DNA of 64,000 nt from NCBI GenBank assembly GCA_963819655.1, contig CAWFXA010000003.1, positions 800,001 to 864,000 of the forward strand, in the 5' to 3' direction. Shown here piece after piece: positions 1 to 64,000 of this stretch. The position numbers and the translations under genes are program-made. The number at the start of each line of letters is the position of its first letter. Position 1 is the stretch's first letter. The notes below the pieces were generated by a model. It did not search any database, was not told the origin of the DNA, and worked only from the letters and a program-made list of their open reading frames with translations. Source of the stretch: an uncultured Chloroflexia bacterium. Lineage in GTDB: Bacteria; Chloroflexota; Limnocylindria; Limnocylindrales; CSP1-4.

Positions 1-1
1 G

Positions 2-268
2 CACGGTTTCGTCGCCCGGTTGCGACGGCTCGTCTCTTTCACCGTGATGGACCAGCTCCCCGACATGGCCTGGTACGACGCCGCGATCCGGGCCGGCCAG
101 GTCGTCGTCATGGCGCGCATCCGGGGCGACGACCTGAAAGCGGAGGCCGTCCGGATCGTGCGCGAAAATGGGGGCCATTTCATCAACTATTACGGTCGGT
201 TCGCCACCGAAGAGATCGTCCGCTGGCAGGGCCCCGACCCGGAGGTCCACAGCCTGCTCAAGCGCTGA
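2..268 (+). CDS. hypothetical protein, 5' truncated by window edge
   Basis: Frame is open from position 2 to the stop at 268, with typical high-GC codon use. Convergent with and overlapping the next gene. Confidence 0.6.
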   Translation, partial: HGFVARLRRLVSFTVMDQLPDMAWYDAAIRAGQVVVMARIRGDDLKAEAVRIVRENGGHFINYYGRFATEEIVRWQGPDPEVHSLLKR

Positions 269-1463
269 CCGCGCGACCGCCCTGCCACACCGCGACAGGC
301 CGCGCGAGGGTCGTGAGCTCGGCGAGGGGGTCGCCGTCGACGAGCACCAGGTCGGCGAGCTTTCCCACCTCGACCGTCCCCGTGAGTCCATCGACGCCGA
401 GCAGCCGCGCCGCCGCCGACGTGGCCGCTTTGAGTGCGGCCATCGCCGACGCCCCGTGGTCGCGCAGAAGGACGATCTCGCGCCAGACCATGTCGGCCGT
501 CACGCCCACCTCGCCGGTATCCGTGCCGGTCGCTACCGGGATCCCGAGGCGGATCGCGGTCTCGGTCGAGATCCGATGGCGCCGCTCGATGAGGTCCTGG
601 CGTTCACGCTGGACCGCCGTCAGACCGGGCAGGGTCCGGTTCACATCGGTGACGACGAGCGTCGGGACCAGCCAGCCGCCTGAAGCGCCCAAGGCGTCGA
701 TCGCCGCCTCATCGGCGAGCCAGGCATGCTCCACGGACGTGACGCGAGCAGCGGCCGAGCGCCGGACCAATTCGCTGTCCTGGGCGTGACACATGACCCG
801 CAGCCCGAGTTCCGTGGCTGTCGTCACGATGGCCCGCAGGTCCTCAAGCGTCAGCTCGGGCGCACCGTGGACCATGGCCCCCGGGGCGAGGCCCGTCGTG
901 GTGAGCATCGCCGCTTCCGAGGCCACGACCTTCACGACGTCGGCGCCGCGGCTCACGACCTCCCGCGTGGCGGCGGCCAGGGCATCGGGTCCGTCGGCCT
1001 CGAGCCCGAACGCGGACCCGTGACCGCCGATCGCGCCCACGGCTGTGCCCGCCGCAACGATCCGCGGCCCGGCGACCTGCCCGGCGGCGATCGCGTCGCG
1101 GAGCCGGCACTCGAGGTTCCGGATCGAGCCCGCCCCGCGGGTCGTCGTGATCCCCGCACGCAACGCACGTCCGGCATGCCCGGCCGCCGCCTCGAGGATC
1201 AGGACATCCGGCCGTCGGGCGATCTCCTGGAGCGAGCCCTCGGTCGGGTCGAATGTGTAGTGCGCGTGCGCGTCGATCAGACCGGGGAGCAGCGTCCGAC
1301 CCGCTCCCTCGACGACCACGGTTCTGGCCGGATCCACCACCAGATCCGGATCGTGCGGGCCTATCGACGCGATCCGCTGACCCTCGACCAGGACATCGAT
1401 GTGGTCACGCGCAGCCTCGGCGACCCCGTCGATCAACCGGACACCGCGCACGAGGATGCTCAC
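258..1463 (-). CDS. metal-dependent amidohydrolase (Xaa-Pro dipeptidase-like)
   Basis: Motifs PGLIDAHAH, DVVKV, HAQ, VEH, GTD and C-terminal GKLADLVLVDGDP. Confidence 0.9.
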   Translation of the reverse strand: MSILVRGVRLIDGVAEAARDHIDVLVEGQRIASIGPHDPDLVVDPARTVVVEGAGRTLLPGLIDAHAHYTFDPTEGSLQEIARRPDVLILEAAAGHAGRALRAGITTTRGAGSIRNLECRLRDAIAAGQVAGPRIVAAGTAVGAIGGHGSAFGLEADGPDALAAATREVVSRGADVVKVVASEAAMLTTTGLAPGAMVHGAPELTLEDLRAIVTTATELGLRVMCHAQDSELVRRSAAARVTSVEHAWLADEAAIDALGASGGWLVPTLVVTDVNRTLPGLTAVQRERQDLIERRHRISTETAIRLGIPVATGTDTGEVGVTADMVWREIVLLRDHGASAMAALKAATSAAARLLGVDGLTGTVEVGKLADLVLVDGDPLAELTTLARPVAVWQGGRAVSA

Positions 1464-1524
1464 TTCGACAGCCTATCCGCCCGCGTCCGCTGCACGCTGG
1501 ACGACGGCGTCCTAGACTCCGCTG

Positions 1525-2100
1525 ATGTTCAGTCGCATCTTCGGACCAGGTCGCGAGCACGAGCAGGCAGCCGAGCTCGGGACCGCGGCATTCGATGCCG
1601 CCGCAGCGGCCGGCGACACCGCCACCGTCCGGCGCATCGTGGCGCGCCTCGAGCAGCTTCCCGCCGAGCAGGCCCGCCTCGTGGCTTCGGCTGCCTACAC
1701 CCTGGCGCGAGCTGCCCACGCCGACCTCGAGATCAGCGATGAGGAAACGGCCGTCATCGAGCACGAGCTGCAGGCCCACGAGGCGCTCGACGAGGCGACC
1801 GCTGTGCTCGTCACCGAGATGGCTAAGCTGCAGGCGAAGACAGTCGGTGGGACCGAGGACTACGTCGTGACACGCGAGTTCACGGCCCTGGCCACGGAGC
1901 AGCAGCGGATCGACGTGCTCCGCGCCTGTTTCGCCGTCGGTGCCGCGAGCGGGACGATCTCCGCCGAGGAATCCGCGGAGCTCAATCAGATCGGGAAGGA
2001 GCTCGGGCTCGATCCCGACATCGTGAGCGCCGTCCGGGCCGACTTCCACGAGCGCCTGTCATCCGTCCAGACCGTCCGGCGGATCGCCCAGGGTCGATGA
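1525..2100 (+). CDS. TerB-family (tellurite-resistance-like) protein
   Basis: Two TerB-like motifs: AHADLEISDEE and AASGTISAEE...IGKELGL. Confidence 0.75.
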   Translation: MFSRIFGPGREHEQAAELGTAAFDAAAAAGDTATVRRIVARLEQLPAEQARLVASAAYTLARAAHADLEISDEETAVIEHELQAHEALDEATAVLVTEMAKLQAKTVGGTEDYVVTREFTALATEQQRIDVLRACFAVGAASGTISAEESAELNQIGKELGLDPDIVSAVRADFHERLSSVQTVRRIAQGR

Positions 2101-2519
2101 CGGTCCGCTCCGGGGGCACGGCCCTTCGCGGTGCCGCGCTCCTCGGGTCGGTGGCGTTCATGCTCGCCGCCTGTGGCGGCGGGAATGGCTCCCCCGATGC
2201 TGGCGCACGCGTGGTCGTCACGTTCGAGGTCATCGACGAGCGCTTCAAGGTGCTCCTGACCGACCCGGCCGACATCCTGAACGCCCGGCGGCTCCTTGCC
2301 GTCGAGGACGTCCCGAGCATCCCGAACGGGCGGGTCCTTCGTGAGACCGGTGTCAACGACGGCTACAGCTGGTCGATCGACCCAAACGACATCGAGTTCG
2401 CGGCCGAGACCATCGAGGTGTGCGACGGCCTCCCGTCCGACGTCGAGTCGGGCGCCATCACCGGCGATCGCTATTGCCCGTGGTCGGCGGTCGTCGTCGC
2501 CGTCGAGCCCGCGGGCTGA
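2097..2519 (+). CDS. lipoprotein, BP74-like domain
   Basis: Lipobox LAAC; YSWSIDP...FAAETIEVCDG...YCPW pattern; ATGA overlap with the upstream gene. Confidence 0.65.
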   Translation: MTVRSGGTALRGAALLGSVAFMLAACGGGNGSPDAGARVVVTFEVIDERFKVLLTDPADILNARRLLAVEDVPSIPNGRVLRETGVNDGYSWSIDPNDIEFAAETIEVCDGLPSDVESGAITGDRYCPWSAVVVAVEPAG

Positions 2520-2531
2520 GTCGGGCCTGCG

Positions 2532-5500
2532 TCAGGCGCTCGCGAGTCGCAGCTCGACGAGCCCGTCACCCAGCTGCCGGCGGACCTCGGCCAGCAGCTC
2601 CGTGTCGTAGGCCACGCCCAAGCGCAACTCCATCGGCCGGGCCTGCCCGCCGCCGGGCATCGGGACGTGGAGCACGACCTTCGTCCCACCCGGTCGATCG
2701 CGCAGGAGCACTTTCACCGTCTCCATGGCCCGAACCAGGCGATCGGGGCCCGCAGTGCCTTCGAACCGGACGTGCAGGACGGCCTGCGGCCCCGCCGCGA
2801 CCGGCGCATCGGCCGTTGCGTCGCTGACGATGCGCGCCCTGGCCTCGTCCGGGACGGATGGCTCGTCATGGCTGTCGTCGTCGACCACGCCGGCGATCGC
2901 TCCGGGGGCCTCGAGGTAGGTCGGGACGGGCTCTCCGGGCTGGATCCGCGGCATCGCCTCAGGCAGCGTGCCCGACCCGTTGCCCAGCGCGTCACCGCGC
3001 CGGGGTGAGACGAACGCCGCCGCGGGCGCGGCGCCCGCCGACGGCCCCACCTCCGCGGGCGAGGGCGATCGCCCCGCGCCAGGACCGACCGCGACCGGCG
3101 TGCGGCGGAACGAGCCGTTGCGGCCGCCCCGGTCACCAGCGGCCACGTCCCGGGCGAACTCCTCGGGACCGCGCGTGGCGGCATCGTCCCAATCGGCGAC
3201 GAGATCGGCGAGCAGCGAGACCTCCTCGCCCTTGTGGTCGATCCGTCCGGCGATCAGCAGGATCGCCCCGTCGCGCAGCAGAGGCCGCGTCGTCTCGTAC
3301 AGCCTGGGGAACACGACGACTTCGATCGAGCCCTGCATATCCTCGAGGGTGACGATCGCCATCGACTCCTGGCGCTTCGTGATGACCGTGCGCAGCCCGG
3401 TCACGATCCCACCGACGACCACGCGCTGCCCGTCGAGTGTCTCGTCCTTGAGATCGCCGGAGTAGGCGTTCACGAAGCGGCCGACCTGCTCCGCGACCTC
3501 CCCCATCGGGTGCTCCGAGAGGTAGAGCCCGAGCAGCTCCTTCTCCTTTCGGAGACGCTCGCGACGCGGAGCCTCCGGCCGTGCGGGCAGGGCTTCGTCC
3601 GGAGCCTCCGCGAAGAGAAGATCAAAAGCCGAGATCTGCCCGGTGGCCTGTTGCTGCTGGACGGCCTGCGCGGACGGCACGATCGTCCCGAGCGCCTCGA
3701 TGATCTGCACCGGGTGACCGAACTGCGACAGGGCCCCGACCCAGGCGAGCGCCTCGATGACCCGCGAGTTGACCAGCCGCAGGTCGACCCGCTCGCAGAA
3801 GTCGCGGAGCGACCGGAAACGACCCCCGGCTTCGCGCGCCGCGATGATCCGTTCGATCGCGCTCTGGCCGACGTTCTTCACCGCCAGCAACCCGAACCGG
3901 ATCGCGTCGCCCTCGACGGTGAATTCCAGATGGCTCGCGTGGACGTCCGGCGGGCGGACCTCGATGCCCATGCGCCGGCACTCCGCGACCGCCGCGGCGA
4001 CCTTCTCCTCGTTCGCGCGGAAGGCGGTCAGCACAGCCGCCATGTAATCGACCGTGTGGTTCGCCTTCAGGTAGGCGGTCTGATAGGCGATCAGCCCGTA
4101 ACACGTGGCGTGTGCCTTGTTGAACCCGTACCGCTCGAACGGCTCGAACGCGGTGAACACCGCGTCGATGACCCCGGGCTCGACGCCACGCTCCGCCGCC
4201 TGGCTGACGAACTTCTCCTTCTGGGCACGCAGCACGCTCGACTTCTTCTTGCGGATGGCGTAGCCGAGGGTGTCCGCCTCGGGACCAGTGAATCCACCGA
4301 GGGCGATGGCCGCGGCCATGATGTCCTCCTGGTAGACGAAGATCCCGTACGTTTTCTCGAGGTAGGGCTCGAGCAGCGGGTGGAGGTACGTCACCGGCTC
4401 CTGGCCGTGCTTGCGCCGGATATAGGCGGGGATGTTGTCCATCGGCCCGGGCCGGTAGAGAGCAACCATGGCCGCTAGGTCGTAGACCGATGTCGGGCGA
4501 AGCTCCCGGATGTAGCGGCGCATGCCGGCCGACTCCAGCTGGAAGATGCCGGTCGTCTCACCCGAGGCCAGCAGCTCGAACGTGGCGGCGTCGTCGAGCG
4601 GGATCGCGTCGAGGTCGATCGTGATGCCGCGGTTGTCGCGCACCAGGTCGACCGCCTGGCGCAGGATCGTCAGGTTCGACAGGCCGAGGAAATCGAACTT
4701 GAGCAGCCCGAGGGCCTCGATGGCATGCATCTCGTACTGCGTCATGAGCGAGTCCGAGTTCGTCGCCTTCTGGAGCGGCATGAGCTCGGTCAGCGGCTCG
4801 CGCGAGATGACGACCCCGGCGGCGTGGGTCGAGGCGTTGCGGGCGACCCCTTCCAGATGGCGCGCGAAGTCGATGACCCGCTTGATGGCCGGATCGCCGT
4901 CGACCTGCTCGCGCAGGGCCGGGCTGATCTCGAGCGCCTCATCGAGCCTGATGCCGAGCTGGTTCGGGACGGCCTTCGCGACGCGGTCGACCTCGCCGTA
5001 GCTGTGGCCCAGCACGCGCCCGACGTCGCGGATCGCCGCGCGCGCGAGCATCGTGCCGAACGTGATGATCTGGGCCACGTGGTCCTGGCCGTATTTGCGC
5101 CCGACGTAGGCGATGACCTCGTCTCGCCGTCCGTCCTCGAAGTCGACGTCGATGTCGGGCATCGTCACCCGGTCCGGGTTCAGGAACCGCTCGAACGGGA
5201 GCTGGTACAGGATCGGGTCCACCGGCGTGATGCCGAGCGTGTAGGTGACGATGCTGCCCGGCGCCGAGCCCCGGCACGTCGTCTGGATGCCCTGCTCCCG
5301 CGCGAACGCGATGAAGTCGGCCACGATCAGGAAGTAGCCGGCGTAGCCCATCGAGGTGATGACGCCGAGCTCGTAGTCGAGGCGCTGCTGGAGCTCCGGC
5401 GTGACGGTCCCATAGCGCCGTTCGAGACCGGTCTGGCACTCCTTCCGCAGCCACGACTCGACGGTCTCCCCGTCCGGGACCGGGAAATGCGGGATCCGCA

Positions 5501-6353
5501 ACTGGCCGAGCGGCAGCGTGAGGTCGGTCATCTCCGCGATGCGTCGGCTGTTCAGGATCGCATCGTGCTGGTCCGGGAAGAGCGCGCCCATCTGCGCGGC
5601 GGACTTCACGTAGAACTCGTGCGTCTCGAACTTGAGCCGACCCGGCGTGTCGAGGTTGTTGCCCGTGCCGACGCAGAGCAGCACGTCGTGTGCATCGGAC
5701 TGGTCGGCGCGAACGTAGTGCAGGTCGTTCGTCACCACGAGCGGCAGCCCGACCTCGGGTGCGAGGCGCAGCAGCTGGCCGTTGAGCCTGGCCTGCTCGG
5801 GCAGCCCGTGGTCCTGGAGCTCGAGGAAGAACCCGTCGGGCCCGAAGATGTCGCGGTACTCGCCCGCGACATTGCGAGCGAGCTCCAGATCGTCGACCTC
5901 CAGCGCCTTGGCGACCTCGCCACCGAGGCAGGCGGACAGGCCGATCAGGCCCTCGCTGTACCGGGCGAGATGCTCACGGTCGATGCGCGGCCGGTAATAG
6001 TAGCCGTCCACATGGGCGTCGGTGACGAGACGACACAAGTTCTGGTAGCCGGCGTAGTCGCGCGCCAGCAGGATCAGGTGAAAGGGCTGGCTGTCGGCCT
6101 TGCCCTCCTTGGAGGTCATCGACCGCGGTGCGACGTAGGTCTCGACGCCGATGATCGGCTTGATGCCCTTGGTCCGCGCCGCCTGGTAGAAGGCGACTGC
6201 GCCGTAGAGAGCGCCGTGGTCGGTCAGCGCCATCGCGTCCATGCCCTGGGCGGCCGCCGCATCGACCAGCTCCGTGATCCGGCCGAGGCCGTCCAGGAGG
6301 CTGAATTCGGAATGGACGTGGAGGTGGGTGAAGTCGTTCGGCGCGAGGGTCAC
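2532..6353 (-). CDS. dnaE: DNA polymerase III subunit alpha
   Basis: PHP domain HLHVHSEFSLLDG; RGSAPGS; FERFLNPDR; PDIDVDF; FNKAH; C-terminal OB fold. Confidence 0.97.
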   Translation of the reverse strand: MTLAPNDFTHLHVHSEFSLLDGLGRITELVDAAAAQGMDAMALTDHGALYGAVAFYQAARTKGIKPIIGVETYVAPRSMTSKEGKADSQPFHLILLARDYAGYQNLCRLVTDAHVDGYYYRPRIDREHLARYSEGLIGLSACLGGEVAKALEVDDLELARNVAGEYRDIFGPDGFFLELQDHGLPEQARLNGQLLRLAPEVGLPLVVTNDLHYVRADQSDAHDVLLCVGTGNNLDTPGRLKFETHEFYVKSAAQMGALFPDQHDAILNSRRIAEMTDLTLPLGQLRIPHFPVPDGETVESWLRKECQTGLERRYGTVTPELQQRLDYELGVITSMGYAGYFLIVADFIAFAREQGIQTTCRGSAPGSIVTYTLGITPVDPILYQLPFERFLNPDRVTMPDIDVDFEDGRRDEVIAYVGRKYGQDHVAQIITFGTMLARAAIRDVGRVLGHSYGEVDRVAKAVPNQLGIRLDEALEISPALREQVDGDPAIKRVIDFARHLEGVARNASTHAAGVVISREPLTELMPLQKATNSDSLMTQYEMHAIEALGLLKFDFLGLSNLTILRQAVDLVRDNRGITIDLDAIPLDDAATFELLASGETTGIFQLESAGMRRYIRELRPTSVYDLAAMVALYRPGPMDNIPAYIRRKHGQEPVTYLHPLLEPYLEKTYGIFVYQEDIMAAAIALGGFTGPEADTLGYAIRKKKSSVLRAQKEKFVSQAAERGVEPGVIDAVFTAFEPFERYGFNKAHATCYGLIAYQTAYLKANHTVDYMAAVLTAFRANEEKVAAAVAECRRMGIEVRPPDVHASHLEFTVEGDAIRFGLLAVKNVGQSAIERIIAAREAGGRFRSLRDFCERVDLRLVNSRVIEALAWVGALSQFGHPVQIIEALGTIVPSAQAVQQQQATGQISAFDLLFAEAPDEALPARPEAPRRERLRKEKELLGLYLSEHPMGEVAEQVGRFVNAYSGDLKDETLDGQRVVVGGIVTGLRTVITKRQESMAIVTLEDMQGSIEVVVFPRLYETTRPLLRDGAILLIAGRIDHKGEEVSLLADLVADWDDAATRGPEEFARDVAAGDRGGRNGSFRRTPVAVGPGAGRSPSPAEVGPSAGAAPAAAFVSPRRGDALGNGSGTLPEAMPRIQPGEPVPTYLEAPGAIAGVVDDDSHDEPSVPDEARARIVSDATADAPVAAGPQAVLHVRFEGTAGPDRLVRAMETVKVLLRDRPGGTKVVLHVPMPGGGQARPMELRLGVAYDTELLAEVRRQLGDGLVELRLASA

Positions 6354-6400
6354 GGAGTGCCAAGTCTACCGGGCGTCGGGCCGTCCGGCGGAACCATCGA

Positions 6401-9400
6401 TCAGATGGGACAGACGAACCGAACCCCGAAGGCCGGCCGCCTCAGGCCCGACCAGCTTGCCGCCATCGCGACCGGGTACGACGAACCCGGAGCCGCCGCA
6501 GCGAGGACCGCATCGGTGGCGCTGGCGACCGGCGTGGGCATGCTGCCGCTGCCGATCAGCACGTCGTCGACGGTGAGGTTGACGGCCGTCGCGTTCGTGG
6601 CGCCGAGCCGGAAACGGTCGGCCGAGGTCGTCCACGACCCGGTCGTCATGCGCGCGAACGGGGTCCCGAACGTCGCCCCGTCGGCGACGACCCACGCCTC
6701 GAGCACGGCGTTGCCACCGGTCCCGCGGGTCTGGTGGAGGCCGATGCGGTAGGTCGATCCGACCTGCAGCGTGCTGGACTCGGCGCCGATCGCGGTCGAG
6801 CCGTTCCGGAGGCGCAGTCGACCCGTCGAGCTGAGCGTCAGGTTCCCGCTCGTCACGCCGGCGTTCGAGAGCAAGAAGACGCGCGGCGACCCCGACGGCA
6901 GGGCAACGACGCGGAGTCGGAGCGTCAGGAACGTGTCGGCCGTCGCCGGGAACGCCTCCTGGAGATAGCCGGTCGTGTTGGCGAAGCGGGCCGAGGCGGT
7001 GCCATGGATCGGCAACGAGGTCTCGAGCGTGACGGTGCCGGTCCCACTGTCGACGCCGGTCGTCGGGTCGAGCAGACCGCCCTCGAACGTGATGTCCCGG
7101 AGGTTCGTGGCGCCCGGCGGCGGCGGGGTCGGGGTGGGCGTCGGCGTCGGGGTCGGGGTGGGCGTCGGCGTCGGGGTCGGTGTCGGCGTGGGGGTCGGTG
7201 TCGGGGTCGGCGTCGGGGTCGGCGTCGGACCGGGTCCACCACCGACATCCACGATGAGCTGCGGCGAAGAGGTCGACTCCCCGCTGGCGTAGTACACGCT
7301 GTTGGTATTGCCGGCCACGACGACGAGCGCGAGCGATCCGTCGGCGGCGACCGTGCCCGGCGGCAGCGTCACGTCGACCGCTTGCCCGGCGGTGACGGCG
7401 CCGATCGTCGCAAGGGCCGGACCCACCGGTGCCGGTGCGTTGTTCCAGGTGATCCCGGTCTCGGTCCAGGCGGTGCTCGTCGCGTACACCGCGCCGCCGT
7501 GCGGCCCTGCATCCGTAACGTTGAGCCGCAGCTTCACGCCCGTCACAGAACGGCCTGCCAGGCCCGTGACGTCGAACCGGACATAGCTCGAATACGTGAT
7601 CGTGTTGGACGCGTTCCCGAGCCGGAGTCGGAGGGACGGGTCGTGTCCGTAGTTCTTTGTGGGATTGGCGTTGGCGACATACGCGTCGGCGACCGATGAG
7701 AACGGAAGCGACGCACCGGAGTTGTCCGGCGCGAGGTTGAAGTTGAGCGTCGCGTAGCTGCCGCCGTTGATCAGCGCTGTCCCGCTGCCAGTGAGGTGTC
7801 CGGCCGCAGTCGCGGTCACGCTGTAGCTCCCCGGCGGAAGGTCGATGCGATAGCGACCCTGGGCGTCGGTCGTCGTCGTCTGGCCGGTGTCGACCGAAAC
7901 GGTCGCACCGGCGAGCGCCTCCGTCGTCACCGCGTCGAATACCTCGCCGGCCACCCACGTCGTCGTTGGCACAAGCTGGACATCGAGACTCGTGGTGCCA
8001 CCGTCCACGACCGTGACACTCCGTGTCGTCGTGACGTAGCCGGATGCCGCGAAGGTCAGGTCGTTCGCGCCGGCTGGAAGCCCCGCGACACGGTAATCGC
8101 CGGACGCATCGGTGACTGTGACACCGCCCGGGTAACCGACCGTCACCCCGGCGAGCGCGCTGCCCGTGGTCGTCGACGTCACCCGGCCGGCAACGTCGCC
8201 CGGGCGTGCCATCGCGACGTTGAGCGTCGAGGTCCCGCCGCCGGTGACCGTGACCTGGCGGACCTCGCTGGCATAGCCGGCGGCCTGGAACGTCACCTGG
8301 GCATCGCCGGCCGGGACGCCGGTGAGCGTGTACTGACCGGAGCCGTTCGTCGTCGTCGATCGCGCTGCCGTCGATGCCGAGACGCCGGCGAGCGGGGCAC
8401 CGGTCGCGGCGGCAGTGACGGTGCCCGAGATCGAGCCGGGCTGAAGGCTGGCGGACGTGCCCACCCGGATCCACGACGCCACCGATGGCACGCCAGCGCT
8501 GTTCTTGAGCACGAGCATGTAGTCGCCCGGTGGCGCCAGGCCGCCCGACGCCGGTGCGGTCGCGGTCAATGTGTTGCCCGAACGCGTGAACGCCAGCGGG
8601 ACGTAGCGCTGGTTCATGTCGAGGGCGTGAGTGGCGGCCGTCGGACGCATCAACGTCACGGACGTGATCCCGGCCGCGTCCGGGGTCGTGATCGCGAAGG
8701 TCGTGCCATAGGCGGCTATGCCGGGCGCCGACGCGATCGCGGGCCGCGCGCCCTTGAACAGGTACGGCGGCGAATACACCTGGGCGCGCAGTCGGCCGCT
8801 CGCCTCTCCGCCGCCGACGACGACCCGCCCGTCGGGCAGGAGCACAGCGGAGGAGTGGTACATCCTCGCCTCCCCCATGGAGGCGACCGTGGTCCAGGCC
8901 TCTGTCGTGGGGTCCCAGATCTCGCCCTGGAGGATCGCCGCAGACTCGCTGTCGGCCTGACCCGTCCCGCCGATCGCCATCACGGTGCCATCGGCGAGGA
9001 TCGTGAGGTTCAGCCGCCGTCGGGCGAAGGCCATCGACGCGATCTGGCGCCAGGCCGGGTTAGCCGCCGTCATGTCGACGACCGCGGCGGTCGCCCGGGC
9101 CGGGTCGCCGCCACCGGCCCGCAGGATCCTGCCCGGCAGGTACATCACCGCCGATTCCGAATAGCTGCTCGTCGACCACGGAGCGGTCGGTCCGCTCGCC
9201 CAGCTGCCGAGACCCGCCGTGTTCATCGTGGCGGTCGCCGACCCCGATCCAGCCTCGTACACCCGACCGTTCGGCAGCACGAACATGAACGGATACAGCA
9301 ACTGATCGCGCGTCGCTCCGGTCATCCGGGTCCACGTGTTCGCGACCGGGTCGTACACCTCGGGCACGTTCGATCGCGTGCCGTCCGGAGCATCGCCCGA

Positions 9401-9967
9401 GGCGGCCAGGACACGACCGTCGGCCAGCGTCGTGCTTGTCGCGTACCAGCGGCGATCGGTCATGTCCGCGCCTTCGGTCCAGGTCTGGGTCACCGGATCG
9501 AAGAGTGCCGTGACGTTGATCCCGTTGTGGATCGCGCCATCCTGACCGCCGACGACGATCACCCGACCGTCGGCCAGCGTCGACTGGCCGGCACAATGCA
9601 GATCGCCGAACGTGGCAGGCGCCAGGGTGAACGTCCCGGTCGACGGATCCCACACCCGCGCGTTGTCGCCGGTCGACCAGACGAGCACCTTGCCGGTCGA
9701 CAGGGTCACCATGTGCTTGGCCTGGACACCCCAGTCGAGAACGGGTCCCCACGCACCCGAATCGGATTCGGCCGCAACGGCCGCCGGGGCCGAGGAAGGC
9801 CCGGGTTGCGGAGCCGTCAACGGCGCCGGCGAGGCGTCGGTCGCCGTCGCGGCCGGCGTGGCGGCGCGGACAGGCGTGGTCGCGGAGGGCGTCCAGGCGA
9901 CACCCAACACGACGAGACAGACGGCGACTGCAACCGCGGCGCGCGCGCCGACGCGGCGTCCAGGCAA
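6401..9967 (-). CDS. secreted galactose-oxidase/GlxA-like (AA5) copper radical oxidase with carboxypeptidase-regulatory-like repeats, DNRLRE-like module, PT linker and C-terminal beta-sandwich
   Basis: Signal peptide; kelch repeats; LHCAG, RWY, RMYHS, YSPPYL, ATH and APPGDYML motifs; repeated ISGTV...G.Y.L units. Confidence 0.85.
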   Translation of the reverse strand: MPGRRVGARAAVAVAVCLVVLGVAWTPSATTPVRAATPAATATDASPAPLTAPQPGPSSAPAAVAAESDSGAWGPVLDWGVQAKHMVTLSTGKVLVWSTGDNARVWDPSTGTFTLAPATFGDLHCAGQSTLADGRVIVVGGQDGAIHNGINVTALFDPVTQTWTEGADMTDRRWYATSTTLADGRVLAASGDAPDGTRSNVPEVYDPVANTWTRMTGATRDQLLYPFMFVLPNGRVYEAGSGSATATMNTAGLGSWASGPTAPWSTSSYSESAVMYLPGRILRAGGGDPARATAAVVDMTAANPAWRQIASMAFARRRLNLTILADGTVMAIGGTGQADSESAAILQGEIWDPTTEAWTTVASMGEARMYHSSAVLLPDGRVVVGGGEASGRLRAQVYSPPYLFKGARPAIASAPGIAAYGTTFAITTPDAAGITSVTLMRPTAATHALDMNQRYVPLAFTRSGNTLTATAPASGGLAPPGDYMLVLKNSAGVPSVASWIRVGTSASLQPGSISGTVTAAATGAPLAGVSASTAARSTTTNGSGQYTLTGVPAGDAQVTFQAAGYASEVRQVTVTGGGTSTLNVAMARPGDVAGRVTSTTTGSALAGVTVGYPGGVTVTDASGDYRVAGLPAGANDLTFAASGYVTTTRSVTVVDGGTTSLDVQLVPTTTWVAGEVFDAVTTEALAGATVSVDTGQTTTTDAQGRYRIDLPPGSYSVTATAAGHLTGSGTALINGGSYATLNFNLAPDNSGASLPFSSVADAYVANANPTKNYGHDPSLRLRLGNASNTITYSSYVRFDVTGLAGRSVTGVKLRLNVTDAGPHGGAVYATSTAWTETGITWNNAPAPVGPALATIGAVTAGQAVDVTLPPGTVAADGSLALVVVAGNTNSVYYASGESTSSPQLIVDVGGGPGPTPTPTPTPTPTPTPTPTPTPTPTPTPTPTPTPTPPPPGATNLRDITFEGGLLDPTTGVDSGTGTVTLETSLPIHGTASARFANTTGYLQEAFPATADTFLTLRLRVVALPSGSPRVFLLSNAGVTSGNLTLSSTGRLRLRNGSTAIGAESSTLQVGSTYRIGLHQTRGTGGNAVLEAWVVADGATFGTPFARMTTGSWTTSADRFRLGATNATAVNLTVDDVLIGSGSMPTPVASATDAVLAAAAPGSSYPVAMAASWSGLRRPAFGVRFVCPI
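7121..7228 (-). repeat. coding (Pro-Thr)n linker repeat
   Basis: Degenerate 6-bp tandem repeat encoding PTPTPT... inside the oxidase gene. Confidence 0.9.
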
Positions 9968-10183
9968 TGTGACGGATCCCCCCAGTGCACCGGAGTCCCC
10001 TTCTTGGGGCCCCGATGCATCAGAGCCTATCCGGCCGCATCATCGCTGCGTTATCGAAACGGTCATTGATGGTGCTGGGGGACACCGAAATCATCAGATG
10101 ACCAGGCCAGCCGCACGGGCCACCCGCATATCGACCGGGGGCGTCAGACTCTGCATCGACGTCTCGACAAGGAGGGATCACAC

Positions 10184-11152
10184 GTGGAAGCCATCAGTGG
10201 CCTGTTGTTCCTGGCAGCTCTGGCCCTGATCATCGGCGGCGTGGTCGCCGCCGTCGCCAACCGGGTCCGGCCGGCACTGAGCCGCGACAAGGTCGTGCAG
10301 CCGGTCCTGCCGGCCGGGTCGTTGGCGCTCCTGGGGGTCGTCGCCCTGGTGGCGTCGCTTGCCCTGTCGGCCTTCATCCAGGTCCCGGCCGGGTTCGTCG
10401 GTGTCGTCCGCCAGTTCGGCGCGGTGACCGGCACCACCCTTGACCCGGGGCTCCATTTCGTGACGCCCTTCGTCAACTCTGTCGACCAGATCGACACGCG
10501 AGTGAAGGCGATCCACGTCGAGGGCTACACGGCTGCAAGCAAGGAACAGCAGGACCTCTTCCTCAACGCCACGCTCAACTACCACGTCGACCCACGATCG
10601 GCACCGAGGATCGTCCAGGAGCTGGGGCTGAACTTCGAGGAGACCATCATCCGGCCGCGCTTCCTCGACATCCCGAAGTCGGTGACGGACGACTACCCGA
10701 CGGCCATCGTCCTCAACAGCCGCGACGAGATCCGGACGAAGGCGACCGACCTCCTGCGCGCGCAGCTCGAGCCACGCGGGATCATCGTCGACGGCATCAA
10801 CTTCGAGAACTTCAGCTACTCCGAGGCCTACAACGCCGCCATCGAGGAGAAGCAGGCGGCGCAGCAGCAGGTCGAGACCGAGCGGCAGCGGCTCGCCCAG
10901 CAGGAGATCATCGCCCAACAGAAAGTGGCGGCGGCGAGGGGCGATGCCGAGTCGCAGATCGAGCGCGCACGCGGCGAGGCGGAGTCGAACCGGCTCGTCG
11001 GCGCGTCATTGACCGCGGCGATCCTGCAGAACCGCTACATCGAGAAGCTGTCGGACCAGATCCAGGTGATGCTGGTGCCGTCGGACGGCGGTGGCCTGAT
11101 CCTCGATCTCTCGAAGCTCACGCCGACGGCGAGCGCATCTCCGACGCCGTGA
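10184..11152 (+). CDS. SPFH/prohibitin family membrane protein
   Basis: N-terminal TM helices; QVPAGFVGVV...PGLHFVTPF; YNAAIEEKQAAQQ coiled coil; AGGAGG RBS. Confidence 0.9.
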   Translation: MEAISGLLFLAALALIIGGVVAAVANRVRPALSRDKVVQPVLPAGSLALLGVVALVASLALSAFIQVPAGFVGVVRQFGAVTGTTLDPGLHFVTPFVNSVDQIDTRVKAIHVEGYTAASKEQQDLFLNATLNYHVDPRSAPRIVQELGLNFEETIIRPRFLDIPKSVTDDYPTAIVLNSRDEIRTKATDLLRAQLEPRGIIVDGINFENFSYSEAYNAAIEEKQAAQQQVETERQRLAQQEIIAQQKVAAARGDAESQIERARGEAESNRLVGASLTAAILQNRYIEKLSDQIQVMLVPSDGGGLILDLSKLTPTASASPTP

Positions 11153-11514
11153 CCGAGGAGGTCGACTTCGAAGGGCTCGTCATCGACGCGCTCGATCGCC
11201 TGCCCGCGCCGTATCGCGAGCGTCTCGGGTCGGTCGCCATCGTGATCGACGATGAGCCGAGCCCAGCCCAGCTGACCTCGGTCGGTGCGGGCGGGCTGTT
11301 CGGGCTGTACCAGGGCGTGCCACGGACGATCTATGGGGCGGAGGGCGCCCAGCTGCCGAGCAAGATCACGATCTTCCGGCAGCCGCTCCTCCGCGCGTAC
11401 CGGTCGCCGGCCGCGCTCGCGGCCGCCGTCTCGCGGACCGTCTATCACGAGATCGCGCACCACTTCGGGATCAGCGACGCTCGCCTCGAGGAGCTGGCCG
11501 ACCGGACGGGCTGA
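11149..11514 (+). CDS. zincin-like metallopeptidase (minimal zincin family)
   Basis: LFGLYQG, KITIFRQPL and TVYHEIAHHFG (HExxH). Confidence 0.9.
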   Translation: MTEEVDFEGLVIDALDRLPAPYRERLGSVAIVIDDEPSPAQLTSVGAGGLFGLYQGVPRTIYGAEGAQLPSKITIFRQPLLRAYRSPAALAAAVSRTVYHEIAHHFGISDARLEELADRTG

Positions 11515-11528
11515 GCGGCCACCCGTCG

Positions 11529-12123
11529 TCAACCCAGCCGGAGCAGGCCCTCGACGACCGGCGCGATCCGCTCGACCCACAGCGCGTACTGGGCGCCGCT
11601 CGGGTGGAGGCCATCGTCCGCGACGAGCGAGCGATCCTCCGCAGCCCGCAAGGACTGGTCGAAGATGTCGACGAAGGCGATCCCACGCTCTCGGCTGAGG
11701 CGGGCCATGACCGCGTTGTCGGCGACGATGGCGTCGTGCTGGTCGTCCGGATCGCCGTAGTCGGCGCCGGCGGGCGTGGCCGTGTAGTCCGGGATGGCGA
11801 TCGCGACGATGCGGGCGGGCGGCAGCCGCGCCTCCAGCGCGTCGAGGATGTGGAGCACGTTCGACTCGTAGGTCGCGGCCGGGATGCCCTGGACGACGTC
11901 GTTGACGCCGATCAGCAGCGTCACGAACTCGGGTGCCAGGGCGTTCAGCGCGGGCAGCTGCGTCCCGGATGAGGTCGATCGTCGTGGAACCGTTGACGCC
12001 GAGGTTGGCGACAAGCTCCAAGCCGAGGTCCGGGCGGGCCCGAACGAGCTGCTCCGGGAACGCGTCAGCGCGCGGGACGGCCGTGCCGATCGTGTACGAG
12101 TCGCCGAGCGCGACGTAGCGCAT
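11529..12123 (-). CDS. SGNH/GDSL hydrolase (one frameshift near 11960, probably a sequence error)
   Basis: MRYVALGDS in one frame; LLIGVND and DGLHPS in the next frame. Confidence 0.8.
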
Positions 12124-12130
12124 CCGCTGC

Positions 12131-13178
12131 CTACGGCAACGCCGCGAAGGCCTCGGTGAGCACCGCCTCGAAGCGCCCGCGATCGACGCGGATCCCGACC
12201 TCGGCGTTGGGCGAGCGGCCGTCGCGTCGCAGGCGGTACGGGAGCCCGTCGCACACGGTCCGGCCGCGCGCGGGACCGGTCGTGGTGTCCACGACCACGT
12301 GATACGGCGCCACGTCGATGAGATCGGCGATGACCAGGTGCGCGACCGCGACCGCGTCGTGGATGGCGGTCGTCGTGCGCCCCGACCATTCCATGTTGCG
12401 TTCGAGCGCGTAGTCCGTGAGCTCCGCGGCGATGCGGCCAGAGGTCGTGCCAAGCGCCCGGAGCGCGTCTGCCGAGGACCGGTCGAGCAACGCCTGGTGG
12501 GTGACGTCGAGGCCCATCATCGTGATCGGGATCCCGGACCGGAACACGATGTCGGCCGCTTCGGGATCGGCATAGATGTTGAACTCCGCCGAGACGGTGC
12601 TGTTCCCCTCCCCGATCGAGCCACCCATGATCGACAGGTGGGCGATGCGCGACGCGAGCTCCGGGTACAGCCGCAGGAGGAGCGCGATGTTCGTCAGCGG
12701 GCCGATCGGAGCGATCGACGACCGGCTCGGGATGCTCACGCAGCACGCGCGCGATGAGCTCGATGGCTCCCTCCGGTCGGGCTGTGGCGGTCGCCGGCGG
12801 AAGCTGCGTGGTCCCGATGCCGCCTTCGCCGTGCACCTCGGTCGCGCGAACGACGCTGCCGACGATCGGTCCCGCAGCGCCTTCGGCGACCGGCACGTCA
12901 TCGCGGCCGTAGGCATGGAGCAGGCGGAGCGCGTTCTCGGTGCAGTGCCGCACGTCGGCATTGCCGCCGACCGTGGTGACCGCCAGGACGTCCAACTCGG
13001 GGCGGGCCAGCGCGAGGCCGATGGCCAGCGCGTCGTCCAGCCCAGGGTCGCTGTCGATGATGAGCGGGAGCGGCCGCTCGACCGTCCCGACCGGTGCGGT
13101 GCGCGGTACCGCCTCCGTACCGAAGAAGGTCGGGACCGCGTGGACCGGTCCCGACCCGTCCGGATAGCCGGCGCTCAC
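12131..13178 (-). CDS. inosine-uridine preferring nucleoside hydrolase (frameshift near 12720)
   Basis: IIDSDPGLDD and VHGEGG in one frame; IGPLTNIA, AEFNIYADPEAA and IHDAVA in the next. Confidence 0.88.
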
Positions 13179-13182
13179 CCCG

Positions 13183-14517
13183 TCAGCCTTGTTCGTACGG
13201 TTGGCCGGCCGCCGCGGGCCCGCGCACGCGTCCGACCACGCCTGCCACGATGACGATCGTCACGACGTACGGGACGCTGTTCAGCAGCTGCGGCGGCACA
13301 TCGACACCGAGGATCGAGAGCAATGCTTGCACCGCGCCGGCAAACCCGAACACCAGGGCCGCGAAGAACGCGCCAACGGGATGCCAGGCGCCGAAGATCA
13401 TCGCCGCAAGGGCGATGAAGCCCTTCCCCGCCGACATCTCGATCTGGAAGCTGCCGGCGGTGGCCAGCGATAGATACGAGCCAGCAAGTCCGGCGATCAG
13501 CCCCGCAAAGAAGAGGGCGCGGTAGCGGATGGCGATGACGTTGATGCCGACCGTGCCGGCCGCCTGGGGCTTCTCGCCGGATGCCCGGAGCCGGAGGCCC
13601 CAACGCGTCCGGAACAGCAGGTATGTCAACACGACGACCAGGATGTAGCCGACATACACGTAGGGCCTCGCGTTGAACAGGATCGGCCCGATCACGGGGA
13701 TGTCGGCCAGGATGGGCAACCGCATCGGCTCGATCGTCGGCGGGGTATTGAACTGGGGGTTCCGACTCAGGATGCGCAGGAACACGAAGTTGGTGATGCC
13801 GATCGCGCCGATGTTGATGACGGTCCCGGCGATGATCTGGTCGACCTTGTAGCGGATCCCCAGCCAGGCCAGGAGGAGGCCGAGCAGGCCTGCGACGAGC
13901 ATCGCCGCCAGGATGCCGACGAATGCACCCACGGGTCCGTTGCCCGTCGCCAGGAAGGCGACGCTCGCTGCGATCGACGCGACGCATGCCCCGACGAGCA
14001 TCTTGCCTTCGAGCGCGATGTTGAGCATGCCGCTGCGCTCGGACAGGATGCCGGCCAGGGCCCCCATCGCGATCGGCGTCGAGAGCTCGAGGCTCCCGGC
14101 GAACACGCCCGTGAGGTTCGCAGGCTTTCCGGCGAGCAGCGTCGCGACGAGCGCCGCGATCCATGGGACCAACAGGACGATGAGCCACGGACGCCAGCGG
14201 AACCCGGCGCCGCGCCAGAGCTGCAACCCGCCGACGAGCGTGGAGGCGGCGCCCGCGACGAGCCAGAGCACCCCGACGGTCGTCTCGAGCGTGGCAAGCT
14301 CGCCACCCTGCTTATCGATCCAGAACAGGAAGGTGGCCGTGACGTCGAACGAGCCCGTGGCCAGATAGAACGCCACGATGGCCACGCCGAGGAAGCCGAT
14401 CCCGCGGTTCCGAGCGTCGCGCTGGGCTCGCCGTGCCGCGAGGCCCTCCCCCGCTAAGGCGCTTGCGGGAAGGTCGCCGGCCAGGCGCTGGTCGCCCGTG
14501 CCCGTGGCGCCAGTCAT
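13183..14517 (-). CDS. nucleoside/sugar ABC transporter permease
   Basis: SERSGMLNIALEG, GLRLRASGEKP, GFIALAAMIFG; multiple TM helices. Confidence 0.92.
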   Translation of the reverse strand: MTGATGTGDQRLAGDLPASALAGEGLAARRAQRDARNRGIGFLGVAIVAFYLATGSFDVTATFLFWIDKQGGELATLETTVGVLWLVAGAASTLVGGLQLWRGAGFRWRPWLIVLLVPWIAALVATLLAGKPANLTGVFAGSLELSTPIAMGALAGILSERSGMLNIALEGKMLVGACVASIAASVAFLATGNGPVGAFVGILAAMLVAGLLGLLLAWLGIRYKVDQIIAGTVINIGAIGITNFVFLRILSRNPQFNTPPTIEPMRLPILADIPVIGPILFNARPYVYVGYILVVVLTYLLFRTRWGLRLRASGEKPQAAGTVGINVIAIRYRALFFAGLIAGLAGSYLSLATAGSFQIEMSAGKGFIALAAMIFGAWHPVGAFFAALVFGFAGAVQALLSILGVDVPPQLLNSVPYVVTIVIVAGVVGRVRGPAAAGQPYEQG

Positions 14518-15725
14518 ACGGTCCCCGTGGGCTGCGGGGTCGCGGCCACCTCGGGCGCGGGCTCGCTGACGCGCACTCGCCAGATCGACCGGATCAGGCC
14601 GGGGGCTGCGACGAACATGATGACGAGGGCCATGATGAACGACAGGAGGTCAAACGGGATCCCGGACTGGATACCCATGAGTTTGCCGCCCGTCGTCAGC
14701 GCTCCGAACAGGAGTGCCGCGAGGATCACGCCGCTCGGCCGGAGGCTGGCGAGGAGTGCGAGGGCGATGGCGGTGAACCCGATGCCGCCCGACAGGTCGA
14801 GTGACAGCTGACCGACGGTGCCGACGACCATGAAGCTTCCGGCCATCCCGGCGAGGCCGCCCGACAGGACCATCGCCAGGATCATCGAGCCGCCGGCGCT
14901 CATGCCGGCATATCGAGCGGCGGTCAGGTTGAATCCCGCTGCACGGAGCTCGAAGCCCAGCGTCGTGCGGAAGAGGAGCCAGGATACGGCCACGCCCATG
15001 AGCAGCGCGACCACGAATCCGAAATCAAGACGGATCCCGGCCAGGGGGATGATCGTCGGCACGTCCGCGATCGGCGTCAGGTTCTTCGACACCGGTGCGG
15101 TGCTTCCCGGGGCGCGAAGCCACGCCGATCGCAGGGCGAAGAAGACGATCTGCGCCGCGATGTAGTTCAGCATGATCGTCGTGATGACCTCGTGCGCTCC
15201 CGTCCGCGCCTTGAGGAATCCGGGGATGAATCCCCACGCTCCACCCGACAGCGTGCCTATCGCGATCGCCGCGATGAGGATCCCAAACGCCGGCACCTGG
15301 CCGGCAAGGGCGATCGTCGCGATCGTCGCGCCGAGGGCTCCGATCATCAGCTGGCCGTCGACGCCGATGTTGAACATGCCGGCCCGGAACGAGATCGCGA
15401 CGGCGAGGCCCGTGAAGATCAACGGTGTCGCCGCGACGAGGGTCTCGGTGATCGGGCGGATCGCTGTCGCGACGTCGCGCGGATTGCCGCTCCCGATGGC
15501 GGTCAGGACCCTTGTCGGGTCGCCGAACGCACCCGCGAGCATCGCCCCATAGCCCCTGCCGACACCGCCGATGGCGCCGATGATCGCGCCGACCGGGTCG
15601 GTCGGGAGCAGGGCCAGGTTCACGAGATCGGTCAGGATGATCACGATCGCGCCGACCAGGAACGCGGTGACCAATGCGAGCGCGGGGACCAGCGCCTTGC
15701 GAAGGAGCACCCTGAGGCGGGTCAT
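14514..15725 (-). CDS. nucleoside/sugar ABC transporter permease
   Basis: FRAGMFNIGVDGQ, HEVITTIMLNY, GFELRAAGFN. Confidence 0.92.
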   Translation of the reverse strand: MTRLRVLLRKALVPALALVTAFLVGAIVIILTDLVNLALLPTDPVGAIIGAIGGVGRGYGAMLAGAFGDPTRVLTAIGSGNPRDVATAIRPITETLVAATPLIFTGLAVAISFRAGMFNIGVDGQLMIGALGATIATIALAGQVPAFGILIAAIAIGTLSGGAWGFIPGFLKARTGAHEVITTIMLNYIAAQIVFFALRSAWLRAPGSTAPVSKNLTPIADVPTIIPLAGIRLDFGFVVALLMGVAVSWLLFRTTLGFELRAAGFNLTAARYAGMSAGGSMILAMVLSGGLAGMAGSFMVVGTVGQLSLDLSGGIGFTAIALALLASLRPSGVILAALLFGALTTGGKLMGIQSGIPFDLLSFIMALVIMFVAAPGLIRSIWRVRVSEPAPEVAATPQPTGTV

Positions 15726-17248
15726 GCGGCGACCCCTCCGCCGAACGACGCACCGCCCATCAGGAGGCCGAGGTTCTCGTACGTCGCATCGTCTTCGGAC
15801 AGGATCCCGACGATTCGTCCGTCGAACATCACGGCGATCCGGTCGCCGACAGCCAGGACTTCATCCAGCTCGGTGCTCACGATGAGGATCGCTGCGCCGG
15901 CGTCGCGCTGCTCGACGAGGCGCCGGTGGATGTACTCGATCGAGCCGACGTCAAGACCGCGGGTCGGTTGCGCGGCGATCACGAGTTGCACCGGCACCGA
16001 GAACTCGCGCGCCACGACAACCTTCTGCTGGTTGCCGCCTGACAGTGAGCCGGCGAGCGTCTCGATCGACGGTGTCCGGATGTCGAATTCCTTGACGCCC
16101 TTGGCGGCCCCCTCGTTGACCGCCTTGCGATCCAACACGCCCCGCTTGCTGTATGGCTCGCGGTGGTACGTGTCGAGGATGTAGTTCTCGGCGATCGTCA
16201 TGTAGTTGATGAGGCCGTCCCTCCCGCGGTCCTCCGGGATGTGCGCGACACCGAGGTCGGAGACCTCGCGCGGGCTCGATTGCTCGATATGGCGCGTGCC
16301 GATCGTCATCGAACCGGAGTCGATCGTCCGCAGGCCTACGATCGCTTCGACGAGCTCCGTCTGGCCGTTGCCCTGGACGCCCGCGATGACGACGATCTCG
16401 CCCGCTCGCACGTCGAGGTCCACACCGTCGACCGCCATGTCCAACCGGTCGTCTCGCACTTGGAGGTCACGCAGGCTCAGGACGACCTCGCCCGGCTTGG
16501 CGGGTCCCTTGGCGACGATCAGTTCGACATCGCGCCCGACCATCAGGTTCGCCAGCTCCTGGCGAGTCGTCGCCTTCGGGTCGGCGGTTCCGGCGACGCG
16601 GCCGCGCCGGAGGACCACGATCTGGTCGGCGACTTCGAGCACCTCGTTGAGTTTGTGGGTGATGAAGATGACCGTCGTGCCGGTCGCAGTCAGCGACCGG
16701 ATGATGGTGAACAGCTCCTCGGTCTCGAGGGGCGTGAGGACCGCGCTCGGCTCGTCGAGGACGAGGATGTCGCTCTTGCGGTAGAGCGCCTTGAGGATCT
16801 CGACGCGTTGGCGGACGCCCACCGGCAGGCTCTCGATCTTCGCGTCGGGGTTCACGTTGAGGCTGTACTGCGCCGAGAGCTCGACGATCCGCTTCCGCGC
16901 CGCTGCACGATCGAACGTCCCGAGCGGACCGGTGACGGTCTCGGCACCCAGTGCGACGGCCTCGACGACGTCGAAGACCGGGACCAGCATGAAGTGCTGA
17001 TGGACCATCCCGACGCCGGCGCCGATCGCTGCGGCGGGATCGCCGAAGACCTGCTCCTTGCCATCGATGAAGATCTGGCCCGAGTCCGGCTTGTAGAGCC
17101 CGGACAGGATGTTCATGAGCGTCGTCTTGCCCGCGCCGTTCTCGCCCAGCAGACCGAGCACCTTGCCCCGGTCGGCCGAGATCGAGATCTTGTCGTTCGC
17201 CAGGACACCCGGGAAGCGCTTCGTGATGTCGCGCAGTTCGAGCTGCAT
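15722..17248 (-). CDS. nucleoside/sugar ABC transporter ATP-binding protein (two NBDs)
   Basis: GENGAGKT, LVLDEP, LSGGNQQK, PTRGLDVG. Confidence 0.95.
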   Translation of the reverse strand: MQLELRDITKRFPGVLANDKISISADRGKVLGLLGENGAGKTTLMNILSGLYKPDSGQIFIDGKEQVFGDPAAAIGAGVGMVHQHFMLVPVFDVVEAVALGAETVTGPLGTFDRAAARKRIVELSAQYSLNVNPDAKIESLPVGVRQRVEILKALYRKSDILVLDEPSAVLTPLETEELFTIIRSLTATGTTVIFITHKLNEVLEVADQIVVLRRGRVAGTADPKATTRQELANLMVGRDVELIVAKGPAKPGEVVLSLRDLQVRDDRLDMAVDGVDLDVRAGEIVVIAGVQGNGQTELVEAIVGLRTIDSGSMTIGTRHIEQSSPREVSDLGVAHIPEDRGRDGLINYMTIAENYILDTYHREPYSKRGVLDRKAVNEGAAKGVKEFDIRTPSIETLAGSLSGGNQQKVVVAREFSVPVQLVIAAQPTRGLDVGSIEYIHRRLVEQRDAGAAILIVSTELDEVLAVGDRIAVMFDGRIVGILSEDDATYENLGLLMGGASFGGGVAA

Positions 17249-17271
17249 CGTTGGCCTCGACTGGTATGCAG

Positions 17272-17305
17272 ACCGCCCCCGGTCCGCGTTCGGGCCGGGG
17301 GCGGT
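17272..17305 (-). terminator. intercistronic stem-loop after the binding-protein gene (mRNA stabiliser or partial terminator)
   Basis: ACCGCCCCCGGTCCG-cgtt-CGGGCCGGGGGCGGT, 15-bp arms with one non-Watson-Crick position. Confidence 0.6.
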
Positions 17306-17334
17306 GCTGGTTTACGGTCGAATCGTCGACTGCG

Positions 17335-18573
17335 CTAGCAGCCGCGCCCGAGGAAGCTGCAGACCGTGACGCTGCCGTCGCCGATGGCGGCCCGCAACGT
17401 CTCGATCTCTGCCTTGAGCTCGGCCGAGAGCTGGCTGTCGAAGTCGTGGTATGGCGCCAGGAGCACGCCGTTGTTGGCGATCGTGCCCGAATAGTCCTCG
17501 CCGCCGAGGTCGCCACCAGCGTTCTTCGTGATCACGTCCATGACGGAGACATCGATGGCTTTCTGGGCAGATGTGAGGATGGCCTTGTGGTATTCGGTGT
17601 CGCCGAGGCTGATCCACTGGTCAGCATCGACGCCGATGGCCCACTTGCCGGCCGCGTGCATGGCCTTGATGGTCCCGTTGCCCGTCGACCCGGCGACTGG
17701 ATGGACGACGTCGACGCCCTGGTCCAGGAAGGTCGTGGCGAACTGCTCACCCTTCCCCGGATCGTTCCAGGTGTCGTTTCCGCCGCTGCCGCCGACGAAG
17801 GTGCCCGTGGTCGTGGGATCAGGCAGGGAGCCGTCCCATCCGATGACCGAGACGGTCGTGCCCTTCTGCTGGTTGTAGTACTGCACCCCGGCGTACAGGC
17901 CGTCCATGAACCGGGTCACGCCCGGGAAGGCCAGGCCGCCGTAGGTGCCGATCTTGCCGGTCTTGCTCCAGCCCGCGGCCAGGTAGCCGGCGAGCATGGA
18001 CGCTTGGTCGATCTGGTAGTCGAGGCCGGTGAAGTTGGCCGGGCGCGGGGTGTCGTCAGGGGTGCCCATCACGAAGTCGGGGCCCGCCTCGTTCCAGGCC
18101 GTGTCGACCTGGGAGAACCCGATCTCCGGGTTCGCGGCCGCGGCGTCGGCCGTCGCCTGCGACTGCAGGAAGCCGACGGTGACGATCGACTGGCAACCCT
18201 GGTCGACCAGTCGTGTGATGTTGGCCGCGTAGTCGGTCGAGCCTTGTGCCTCGCTGAAGAACGTCTTGTAGCCGGCCGCTGCCGCGTCGTCGAGGCCCTT
18301 CTTCGCGAGGTCGTTGAAGTTCTTGTCACCGAGGCCGCCGGTGTCGAAGGCGACGCACGCGGTCCAGTCGATGGCGGCCGCGCTCGGGACGACGGACGGC
18401 GCCTCGCTCGGCGCCTCGCTTCCGCCAGCCGACGGCGCCACGCTGGGAGCGGTCGTCGCCGTGCCCGTGCTCGAGCATGCGGAGATGATGAAGGCCGCAG
18501 TCGCGAAGAGCGACAGCAGCCGCATAGAGCTGCGCAAGGTGAACTCCTCCTCATGTGGCCGCGACACGATCAC
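17335..18573 (-). CDS. BMP-family ABC substrate-binding lipoprotein (nucleoside); true start may be slightly downstream
   Basis: Lipobox ISAC; GGLGDKNFN; LAGYLAA; IGVDADQ; TSAQK. Confidence 0.9.
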   Translation of the reverse strand: MIVSRPHEEEFTLRSSMRLLSLFATAAFIISACSSTGTATTAPSVAPSAGGSEAPSEAPSVVPSAAAIDWTACVAFDTGGLGDKNFNDLAKKGLDDAAAAGYKTFFSEAQGSTDYAANITRLVDQGCQSIVTVGFLQSQATADAAAANPEIGFSQVDTAWNEAGPDFVMGTPDDTPRPANFTGLDYQIDQASMLAGYLAAGWSKTGKIGTYGGLAFPGVTRFMDGLYAGVQYYNQQKGTTVSVIGWDGSLPDPTTTGTFVGGSGGNDTWNDPGKGEQFATTFLDQGVDVVHPVAGSTGNGTIKAMHAAGKWAIGVDADQWISLGDTEYHKAILTSAQKAIDVSVMDVITKNAGGDLGGEDYSGTIANNGVLLAPYHDFDSQLSAELKAEIETLRAAIGDGSVTVCSFLGRGC

Positions 18574-18657
18574 GGATCGCGACCTTCGGTGAGCGAGGAT
18601 ACGCTATCGACGGGGCGGCGTCGATTGATTTGGCGTCGACCGATTTCGGGAGGGACG

Positions 18658-19164
18658 ATGACTCCGGAGGACCGCAGGCGGACCATCGCGTACCTCGATC
18701 TCCACGAGCGTCGCGGACCCGTCGACACGCTCGACGATGAGGGCGTCCGCGAGCTCCTCACGGAGGCCCGGCGGATCGCCGTGATCGGCGCCTCCGACGA
18801 CCCGGGGCGGCCCTCGTACGACGTGTTCCAGCACATGCTCGCGAGCGGGTTCGACGCCGTACCGGTGAACCCGAACCACCGCTCGGTGGCGGGTGTGCCG
18901 GCCTATGCGACGCTTTCCGAAGCCGTGGAGGCGACCGGGCCGTTCGACATCATCGATGTCTTCCGCAGACCCGAGTTCTGCCCCGAGCACGCGCGCGAGG
19001 CCGTCGCCGCCGGGGCGCGCTGTCTGTGGCTCCAGCTCGGGATCGTCGACTGGGATGCTGCCCGGATCGCGCACGACGGCGGCCTCACTGTCGTCATGGA
19101 TCGATGCCTGTCGGTGGAGTGGCGTCGCCTCGGCCGGGCCCGCACCAGCACGGAGGGGGCATGA
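18658..19164 (+). CDS. CoA-binding protein (YccU-like)
   Basis: IAVIGASDDPGRPSY, VPVNP, DVFRRPE, WLQLG, VMDRC; GGAGG RBS before ATG 18658. Confidence 0.88.
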   Translation: MTPEDRRRTIAYLDLHERRGPVDTLDDEGVRELLTEARRIAVIGASDDPGRPSYDVFQHMLASGFDAVPVNPNHRSVAGVPAYATLSEAVEATGPFDIIDVFRRPEFCPEHAREAVAAGARCLWLQLGIVDWDAARIAHDGGLTVVMDRCLSVEWRRLGRARTSTEGA

Positions 19165-19940
19165 CCCAGATCCATCTCCACGCCGAACCCGGCGACTACG
19201 CGCCGGTCGTGCTGCTGCCAGGCGACCCGAACCGCGCGACGCGCATGGCCGAGCGGTTCGATGGCGGCGTGGCCGCGTCCCGCCTGGTGAACGCCAACCG
19301 CGGACTGCTCGGCTACACCGGGACCGTTGAGGGCGTGCCCGTATCGGTACAGACGACGATGATGGGCGCCCCGACGACCTCCATCGTGATGGAGGAGCTG
19401 ATCAACCTCGGCGTCACGACCTACATCCGGGTGGGGACGTGCGGAGGGTTCGGAGGGCTCGACGTCGGCGACGTCGTGGTGGCGCTCGCCGCCGCATCAG
19501 CGAGCGGCATCGGACCGGTCCTCGGCGCCGGCGAGGCGACGGCGCCCACCGCCGACTTCGAGGTCGTCGCGGCGCTGCTGGCGGCGAGCCGGGCGCAGGG
19601 ACTCACGACGCACGTCGGACCGATCGTGACGACCGATGTGTTCTACGACCCACATCCCGGCGGCGCCATCCGCTGGGGACGGCGCGGCTACCTCGCGGCC
19701 GAGATGGAGACGGCAGCGGTGTACCTGCTCGCGATGCGTGAGCGCGCCAGGGGCCGGGATGTCCGTGCCGGGACCATCCTCACTGTGTCGGACGTCATCC
19801 GCGATCCGGGCGACGTCGACGGGACCCGCAAGCTCGGCGCCGACGATTGGTTCCGCCCGCCGGAGGAGGAGGTCGTGCGCAGGGTCGATCTCACCATCGG
19901 CGCGGCGCTCGCTGCCGCGGCGGCACTCGGGCGGGCCTAA
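19161..19940 (+). CDS. deoD: purine nucleoside phosphorylase (DeoD/UDP family)
   Basis: LLPGDPNRA, RGLLGYTG, IRVGTCG, AEMETA, TVSD. Confidence 0.8.
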   Translation: MTQIHLHAEPGDYAPVVLLPGDPNRATRMAERFDGGVAASRLVNANRGLLGYTGTVEGVPVSVQTTMMGAPTTSIVMEELINLGVTTYIRVGTCGGFGGLDVGDVVVALAAASASGIGPVLGAGEATAPTADFEVVAALLAASRAQGLTTHVGPIVTTDVFYDPHPGGAIRWGRRGYLAAEMETAAVYLLAMRERARGRDVRAGTILTVSDVIRDPGDVDGTRKLGADDWFRPPEEEVVRRVDLTIGAALAAAAALGRA

Positions 19941-19967
19941 GCGCGGGGTCATGCGCCGCGGGGCCAC

Positions 19968-21125
19968 CTACGCCACGAACGACAGCCCCAGTTCGAAGTC
20001 CTCGAGCAGGTCCTCCACGTCCTCGCAGCCGATCGACAATCGGATGATCCCGCCGTCCTTGGGTCGCGGGTAGACCAGCGTGTGGAGGTCGCCCAGGCTC
20101 ACGCCGATGTCACACAGGCGCAGATGGTCGGTGAAGGCGGCCATCGCCTCGAGGCCGCCGACCGGCTTGAACGTGACCATCGCGCCGCCCAGGTCGCCGA
20201 GCAGCCGGCCCGCGACGGCGTGGTCCGGGTGGGAGGCGAGGCCCGGATAGCGCACCCAGTCGACCTTGGCGTGGCCCTCGAGGAAGGCGGCGATCCGGGC
20301 GGCATTGGCAGAGGCCGCCCGCGACCGCAACGGCAGCGTCCGGACGCCACGCTGGACCAGGAAGCTCGAGAACGGGCTGGCGGCCTGGCCGAGCGTATCG
20401 GTCTGCTTGCGGATCGGGTCCGTCAGGGCCTTGCGACCCGCCACGACCCCTGACACGGCATCTCCGTGACCGGACAGGTATTTCGTGGCAGCGTGCAGCA
20501 CCAGGTCGGCGCCATGCTCGAGGGGCCGCAGCAGGACCGGGCCGAGGAACGTGTTGTCGGCGATGAACAGCAGCTCGTGGCGGTGTGCGATGGCCGCCAG
20601 CGCATCAAGGTCGGGGATTCGCAGCCGCGGGTTCGTCGAGGTCTCCACGAACAGCGCGCGGGTGCTCGCCGTGATCGCCGCCTCGACCGCAGGCGCGTCG
20701 GTCGGGTCCACCCGGGTGACATCGATGCCGCGCCGTGGGAAGTCCTCGTCCAGGAGCACGTTGGTGATCGCGAAGAGCTCGTCCCCGGCGACGAGGTGGT
20801 CGCCTGACGTGAGATGCGCGAGCAGGGTCGCGGCGACGGCGGCCATCCCCGACGACGAGACGACCGCGTCCTCGGCCCCCTCGAGCGAGGCAAGCTTCTC
20901 CTCGAGCGCACGATTTGTCGGGTTGCCGGTTCGCGAGTAGAAGTACGCGCCGGGCTCCCAGGCGAGCGAGCGGTCGACCGCCTCCTCCTTCTCGGCCGCC
21001 GAGTCGAAAGTGAACGTGGCCGTGGCATAGATCGGCGTGCGGTGAGCGTGGGTCGCCGGGTCGGGCCGCTCCCCGGCGTGGATCGCCCGCGTCGCGAGGC
21101 CGCGTCCCTCCGTGCGTTCGCGCAT
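19968..21125 (-). CDS. PLP-dependent trans-sulfuration enzyme (methionine gamma-lyase / cystathionine gamma-synthase family)
   Basis: YSRTGNPT, SSGMAA, DNTF, ATKYLSGHGD, GVSLG, IRLSIG. Confidence 0.92.
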   Translation of the reverse strand: MRERTEGRGLATRAIHAGERPDPATHAHRTPIYATATFTFDSAAEKEEAVDRSLAWEPGAYFYSRTGNPTNRALEEKLASLEGAEDAVVSSSGMAAVAATLLAHLTSGDHLVAGDELFAITNVLLDEDFPRRGIDVTRVDPTDAPAVEAAITASTRALFVETSTNPRLRIPDLDALAAIAHRHELLFIADNTFLGPVLLRPLEHGADLVLHAATKYLSGHGDAVSGVVAGRKALTDPIRKQTDTLGQAASPFSSFLVQRGVRTLPLRSRAASANAARIAAFLEGHAKVDWVRYPGLASHPDHAVAGRLLGDLGGAMVTFKPVGGLEAMAAFTDHLRLCDIGVSLGDLHTLVYPRPKDGGIIRLSIGCEDVEDLLEDFELGLSFVA

Positions 21126-21192
21126 ATGGTCCCTCTCCTGCCGGCGCACGCTGCCCGTGTGGCGCAAGTCTATGGGCGGCTAAGCTGCCCCG

Positions 21193-21942
21193 ATGGACCG
21201 GAACGACTGGTGGCGCCACCTCGATCCCGTCCTCACGGCACCCCTGCGCGAGACCTGGATCCCGGTCGGGTCACCCGGGTTCGCCGGGCCCGACAAGGCA
21301 CGCTGGCGTCGACTGCTCGATGAGCGATTCGCCTCGGACGGCTGGCGATTCGGTCACGTCGTCCGTGGGGCCGTCGTGCCGGTCTCCGTCGCGATCCGGG
21401 AGTACGAAGCGAGCTACCGCCGATACCTTCGCGACCGGTCTGCCCTCGTCCGCTTCCTCGCGACGGCGTGCGGCAACGTCTACGACTTCGATGTCGCCAA
21501 CGTCCACGACGACGACTACGAGCAGCCGCTTACTGAGATGAACCACTACCAGGACATCTCGGTCCGGCGGGTCATGTCCGAGCTCGTCGACGACCCGGAG
21601 TGGCCGGACATCACGGACACGCCGGTCGAAGTCGTCCCGATGCGCGACCTGGGCACCGGCGCGACCCACGAGATGCCGCGGGCCCGCGGGTTCCGCGGCG
21701 GTCATCTGCTGCAGATCCGCGACCCGCTGTCGCCCGGCTACGTACTCAACCCGGCGGTCGTGCCGGTCCACGACCCGGCCCTGATCACGAGCCTGCCGGC
21801 GCGCACCGACTGGTATCACGCCGAAGGCTGCGGCCACCTGTCGGTCGAGGCGTTCTGGCAGATGAGCAAGGTGGTGGAGGTCCGACTCGACCGTTTCCTC
21901 GAGCTGGGTGATGCGCGGGTCGAGCCATTGGCCGGCCTGTGA
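21193..21942 (+). CDS. hypothetical protein
   Basis: 249-aa ORF with natural composition and codon use; GTGA overlap with the downstream kinase. Confidence 0.75.
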   Translation: MDRNDWWRHLDPVLTAPLRETWIPVGSPGFAGPDKARWRRLLDERFASDGWRFGHVVRGAVVPVSVAIREYEASYRRYLRDRSALVRFLATACGNVYDFDVANVHDDDYEQPLTEMNHYQDISVRRVMSELVDDPEWPDITDTPVEVVPMRDLGTGATHEMPRARGFRGGHLLQIRDPLSPGYVLNPAVVPVHDPALITSLPARTDWYHAEGCGHLSVEAFWQMSKVVEVRLDRFLELGDARVEPLAGL

Positions 21943-22865
21943 CGTCGGAGGACCCCGCGGCGTCGGAGACGCTGCTGCTCGGCGCCCTGAGCCTCGATCG
22001 TTATCTGCCCGACGGCCCGGTGCTGCCCGGCGGCGGCGCGCTCAACGTCGCGTGGCACTGGCGGTCGTTGGGGCTGCCGTTCACGTTGATCACTCGCGTC
22101 GGCGACCGCGAGGCCGCGCTCTTCCTCGACATGCTCGAGCGGCACGGAGTCGACCACGTGCCAGGGTCGATCGTGGCGGCCGGCCCGTCGGCATCGATCG
22201 ACATCGAGTTCCTGCCTGATCGCCAGCCGTGGATGGACAACTACGTCCAAGGCGTCTGCGGCGACCTGCGGTTCACACCCGACGAGGATGGACTCCTCGC
22301 GGGAGCGCGGCGGCTCCACGCGATCCTCGTCGAGGGCGTCATCGCTGAGCTGGAGCGGCAGGGCGGCGCGGGTCGGCTGGCGCACCTCGAGGTCGTGGCG
22401 GACTTCCTCGGGTTCCGGCATTACACCGTCGATCGGTTCGCGGACACGATGCGCTGGGTCGATCTCGCCATCGTCGGCTGGCCGGGCGACCCCGGCGACG
22501 CGACGGTGGCCGCGTTGCGGGACGTCGTCCGCGATCTCGGGAAGCGGCTCGTCGTGACGTTCGGTTCTCAAGGTGTGCTGGTCGTCGACGGGGCGGCGGG
22601 GTCCGAGCGGTCAGTGGCCGTGACGCCGTCACCCGTCGCGGGCACGACCATCGGGTGCGGCGACGCGTTCATCGCCTATCTCCTGGCGGACTGGTGGCGG
22701 AACGGCGACCTCATCGCGGCCGTGGAACAGGGCAAGGTCGGCGGGGCGCTGCCGACGGCGTGGGACAGGCCCCTGCCCGACGCCGCGTATGGCGGTCTTG
22801 AGCTGGAGGCACCCACCGGTCCGGACGTTCGCGGCGGTCGGGCAGCACGCGGCGGCTCTCGCTGA
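21939..22865 (+). CDS. PfkB-family carbohydrate kinase (fructoselysine-kinase-like)
   Basis: PGGGALNVA, VVTFGSQG, TIGCGDAF. Confidence 0.85.
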   Translation: MTSEDPAASETLLLGALSLDRYLPDGPVLPGGGALNVAWHWRSLGLPFTLITRVGDREAALFLDMLERHGVDHVPGSIVAAGPSASIDIEFLPDRQPWMDNYVQGVCGDLRFTPDEDGLLAGARRLHAILVEGVIAELERQGGAGRLAHLEVVADFLGFRHYTVDRFADTMRWVDLAIVGWPGDPGDATVAALRDVVRDLGKRLVVTFGSQGVLVVDGAAGSERSVAVTPSPVAGTTIGCGDAFIAYLLADWWRNGDLIAAVEQGKVGGALPTAWDRPLPDAAYGGLELEAPTGPDVRGGRAARGGSR

Positions 22866-22977
22866 CCATCGGTCAACGAATCCCGCCGATTGGGAAGGCA
22901 GCGCCCTAGGTCTGTCAACCCGCTGACCGTCGGTCACCGCGTGGACGGATCAGATCCGCGAAGTCGCGAGATGCTGT

Positions 22978-23237
22978 CCGTCGGTCAGCGCCACGGTGCT
23001 CCGGGGTGGTCCGCCGCGAGAAACGTTGACCGTCGGTCAGCGCCACGGTGCTCCGGGGTGGTCCGCCGCGAGAAACGTTGACCGTCGGTCAGCGCCACGG
23101 TGCTCCGGGGTGGTCCGCCGCGAGAAACGTTGACCGTCGGTCAGCGCCACGGTGCTCCGGGGTGGTCCGCCGCGAGAAACGTTGACCGTCGGTCAGCGCC
23201 ACGGTGCTCCGGGGTGGTCCGCCGCGAGAAACGTTGA
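22978..23237. repeat. tandem array of five identical 52-bp units, with degenerate copies of the core motif at ~22863 and ~22924
   Basis: Unit CCGTCGGTCAGCGCCACGGTGCTCCGGGGTGGTCCGCCGCGAGAAACGTTGA starts at 22978, 23030, 23082, 23134 and 23186. Confidence 0.97.
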
Positions 23238-23247
23238 CGGTCGGCAA

Positions 23248-23526
23248 TCAGCGGAGCCAGAAGCCGATGAAGATCAGCACGAACCCGACGATCGCGATGA
23301 TGCCGGCGATCTGGGTCTGACGGCGGAGTTCGGACATCGCGACGGATGCCCCGGTCGGGCCGGTGTCCTCGGTGCGGAGTCCGCCGCGCCAAGCCTCGTA
23401 CCGATCGACATTGGCTTGCTGCTCCCGCAGCGCCCGATAGCGCGACCACGGGCCCCTGGCCCGCGTGTAGCCGATCGCCACGAGCGCCACCCCGAGCGCC
23501 CAGAAGATGATGTTCGTGAGGGTCAT
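23248..23526 (-). CDS. small two-TM membrane protein
   Basis: 92 aa with hydrophobic N- and C-terminal helices; ATGA overlap with the gatB stop. Confidence 0.8.
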   Translation of the reverse strand: MTLTNIIFWALGVALVAIGYTRARGPWSRYRALREQQANVDRYEAWRGGLRTEDTGPTGASVAMSELRRQTQIAGIIAIVGFVLIFIGFWLR

Positions 23527-25016
23527 CCCTCCAGCCTCTCGCGGATCAGCGCCTGGACCACGGCGGCATCGGCCTGGCCGCGGGTCGCCTTCATGACCTG
23601 GCCGACCAGGAAGCCGACGGCCTGGGTCTTGCCCGCGCGGTAGTCGGCGACCGCGCCCTCGTTCGCCGCGAGCACCTCGTCGACCGCGGCGCCGACGACG
23701 TCCGTATCCGAGATCTGCCGATAGCCGCGTTTGGCGACGATGTCCGCGATCGTGGCTCCCGTCGCGGCGTGCGCCGCGAGCGCGTCCTTGGCGTTCGAGC
23801 GAGAGATCGCCCCGTCGTCGACGAGGCTGACGAGAGCGGCCAACTCGTTGGGCACGACATTGACGGGCGCCTCCGCCGAGGCCGCGTTGCGGAGCCGCAG
23901 GTACTCGCCGGTCACCCAGTTCGCGACGGACTTGGCGGCGATCGAGGGATCGGCCGCGAGACCGGCCTCGAACAGCGTCGCCGCGTCACGGTCGGCGACG
24001 AGCACGGCCGCGTCGTAGGCGCTCAGTCCGAACGTCGTCGTGAACCGGTGCCGTCGGGCCGCGGGAAGCTCGGGCAGGGCCGCTGCGATCTGCGCGAGCC
24101 ATGCCGGTTCGACGTGGAGTGGCGGCAGGTCGGGCTCGGGGAAGTAGCGGTAGTCGTCCGACGTCTCCTTCGATCGCATGTGGTAGGTCGCCCCGCGATC
24201 GTCCGACCAGCCACGCGTCTCCTGGGTGAGCGGCTCGCCGGCGTCGAGGGCCGCTGCCTGTCGCTCGATCTCGAAGGCGATGGCCCTCTCGACGGAACGG
24301 AACGAGTTCATGTTCTTGACCTCGGCCCGCGTCCCGAACTCGACTGCCCCACGCGGCCGCAGCGACACATTCGCCTCGACCCGCATCTGACCGCGCTCCA
24401 TGTCGGCGTCGGATGCGCCGATGGTCCGCAGCAGCAGCTGCAGCTCCTCGGCGTAGCGACGGCCTTGCTCGGCCGTTCGGAGGTCAGGATCTGTGACGAT
24501 CTCCATCAACGGTGCGCCCGAGCGGTTGAAGTCGACCAGGCTGACCTTCCGTCCGTCGGCGGTCGTCGCGTGCACGAGCTTGGCCGTGTCTTCCTCGAGG
24601 TGGGCGCGCGTGATCCCGATCGTGAACGGCCCGTCCGACGTCTCGATCGTCAGCCGCCCCGCCGAGGCGAGCGGGAGGTCGTACTGACTGATCTGGTAAC
24701 CCTTGGGCAGGTCCGGGTAGAAGTAGTTCTTGCGATCCCACCTGGTCGCCTCGGGCGTGGTCGCCTCGATCGCGATGCCGGTCGCGAGGACGAGCTCGAC
24801 GGCACGTCGATTGATGACCGGGAGGGCGCCGGGCAGGCCCAGGCAGACGGGGCACACGTGCGTGTTCGGGGGGGCACCGTCGTATGCCGTCGCGCACGAG
24901 CAGAACATCTTCGACTCGGTGCGCAGCTGGCAGTGCACCTCGATGCCGATGACCGCCTCGTAGCGGTCGAGGGCCGGGGTACCGATCGTGTCGCCGTGGG
25001 TGGTCTCGATGGCCAT
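23523..25016 (-). CDS. gatB: Asp-tRNA(Asn)/Glu-tRNA(Gln) amidotransferase subunit B
   Basis: IGIEVHCQL, RKNYFYPDLPKGYQISQ, HLEEDTAK, YRYFPEPDL. Confidence 0.96.
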   Translation of the reverse strand: MAIETTHGDTIGTPALDRYEAVIGIEVHCQLRTESKMFCSCATAYDGAPPNTHVCPVCLGLPGALPVINRRAVELVLATGIAIEATTPEATRWDRKNYFYPDLPKGYQISQYDLPLASAGRLTIETSDGPFTIGITRAHLEEDTAKLVHATTADGRKVSLVDFNRSGAPLMEIVTDPDLRTAEQGRRYAEELQLLLRTIGASDADMERGQMRVEANVSLRPRGAVEFGTRAEVKNMNSFRSVERAIAFEIERQAAALDAGEPLTQETRGWSDDRGATYHMRSKETSDDYRYFPEPDLPPLHVEPAWLAQIAAALPELPAARRHRFTTTFGLSAYDAAVLVADRDAATLFEAGLAADPSIAAKSVANWVTGEYLRLRNAASAEAPVNVVPNELAALVSLVDDGAISRSNAKDALAAHAATGATIADIVAKRGYRQISDTDVVGAAVDEVLAANEGAVADYRAGKTQAVGFLVGQVMKATRGQADAAVVQALIRERLEG

Positions 25017-25071
25017 TCGGAAGAGTCTCGCATACCGGGTCGGAGCGGCCCGTCCGGGGGCGCACCGACGG

Positions 25072-25495
25072 CGGGTGCTCATTCATCGCCAGAGCGTCAC
25101 TGTGAGCGACATTGTCACTGTGAGTGACACGATCGGCACAGCCGTGCACGATCGATCGCCCAGACGACGTCCAACTGCATCCTGGGCGATCGGCGCGTGC
25201 TCGTTCATCGCCGGAGCGTCACTGGGAGTGACGTTGTCACTGTGAGTGACACGATCGGCACAGCCGTGCACGATCGATCGCCCAGACGACGTCCAGCTGC
25301 ATCCTGGGCGATCGGCGCGTGCTCGTTCATCGCCGGAGCGTCACTGGGAGTGACGTTGTCACTGTGAGCGACACGATCGGCACAGCCGTGCACGATCGAT
25401 CGCCCAGACGACGGTCGACTGCATCCTGGGCGATCGGCGGGTGCTCATTCATCGCCAGAGCGTCGCTGAGGGCGACATTGTCCCTGTGAGTGACG
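25072..25495. repeat. tandem array of ~3.5 copies of a 122-bp palindrome-rich unit (array A)
   Basis: TTCATCGCC recurs at 25082, 25204, 25326 and 25448. It is the reverse complement of the array at 40120-40526. Confidence 0.95.
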
Positions 25496-25545
25496 CGACG
25501 AGCAGCGTCGCGACGACCCGCGAGGGCCGGCGCCACGACCGGGGG

Positions 25546-25773
25546 CTAGCGCCCGAACACGACCCCGGCCGCGGCGAGGAACAAGCCGTAGAGCGCGACA
25601 GCCAGCCACGCCACGCGGACGACGTCGGGACGTTCCTGGAAGGGGACAGGCTGCGTGCCACCCCTGTCGTTGGCGACGACCCCGCGACCGACGCGGCTCA
25701 CCACGGCGCGACCGGAGCCGACGATGGTCAGGATGATCCCGGACATGAAAAGGACAGCGACAGCCGGCTCCAT
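25546..25773 (-). CDS. small two-TM membrane protein between gatA and gatB
   Basis: MEPAVAVLFMSGIILTIVG...AWLAVALYGLFLAAAGVVF; AAGGGGG RBS-like sequence. Confidence 0.6.
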   Translation of the reverse strand: MEPAVAVLFMSGIILTIVGSGRAVVSRVGRGVVANDRGGTQPVPFQERPDVVRVAWLAVALYGLFLAAAGVVFGR

Positions 25774-25879
25774 GGAACCCCCTTGATGTGACGGATGTGG
25801 CGGCATGTGACGGTGCCGCGGATGAGGACAAGGACATCCTAGCGCGACCCCGAGCGGGATCCGCAGGGACCCGATGGGA

Positions 25880-27475
25880 CTACCTGTCGACCACCGCCAT
25901 GGCTCCCATCCGCTCGGCCGGCGTCGGGGTCGCGGGGTCATCGAGAGCCGCCAGGTCGGCAGGCTCGAGGCTCCGCCAGGCAGCCCCGGCGGTGATCGCC
26001 TCGTAGCCGCGAGCCAGCTCGAACAACCTGGGCTCCGACCACGGCGCGCCGATGAACTGCAACCCGACGGGCAGGCCTTCGGACAGACCGGCCGGGATCG
26101 AGATGCCCGGCAGCCCGGCCATATTCACTGGCAGCGTGCACGCGTCGGACAGGTACATCGCCACGGGATCCTCGAGTCTGGCTCCGAACCGGAAGGCGAC
26201 CGTCGGTGAGGTCGGCGCCACGAGCGCGTCGAAGCCCTGCGCCCACAGGGCATCGAAGTCGCCCTTGATCAGCGTGCGCACCTTCTGGGCCTTGAGGTAG
26301 TAGGCGTCGTAGTAGCCGGCCGACAGCGCATACGTCCCGAGCATGATCCGGCGCTTCACCTCCGGCCCGAAGCCACCGCCTCGCGTCGCCAGATAGTCAG
26401 CGAGCACGTCGCGGCCCTCGCCCAGCCGCCGCCCGTAGCGGATGCCGTCGTAGCGCGCGAGGTTCGCCGACGCTTCGGCCGGTGCCACGATGTAGTAGGT
26501 CGCGAGCCCGTACTCCGTGTGCGGCAGCGACACGTCCTCGATGATCGCGCCGGCCGCCTCGAGCGCCGCCACCGCTTCGCGGACGCGCGCCTCGACCCCG
26601 GGCTCCATGCCCGCCACGAAATACTCGCGCGGCAGACCGAGCCGCTTGCCGCGCAGGGTCGAGGCAGCCTCGTCGTCGCTCGGCCGGCAGCGCCAGCAGG
26701 GCATCCGGGACGGGCTCCGGCGATGAGGTCGAGTCGCGCTCGTCGCGGCCCGCGACCGCGTGCAACAGCGCCGCCGCGTCCCGGGCGTCGCGGGCGAACG
26801 GCCCGATCTGATCGAGGGAGCTCGCGAACGCGACGATGCCGTAGCGGCTCACGCGGCCGTAGGTCGGCTTCATCCCGACGATCCCGGTCAGCGCGGCCGG
26901 CTGCCGGATCGAGCCGCCCGTGTCGGTGCCGATCGAGAGCGGGGGCATGGAAGGCGGCAACGGCGGACGCCGAGCCACCGCTCGAGCCGCCGGGGACACG
27001 GTCGAGCGCCCACGGATTGGCGGTCGGCCCGAACGCCGAGTGCTCCGTCGACGAACCCATCGCGAATTCGTCCATGTTCGTCTTCCCGAGGATCACCGCG
27101 CCGACGGCGCGCAGCCGCTCGGTGATATGGGCGTCGTAGGGGGACCGGTACCCCTCGAGGATCCGTGAACCTGCAGTGCACTGGCCGCCCTCGACCGAGA
27201 CGAGGTCCTTCAATGCCACCGGGATGCCGAGCAACGGGTGGAGCGCGCCCAACGTGGCGCTCCCCTCGCCGCGTGCCACTGCGATGCGGCGGTCGGCCGC
27301 ATCGGCCGCCGCGAGCGCCCGGTCGCGATCCAGCGACAGCCAGGCGTGCAGGCCGCCGGTCCTGGCGCTCGGCCAGGTCCAGGTGGGCGGCCGCGAGGTC
27401 GCGCGCGGAGAAGTCGCCCGACCGCAGGCCGGCCGCCATCTGGTGGGCGCGGAGTCGCGTGAGCTCTGCCGTCAT
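25880..27475 (-). CDS. gatA: Asp-tRNA(Asn)/Glu-tRNA(Gln) amidotransferase subunit A (three frameshifts near 27355, 26940 and 26685)
   Basis: [48 protein letters not shown] and EVKRRIMLG spread over four consecutive ORFs. Confidence 0.93.
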
Positions 27476-27488
27476 CGCGGGGGCGGGC

Positions 27489-27785
27489 TCAGTCGCCGCC
27501 GAGGATCGCCGGGACGACGATCGACTCCCCGTCGTGCTCGGGGGCGTTGGCAAGGACCGCCTCGCGCGGCAGCGACGGTCGCACGACATCGTCGCGCAGG
27601 ATGTTCTCCAGCTCGATCGTCTGGGCGGTCGGGGCGATGTGGTCGGTGGGGACGGTGGCGAGGATCGCGTACTGATCGAGGATGTGGTTGAGCTGCCCCT
27701 CCAGACGCTCGAGTTCCTCGTCGGTCAGGCCGAGCCTGGCGAGATACGCGACGTGTTCGACGTCGGCGCGCGACAGGGTGGCCAT
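27489..27785 (-). CDS. gatC: amidotransferase subunit C
   Basis: MATLSRADVEHVAYLARL...LRDD...LANAP...VPAIL. Confidence 0.95.
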   Translation of the reverse strand: MATLSRADVEHVAYLARLGLTDEELERLEGQLNHILDQYAILATVPTDHIAPTAQTIELENILRDDVVRPSLPREAVLANAPEHDGESIVVPAILGGD

Positions 27786-27919
27786 GGACCCGATGATAGC
27801 CGAGCGACTTGGACCGACCGTTCCCCAGGCGGGCAAGTGTCGCCGTGCCGACAGCCAGCTGGCGCACCAAGCGAGATCGAGGGACGTCTCCCAGTCAAAC
27901 ACTCTCCCGGAGGCGACCT

Positions 27920-29158
27920 GTGCGCATCTCATCCTCGGCGCTCGCTACGACCATCACGACCAGCCTTGTCGTGGGCCTCCTCCTGGTGGCGTGCACGTCG
28001 TCCCCATCCGCGTCGCGAGCGCCGTCCACGGCAGCGACACCGGCACCGACCGGAGCGACGAGTCCGTCCGCCCCAGCGGAGTCGAGCACACCAACCGACG
28101 TCAGTCGGCCACCGACCTGGACCCCGACCCGAGCCATGAACACGTCTCGCGGTTTCCACACCGCGACGCTCCTGTCCGACGGAACGGTTCTTGTCGCCGG
28201 CGGTTCCACCGGCAGCGAGCTGGTGACGCTCGCCGAACTCTACGACCCCGACATCCGGACGTGGACGGCGACCGGACCGATGGTCCACGCACGCTACGGT
28301 CATACCGCGACCCTCCTCCAGGACGGCACGGTGCTCGTAGCTGGTGGCATCGGCGCTGGCGATGTCGATGCGTCGGAACGATCCGCGGAGCTCTACGACC
28401 CCAGGACCCGTGTCTGGACGGCGACCGGGCCGATGACGGTCAGCCGTACGCTCCATACGGCCACGCTCCTTCCAGATGGCACGGTGCTGGTGACTGGTGG
28501 CAGCGGCCGGACGACGAATGGCGCCGAGTTGGCGTCAACCGAACTGTTCGACCCGCGGACCGGTCGCTGGCAAGCCGCCAGCGATATGCTCGAAGCCCGG
28601 TACGGCCATACCGCCACACTCTTGGCGGGTGGCGTGGTGCTCGTGGCCGGCGGCGTTCCGCTCGGCGCAGAACACGTCGCCCCGGTCGGATCCAACCTCG
28701 CGACGGCCGAGCTGTACGACCCAACCAGCCGATCGTGGGCGACCACAGGGGCAATGAGTGACGGTCGTGCCAAGCACACTGCCACGCTCCTTGACGATGG
28801 CACAGTCCTTGTCACCCGGTTCGGGCCACTTGGGTCCACGCAGCGCTACGACCCGGAGACTGGATCCTGGACAGTCACGCAGGACCCGGACGTCGTCCGA
28901 TACGGGCCGACCGCGACGCTCCTGGCTGATGGACAGGTGCTGGTCGTCGGTGGCTACGGCGACGACGCCGGCAGCGGACGGGCAGCCGAGCTGTTCGATC
29001 CCGTCAGCGGGCGATGGATCGCGACCACCGACCTCGGCGTGGCCCGCGACGGGCACACGTCGACCCTGCTTACCGACGGCACCGCGCTCGTGGTCGGCGG
29101 CACGACCGGAAACGTGAAGGACTCCGCAGAGGTGTTCGATCCGGGCGAAGGCTTCTGA
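27920..29158 (+). CDS. kelch-repeat beta-propeller lipoprotein
   Basis: GGAGG then GTG start; lipobox LVAC; repeated HTATLL.DG.VLV.GG and AELYDP units. Confidence 0.88.
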   Translation: MRISSSALATTITTSLVVGLLLVACTSSPSASRAPSTAATPAPTGATSPSAPAESSTPTDVSRPPTWTPTRAMNTSRGFHTATLLSDGTVLVAGGSTGSELVTLAELYDPDIRTWTATGPMVHARYGHTATLLQDGTVLVAGGIGAGDVDASERSAELYDPRTRVWTATGPMTVSRTLHTATLLPDGTVLVTGGSGRTTNGAELASTELFDPRTGRWQAASDMLEARYGHTATLLAGGVVLVAGGVPLGAEHVAPVGSNLATAELYDPTSRSWATTGAMSDGRAKHTATLLDDGTVLVTRFGPLGSTQRYDPETGSWTVTQDPDVVRYGPTATLLADGQVLVVGGYGDDAGSGRAAELFDPVSGRWIATTDLGVARDGHTSTLLTDGTALVVGGTTGNVKDSAEVFDPGEGF

Positions 29159-29207
29159 GATGGGGATCGTGGCCGCGGCCTTCCACACGTCATCCGGAGA
29201 GCATCCA

Positions 29208-30500
29208 ATGCGCGTTTCGTACTCGGCGATCGCGGCGTCGATCATGGCCTCGCTTCTCGTCGCGTGCACGTCGAGTCCGAACTCGAGCTCGAGCACGAAC
29301 CCGAGTCCGAGCCAGGTGGTCATCTCGACGTCGGCACCGCCCGGGCAGCTGGCGTCCCCAGCCACGTCGGCGGCGCGTTCCGCTCCTGCCGTGGAGTCCC
29401 CGGTCGCGACGCCGTCGGTGACTCCCATGCCGACCCCGGAGGTCCGGCGGGCACCGCGGTGGCTCCCTGCCGGGCATATGGCCCAGCCCCGCGGATTCGG
29501 CTCCATCGCCACGCTTTTACGCGACGGCACGGTGCTGCTAGCGGGAGGCGACCGCTCCCAGGCCCGCGACGAGATCTACGATCCGGGCGCCGGGACATGG
29601 ACGCCGACTCGAAGCATGGCCGATTGGCGCTTCGACTTCAGCGCGACACTGCTCAGGGACGGCAGGGTGCTCGTGGCAGGCGGCAGGACCGCCGCCGGCG
29701 TCGAAGAACGATTGGCCACTGCCGAGCTGTACGACCCGGTGACCGGTCGATGGACGGCCACAGGGAGCATGACCGGGGAACGCGGCGGCCACACGGCCAC
29801 GCTCCTTCCGGATGGCAGGGTGCTGGTGACCGGCGGTCATGTCTATACGAGCGACCCCGGCGGCAGACGCCCCCTGACCTCGTCCGAGCTGTACGATCCG
29901 GCGACCGGACGGTGGACCGCCACCGGGAGTCTCGTCACGGCCCGCGGCGGGCACGTCGGGACGCTATTGCCGAGCGGCAAGGTCCTCGTCGCGGGTGGCG
30001 CGTCCCTCGCTGCGAGCACGCTGGCTTCCGCCGAGCTATACGACCCAGCGAACGGGCGGTGGACGGCGACAGGAATCATGATCCATGAACGCTATGGACC
30101 GGCCATCGTTGGGTTGCCCGACGGCACCGTCCTCGTGATCGGCGGTCAGGATAGCGACACCACCGCCAAGACGGCCGAGCGGTACGACCCGGATAGCGGC
30201 CGATGGACGGCGACCGGGAGCCTGGACGAGGGTCGGCACAGCTTCTCGGCGTCCCTCATGGCTGACGGTCGAGTCCTGGTAGCGGGCGGTCGTAGCGCCG
30301 ACCGGTTCGGGATCGCGTTGGCCTCGGCCGAGCTCTACGATCCGCAGCGTGGTCGGTGGACCCCCACGGCGGGCATGGATGCCGGCCGGATCTATGCTGC
30401 GGCCACGGTGCTCGACGATGGCACGGTCCTCGTCGCCGGTGGGGCCGGCGATGGGTGGTTGACCTCAGCCGAGCGCTACGACCAGAACGGAGGGGCGTAG
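29208..30500 (+). CDS. kelch-repeat beta-propeller lipoprotein (paralog of the upstream gene)
   Basis: Lipobox LLVACTSSP shared with the upstream gene; six kelch units. Confidence 0.88.
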   Translation: MRVSYSAIAASIMASLLVACTSSPNSSSSTNPSPSQVVISTSAPPGQLASPATSAARSAPAVESPVATPSVTPMPTPEVRRAPRWLPAGHMAQPRGFGSIATLLRDGTVLLAGGDRSQARDEIYDPGAGTWTPTRSMADWRFDFSATLLRDGRVLVAGGRTAAGVEERLATAELYDPVTGRWTATGSMTGERGGHTATLLPDGRVLVTGGHVYTSDPGGRRPLTSSELYDPATGRWTATGSLVTARGGHVGTLLPSGKVLVAGGASLAASTLASAELYDPANGRWTATGIMIHERYGPAIVGLPDGTVLVIGGQDSDTTAKTAERYDPDSGRWTATGSLDEGRHSFSASLMADGRVLVAGGRSADRFGIALASAELYDPQRGRWTPTAGMDAGRIYAAATVLDDGTVLVAGGAGDGWLTSAERYDQNGGA

Positions 30501-30586
30501 GCGCAGCCGGCCAAGCCGACGCGTCGTGGGCCGTGATCCTACGATGCGGCCGTGCACGTGCATCGGCCACCCACGGAGTGGAACCT

Positions 30587-31435
30587 GTGACCTTGCCGCG
30601 TGTGCGCCCGATGCTGGCCGCCGACCTCGACCCGGCCGTGCGAGCGGTCCTTGCCGACGACTGGGGCGACCGCCGCGCGTGGTTCGAGTTCGCGCTCGCG
30701 TCGTCGAGCTGCCGGATCTTCGTCGCCGAGGACGGAGGTGGCGCGATCGTCGGGACCGGGGTCGCCACGATCAATGGGCCCGTGACGTGGGTCGGGACCA
30801 TCTGGGTCGCGCCCGAACAGCGCGGCCATGGCCTCGGCCGGGCGCTGACCCAGGCAACGATCGATGCGGGCGAGACCGCCGGCTCCCGAACTTTCGTGCT
30901 TGTAGCGACCGACCGCGGCCGGATCTTGTACGAGCGGATGGGGTTCGAGGTCCAGACCTGGTACAGGACGATGGAGGCGCCTGGTCTCCCCGGCTCGGCC
31001 GAAGCGGCCCCGATCGATCCGGGCATCCGCGCATTCCGGATCGCTGACCTCGACGCGATCGCGGCGCTCGACCGCGCGGCGACCGGCGAGGACCGACGAA
31101 GCGTCATCGCCGACCTGGCGACCCCGGACGGGACCCGCGTCCTCGAGCTCGATGGGGCCATCGGCGCGTTCGTCATCCGCGCCCCGTGGGGCGGCGGGGC
31201 CACGGTCGCGCCGCGCGTCGAGGATGCGCTTGCCGTCCTGCACGCGCGACGGGTGGCAGCCGGTCCTGGCAAGCGCGTCCGCTGCGGGATCCTCGCCGAG
31301 AACAGCGCCGGCGCCGACGCCCGCGTGTCGGACGGCTGGACGGAGGCCTGGCGGGCGCCCCGACTCATCCGCGGCGAGCCTCTGGACTGGCAGCCCGACC
31401 ACATCTGGGGCCAGTTCAATCACGCGATGGGCTAG
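30587..31435 (+). CDS. GNAT-family N-acetyltransferase (two-domain)
   Basis: VAPEQRGHGLGRAL and LVAT..GR.LYE.MGF. Confidence 0.88.
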   Translation: MTLPRVRPMLAADLDPAVRAVLADDWGDRRAWFEFALASSSCRIFVAEDGGGAIVGTGVATINGPVTWVGTIWVAPEQRGHGLGRALTQATIDAGETAGSRTFVLVATDRGRILYERMGFEVQTWYRTMEAPGLPGSAEAAPIDPGIRAFRIADLDAIAALDRAATGEDRRSVIADLATPDGTRVLELDGAIGAFVIRAPWGGGATVAPRVEDALAVLHARRVAAGPGKRVRCGILAENSAGADARVSDGWTEAWRAPRLIRGEPLDWQPDHIWGQFNHAMG

Positions 31436-31527
31436 CGCCCGCCCTCAGCGCTGACCCAAGGGTCCCGGTGGGACCGTCCGAAGGTGGGATGGTCGGCGGG
31501 GTATTTCGGCGGCGACCCTATGCGTCG

Positions 31528-32037
31528 ATGATCTCGACTGTCTGCCTGCAATGCGGGACCCCGGCCGCCCGCGAAGATGCCACTTTCTGTCGCCGCTGCG
31601 GGCTGCCGTACGGCGATGCGCCGCGCGCCCACGCCGAGCTTCCGAGCTGCACGATCTGCTACCGCACGGTGGACGACGATGGGCGTCTGGACAGCCTCGA
31701 CCTGCCGGGCCTGCGCGTCGACCTCCGTCGCCATATGGCGGAGCACGATCGGCATCCTGTCGGTGACGACGACTGGCTCGACACACTGCGAGAGGGCGAC
31801 CGCCTCCGGTGGGGTCGCTGGACGGCGCCGTTCGAGACGGTCCGGCGCTACCTGGTCACCGGTCAGATCGATGCAGGCCGCAACCGCCAGCTCGCACATG
31901 ACCTCATCGTGACCGCCATGACCCAGCTGCGCCGGTGGGGCCCCGATGGGGTGATCATGGGCGACCAGCCCGAATGGCAGGCCGCACGGACCGCGGTGAG
32001 CGAGCTGATGGAGCGCTACGCGACCGGGCGCCGCTAG
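31528..32037 (+). CDS. hypothetical zinc-ribbon protein
   Basis: CLQC...FCRRCG, a further CTIC and HMAEH. Confidence 0.7.
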   Translation: MISTVCLQCGTPAAREDATFCRRCGLPYGDAPRAHAELPSCTICYRTVDDDGRLDSLDLPGLRVDLRRHMAEHDRHPVGDDDWLDTLREGDRLRWGRWTAPFETVRRYLVTGQIDAGRNRQLAHDLIVTAMTQLRRWGPDGVIMGDQPEWQAARTAVSELMERYATGRR

Positions 32038-32040
32038 CGC

Positions 32041-35183
<3,143 letters not shown>

Positions 35184-35218
35184 GTCGGCATCGTAGGGCG
35201 AACCGGTACGCTTCGGCG

Positions 35219-35830
35219 ATGACACCCACCGATCTGAATCGTCGACTGCTCGACGCCGCCTCGAGCGGCGATGCGATCGGTGTGCGCGCCGCGCTGTCCG
35301 CCGGCGCCGACGCCGATGCTCGCGACGCCGCCGGTACCCCGGCGACCATGCTCGCCACCGTCGGGCACCACGCAGAGGCACTGCGCGTCCTGCTCGACGG
35401 TGGCGCGGACGTCGACGCGCAGGACGACCAGCGCGCAAACCCCCTGTTGTACGCGGGCGCCGAGGGATTGCTCGATATCGTCCGGATCGCGAACGAAGCC
35501 GGCGCCGATCCGACGATCCGCAATCGGTATGGCGGCGTCGCCACGATCCCGGCAGCCGAGCGGGGTCACGTCGAGGTCGTGCGCTACCTGCTGAACGAGA
35601 CGGATATCGACGTCGACCACGTCAACGACCTGGGCTGGACGGCTTTGCTCGAGGCGATCCTGCTGTCCGACGGCGGGCCGCGTCACCAGGAGATCGTGCG
35701 CCTCCTGATCGAGAACGGCGCCGACGTGGACCAGGCCGACGGCGACGGTGTGCGGCCACTGGCGCATGCGAGGGCCAGGGGTCAGAGCGAGATCGTGGCG
35801 TTGCTCGAGGAGGCCGGCGCCACGACCTAG
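35219..35830 (+). CDS. ankyrin repeat protein (YahD-like)
   Basis: Repeated GAD.D..D units; PAAERGH; GWTALLEAI. Confidence 0.9.
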   Translation: MTPTDLNRRLLDAASSGDAIGVRAALSAGADADARDAAGTPATMLATVGHHAEALRVLLDGGADVDAQDDQRANPLLYAGAEGLLDIVRIANEAGADPTIRNRYGGVATIPAAERGHVEVVRYLLNETDIDVDHVNDLGWTALLEAILLSDGGPRHQEIVRLLIENGADVDQADGDGVRPLAHARARGQSEIVALLEEAGATT

Positions 35831-38494
35831 CCGACGATCTCCAGGTTGGCGAGGCTGGCCAGCATCGTCTTCCGCCCGACGCCCGGGTCCTTGAAGGCGA
35901 CGGTGATCTCCTCGTCGCTGCGGGTGAGCTTCGAGGTCACGACAATGCCGTCTCCCCACCGCCCGTGACGCACGCGATCGCCGTCGCGGAACTGGCGCTC
36001 GCCGGGGATCACGGGTCGTGGCGGTCGGGCGGGTGCCGCGGTCCCGGGTTCAGTGCCGATGCCGAGTGCGCCCGACGGTGCCCCCGCCTCGAACGCCTCG
36101 CGCCGTGCTGCCAGGTCGCGGCTCGGTCGGAACGACTCGCCTTCCGCCGGCGCACCGGGCCGGCCGCTGCCCTGCCGATACGCCGGTCCGGGTCCCCGGG
36201 TCGGCGTGTTGAACCGCGTCGTGCGGCGCTGGCCGAACACGAGGTCGAGATCGAGGTCGCGCTCGGGCTCGTCGAGGCCACCGAGGCGCGGGCCGATCAT
36301 CAGCTCGGCCGGGATCTCGAGCAGGAACCGCGACGGGACCGACGCCTGACCCATCCCCCAGGTCGCCCGGCGCCAGGCGTGCGACAGGTACAGGCGCCGC
36401 TTGGCGCGGGTGATGCCCACGTACGCCAGGCGGCGCTCCTCCTCGAGCTGCTGCTCGTCATCGAGCGCGCGGCTGTGCGGGAACAGACCCTCTTCGAGCC
36501 CGGCGATGAACACGACCGGGAACTCCAACCCCTTCGCGGCATGGAGCGTGATCAGGGTGACCGCGTCGGCGTCGCCCTCGTACGAGTCCTGATCGGCCAC
36601 GAGCGCCGTCTCCTCGAGCAGCCGGTCGAGCGCGTCCTCGGGCTCGAGGTCGTCATAGCGCGTCGTCACCGAGCGCAACTCGAGCAGGTTCGCCCAGCGA
36701 TCCTCGCCGTCCTCCGAGCCGTCGGCGAGCATCGCGCGGTAGCCCGACGCCTCGAGCACCTCGTCGAGCAGCTCGGGGAGCGGCAGCACCCCGATCCGGC
36801 TCCGTAGGCGCCGGATCAGCGCGGCGAACTCGGCCAGGGCGTTCCGGGTCCGCGGAGCGAGGAGTGGCAGATCCCCACGCGCTCCGCGCTCGATCGCGCC
36901 CCAGTACGTGCCAGGCTCGCCGGTCCCGGGATCCGTCGCGGCCGCGGCCGCCCGCAACGCCTCGACGGTCTTGTCGCCGATCGAGCGGGCCGGCACGTTG
37001 ATGACCCGCTCGAAGCTGACGCTGTCCGTGTCGGACCTCAGGATGCGCAGGTAGGCCAGTGCGTCCTTCACCTCGCGGCGGGCGTAGAACCGCGTCCCGC
37101 CGATGAGCTGGTAGCGCAGGCCGTAGCGCAGGAACAATTCCTCGATCGCGCGGGACTGGGCGTTCATGCGGTACATGACCGCGATGTCGCGGGCGCGGAA
37201 CTTGGTGTCCTCGTCGCTCTCGTCGGCCCGCCTCGTCAGGGCCGTCCCGCGGCCGCCGATCAACCCCTCGACCTGGCGGGCGATCCACTCGGCCTCCTCG
37301 TCCTCGTTGTACGCCTCGAAGCGCTGGATCTTCAGCCCACCCGAGATCTCGGTCCAGAGCTTCTTGTCCTTGCGCGCCGTGTTGCGCGAGACGACCGCGT
37401 GGGCGGCGTCGAGGATGAGTTGGGTCGAGCGGTAATTGCGTTCGAGCTTGACGACGGTGGCATTCGGCCAGTCACGCTCGAAATCGAGGATGTTGCGCAG
37501 GTCGGCGCCGCGCCACGAGTAGATCGACTGGTCGTCGTCGCCGACGACGCGCGAGGTTGCCGCGCTTGCTCGCGAGTGCCTTGATCCACAGGTATTGGGC
37601 GCGGTTCGTGTCCTGGTACTCGTCGACGTGGAGGTAGTGCCAGCGATCCTGGTAGCGGGCGAGGACGTCGGGTGCCTCCTGGAACAGCCGCACCGCCTCG
37701 AGCAGCAGGTCGTCGAAGTCGAGGGCCCGTGCCGTCTGGAGTCGCTGCTGGTAGCGGCTCGCGAGTCGCGCGATCGTCCGCTCCCGGTGGTTCGAGGCGT
37801 TCTCGGCGAGGAACGTCGGATCGAGCATCTCGTTCTTCGCCCGGCTGATGGCCCCGAGCACGATGCTCGGCCGGAACTCACCGGTCAGCGGCATGTCCTC
37901 CTCGCGCAGGATCTGCTTCATCAGCGCCTGCTGGTCGTCGGTGTCGTAGATCACGAACCGCCGGCTGATCCCGATCGCCTCGCCGTCCCGCCGGAGGACA
38001 CGCGCGCAGATGGCGTGGAACGTGCCGGCCTGGACGTCTCGGCCACCCTCCCCGACCAGGCTGATGATCCGCTCGCGCAGCTCGGCCGCCGCCTTGTTCG
38101 TGAATGTCACCGCGAGGATGCGGAACGGCGGGACGCCCTTGACCCCGACCAGGTACGCGATGCGGTGCGCGAGCACGCGGGTCTTGCCGGATCCGGCGCC
38201 CGCCAGGATCAGGAGGGGGCCCTCGGTGGTCGTGACCGCCCGTGCCTGCTCCGGGTTGAGGGCGCGGAGGATCTGCTCCTCGCGCTCGGCTCGGCGTTTG
38301 GCCAGCACCGCCGGGTCGGGCGGTGGTGCCGGCGGGGCGGTCGGATCGCGCTCGGGGGTCGCCGCCCCGGCGTCGCGCAGCCAGTCGGGTTCGTCGGGGG
38401 CCGCGTCGGACACCTCGGCGGTGACGGTGCCGGGTGTCGCGACGGCGTCGTCGAGGGTCGGGTCGCCGGTCCGGCGACGACGAGTGGGGCTCAC
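35827..38494 (-). CDS. pcrA: ATP-dependent DNA helicase PcrA/UvrD (frameshift near 37550)
   Basis: AGAGSGKT, TFTNKAA, DEYQD, GDDDQSIY, NYRS, TLHAAKGLEF, YVGITRA; C-terminal Tudor-like domain. Confidence 0.93.
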
Positions 38495-38528
38495 CCTCGC
38501 ATTCTAGGGTGGGGGGTCGGTCTCAGCC

Positions 38529-39290
38529 TTAACCGGTGCCCTCGACTTGGTCGCCCGGCGGTGGCGCGATCTGCACAGGCTCGTTCCAGCGCGTGAACGT
38601 GGCTTCGAGCGTGACCTTGCCCGTGTCGCCGAGATCGACCGCGGCGGTGATCCCGGACAGCCTGGTGGTGACCTGCTCGATATGCAGGGTCAGGTCGACT
38701 GTCGCGCCGGAGACGTCGGGCAGCGGGATCGGAAGACCCGTCGGCAGCTGCGCGCCCCCGCCGAGGGCGACGAGGTCGTCTGCGGTGAGCGGGATGGACA
38801 GCGTGTAGCACGTACCGCCCGCGCACGGGACGTCGGGACCCTTGACCGGGGCGAGGTCGGCCCGGGACATCAGATCCGCCAGACCCTTGAGTGGGTTCTC
38901 GGGCGGCGCGCCGAGAGCCGACGGTCGGAACTTCGGGCCAGTGAATGTCGTTTTCAGGAACAGCGTGTCGTCAGCGACAACGACCTCGCCAGCGAGGCCC
39001 ATGAGGTTCGGCGAGGAGAAGGTGGCCCGTGTCTTGCGACCGGCGATGTCCAGGTCGGCCGCGAGGGTCGTTCCTGCGAGATTGATGTCGCCTTGGGCAC
39101 CGCCCCCGAGCAGATCCAGGGTCAGCGTTCCTTCGGCCTTGAGATCGACGTGCACGCTCGTAGCGGCCGTGGTCGTGGTGACGGCCGCGGCGAGGATCTC
39201 GTTGGGATCGTCGAGCACCGCGACGGGCTGGCCCTGGCAGCCGCCAGCCGCCAGGAGGGTGACGAGGACAAGGAGTTTGATTCGCATCAA
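38529..39290 (-). CDS. lipoprotein, LppX/LprA-like fold
   Basis: Lipobox AGGC; beta-rich sequence ending in FTRWNEPVQIAPP. Confidence 0.65.
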   Translation of the reverse strand: MMRIKLLVLVTLLAAGGCQGQPVAVLDDPNEILAAAVTTTTAATSVHVDLKAEGTLTLDLLGGGAQGDINLAGTTLAADLDIAGRKTRATFSSPNLMGLAGEVVVADDTLFLKTTFTGPKFRPSALGAPPENPLKGLADLMSRADLAPVKGPDVPCAGGTCYTLSIPLTADDLVALGGGAQLPTGLPIPLPDVSGATVDLTLHIEQVTTRLSGITAAVDLGDTGKVTLEATFTRWNEPVQIAPPPGDQVEGTG

Positions 39291-39318
39291 TCCAGCCTCG
39301 GCGCCCTCGTCGTGGCTG

Positions 39319-39711
39319 TCAAACGACCCGGATCATCGGGTCGCTCGGGGGTGCGGTCGGGGGTGTGGAGCTAGTCGGTGGCGGAGTCGGAGAGATCCAG
39401 GCCGGGGGCGGCGGCGGCGGGGCGACGGGCTCTACCTGCACCTCGATGCCGCCGATCCAGCCAGCCACGGCGTTGTAGATCACACACGCGATCGCGGTGA
39501 AGATCCAGCCGAGGATCCCGTAGAAGAGGATCGCGAAGATCCCGATCCCGAGAAGGGCACCCACACCGCCCTGCGCCTGCTGACTCCCGGCGATCCCCAC
39601 GAAGGTGAACAGGATCAGAAACGGCACCACGAAGACGGCGATGATGACCATATACATGACGGCAACCACCGTCGACGTCTTCACGACGTTGAACCGTCGG
39701 ATCCGATACAT
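39319..39711 (-). CDS. small membrane protein (DUF3566-like)
   Basis: MYRIRRFNV, two TM helices, IYNAVAGWIGGIEV, Pro-rich tail; GGAGG RBS. Confidence 0.75.
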   Translation of the reverse strand: MYRIRRFNVVKTSTVVAVMYMVIIAVFVVPFLILFTFVGIAGSQQAQGGVGALLGIGIFAILFYGILGWIFTAIACVIYNAVAGWIGGIEVQVEPVAPPPPPPAWISPTPPPTSSTPPTAPPSDPMIRVV

Positions 39712-39832
39712 GTGGTCCCTCCGTTGGCGTCCGGCTGCGGGTTCGAGGCGAGTATGCCAAGTGGTGGTCCGTGGCCGCACCAACGGCCCGACCCCGCGGG
39801 CCCGTCCCGCGCCGCCGACGCGATCCCGCGGG

Positions 39833-39903
39833 CCCAGTCCCGCCCCGCCGACCCAGTCCCGTGCCGCCGGCCCAGTCCCGCCCCGCCGGCCTAATCCCGC
39901 CGG
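39833..39903. repeat. 19-bp C-rich tandem repeat (3 copies plus a degenerate fourth)
   Basis: CCCAGTCCCG at 39833, 39852 and 39871; CCTAATCCCG at 39890. Confidence 0.75.
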
Positions 39904-39909
39904 CCTAAG

Positions 39910-40079
39910 TCCGCCAGATACTCGCCCCAGGAGTCTTGGGCGCCGAATCCGGGCCGATCAGGGCTCAGAATGCGGCGCCGTTCGGATCGCCGTGCACGCA
40001 TAAAGCGCGCGACCGGCCGAAATGACCGACGAGGACCGGGACTCCGCGCCGAAGACTCCCCACACGGGTATCTGGCGGA
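39910..40079. mobile_element. 170-bp non-coding element with long imperfect terminal inverted repeats (MITE-like)
   Basis: 39910-39953 matches the reverse complement of 40036-40079 at 34/44 positions without gaps; the outer 12 bp TCCGCCAGATAC are perfect. Confidence 0.5.
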
Positions 40080-40119
40080 GACCGCGGCGGACCGGGGACC
40101 AGCCGCGCTCCTGGCTCCG

Positions 40120-40526
40120 GATCGTGTCACTCACAGTGACAATGTCTCCCTCAGTGACGCTCTGGCCATGAACGAGCACGCGCCGATGGTCCAGGATGCA
40201 AGTGGACGTCGTCTGGGCGATCGATCGTGCACGGCTGTGCCGATCGTGTCACTCACAGTGACAACGTCACTCCCAGTGACGCTCTGGCGATGAATGAGCA
40301 CCCGCCGATCGCCCAGGATGCAGTTGGACGTCGTCTGGGCGATCGATCGTGCACGGCTGTGCCGATCGTGTCGCTCACAGTGACAACGTCGCTCACAGTG
40401 ACGCTCTGGCGATGAACGAGCACGCGCCGATCGCCCAGGCTGCAGTTGGACGTCGTCTGGGCGATCGATCGTGCACGGCTGTGCGGATCGTGTCACTCAC
40501 AGTGACAACGTCGCTCACAGTGACAA
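40120..40526. repeat. tandem array of ~3.3 copies of the 122-bp unit (array B, inverted relative to array A)
   Basis: GATCGTGTC recurs at 40120, 40242, 40364 and 40486. Confidence 0.95.
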
Positions 40527-40562
40527 CATCGCGCTCGGCGACGATCCAGGGATGAAGAGACA

Positions 40563-40594
40563 CGAAGAAGCCCCGGCGTCTCCGCCGGGGCTTC
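40563..40594 (-). terminator. intrinsic terminator of groESL
   Basis: GAAGCCCCGGCG-tctc-CGCCGGGGCTTC perfect 12-bp stem about 25 bp after the groEL stop. Confidence 0.8.
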
Positions 40595-40618
40595 CTGATC
40601 GACGTGGTCGAGACGGAC

Positions 40619-42612
<1,994 letters not shown>

Positions 42613-42761
42613 CGTGCAGTACCTCCTGTGACGGTCACGGCCGACCGTCGGGTGTTCGTTTCGTGGGCGGCGACCGCTCGGGTTTGGCGCAGTCGGCCGG
42701 TCCCTTGTCATTTGACGCATCGAGACGGGACGTCTGCCCCGCAGGGCGGTCCGTCGATACG

Positions 42762-42788
42762 TTAGCACTCTCTGTGTCAGAGTGCTAA
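42762..42788. promoter_or_regulatory. CIRCE element (HrcA operator)
   Basis: Perfect TTAGCACTC-N9-GAGTGCTAA upstream of groES. Confidence 0.97.
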
Positions 42789-42792
42789 GTGC

Positions 42793-42822
42793 AGATTACT
42801 GAACCCGCGGCGGCCCTGTCAA
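42793..42822 (-). promoter_or_regulatory. sigma70/A-type promoter of groESL
   Basis: TTGACA (42822-42817), 18-nt spacer, TAATCT (42798-42793), immediately before CIRCE. Confidence 0.75.
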
Positions 42823-42851
42823 CTCGCTCGGGCGGGTCGGCCGGTTAACGT

Positions 42852-43643
42852 TCATGACGGCGACCCGAAGGAGCGGTCGTAGGCGTCGACGAGGGAGTCG
42901 CCGAGGGCCTCTGTGCGCATGCCGCGGCACTCGGCGACCCACGCGGCGGTGATGCGCACATATGCGGGCTCATTGCGCGATCTGGGCGCACCTGGCGGGG
43001 CGAGGAACGGCAAATCGGTCTCCACAAGCAACGAATCAAGGGGGGTGATCGCGGCGACCTCGGCGGATGCCTCCTCCCCGCGCCGGAAGACGAGGCCCGA
43101 GAAGCTGATCGTCGCGCCGAGGTCGAGCATGGCCTGCGCGTAGTCGATCGGGCCGGAGAAGCTGTGGACGACCACCGACGGCCTGGTCGCCCCCATCGCG
43201 GTGAGCTCGCCGAGGAGCGCGTCCTGTGCGTCGCGCCGGCCGGCCGCGGAGCGGCAGTGGAGGATGGCCGGCCTGTCAAGCTCAGCGGCGAGGCGCAGAT
43301 TGCGACGCAGGTTCGCCAGCTGGTCCGGGATCGGACTGAACACGCGGTCGTAGTCGAGGCCGGTCTCGCCGATCGCGACGACCCGCTTTTTTCGCGCCCA
43401 ACGCTCGATGGTCTGCCAGCCGGCGTCATCGACCTTGGCGGCGTCGTGCGGGTGCACGCCAACCGCGGCATCGACCCAGGGCACGCGCTCGGTGAGCGCC
43501 AGCGCGCGCTCCGACGAGGCGACGTTCCAGCCTGGGACGAGGACCCGCTCCACGCCGGCGGTGCGTGCCGCCTCCAGGACGGCTTCGGCGTCGTCGCCGA
43601 AGCGATCGGCGTTGACGTGGCAATGCGAGTCGATCAGGCGCAC
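42852..43643 (-). CDS. tatD: TatD-family nuclease
   Basis: IDSHCH, GVHPH, IGETGLDY, LHCR, HSFSG, ETD, NEP. Confidence 0.93.
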   Translation of the reverse strand: MRLIDSHCHVNADRFGDDAEAVLEAARTAGVERVLVPGWNVASSERALALTERVPWVDAAVGVHPHDAAKVDDAGWQTIERWARKKRVVAIGETGLDYDRVFSPIPDQLANLRRNLRLAAELDRPAILHCRSAAGRRDAQDALLGELTAMGATRPSVVVHSFSGPIDYAQAMLDLGATISFSGLVFRRGEEASAEVAAITPLDSLLVETDLPFLAPPGAPRSRNEPAYVRITAAWVAECRGMRTEALGDSLVDAYDRSFGSPS

Positions 43644-43669
43644 CGGGGCATCGTAGGGCCGTTCGCGCC

Positions 43670-45358
43670 CTAGCTGTCCGAGACGGTGGCCTCAGCCTCT
43701 GGAGCTGCCTCGGAACTTGCCTCGGCCTCCGACTCGAGCCGCGGGAACAACGGCTCGGGGGTCGCGACCCGACCGGCCTCCCCTGCCCTGGCGCCCCACT
43801 CGAGCTCGCCTAGGAGAGACGAACCGCCGTTCCCGTCAGGCCCGTATCCGTACCCGTAGCCGAGCTGCGCGAGGATCCGCGGCGCAGAGGCCGGCAGGAA
43901 CGGGGCCGCAGCCATGCCGACCAGCCGGCACGCCTCCACGAGGTCGCCGAGCACGCCCCGAAGTCGATCGCCCGCCGCCTCGTCGCCGGCCTTCCAGGCT
44001 TTCGCCAGGTCCCACGGCTTTTCCGCATCGACCACCCGGTTCGCACCGCCGACGAACTCCCACAGCTCGGCCAGCGCGTCGTGTAGCCGGCATCCTTCCA
44101 GCGCCTCGGCATAGAGGCGGATCGTGTCGTTCCAGCCCTCGGCCAGGGGTGACGCGACCTCGGCACGCGGCGCCGGGCGGACGCCCTCCAGGTACCGTTT
44201 GGTCATCGAGACCGTGCGGTTCACGAGGTTCCCGAAATCGTTGGCCAGGTCGGCGTTGTAGCGCCGGACGAAGGAATCCCAGGACACCTCGGCATCCCGG
44301 TCGAAGGGCACTTCGCGGAGCAGCACGTACCGCGCCCCGTCGGAGCCGAACGCCGCAACGAAGTCGTGCGGGTCCATGAAATTGCCGCGGCTCTTGCTCA
44401 TCCGCTCGCCGCCGGCCGCCATCAGCCAGCCGTGTACCCACACGCGTCGGGGCGCCTCGAGCCCGGCACTCCACAGCATCGCCGGCCAGAAGATCGTGTG
44501 GAACCGGGCGATGTCCTTGCCGATGACGTGCAGATCGGCCGGCCACCAGCGCTCGAACGACGCGGAGTCGTCGGGGAAACCCGCGCCGGTGATGTAGTTG
44601 ATGAGCGCATCGAACCAGACGTAGATGACGCCGGCCTCGGGGTCCCACGAGCCGTCCTCCCGCTGCGCCGTTTCGCCGTTCTCGGCGATCGGGAAGGGGA
44701 TCCCCCAGCTACCGGGGGTCCGTTCGCGCGAGATCGAAAAGTCCTCGAGACCGCCCCGGATGAAGCCGAGCATCTCGTTGCGCCGGAAGTCCGGTTGCAC
44801 GAAGTCCGGGTGATCGGCAAAGAACCGTTCGAGCCGTTCCTGGTAGGCCGACAGGCGGAAGAACCAGTTCCGCTCGGTCAGCCATTGGAGCGGCACGTCC
44901 GGGTGGTTCGGGCAGATCGTCCCACGCGCGGTCTCGATCACCTCGTTCGCGGAGCGGAAACCCTCGTTCGGGCAGTACCAGCCTTCGTACGTGCCGAGGT
45001 AGATATCGCCGTTCGCGTGCGCCCGGCGGACCATCTCCTGCGCCGCCCGGACATGATCCGGATCGGTGGTCCGGATGAATCGGTCGGGCGAGATCGCGAG
45101 CGCATCCTCGGCCGCCTTGAACAGCTCGACCTTCTCGTCGACGAACTCGCGTGCGGGTCGGTCCTCGTCGACCGCGGCCTGCGCGATGTTGATTGAATGC
45201 TCGTCGGTGCCGGTCAGGAAGCGTGTGTCGTCGCCGATCATCCGGTGCCAGCGCGCGATGACGTCAGCGCCGATCACCTCGTACAGCGTATGGACGCCGG
45301 GCTTCGAGTTCGCATACGCGATCGCCGTGGTCAGGTAGTAACGGGGACGGTCGGGCAT
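43670..45358 (-). CDS. metG: methionyl-tRNA synthetase (short form, atypical HIGH motif)
   Basis: YLTTAIAYAN, FLTGTDEH, FIRTTD, YVWFDALINY, IGKDIARFH, RMSKS, LANDFGNLVNR. Confidence 0.95.
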   Translation of the reverse strand: MPDRPRYYLTTAIAYANSKPGVHTLYEVIGADVIARWHRMIGDDTRFLTGTDEHSINIAQAAVDEDRPAREFVDEKVELFKAAEDALAISPDRFIRTTDPDHVRAAQEMVRRAHANGDIYLGTYEGWYCPNEGFRSANEVIETARGTICPNHPDVPLQWLTERNWFFRLSAYQERLERFFADHPDFVQPDFRRNEMLGFIRGGLEDFSISRERTPGSWGIPFPIAENGETAQREDGSWDPEAGVIYVWFDALINYITGAGFPDDSASFERWWPADLHVIGKDIARFHTIFWPAMLWSAGLEAPRRVWVHGWLMAAGGERMSKSRGNFMDPHDFVAAFGSDGARYVLLREVPFDRDAEVSWDSFVRRYNADLANDFGNLVNRTVSMTKRYLEGVRPAPRAEVASPLAEGWNDTIRLYAEALEGCRLHDALAELWEFVGGANRVVDAEKPWDLAKAWKAGDEAAGDRLRGVLGDLVEACRLVGMAAAPFLPASAPRILAQLGYGYGYGPDGNGGSSLLGELEWGARAGEAGRVATPEPLFPRLESEAEASSEAAPEAEATVSDS

Positions 45359-45414
45359 CGGAGCGCGATGGTAGCAGCGGTGTCCGCTCCGTCCGGCGGT
45401 CGGCCGGCTTTTCA

Positions 45415-47638
45415 TCAGTGGCGGAAGTGGCGGATCCCGGTCATGAGCATCGTTCCGTCCAGGAGATCGACTGCCGCGATGGCCTCGGCGTCGCGCATCG
45501 AGCCGCCCGGCTGAGCGAAGGCCCGAACGCCGGCCGCCAGACAGGCCTCGACCGCGTCGGCGAACGGGAAGAAGGCGTCGCTCGCGCAGGCCGCCCCGAC
45601 AGTCGACAACGGGCCGAGCATCGCGTGGGCCTTCGCCACGGCCTGGCGGGCGGCGTCCACGCGTGAGGTCTGGCCACTGCCCATCCCCACCAGGCGGCGT
45701 TCCCGCACCAGGACGATCGCGTTGGACGTCACGCCTCGGACGAGCCGCCACGCGAGATCGAGGTCGAGCTGCTCCTCTGGTGTCGGCGCGCGACGCGTCG
45801 CGCAGGTCCATGTCGTCGTCACGTCGGTGAGGACATCCGGCGCGGTGACGAGCACCGCGCCACCCGCCGTGCGGATCGAGCCGAGCGGTGAGGCCGTGGC
45901 ATCCGCGACGCGGTCGTCCGATGCGAGCAGCTCGTCGACCAGGACGCGGACATTGGGCTTGGTCGCAAGGACCTCGAGGGCCTCGGCTGTGTACGACGGC
46001 GCGATGACGATCTCGAGAAAGATCGAGATTAGCGCTTCCGCGACGGGGCGGTCCACCTCGCGAGTCAGCGCCACGACGCCACCGAACGCGCTGACCGGGT
46101 CGGCCTCCAGCGCGGCCTCCCAGGCGCCCAGCAGCGCCGGTCGCTCCGCCGCGCCGCACGGATTGGTGTGCTTCACGATCACGGCGCCGGGCCCGCGCAA
46201 GGCCCGACCCAGAACCGACGCCGCCGCCGCGTCGAGCACGTTGTTGTAGGACAGGGCCTTGCCCTGGAGGGGCGCCCGGTCGACGCCGAACGGCCCGTCG
46301 GCGAGGCTCGAGCCAGGCACACGGTAGCGGGCGGCCGGCTGGTGCGGGTTCTCGCCGTAGCGCAGCGTCTCGACCTTCTCGAGACCGACCGTCAGCGTCG
46401 ACGGATACGGGTCGGGCCGCGCGTCGAGCAGTCCCGCGTCGACCAGGCGGTTCGGCAGCTCGGATGCGATCCGGGCGTCGTACGCAGCGGTGTGCGCGAA
46501 CGCCTCCAAAGCGAGTTCCCGGCGCAGCCGATCGTCGAAGCCGGCTTTGGTGTCGAGCGCGGCGAGGACGTCGCCGTATCGCGACGGCGACGTCACGATC
46601 GCCACGTTTGCGTGGTTCTTGGCGGCCGCCCGGACCATCGACGGCCCGCCGATGTCGATCTCCTCGATCAGCTCGTCGACCGAGATCCCGGGCCGCTCGA
46701 GCGCGGCCGCGAACGGATACAGGTTCACGACGACGAGCTCGAATGGGGCGATCGCGGCGGCCAGCAGCTGGCGGCGATGGTCGTCAAGCGCGTCGATCGG
46801 CGAGCAAGCCCGCATGGACGCGCGGATGCAGCGTCTTGACGCGCCCGTCGAGCATTTCCGGGCTGCCGGTTACGGCCGCGACATCGGTCACCGGCAGACC
46901 GGCGTCGCGCAGCGACCTGGCGGTCCCGCCGGTCGAGACCAGCTCGAATCCGCGCGCGACGAGGCCCCGCCCGAGGTCGACGAGGCCGGTCTTGTCGGAG
47001 GCCGATAGGAGCGCCCGGCGTGGCGTCGGGGTGCCGGTGTCGGCGCGGTCCACATCGATTTCGACTTGGCGTCCGTCAGGGGCGACGGCAACCGCACCCG
47101 CCAGGAGCAGTCTGACGGCATGCGGCAGCAGCCGATGCTCGACGGCCTGGATGCGCTCGCGCAGGGTCGCCTCGTCATCGTTGGGCAGGACCGGGACCGC
47201 CTCCTGGGCCACGATCGGACCGCCGTCGAGCGTGGCGTCCACCAGGTGGACCGTCACCCCGGTCACACGCACGCCGTGCGCGAGCGCGTCGCGGACCGCG
47301 TGGGCACCGGGGAACGCCGGCAGCAGCGAGGGATGCGTATTGAGGATCCGGCCCGCGAGCGTCTCCAGCGTGCGTGGCCCGATCAGCCGCATGTAGCCGG
47401 CCAGGACGACGACATCCGGCTTGGCTCCCACGAGCGTCTCGGCGAGCGCCCCGTCATCGCCACCCTCGACGAGGGCGGTGTCGATCCCCTGCTCGGCGGC
47501 CCAGTCGAGCGCCGGACATGCTCGGTCCGCGAAGGCGAGGACGATGTGGCCACCGAGCTCACCGCGCACGGCGGCAGCCTGGAGCGCCCGCAGGTTTGAG
47601 CCCGTGCCCGACACGCCCACGGCGATCCGCCCACTCAT
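45415..47638 (-). CDS. purH: PurN-PurH fusion: GAR transformylase plus IMP cyclohydrolase/AICAR transformylase (frameshift near 46790)
   Basis: [16 protein letters not shown] and DGGPI (PurN) continue in frame into [15 protein letters not shown] and GRVKTLHP. The next frame has [33 protein letters not shown] and RHFRH. Confidence 0.88.
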
Positions 47639-48777
47639 GCGACCGACTCCAGGCTGCCCTCGATGTAGCGCACGCCGTCGGTCGAGTCGGCCTCGATCAC
47701 TTCGCCGACCACGATCGCCTCGACCCCGTGCTCGCCGAGGGCGTCGATGGCCGCTGGGATCGCGGCCGGCGGCACGACCAGGACCATCCCGAGACCGCCG
47801 TTGAAGGTCGCGCGCAGCTCCTCGTCGTCGAGACCGCCCAGCGCGCCGAACAGGCGCATCACGGAAGGCATCGCCCAACGGCCCGGGTCGACTCGCGCCG
47901 CCATCTCGGCCGGCAGCGCCCGCGGGACGTTGCCGGGCAAGCCGCCGCCGGTGATGTGCGCGGCGCCGTGGATGTCGTGCCCCGACGGTGTCAGCGCCGA
48001 CCGTGCCGCCAGTACGGCCTTCGCATAGATCTTCGTCGGGGTAAGCAGTACCTCGCCGAGCGTGGCCATCGATTCCTGAGGTGCGGCCTTCAGCAGCTCG
48101 TCGGTCGCGGCATCACCCAGCGTCCGACGCAGTCGCGCCTGGTACGGCTCGGCGAGATCGAGATCCCATTGCGCCACCAGCGACCTCACAAGCGAATAGC
48201 CGTTCGCGTGCAGCCCGCTCGAGACCAGCCCGAGGATGACGTCGCCGGCACGGACCGCCGAGCCGTCGATCACCCGCGACCGCTCGACGACGCCGATGCA
48301 GCAGCCGGCCAGGTCGAACTCGTCGACCTCGAGGACTCCCGGATGCTCGGCCGTCTCGCCTCCGACCAGCGCAGCGCCGGCCTCGCGACAGCCTGCCGCC
48401 ACGCTGCCGACCAGCTCGGCCACGGCGACCGGATCGAGCCTGCCGACGGCCACGTAGTCGAGGAACGCCAACGGCTCGGCGCCGGTGCAGACGACGTCGT
48501 CGGCGCACATCGCGACGAGGTCGATGCCGATGGTGTCGAAGCGGCCTACGGTCGCGGCGATGACCGTCTTCGTGCCGACGCCGTCCGTCGAGGCGATTAG
48601 CAGCGGCTCGCGATAGCCCTCCGGGATCGAGAAGGCGCCGCCGAACCCGCCGAGACCCCCGACGACCTCAGGCCGGCGCGTCGAGTCGACGTGGGCGCGG
48701 ATCAGCTCGACGGCCTGTTCCCCGGCGTCGACATCGACGCCGGCGTGTCGGTAGGCGGAGCGCGCTCGCTCAGTCAC
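47635..48777 (-). CDS. purM: phosphoribosylformylglycinamidine cyclo-ligase
   Basis: [39 protein letters not shown]. Confidence 0.96.
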
Positions 48778-50236
48778 GCGCAGAGGCGACGACTTCTTCG
48801 AGGATGAACTTCCGGCTCGCCGTGTCGTACGGGACGGGCTCCGGATAGTTGCCGTCGAAGCAGGCGAAGCAGAAACGCTCGTACGGCAGGTCGAGCGCCG
48901 CGAGCACGCCGCGGATCGACAGGTAGCCAAGCGAATCGGCGCCGATGAAGTCGCGGATCTCGTCGACCGAGTGAGTCCCCGCGATGAGCTCCGTCTCGAC
49001 CGACGTGTCGATGCCGTAGAAGCACGGGTGGTAGATCGGTGGGGCGCTGATCCGCACGTGGATCTCTCGGGCGCCGGCCTTGCGCAGGAGGTCGACGATG
49101 CGCTTGGTCGTCGTGCCGCGCACGATCGAGTCGTCGACGACGATGAGCCGCTTGCCGGCCACCACCGCGGGCATCGGGTTGAGCTTGATCGTCACGCCCC
49201 GATGGCGCATGCCCTGCGACGGCTGGATGAAGGTGCGGCCGGCGTAGCGGTTCCGGTACATCCCCTCGCGATACGGCAACCCGCTGGCCTCGGCATAGCC
49301 GGCCGCTGCCGGGGCGCCCGTGTCGGGAACCGGGATGACGAGGTCGGCCTCGACCGGGTGCTCGAGCGCGAGCTGTTCGCCCATCCGCCGGCGCGCCTCG
49401 TAGAGGTTGCGCCCCTCCATGTACGAGTCGGGCCGGGCGAAGTAGATGAGCTCGAACACGCACAGCGCCGGTGTGGGCTCGGCGTAGCGGATCGAGCGCG
49501 GATCGCGGCCAGGTTCGAGGACGACGATCTCCCCGGGCTCGACGTCGCGTATGTACTCGGCCCCGACGATGTCGAGCGACGCGGTCTCCGACGACAGGCA
49601 CCAGCCGATGCCGTCGTCCGGCCACAGGCCGCCGTCATCGGGGCCACCCGGCTGGCGCGCCGTTACCGGCAAGCGCCCGAGCACCAGCGGCCGGAAACCG
49701 TGCGGGTCGCGAACACCGATCACCCGCTGTTGGTCGAGGATGACCAGGCTGAACGCCCCGCGGACGCGCGGCAGGACCCGTTGGAGCGCCTCGACGGTGT
49801 CCGCGGCCGGCTCGTCGGCGAGGAGCGCGGTCAGGAGCTCTGTGTCGGTGGACGCCGGGAGACGGGCACGGCCGCCGGTCAGCTGCCCGAGCAGCTCGCG
49901 CGTGTTGACGAGATTGCCGTTGTGCCCGATTGCGAGCGCCCGGCGTGGCCCCTGGCGGTACGTCGGCTGGGCGTTCTCCCAGATCGTCGAACCCGTCGTC
50001 GAATAGCGGCAGTGCGCGATCGCCAGGCGCCCACGGAGGCTCGGCAGTCGGCGCTCGTCGAGCACGGAGCCGATCATCCCGAGGTCCTTGTAGAGCATCA
50101 GCTGGTCGCCGTCGCTGACCGCGATGCCGGCCGACTCCTGGCCGCGGTGCTGGAGCGCGAACAGCCCGAGCGTCGCGATCGCGGCCGCCTCGGTGGGCTC
50201 GCCGCCCGGCACGACCGCACCGAACACGCCACACAT
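48770..50236 (-). CDS. purF: amidophosphoribosyltransferase
   Basis: MCGVFG, QHRGQES, RYSTTG, HNGNL, VDDSIVRGTT, CFYGID, CFACF. Confidence 0.97.
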   Translation of the reverse strand: MCGVFGAVVPGGEPTEAAAIATLGLFALQHRGQESAGIAVSDGDQLMLYKDLGMIGSVLDERRLPSLRGRLAIAHCRYSTTGSTIWENAQPTYRQGPRRALAIGHNGNLVNTRELLGQLTGGRARLPASTDTELLTALLADEPAADTVEALQRVLPRVRGAFSLVILDQQRVIGVRDPHGFRPLVLGRLPVTARQPGGPDDGGLWPDDGIGWCLSSETASLDIVGAEYIRDVEPGEIVVLEPGRDPRSIRYAEPTPALCVFELIYFARPDSYMEGRNLYEARRRMGEQLALEHPVEADLVIPVPDTGAPAAAGYAEASGLPYREGMYRNRYAGRTFIQPSQGMRHRGVTIKLNPMPAVVAGKRLIVVDDSIVRGTTTKRIVDLLRKAGAREIHVRISAPPIYHPCFYGIDTSVETELIAGTHSVDEIRDFIGADSLGYLSIRGVLAALDLPYERFCFACFDGNYPEPVPYDTASRKFILEEVVASARD

Positions 50237-52604
50237 CAGGAACCCTCCCAGCCGAGGGCGCGGGTGAGCCCGTGGTCCCAGGCGTGCCGGAGACCGGTCA
50301 GCGGCACCTCCAACGTGTCGGCGATGGTGCTCCCCCGCTCTTCCGATGCGCCGGTCGCGCCGGCCCCGACGAGCTGGATCTGGAGCCTGTCGCCGCCGAC
50401 GGTGCCGAGCTCCTCGACGGGCAGGCCGTGCTGGCGGGCGAGCAGCAGTAGTGCCGGGACGAAACGGGGCGTGGCGGTCACCACGATCCGGGACGGACTC
50501 TCGCCGAACAGTTCGACCGCCGGGGACATCGCGGTGGGGACTCTGACCGATGCGCCGCGGCCGCCCCACATGGCGCATTCGGCGAGAGCGACCGCCAGCC
50601 CGCCGCCGGCCACATCCTGCGCGCTGGCGACAAGGCCCCGCGCGATCGCCTCGCGCACGAACGCCTGCAGCGCGACCTCCCGGCCGAGGTCCAGCGACGG
50701 GATGCCGTCCTCGGCTGCCGTCCCGGCCAGCATCGCGTAGGCGGAGCCGGTCAACCCGGGCGTCGGCGAGCCGACCAGCACGATAGCGTCGCCCTCTGCG
50801 ACGAACGCCGGACCGACCAGGGCCGCGACGTCGTCCAGGAGCCCGACGACACCGATCTCGGGTGTCGGTGCGATCGAACCGGCGGGCGACTCGTTGTAGA
50901 GCGACACGTTGCCGCCGGTGACCGGCAGGCCGAGCGCACGGCACGCATCGCCCAGGCCACGGACCCCCTCGCTGAGCTGCCAGAACGCCTCAGGGCGTGT
51001 CGGGTCGCCGTAGTTCAGGCAATTGGTGACGCCGAGGGGCCGCGCGCCGGTGATGCTCACGTTCCGTGTCGCTTCGGCGACGCTCATCGCGGCACCGGCG
51101 TACGGATCGACGGCGCCGACCGCCTGGTTGCCGTCGGTCGAGGCGACGAGGGCCCTGGTGGTGCCCTTGATGCGCAGGACGGCGGCGCCGTGACCCGGCC
51201 CGACGACGGTGTCCGCGCCCACGGTCGAGTCGTACTGCTCGAAGACGGCTCGACGGGAGGCGAGGTTCGGCGAACCGAGAAGGGCCAGCAGCACGGCACC
51301 CGGGTCCATGCCGCGTTCCGGGAGTCGATCGCTCGGGTCGAGCGGGACGCCGGGGGCCGGTGCGGCGCGCCGGTGTTCGGGCGCGCGCGCGATGCGCCGA
51401 TGGACGATCGCGTCGCTCGTGAGCGCGGCCGCGGGCACGCGGGCGATCTCCGCGCCGCCTGTCATCACGGTGATGTCGCCGTCGTCGGTGACGCGTCCGA
51501 TGACCGCGACCGGCAGACCCCAGCGCTCGGCCACCTCCCGGACGGCATCCCAGCGGTCCGGCCGGACGATCGCGCACATCCGCTCCTGCGACTCGGAGAT
51601 CATGACCTCGAACGGCTCCATGTCGGGCTCGCGTCGCGGGATCGCGTCGAGATCGACCTGGATGCCCGTCCCGGCCACGGTCGGCCGTCTCCGACGTGGC
51701 GCACGTGATCCCACCGGCGCCGAGGTCCTGCAGCCCCTCGACGAGCCCGCGGTCGATGAGCTCGAGCGACACCTCGATGAGCAGCTTCTCGGCGAACGGG
51801 TCACCGACCTGAACGGAAGGTCTCTTGGATTGTGTGTTGCCACCGGGACTCACCGAGGGACGAGGCGACGCTCCCGCGAGCCATCGGCCTGAGGTTTCAT
51901 CGTCGGTGAACGTGGCGCTGGCCAGGACCGACGCACCACCGATCCCGTCGCGCCCGGTGGTCGAGCCGAACAGCACGACGAGGTTGCCCGGACCGGGCGC
52001 CGCGGCGAGAGTGAGACGCTGCTCCTCGAGCAGCCCGATGGCCATCACGTTGACGAGCGGGTTGCCCTGGTAGCTCGGGTCGAACACGAGCTCGCCGCCG
52101 ACCGTCGGGATGCCGACACAGTTGCCGTACCCGCCGACCCCGCGCACGACCCCATCGACCAGGTGGCGCGTGCGCGCGTCGCCCGGATCGCCGAACCGCA
52201 GCGCGTCGAGCACGGCGATCGGGCGAGCGCCCATCGTGAAGATGTCGCGCAGGATCCCGCCGACGCCGGTGGCGGCGCCCTGGTACGGCTCGACAGCCGA
52301 CGGGTGGTTGTGCGACTCGATCTTGAACGCGACCGCGAGCCCGTCACCGATCGAGATCACGCCCGCGTTCTCGCCCGGGCCGGCTACGACACCCTCGCCG
52401 GCGGTCGGCAGCGTGCCGAGCAGCGGCTTCGAGCTCTTGTACGAGCAGTGCTCGCTCCACATGACGCTGAACATCGCGAGCTCGAGGTCGTTCGGGCTCG
52501 CGGCCGCCGAGCCTGTCGCGGATCGCGTCGAGCTCGTCGTCGGTCAGCCCGAGACGCCGATGGAGCGGTTCGGTCTGTTCCACCGGGGCTTCCGCGATCG
52601 TCAT
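50236..52604 (-). CDS. purL: FGAM synthase large subunit (frameshifts near 52495 and 51675)
   Basis: [50 protein letters not shown]. Confidence 0.93.
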
Positions 52605-53350
52605 CGCGCCGCCACGACGACCGCCGGCCCGCTCGATGCGGCCCGAGCCGCGCTCTCGACCAGCGAGCGGATGATGCCGGCGCCGTCGTCCGAGCCGAGG
52701 ATCGCCTCAGCAGCCCGCTCGGGATGCGGCATGAGGCCCGCGACGTTGCCCGCCGCGTTCAGCACCCCGGCGATCGCGCGGAGGCTGCCATTCGGGTTCG
52801 CGGCGCGGTCGTCCTCCGCGGCCGGGGCACCCACAGCGTCGACGTACCGGAACAGCACCTGCCGATCAGCCTCGAGGGCATCGAGCGTCGGATCGTCGGC
52901 GAAGTAGCAGCCCTCCCCGTGTGCGATCGGCATGCGCAAAGGCTGTCCCGCGGCCGCCAGCGCGTGGGTGAACGGCGTATCGAGCCGCTCGGCCGCGATC
53001 GAGACGTCACGCCCGACGAACCGGAGCTGCCGGTTCCGGAGCAGCGCACCGGGCACCAGCCCCGCTTCGGCGAGCACCTGGAAGCCGTTGCAGATACCCA
53101 GGACGAGCCCGCCCTCGGCGGCGAACGCGGCGACCGCGCGCATCACCGGGCTGAACCGGGCGATCACCCCGGCCCGGAGGTAGTCCCCGTACGCGAACCC
53201 GCCGGGCAGGACGACTGCCGCGACACCGTCGAGAGAGGCTGCCTCGTGCCACAGCGCGACCGGCTCGGCGCCTGCGAGGTCGAGCGCGTGGAGCGTGTCG
53301 CGGTCGCAGTTGCTCCCCGGGAACACGACGACACCGATGCGGACCGGCAT
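52601..53350 (-). CDS. purQ: FGAM synthase glutaminase subunit
   Basis: FPGSNCD, PGGFAYGDYLR, GICNGFQ, MPHPER. Confidence 0.97.
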   Translation of the reverse strand: MPVRIGVVVFPGSNCDRDTLHALDLAGAEPVALWHEAASLDGVAAVVLPGGFAYGDYLRAGVIARFSPVMRAVAAFAAEGGLVLGICNGFQVLAEAGLVPGALLRNRQLRFVGRDVSIAAERLDTPFTHALAAAGQPLRMPIAHGEGCYFADDPTLDALEADRQVLFRYVDAVGAPAAEDDRAANPNGSLRAIAGVLNAAGNVAGLMPHPERAAEAILGSDDGAGIIRSLVESAARAASSGPAVVVAAR

Positions 53351-53610
53351 CAGGCGACCGCCCCGATGGCTTCGATCGCGTACGCCTCGATGAGCGGGTT
53401 GGCCAGCAGCTCGGACGCGAGCCGCTCGACGACGGCGCGCGCCGCCGCCTCATCGGCGGCCTCGACGGTCAACTCGACCCGACGGCCGACACGCACGGAG
53501 CGAACGCCTTCGATGCCGAGGTGGTCGAGGCTGCCTTCGACCGCCCGCCCCTGCGGGTCGAGGATGCCCGGCTTCGGCGTTACGTTCACGGCGTAGCGGT
53601 GGCTGCTCAT
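53350..53610 (-). CDS. purS: FGAM synthase subunit PurS
   Basis: KPGILDPQG and LLANPLIE. Confidence 0.95.
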
Positions 53611-54702
53611 CGGGCGATCACGTCCTCCGCGAGATAGCGGTCGAAGCTGGCCCCCGTGATCCGCTCGAATGCCTCGACATAGCGCGCACGGGTCCCGGCG
53701 ATCACGTCGTTTGGCAGCGCAGGGCCGGGCGTCGTCTTGTCCCACGGCTGCGTCTCCAGCCAGTCGCGCACGAACTGCTTGTCGAAGCTGGCCTGGGCGC
53801 GGCCGGGCTCGTAGGTCGCAGCGTCCCAGAACCGCGACGAGTCGGGTGTGAGTGCCTCGTCGACCAGCATCAGCTGGTCCCTGATGAGGCGCCCGTTCAG
53901 CTCGGGCGGCCGACGGCCCAGCGGCTGGCGGGTCCGGCGCTCGAGACGTTCCGCGGCAGGACCGACGGGTTCGCGGTCGATATCGGGCCCGAGGCCCACG
54001 CCGAACTCGAACTTGGTGTCGGCCAGCACGATCCCGGCCCGCGCCGCGACGGCTGTGGCGTATCGATAGAGCGCGATCGCGTGGTCTCGGATGACCTCCG
54101 CGACAGGACCGGCCAGATCGGACGTGACGATCCAGTGTCGTCCGATGTGCTCGACCATCGCGTCGAAGTCGATGTTCTCGTCGTGCTCGCCGCCCTCGGC
54201 CTTCGTGGCCGGCGTGAAGATCGGCTCCGGCAGTCGATCGCTCTCGCGCAGACCGGCCGGCAGCGGGATCCCGCAGACGGTGCCGCGGTCGCGGTACTCC
54301 TTCCAGCCCGACCCGGCGAGGTAGCCTCGGACCACGGCTTCGATCGGGACGACTGTGGCCGGTTGGCAGACCATCACCCGGCCGCGCCACTCGTCGAACG
54401 ACCCGACGCCTCGACGGTCCCGCGGGGGCATCGCCCGCGCGCTCGGTGACATCGATCTCGTACGCGTCACGGACGATGGATGGGTCGGTATCGAGCAGAT
54501 GGTTCGGCACGATCCCGGCCGTCTCGGCGAACCAGAACCGCGACAGCCCGGTCAGCACGCGGCCCTTGTCGGGGATCTCCGTCGGCAGCACGACGTCGAA
54601 GGCGCTGATGCGGTCCGACGCGACGAGCAGCAGCCGGCCATCCGGCAGCTCGTACAGGTCGCGCACCTTGCCCGACCGGAGGAACCGGTCAGCTGTCAGC
54701 AC
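53607..54702 (-). CDS. purC: SAICAR synthase (frameshift near 54420-54450)
   Basis: [49 protein letters not shown]. Confidence 0.92.
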
Positions 54703-56020
54703 GGCTGGCCTCGGTCGTCGGGGCGAGCGTGTCGAGCCGCTCGATGATCGCGTGGACGTTGCGCAGGAACGTCGCCTCGTCGAAGCATGCGTCGAGGTCG
54801 GCGAGCGGCAGGCGCTGCGCCACCACCGGGTCGAGCGCCAGCAGCTCGCGCAGCGGCGCGCGCTCGTCGGCCGCTCGCAGCGCCGCCCGCTGGACGATGG
54901 CGTACGCCTCCTCGCGGCCGATGCCGGCCTTCTCGACGAGCGCGACGAGCACCCGGCTGCTGGCATGCAACCCGAGCCCGCGGGCGATGTTCTCGCGCAT
55001 CCGCTCCGACCGGACGACCAGCCCCTCGATGAGGCCGGTCGTGCGCACGAGCATGTAGTCGAGCAGGATCGTGGCGTCGGGCAGGATCACCCGCTCGGCG
55101 CTGGAATGGCTGATGTCGCGCTCGTGCCACAGCGGCTGGTCCTCGAACGCCGTCTGGGCGTAGCCGCGCAGCAGCCGCGCCAGCCCGCAGATCCGCTCGG
55201 ACAGGATCGGGTTGCGCTTGTGGGGCATCGCGCTCGAGCCCTTCTGGCCGACCTTGAACGGCTCCTGGACCTCGCCGATCTCGGTGTGCTGGAGGTTGCG
55301 GATCTCGGTCGCGATCCGCTCCAGGCTGCCGCCGAGGATCGCGATGGCGGCGAGCAGGGCCGCGTGGCGGTCGCGCTGGACGATCTGCGAGCTGGCCGCG
55401 TCTGCGTGGAGACCCAGCGCTGCGAGCACTTCGGCTTCGATGTCCGGGTCGAGGTGGCTGTACGTCCCGACCGGTCCCGAGATCTTGCCGGTCCCGACCT
55501 CGTCGACGGCGGTCGCGAGGCGCGTCCTGCCGCGATCGATCTCGAAGGCCCAGCCGGCGACCTTCAACCCGAACGTCATCGGTTCGGCGTGGACCGAGTG
55601 GGTCCGGCCCATCATCGTGGTGTCCGCCTCGGCTCGAGCACGAGCGACCAGCACCGTGATCAGCCGGTCGCAGTCGGCCAGGAGCTTGGCGCCCGCTGCC
55701 CGCAGTTGGAGCGCGAGCCCGGTGTCGACCACGTCGCTGCTGGTCAGCCCGTGGTGGAGATAGCGGCCCTCGGGCCCGACCGACTCGGCGACCTGGCTGA
55801 CGAACGCGATGATGTCGTGGTCGGTCGTCCGCTCGATCTCGGCGATCCGGTCGACGTCGACGGTCGAACGCGTCTCGAGCGCCGCGAGCGCTGAGGCCGG
55901 GATAAGCCCCCGGGCGGCCTGCGCTCGGGCGACCGCGAGCTCGACCCGCAACATCTGCTCGAACCGGGCGGTCTCCGACCAGATCCCGCCCATTTCGGCG
56001 AGCGTGTAGCGTCCGATCAA
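54689..56020 (-). CDS. purB: adenylosuccinate lyase
   Basis: TTG start at IGRY; HHGLTSSD; GRTHSVHA; [11 protein letters not shown]; HERDISHSS. Confidence 0.96.
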
Positions 56021-57348
56021 CGACCTGCCCCGATGAGCGCCGCGAGCACCTCCTGGTCCATGCCGATGTCGCGTCGCCGCTGGAGCCCGTCGAACGACAC
56101 GCGATCCGCGGCCGCCTCGGCCTGGACGCGTGCAGCTTCGAGGTCCGGCCCGCCGCCGACGATCGTCAGGATCCGGCCGCCACCCGTTTGATAGCCGCCC
56201 ACCTCGTCCCGCGTCGTCCCGGCGTGGAAAACGAGGGCGCCGGCGGCGCGTGCGGCATGCAGGCCCTCGATCGCGTCGCCGTGACGTGGCGCGTCCGGGT
56301 AGCCGGCCGCGGCCAGCACGATGCCCACGCAGGCTCTGGGCATCGTCGGCAGGCGGTGGCCCTCCAGGTGGAGCGACTTCGTGGCCGCGAGCAGGCGGCC
56401 CTTGGCGGCGGCGAGCAGCAGCGGACCGAGCGGGGCGGCGAGGCGCGGCAGGATCACCTGCGTCTCGGGGTCGCCGAACCGGGCATTGCATTCGAGCAGC
56501 ACCGGACCGTCGGCGGTCAGCATCAGCCCCGCGTAGAGGGCGCCGCGGAACGGGCTGCCGCGACGCGCGAGCTCCGCCAGGATCGGTCGGTGGAACCGTT
56601 CGACGATGTCGTCGGCGAGCGCGTCCGGGAGGTCGTCGACCGGGCTGTACGCGCCCATCCCGCCTGTGTTCGGTCCGGTGTCGAAGTCGGCCAGCCGCTT
56701 GTGGTCACGCGCGGCCGGCAACGCAAGGGCGTCACGCCCGTCGCAGATCGCGATGAGGCTCGCCTCGCGACCCTCGAGGCGTTCCTCGATGACGAGGGCG
56801 CTCCCTTCGATCATGGCCGCGATGGCGTCCTCTGCCTCCGCGATGTCCTCGGACACGGTCACGCCCTTCCCGGCGGCGAGCCCATCGGCCTTCACGACGA
56901 TCCCGCGACCGTCCGCCGCGAGACGTCGGGCGAACGCGTTCGCGACCTCGCGGTCGCCGGCGGCGAAGGCGCCGGAATAAGCCATCGGGACGCCGGCAGC
57001 GAGCGCGACGTCGTGGCAGAAGGCCTTGCTGGTCTCGATCCGCGCCGCAGCGGCACTCGGGCCGAAGACCGGGATCTTTGCGGTTGTGAGGGCGTCCGTG
57101 ACACCGGCCGCCAGCGGCCCCTCCGGCCCGATCACGACGAGCTCCGCCGCGATGGCCCGCGCGACGAACACCACGGCCGCGGGATCCAGCGGGTCGAGGT
57201 CCTTCAGGACGCGCACACGCGGTTCCGTCCCGATCGCGTAATTGCCGGGCCCGACGACGACCTCGTTCACGCCCGGCTCCGCGCTGAGTTTCCAGGCAAG
57301 CGCGTGCTCTCGCGCCCCGCTGCCGACGACGAGGATCCGTGTCGGCAT
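56017..57348 (-). CDS. purD: phosphoribosylamine-glycine ligase (alternative GTG start at 57369)
   Basis: VGSGAREHA, KADGLAAGKGV, DHKR...GPNTGGMG, NARFGDPE. Confidence 0.96.
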   Translation of the reverse strand: MPTRILVVGSGAREHALAWKLSAEPGVNEVVVGPGNYAIGTEPRVRVLKDLDPLDPAAVVFVARAIAAELVVIGPEGPLAAGVTDALTTAKIPVFGPSAAAARIETSKAFCHDVALAAGVPMAYSGAFAAGDREVANAFARRLAADGRGIVVKADGLAAGKGVTVSEDIAEAEDAIAAMIEGSALVIEERLEGREASLIAICDGRDALALPAARDHKRLADFDTGPNTGGMGAYSPVDDLPDALADDIVERFHRPILAELARRGSPFRGALYAGLMLTADGPVLLECNARFGDPETQVILPRLAAPLGPLLLAAAKGRLLAATKSLHLEGHRLPTMPRACVGIVLAAAGYPDAPRHGDAIEGLHAARAAGALVFHAGTTRDEVGGYQTGGGRILTIVGGGPDLEAARVQAEAAADRVSFDGLQRRRDIGMDQEVLAALIGAGR

Positions 57349-57365
57349 GACGAGTCCGGTGGGGC

Positions 57366-58673
57366 TCACGCCGGGATCCCCTGGCGCAGCCGCATCGAGC
57401 GCCACGCCCGCTCGATCGTCTGTGTCCGCTCCGGCCCGACCGACACCAGCACGATCGGGACGCCGGCGTGCGACTCGATCGCCGAGACGTACCCGCGGGC
57501 GTTCTCCGGCAGGTCGCGCAGCGAGCGGATGTCGTTGAGCGGCTCGGCCCAGCCGGGGTACTCGTCAAAGATGGGCTTCGCGCGCGCGAGGGCCGCGCCA
57601 CTCGACGGCCAGGTCTCGATGCGGCGACCGTCGATCTCATAGGCCACACAGATCCGCAGCGTGTCGATCCCGGACAGGATGTCGAGCTTGTTGAGCATGA
57701 TCGAGCTGACGCTGTTGACCGCCACCGCATAGCGCAGCGGCACGGCGTCGAACCAGCCGACTCGCCGCGGTCGACCGGTCACCGTGCCGAATTCGTGGCC
57801 GCGCTCCGCGATCCCCTGTCCGATGCCGTCGAGCAGCTCCGTCGGGTACGGTCCCGAGCCGACGCGCGTCGAGTACGCCTTCATGACGCCGATGACCTCG
57901 TCGACCTGGAGCGGCCCGATGCCTCCGCCCGTGCACGCCCCGCCGGCGACCGGGTTCGAGGAGGTGACGTACGGGTAGCTCCCGTGATCGAGGTCGAGGA
58001 GTGTGCCCTGCGCGCCCTCGAGCAGGACGTGCTCGCCACGCGCGAGGGCCGCCTGGACCAGCCACGTCGTGTCGTCCAGGTGGTCGCGCAGGCGCTCGCC
58101 CCACCCGAGGGCCTCGTCGACGAGCGCATCGACGGTGAATGTCTCGCCGCCCATCGATGACAGCAGGAGGTTCTTGTCCGGCAGCAGTCGGCCGAGCCGT
58201 TCGCGGAGGATCTCGCGATCGAGCAGGTCCTCCATGCGCAGCCCCAGCCGCCACGCGCGGTCGGCGTACGCCGGCCCGATCCCGCGACCGGTCGTCCCGA
58301 CGGCCGCAGCCGCCAGGCGCGCCTCGTTCGCTTGGTCCAGCGCGAGGTGGTACGGCATGATCACGTGCGCGCTACGACTCACCCTGACCCGGGCGACGTC
58401 GATGCCGCGCTCGGTCAGCATGTCGAGCTCGGTGATGAGCGTCAGCGGGTTGACCACGACACCGTTGCCGATGACCGATGTGATGTGCGGGTACAGCACG
58501 CCGGACGGTGTCAGCCGCAGCTTGAAGACCTCGTCACCGCGGACGACAGTGTGGCCGGCGTTGTCGCCGCCCTGGTAGCGCACGACCATCGCGGTCTGCT
58601 CAGCCAGGAAATCGGTCGTCTTGCCCTTGCCCTCGTCGCCCCATTGCAGCCCGACGATCACGGTCGCCGGCAT
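57366..58673 (-). CDS. purA: adenylosuccinate synthetase
   Basis: QWGDEGKGK, QGGDNAGHT, EGAQG, GTVTGRPRRVGW. Confidence 0.97.
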   Translation of the reverse strand: MPATVIVGLQWGDEGKGKTTDFLAEQTAMVVRYQGGDNAGHTVVRGDEVFKLRLTPSGVLYPHITSVIGNGVVVNPLTLITELDMLTERGIDVARVRVSRSAHVIMPYHLALDQANEARLAAAAVGTTGRGIGPAYADRAWRLGLRMEDLLDREILRERLGRLLPDKNLLLSSMGGETFTVDALVDEALGWGERLRDHLDDTTWLVQAALARGEHVLLEGAQGTLLDLDHGSYPYVTSSNPVAGGACTGGGIGPLQVDEVIGVMKAYSTRVGSGPYPTELLDGIGQGIAERGHEFGTVTGRPRRVGWFDAVPLRYAVAVNSVSSIMLNKLDILSGIDTLRICVAYEIDGRRIETWPSSGAALARAKPIFDEYPGWAEPLNDIRSLRDLPENARGYVSAIESHAGVPIVLVSVGPERTQTIERAWRSMRLRQGIPA

Positions 58674-58711
58674 CAGAACGGCGCCCCGGACGGAGATGAC
58701 GAGCGCCCAAC

Positions 58712-58734
58712 AAAAAAGGCCCACAAAGGGCCTT
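58712..58734 (-). terminator. attenuator (intrinsic terminator) in the pur leader
   Basis: Minus strand AAGGCCC-TTTGT-GGGCC-TTTTTT, ending ~40 nt before the purA ATG. Confidence 0.85.
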
Positions 58735-58885
58735 GGGTAGACTGCTCCCGTGGTGCTCCGCCGATGCGTCGGCGGATCGCCGGTGGCTGGTCGCCCGACC
58801 GCCTCACCGGACGGCCGATGCGCCATTCTCGCGCGATCGTTGACCTCCTGTTCACGGGCGGACCCGCTGCGGTCGAGGACGGGCG
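58712..58885 (-). ncRNA. candidate riboswitch in the pur operon leader (ykkC/PRPP-like variant)
   Basis: Multi-stem leader with GGGUCCG...GUCAACGAUCGCGCG and CACC..GGG-loop-CCC-AAGG elements; the last element overlaps the terminator. Confidence 0.6.
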
Positions 58886-58886
58886 G

Positions 58887-58895
58887 AGTATAGCA
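58887..58895 (-). promoter_or_regulatory. extended -10 promoter of the pur operon
   Basis: Minus strand TG-c-TATACT directly upstream of the structured leader. Confidence 0.65.
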
Positions 58896-58994
58896 GCGGG
58901 TGTCGGGCCCTCGTCCATCGGCGGTACCACCGTCGGGAGGTCGCGGTACCACCGGCGGGTCCGTGTGCCCCGGCTCCGCCCCTAGCCTTGTCGG

Positions 58995-60728
<1,734 letters not shown>

Positions 60729-60879
60729 CTCTGGGGACCGTGCGGCTCTCGGGATAAGTCACCGGAGAGCCGTTGATATCTGGCGGTGCAGCCCTCCTTG
60801 CTAGCGTCCGGGTCGACACCCGCCGAATGACGCAGGGTCGGCGCCGGAGCATCCGACCGACCGGGAAGGAGATCGGACC

Positions 60880-61365
60880 GTGAACAAGGTCCTCCTCACG
60901 GGGCGCCTCACGCGCGACCCAGAGATGCGCAGCCTCGCCTCGGGGAAGAACGTCACGACGTTCACCGTCGCGAGCAATGAGTTCCTCGGTGGCGGCCGGG
61001 AGAAGGCCGAGTATTCCAACGTCGTCACGTGGGATCGGCTCGCGGAGATCGCCGGCACGTACCTCGGCAAGGGGCAGCAGGTGGCGATCGAGGGTCGGCT
61101 CCAGACGCGGTCCTGGGACGACGACCGCGGTGTCCGGCACTGGAAGACGGAGGTCGTCGCCTCACACGTCGAGATGCTGTCCGGCCGGCGGAAGAAGGAC
61201 TACGAGGCCCAGCAGGCCGCCGAGTCCCTCGTCGCCCAGGCAGAGCGACTCGGCGACGCGCCGCCGACCGACCCGATCCCGGAGTCGGCCGAGGCGATCG
61301 GCCCCGATGACGACGAGGACGATGAGGCGGAGGCCGATCCCGCCACCGAGGGCGCTGCCGCCTGA
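60880..61365 (+). CDS. ssb: single-stranded DNA-binding protein
   Basis: MNKVLLTGRLTRDPE, LGKGQQVAIEGRLQTRSW, acidic tail; AAGGAG RBS. Confidence 0.93.
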   Translation: MNKVLLTGRLTRDPEMRSLASGKNVTTFTVASNEFLGGGREKAEYSNVVTWDRLAEIAGTYLGKGQQVAIEGRLQTRSWDDDRGVRHWKTEVVASHVEMLSGRRKKDYEAQQAAESLVAQAERLGDAPPTDPIPESAEAIGPDDDEDDEAEADPATEGAAA

Positions 61366-61381
61366 CCAGATCCTCCCCGTT

Positions 61382-61424
61382 CGCGGCGGCGGCGCGTTCT
61401 CCCCTCCCGCGCCGTCGCCCGCGC
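61382..61424. terminator. GC-rich hairpin between convergent ssb and cax
   Basis: CGCGGCGGCGGCGCG...CGCGCCGTCGCCCGCG imperfect stem with no U-tract. Confidence 0.4.
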
Positions 61425-61432
61425 CGCGTCGC

Positions 61433-62569
61433 TCAGACGATCTCGAAGAACGACACCGCCAGGATCGCGTAGACGATGATCAACAGGGCACCCTCGAGCC
61501 AATTGGACTCGCCATCGAGCGCGATCAGCGCGCTGATGCCGACAGCCGCCGCGACCGCGGCCACCTCGAGCGGCGTGAAGACGAGATCCATCGGCTGGCC
61601 GAGCAGCGCGCCCAGCAGGACGAGCACAGGGGCGACGAACAGCGCGACCTGGAGGCTCGAGCCGTAGGCCACGGCCATCGCGAATTCCATCTTGTCCTTG
61701 GCCGCGAGCTGGACCGCGACGAGGTGCTCGGCAAGATTGCCGATCGTCGGGACGATGACGACCCCGACGAAGAACGCCGACAGCCCGAACGAGTCGATGA
61801 ACGACTCGATCGAGCTGACGAGGACCTCCGAGAGCACGGCCAGCAGCAGTGCTGCGCCGACGAGGACGCCGATCGCGACGCGCCCCGACCAGGCCGGGCC
61901 GCCGTGCCCGGCGCTCTCCCCGTGCCCGCCCAGCGTGTTGTCCGGGTTCGTGAACTGCCAGATCAGCGAGAGCGCGTAGCCGATCATGAGCGCGACGGAC
62001 ACAAGGACCGACTCTTCGGTGAGCGATCCCTGCGCCGGGTCGCTGGTGCTGAACGCGAAAACGGCAGGCACGAACAGCCCGATGACCGCCAGCACCAGCA
62101 GCGACGCATTGGACGCGGCGATGCGCTGACTGAACGTCTGTGTCCCGTGGCGCAGCCCGCCGAGCAGGATGCTCGCGCCGAGGACCAGCAACAGGTTGCC
62201 GATGATCGACCCGGTGATCGACGCCTTGACGACCTCGATGAGACCGGCCTGCAGGGCGAAGAAGGCGATGATCAGCTCGGCGATGTTGCCGAACGTCGCA
62301 TTGAGGATGCCGCCGACCTGCGGCCCGGTGAGCGATCCGAGGCGCTCGGTCGACAGGCCCACGACCCAGGCGAGGCCGAGGATCCCCGCGGCGGCGACCA
62401 CGAAAACGAGGGTCGAGTCGGCATGCAGCCCGAAGTCCAGGACGATCGCCAGGATGCTCGCGACGACCGTGAAGACGAGCGCGATGCGGCCGATCGTCGA
62501 TAGCTGACCGAAGACGGGGATGCCGCCCCGGCCACCGGGGGCGGGTGCGGGCGAAACCGCGGCGGTCAT
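61433..62569 (-). CDS. cax: Ca2+/H+ antiporter (CaCA/CAX family)
   Basis: NATFGNIAE, GSIIGNLLL, GNLAEH, GSSLQVALF, SNWLEG. Confidence 0.92.
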   Translation of the reverse strand: MTAAVSPAPAPGGRGGIPVFGQLSTIGRIALVFTVVASILAIVLDFGLHADSTLVFVVAAAGILGLAWVVGLSTERLGSLTGPQVGGILNATFGNIAELIIAFFALQAGLIEVVKASITGSIIGNLLLVLGASILLGGLRHGTQTFSQRIAASNASLLVLAVIGLFVPAVFAFSTSDPAQGSLTEESVLVSVALMIGYALSLIWQFTNPDNTLGGHGESAGHGGPAWSGRVAIGVLVGAALLLAVLSEVLVSSIESFIDSFGLSAFFVGVVIVPTIGNLAEHLVAVQLAAKDKMEFAMAVAYGSSLQVALFVAPVLVLLGALLGQPMDLVFTPLEVAAVAAAVGISALIALDGESNWLEGALLIIVYAILAVSFFEIV

Positions 62570-62578
62570 GCCGACATC

Positions 62579-63520
62579 CTACGGCGCGGTCTCGGCCAGG
62601 ATTCGGGTTGCCGCGGCCCGGCCCGGGTAAGAGGCCTGGGTCCCGCGCCGGGTCACGCTGTCGGCGGCGCCGGAACAGCCCAGCCGGACGGCGGCTTCGA
62701 CCGAGCGGCCCAGCGCGAGGCCGACGGCGAACGCCCCGACGAAGGCATCGCCCGCACCGGTCGTGTCGACCGCCTCGACGCGTGGCGCCGCGACACGGAA
62801 CGGGGTGCCGCCACGCGGCACGACCAGCGCGCCGCGCTCGCCGAGCGTGACGACGACCGACACGCCCAGCCTGTCGGCGAACGCGGCCACCACCGCGGCC
62901 TGCTCCTCGTCCGTCTCCCCCAGCCGGACCCCGGCGATCAGCTCGAACTCCGTCTCGTTCGGGACCAGCCAGTCCGTGACCCCGAGCAGCACCGAGTCGA
63001 GCGGGGCGGCCGGTGCCGGGTTCAGGACGGTCGTCGCACCGAGCGTGCGCGCTGCGGCGAACCCGGCCGCGGTCGTCGCCTGCGGGATCTCGAACTGCCC
63101 GATCACGACCTGCGGCCGTACCGTCTCGACGGCCTCGGCTGCCACGTCCGAACGGACCTCCAGGTTGGCGCCAGGGACGATGATGATGCGGTTCGTGCCC
63201 TTGCGGTCCACCCAGATCGGGGCGACACCCGATGACCCCGGCACGCGCCGGATGAAGGTCGTATCGATGCCTTCCGCGGCGAACTGACCCAGATACGCCG
63301 TGCCATGGTCATCCTCGCCGAGGGTGTTCACCATCGCCACCTCGGCCCCGAGACGCGCGGCCATCACCGCCTGGTTGGCGCCCTTACCCCCGAAGCCCGT
63401 CACGTAGCTCGACCCGACCACGGTCTCGCCGTCTCCCGGCAGCCGGTCGGCGTAGGCGACCAGATCGATCATCGTGCTCCCGACGACCACGATGCGCGCG
63501 TCGCCCACCTCACGCCCCAT
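62579..63520 (-). CDS. rbsK: ribokinase
   Basis: GGKGANQAV, LNPAP, PNETE, VTLGERG, DTTGAGDAF. Confidence 0.92.
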   Translation of the reverse strand: MGREVGDARIVVVGSTMIDLVAYADRLPGDGETVVGSSYVTGFGGKGANQAVMAARLGAEVAMVNTLGEDDHGTAYLGQFAAEGIDTTFIRRVPGSSGVAPIWVDRKGTNRIIIVPGANLEVRSDVAAEAVETVRPQVVIGQFEIPQATTAAGFAAARTLGATTVLNPAPAAPLDSVLLGVTDWLVPNETEFELIAGVRLGETDEEQAAVVAAFADRLGVSVVVTLGERGALVVPRGGTPFRVAAPRVEAVDTTGAGDAFVGAFAVGLALGRSVEAAVRLGCSGAADSVTRRGTQASYPGRAAATRILAETAP

Positions 63521-63530
63521 CGCTACCTCC

Positions 63531-64000
63531 TCACGCCCGCGTCATCGACCGGATACCGACCAGGATCACGCCGACGAACAGGGTACCGGCCAGCACGAAC
63601 ACGGCGCCGACCACCGCCGGCGAGAACAGGACATCCGGCGTTCGGTCGGCGCTCCAGGTCGAGAGCGCGACCACCGTTCCGACGATGCCGGCCACCAGAC
63701 CGGCGATCGCCACCGCGATGTCGCGCGGACCGGACCGGATCTGCCGGTACGACGTCCGCTCGCCGGCTCCGAACGCGCGCGATTCGAGGCCGATCGTCAG
63801 CTGCTGGACCCGCTCGAACGCCCCGGCGAAGACCGGCACGAACGAAGGCAGGACAGCGCGGAACCCGGAACGTCGCATCCCGCGCGCGCGCTGCGCCGCC
63901 AGGACCAGCGCGAACTCTCGCTGCAGGATCGGGATGAGCTGGAGAGTCATCGACAGCATCAGGTTGGCCACGTACGGGACGCGTAGCCGGCCCAATGCCG
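63531..64000 (-). CDS. ECF transporter transmembrane (T) component, 5' truncated
   Basis: AQRARG and LESRAF (two X-R-X motifs) plus TM helices. Confidence 0.8.
   Translation of the reverse strand, partial: ALGRLRVPYVANLMLSMTLQLIPILQREFALVLAAQRARGMRRSGFRAVLPSFVPVFAGAFERVQQLTIGLESRAFGAGERTSYRQIRSGPRDIAVAIAGLVAGIVGTVVALSTWSADRTPDVLFSPAVVGAVFVLAGTLFVGVILVGIRSMTRA

Follow-up and report, generated by a model that had tools for sequence, protein, structure and literature searches.

A conserved leader RNA before purA of Limnocylindria, with a reading frame that extends through its intrinsic terminator

The purA gene of Limnocylindria, which encodes adenylosuccinate synthetase, is preceded by a conserved and previously unnamed cis-regulatory RNA, a conclusion that we regard as well-supported. 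In the window, by which is meant the whole 64-kb stretch of DNA that was analyzed, this leader lies on the minus strand and is about 150 nt long (58733..58882). Comparison with relatives establishes, at the level of sequence, three components: a multi-helix leader RNA (P1/P1a, P3 with its extension P3ext, P4, and P5) with conserved unpaired bases, an intrinsic terminator directly behind it, and a leader open reading frame (ORF) whose frame is conserved and whose stop codon overlaps the start of purA. On balance, we lean toward reading these as a purA-specific, translation-coupled attenuator, similar in layout to that of pyrBI and gated by a riboswitch-like RNA.

Within the Chloroflexota, Candidatus Limnocylindria has the rank of a class; its members are widespread, almost uncultured, and known mainly from metagenome-assembled genomes (MAGs). 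We know of no work on gene regulation in these organisms. The target of the leader is clear: it is purA, at the branch point that leads from IMP to AMP. Its composite design, comprising a covarying fold, a start codon in a loop, a terminator inside an ORF, and a stop-start overlap, was not found in Rfam or in the literature searched. The leader raises the questions of whether ribosome-polymerase coupling in the style of pyrBI operates outside the Proteobacteria and for purines, of whether a new ligand sensor exists, and of how ribosomes are loaded onto genes of this lineage that have no Shine-Dalgarno sequence.

Genomic Context and Promoter

The purA gene (57369..58673, minus strand) begins with an ATG at 58673, and its product matches the Pfam family Adenylsucc_synt with an E value of 3e-169. 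It is followed on the same strand by purD (56020-57405) and then purB (within 54692-56491), both recognized by their Pfam matches. The end of purA is overlapped by purD over ∼37 nt. The longest purB ORF (54692-56491) shares ∼470 nt with purD, and the true purB start is therefore probably located further downstream. Divergent from purA, on the plus strand, is a gene (58995-60725) with GTG as its start codon and no visible Shine-Dalgarno sequence; its product joins a GGDEF diguanylate cyclase domain to an HD domain (HD_5). Three elements lie on the minus strand in the 320-nt interval between the two genes: an extended −10 box, a leader rich in G and C, and a terminator hairpin followed by UUUUUU.

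The extended −10 box, TGcTATACT, was read from the sequence at 58887..58895 (minus strand), and transcription is predicted to start near 58880. The promoter had been proposed in an earlier note on this DNA. The box itself is present and is kept in the loci of the genus, although a strict −35/−10 scan found no promoter. Our call of a promoter is based on the conservation of TGCTATACT in 28 of the 30 genus loci (the remaining two have TGGTATACT) and on the recurrence of the box ahead of an unrelated gene in two relatives. The reading frame of the box relative to that of purA is random (25/28/21 over the three frames), and the box is therefore not coding. The 22-nt stretch that takes in promoter and P1 has no other copies in the window's own genome.

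The block seen in the two relatives, CCCGCTGCTATACTCCGGCCG, is promoter-like and lies ∼50-60 nt upstream of the unrelated gene (L256:740-821, minus strand; L257:1-80, plus strand), which we take to encode a protein with an N terminus resembling that of aspartate-semialdehyde dehydrogenase. Its recurrence suggests a strong extended −10 promoter with a GC-rich discriminator that is typical of the lineage.

Conservation and Distribution of the Leader

A fold of the region predicted from the single sequence is not significant (z −1.31), with 18 of 200 shuffles folding equally well, and the case for the leader therefore rests on its relatives. Of the 36 genomes from the same genus, 33 have a counterpart of a 200-nt stretch of this region, with 74-84% identity, and all 30 of the genus loci that were fetched have purA downstream. 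Two covariance models were built, R1 from the sequences of the genus and R2 from 51 diverse leaders, and these match the leader of the window at 144.7 and 124.4 bits, respectively. It is single-copy in its own genome, where the runner-up match of R1 scores 16.6 bits.

Within the family, R1 has a match in 60 of 101 genomes, and in 31 of 49 genera. This tally takes in the window's own genome and one unpublished genome (G140), the sequence of the latter being left out of the analysis. The association with purA is close: 54 of the 61 matches sit 45-200 nt upstream of a purA start, the other seven being made up of six weak matches (<27 bits) that are not before purA and one at a contig end. Divergent copies of the leader in four genera, present before purA, were missed both by the DNA search and by R1. 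Counted by family with R2, the leader was detected in nearly all genomes of one family of the Limnocylindria, f1 (41 of 44), in one of 50 of f4, and in none of the six genomes of f2, the 49 of f3, or the single genome of f5. At the level of the phylum, R2 matched all three f1 genomes and none of the 147 others.

A pattern scan of 185,579 species genomes matched at least 120 stretches and, among the matches listed, most are titled Candidatus Limnocylindrales, Limnocylindria, or Chloroflexota MAG. From the matches listed, 22 stretches, most of them under other taxon names, were tested with R2, which identified five as real and 17 as chance; three of these five listed matches are titled only Chloroflexi/Chloroflexota, and two are MAGs titled Anaerolineaceae and Anaerolinea.

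The sole f4 genome with a leader (G320, locus L128) encodes a PurA of the f1 type, 64% identical to that of the window. The PurA proteins of five other genomes from f3, f4, and f5 are 44-48% identical to the window's, and in the two of these that were read, one from f5 and one from f3, the leader is not present before purA. G320 may have gained its purA by horizontal transfer together with the leader. A separate case is that of genome G113, in which two different copies of purA are found on separate contigs (L043 and L099), each with a leader of its own (106.9 and 64.3 bits); these could be paralogues or the product of a mixed bin.

A metatranscriptome contig of 238 nt (run X17) covers 58713-58940 with six differences, such contigs being silent on transcript ends, strand, and level. 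There is no Rfam family for this leader, and no paper on it was found in the full texts searched.

Secondary Structure and Covariation

Within the genus, 93% of cells are paired, and compensatory changes are found in P4 alone. The genus is thus too conserved for a test of covariation, and an alignment of 51 sequences from the family was used instead. RNAalifold on a MAFFT alignment recovered only five pairs of P3; the other helices were placed by hand, and the pairs were then counted. Conservation and covariation are both evident in the purA leaders of these relatives, with 80.9% of cells paired and changes on both sides in 23 of 31 pairs. Compensatory cells number 124. Shuffles gave 51 ± 9, with 0 of 500 attaining 124, and controls in which the partners were slid by one to three columns gave 31-54; the count carries the caveat that the sequences are related.

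The dominant element is a long hairpin formed by P3 and P3ext (58788..58825, minus strand; −22.6 kcal/mol, z −2.8), with the apical loop CGGUGA (consensus CCGUGA) and compensatory changes in 13 of its 17 pairs. Beyond a variable linker comes P4 (58755..58780, minus strand; −15.6 kcal/mol), a hairpin with an AU bulge in which six of seven pairs have such changes and which is absent from a reduced variant of the leader, L115. Next is the junction ACG-GGGAG with P5 (GGG/CCC; 58735..58754, minus strand), which has the loop AGCAGUCUA and the family consensus GACGnGGGnGnnGUCUAUCC, and whose pairs are kept without compensatory change. At the other end of the leader, P1 is a predicted sub-fold in which CCUC (58878-58875) pairs with GAGG (58847-58844), spanning 58844..58878 on the minus strand. 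The hairpin that it encloses, P1a (58867-58854, minus strand), varies freely in sequence and length across the 30 species of the genus. One pair of P1 is convincing (15/60 of alignment A3: U-A in 22 sequences, U-G in 14, and C-G in 10); the register of the helix is fuzzy, and inside the genus it is invariant. The 3′ strand of P1, GAGG, is part of a perfect Shine-Dalgarno-like AGGAGG (58849-58844). P3 with P3ext, P4, and the terminator hairpin are each predicted to fold independently in the sequence of this genome. In terms of predicted structure, then, P3/P3ext and P4 are solid, and P1 and P5 are without clear compensatory support.

Other pairings were considered and rejected. A hairpin designated P2 (GCGC/GCGC, 58835-58832 with 58824-58821) is perfect in the genus; elsewhere, its pair is G-C in 38 sequences, U·C in 20, and U-G in four. 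It competes with the better-supported P3ext and is kept as a possible alternative fold. Candidate pseudoknots between UCCCG of the P3 loop and CGGGA of the junction, between UCGCGC and GCGCGA, and between CCGUG and CACGG have no compensating changes and are broken in several sequences. No conserved alternative pairing, whether antiterminator or anti-sequestor, was demonstrated in the leader alignments.

The most conserved bases of the leader are unpaired: CCGUGAG in the P3 loop, GAUCGC/AUUGC after P1, and GACGnGGGnGnnGUCUAUCC. The leader thus combines covarying secondary structure with conserved unpaired nucleotides, as riboswitches in general do. An invariant loop and junction (CCGUGAG and GUCUAUCC) would be as fitting for a protein site as for a ligand pocket, and a purine-responsive RNA-binding protein, for which a PyrR-like protein is the model, might recognize them and so stabilize or melt P3. 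We consider this highly unlikely: the locus is not linked to any gene for a candidate regulator, its neighbors being purD, purB, and the divergent GGDEF-HD gene, and the size and number of the helices exceed those of typical protein operator hairpins.

Relation to ykkC and Other Purine-related Riboswitches

The earlier note had read the leader as a candidate ykkC/PRPP-like ON switch built on a ykkC scaffold, perhaps an undescribed variant or one with another ligand. The strings from which it argued are all to be found when the minus strand is read (TGcTATACT at 58895-58887, GGGTCCG at 58865-58859, and CACCACGGGAGCAGTCTACCCAAGG at 58755-58731), as is the hairpin CCGCCGA-cgca-TCGGCGG, confirmed at 58775-58758. 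The interpretation placed on them fares less well. A cmscan of the whole 64-kb window with all 4227 families of Rfam 15 gave zero matches at gathering score. When restricted to 58600-59050 (451 nt) and relaxed to E ≤ 10, it returned three chance matches of 12-15 bits, two of them to the terminator, with no ykkC, ZTP, or Purine family among them; for eight diverse homologous loci at E ≤ 1, nothing relevant was returned. Membership of ykkC-yxkD (RF00442, including the subtype 2 RNAs for PRPP/ppGpp) is accordingly rejected, there being no covariance-model match in the window or in homologues, and so is membership of the ZMP/ZTP (pfl, RF01750) and Purine (RF00167) riboswitches, for which there is likewise no such match.

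The conserved core of ykkC-yxkD consists of GGGUUCCG-type and GACCGAG-type sequences, and these are not conserved features of the purA leader. GGGUCCG (58865-58859), which had been assigned to that core, makes up the loop of the variable P1a hairpin, and most of the 30 sequences from the genus read differently there. The hairpin CCGGUG...CACCGG, also pointed out in the note, does form in the single-sequence fold but is confined to this genome and not maintained in its relatives, and the helices deduced from covariation form a different architecture. The suggestion that AAGG is shared by two mutually exclusive folds is not supported, because AAGG is the base of the terminator and overlaps no conserved aptamer helix; nor does the evidence favor an ON over an OFF switch. 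Two points speak for a divergent ykkC subtype 2 riboswitch of the PRPP type, namely the association of the leader with purine genes and a loose likeness of CGGGAGA to the 3′ part of ykkC, which was compared through Rfam. Set against the lack of a ykkC-yxkD match even at E ≤ 10, or in eight homologues at E ≤ 1, against a GGGUCCG that is not conserved, and against a different helix architecture, they leave it with a negligible probability, and we take membership of the ykkC family to be refuted. What stands is the broader proposal of a regulatory leader for the pur operon: a conserved, structured, terminator-containing leader is kept before purA, and it is likely that it controls the purA operon.

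The Terminator

Directly behind the leader RNA is a 7-bp GC-rich hairpin followed by U6 (58710..58734, minus strand; −12.8 kcal/mol, z −3.5). With seven pairs, five of them GC, and then TTTTTT, it has the form of an intrinsic terminator ahead of purA, in agreement with the earlier reading. It is the one terminator-like site between 58400 and 59300, where 0.1 would be expected by chance. In nearly all loci of the family, a hairpin and U-run are found directly 3′ of UAUCCnG, with stem sequences that vary. The sole possible pairing between the 3′ part of the aptamer and the arms of the terminator is GGGA/UCCC (4 bp), which is invariant.

The Leader Open Reading Frame

The leader ORF (58673..58807, minus strand) comprises 44 codons and a UGA, and its conserved frame spans P4, P5, the terminator, and a variable spacer. 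Its proposed start codon is a GUG (58805..58807, minus strand) in the apical loop of P3, in frame with a stop codon, UGA (58675-58673), that overlaps the AUG of purA (58673-58671) as UGAUG. The columns of the loop GUG are 90-100% conserved. Among the 30 genus sequences the codon is GUG in 25, UUG in one, and non-canonical in four (GAG twice, GCG, and GUA), two of which carry an in-frame AUG in the linker. A homologue from another family, f4, has AUG at the homologous codon together with the ORF, and the ORF persists in genera g10, g7, and g16.

At its other end, 65 of 81 loci have a stop codon of the −1 frame that overlaps the start of purA (TGATG in 56, TAGTG in five, and TAATG in four), and in several further loci there is a TGA one to three bases upstream of that start. 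The type of stop changes along with the type of start, UAG occurring with GUG, and it is thus the stop itself that is the conserved feature. Relative to the overlapping stop, frame is constant for the P3 loop in 58 of 62 loci and for UAUCC in 59 of 61. In 60 of 71 sequences, the GUG and UAUCC are 62, 65, 68, or 71 nt apart, so that the spacing changes in increments of three. Upstream of the P3 loop, a short variant breaks the frame, with 23 instead of 30 nt, so that conservation of frame begins about at the loop.

These regularities were checked against a validation set of loci that had not been used to form the idea, consisting of the 83 unique pattern-scan loci with purA downstream among the matches listed. 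In 74 of these 83 listed loci, the distance from the GUG to purA is 2 mod 3, with 37 different values between 116 and 452 nt. Again among the matches listed, the frame first meets a stop at −2 in 51 of the 83, at +13, which is within purA, in 19, and between −6 and −3 in seven. From the loop to purA, the GUG frame holds three stops in total and is open in 81 of the 83 listed loci, compared with 26-105 stops in each of the other five frames (two sense and three antisense), which are open in 23-62 of them. Coding in an antisense frame or in that of purA is rejected as the source of the 3n spacing because of the 26-105 stops that those frames hold among the matches listed. The purA frame itself is open in 54-57 of the 83 listed loci, and openness alone is therefore weak evidence in DNA of 70% G+C. 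All of these loci are related, and the counts overstate their independence. A TTTT run falls within the leader ORF in 56 of the 83 by a strict regular expression, among the matches listed.

A functional conserved peptide is rejected as the reason for the ORF. Variation is alike at the three codon positions (0.195, 0.181, and 0.173), and the peptide tails behind the terminator are unrelated among loci; what is kept is consequently the open frame and not a peptide. As for where translation would begin, AGGAGG lies 36 nt upstream of the loop GUG, and no Shine-Dalgarno sequence is found at the usual distance from that codon. A near-cognate codon (AUC/AUU), in frame and situated 6 nt behind AGGAGG, was considered as the start and rejected: it is GUU in many sequences and is out of frame in the short variant. 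We infer that the ORF is translated, and from the start codon in the loop. The purA gene has no Shine-Dalgarno sequence of its own.

In 12 of the 30 genus loci, an inverted-repeat element of 120-170 nt is found between the terminator and the purA start, in both orientations (L002:1345-1480, minus strand, and the same position in L003, L006, L017-L019, L021, L022, L024, L025, L027, and L030). It is a dispersed repeat, of which two genomes, one of them the window's own, each contain at least nine copies at 78-88% identity. Where it lies before purA, its frame and orientation differ between loci, and it never closes the leader ORF.

The reduced leader of genus g16 (L115:2778-2922, minus strand) has P1, P3, and UAUCC, and is without P4 and without a terminator. 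Its leader ORF of 22 codons keeps both the GUG and the UGAUG and ends ∼30 nt after UAUCC. This variant resembles a form of the device that acts through translation alone.

Such a variant bears on another explanation, in which the leader is an ordinary riboswitch that terminates transcription and belongs to a new class. The RNA would bind a purine-related metabolite, its 3′ end would compete with the terminator, and the ORF would only deliver ribosomes to a purA that has no Shine-Dalgarno sequence, or would be translated from read-through transcripts alone. A multi-helix RNA with covariation and invariant unpaired bases, a terminator that abuts the last conserved bases, and a strict tie to a single biosynthetic gene are what such a riboswitch would lead one to expect. 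However, no conserved complementarity between the 3′ part of the aptamer and the terminator arms was found, and the start codon is located in the most conserved hairpin. Moreover, the g16 variant keeps P3, GUG, and UGAUG without a terminator, which makes the ORF, and not the terminator, the element that stays with the fold. We therefore think this explanation unlikely.

A Proposed Mechanism

In the translation-coupled attenuator that we favor, 30S subunits would start at the loop GUG, and the resulting ribosome would trail RNA polymerase. As it did so, it would cover the 5′ arm of the terminator, such that the hairpin could not form, and at UGAUG it would pass to purA by reinitiation, where no Shine-Dalgarno sequence is available. 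Were the start codon instead locked in the 17-bp P3/P3ext helix, there would be no ribosome, transcription would terminate at 58710-58716, and purA-purD-purB would be off. P1, a helix resembling that of a Shine-Dalgarno sequence with its anti-Shine-Dalgarno, may add to the locking. That a large covarying RNA surrounds the start codon suggests that initiation is regulated. The conserved fold would most likely choose between the two states in response to a purine-related signal, either a bound metabolite, as in a riboswitch, or nucleotide-dependent pausing. A point against such a relay is that poor initiation would be expected of a start codon that lies in a hairpin loop, the hairpin being one of −22.6 kcal/mol, and that has no properly spaced Shine-Dalgarno sequence.

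The first of the two signals corresponds to a more specific proposal, which we put forward as possible but doubtful: that the leader is a new class of riboswitch for a metabolite of the purine pathway, with the ribosome relay as its expression platform. The start codon would lie in the loop of the aptamer, translation of the ORF would erase the terminator, and the stop codon would hand the ribosome on to purA. Candidate metabolites include nucleotides of adenine or guanine, IMP, adenylosuccinate, and ppGpp. If this were true, a single RNA would couple metabolite sensing, translation initiation, transcription termination, and reinitiation.

The second could, in principle, dispense with ligand binding by the RNA altogether. 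In a purine counterpart of pyrBI/pyrE attenuation, low ATP/GTP would slow the polymerase, the ribosome would catch up, and the terminator would be suppressed, with the hairpins acting as pause signals. The layout of pyrBI (PMC5021804) is matched by a leader ORF that runs through an intrinsic terminator just before the gene. Nevertheless, no A- or G-rich tract comparable with the U-tracts of pyrBI is visible in the alignments, pause hairpins would need no 150-nt multi-helix structure with invariant junction bases, and a start codon locked in a hairpin argues for regulated initiation. We judge such nucleotide-sensitive attenuation to be decidedly unlikely.

Comparison with Known Systems

The pyrBI (pyrL) and pyrE genes of enteric bacteria are controlled by ribosome-mediated, UTP-sensitive attenuation, and U-tracts are a feature of the pyrBI leader. 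In the E. coli pyrBI system, translation across the pyrL leader peptide must be tightly coupled if the terminator is to be kept from forming (PMC5021804). More generally, intrinsic terminators are repressed when they lie within or just behind a translated gene (PMC4824070). The likeness of the purA leader to pyrBI/pyrE is one of layout, with no homology in sequence to be expected: a leader ORF (58807-58673) extends through an intrinsic terminator, the attenuator hairpin at 58734-58710, just before a gene of nucleotide biosynthesis. Unlike pyrBI/pyrE, the gene here is one of purine synthesis and the organism belongs to the Chloroflexota, the stop codon of the ORF overlaps the start codon of the structural gene, and the ORF starts in the loop of a large covarying multi-helix RNA. 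A homopolymer pause tract is also not evident, none being visible in the alignments between the ORF start and the attenuator (pausing itself is not readable from sequence).

The mgtA, ribB, and lysC riboswitches control Rho-dependent termination through translation. They share with the design proposed here a fold that hides or exposes a ribosome start and the principle that the presence of the ribosome decides the fate of transcription. Whereas they act on the start of the main gene and on Rho, the purA leader would use a separate ORF and an internal intrinsic terminator.

As a cis-acting leader before purine-related genes, the purA leader resembles ykkC-yxkD (guanidine-I and PRPP/ppGpp/ADP) and ZMP/ZTP (pfl). 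The ZTP riboswitch consists of two sub-domains joined by a variable linker, and the purA leader is similarly arranged. In contrast to both of these classes, it has no match to an Rfam model, and its conserved sequences and helices are different ones.

In the trp, his, and leu attenuators, regulatory codons stall the ribosome before the terminator and so choose between alternative hairpins. A short leader ORF and an intrinsic terminator before a biosynthetic operon are common to these and to the purA leader, but in the latter the terminator lies within the ORF, the encoded peptide is not conserved, and no run of regulatory codons is seen. The purA leader is an unusual composite design, a variant of known attenuation and riboswitch mechanisms.
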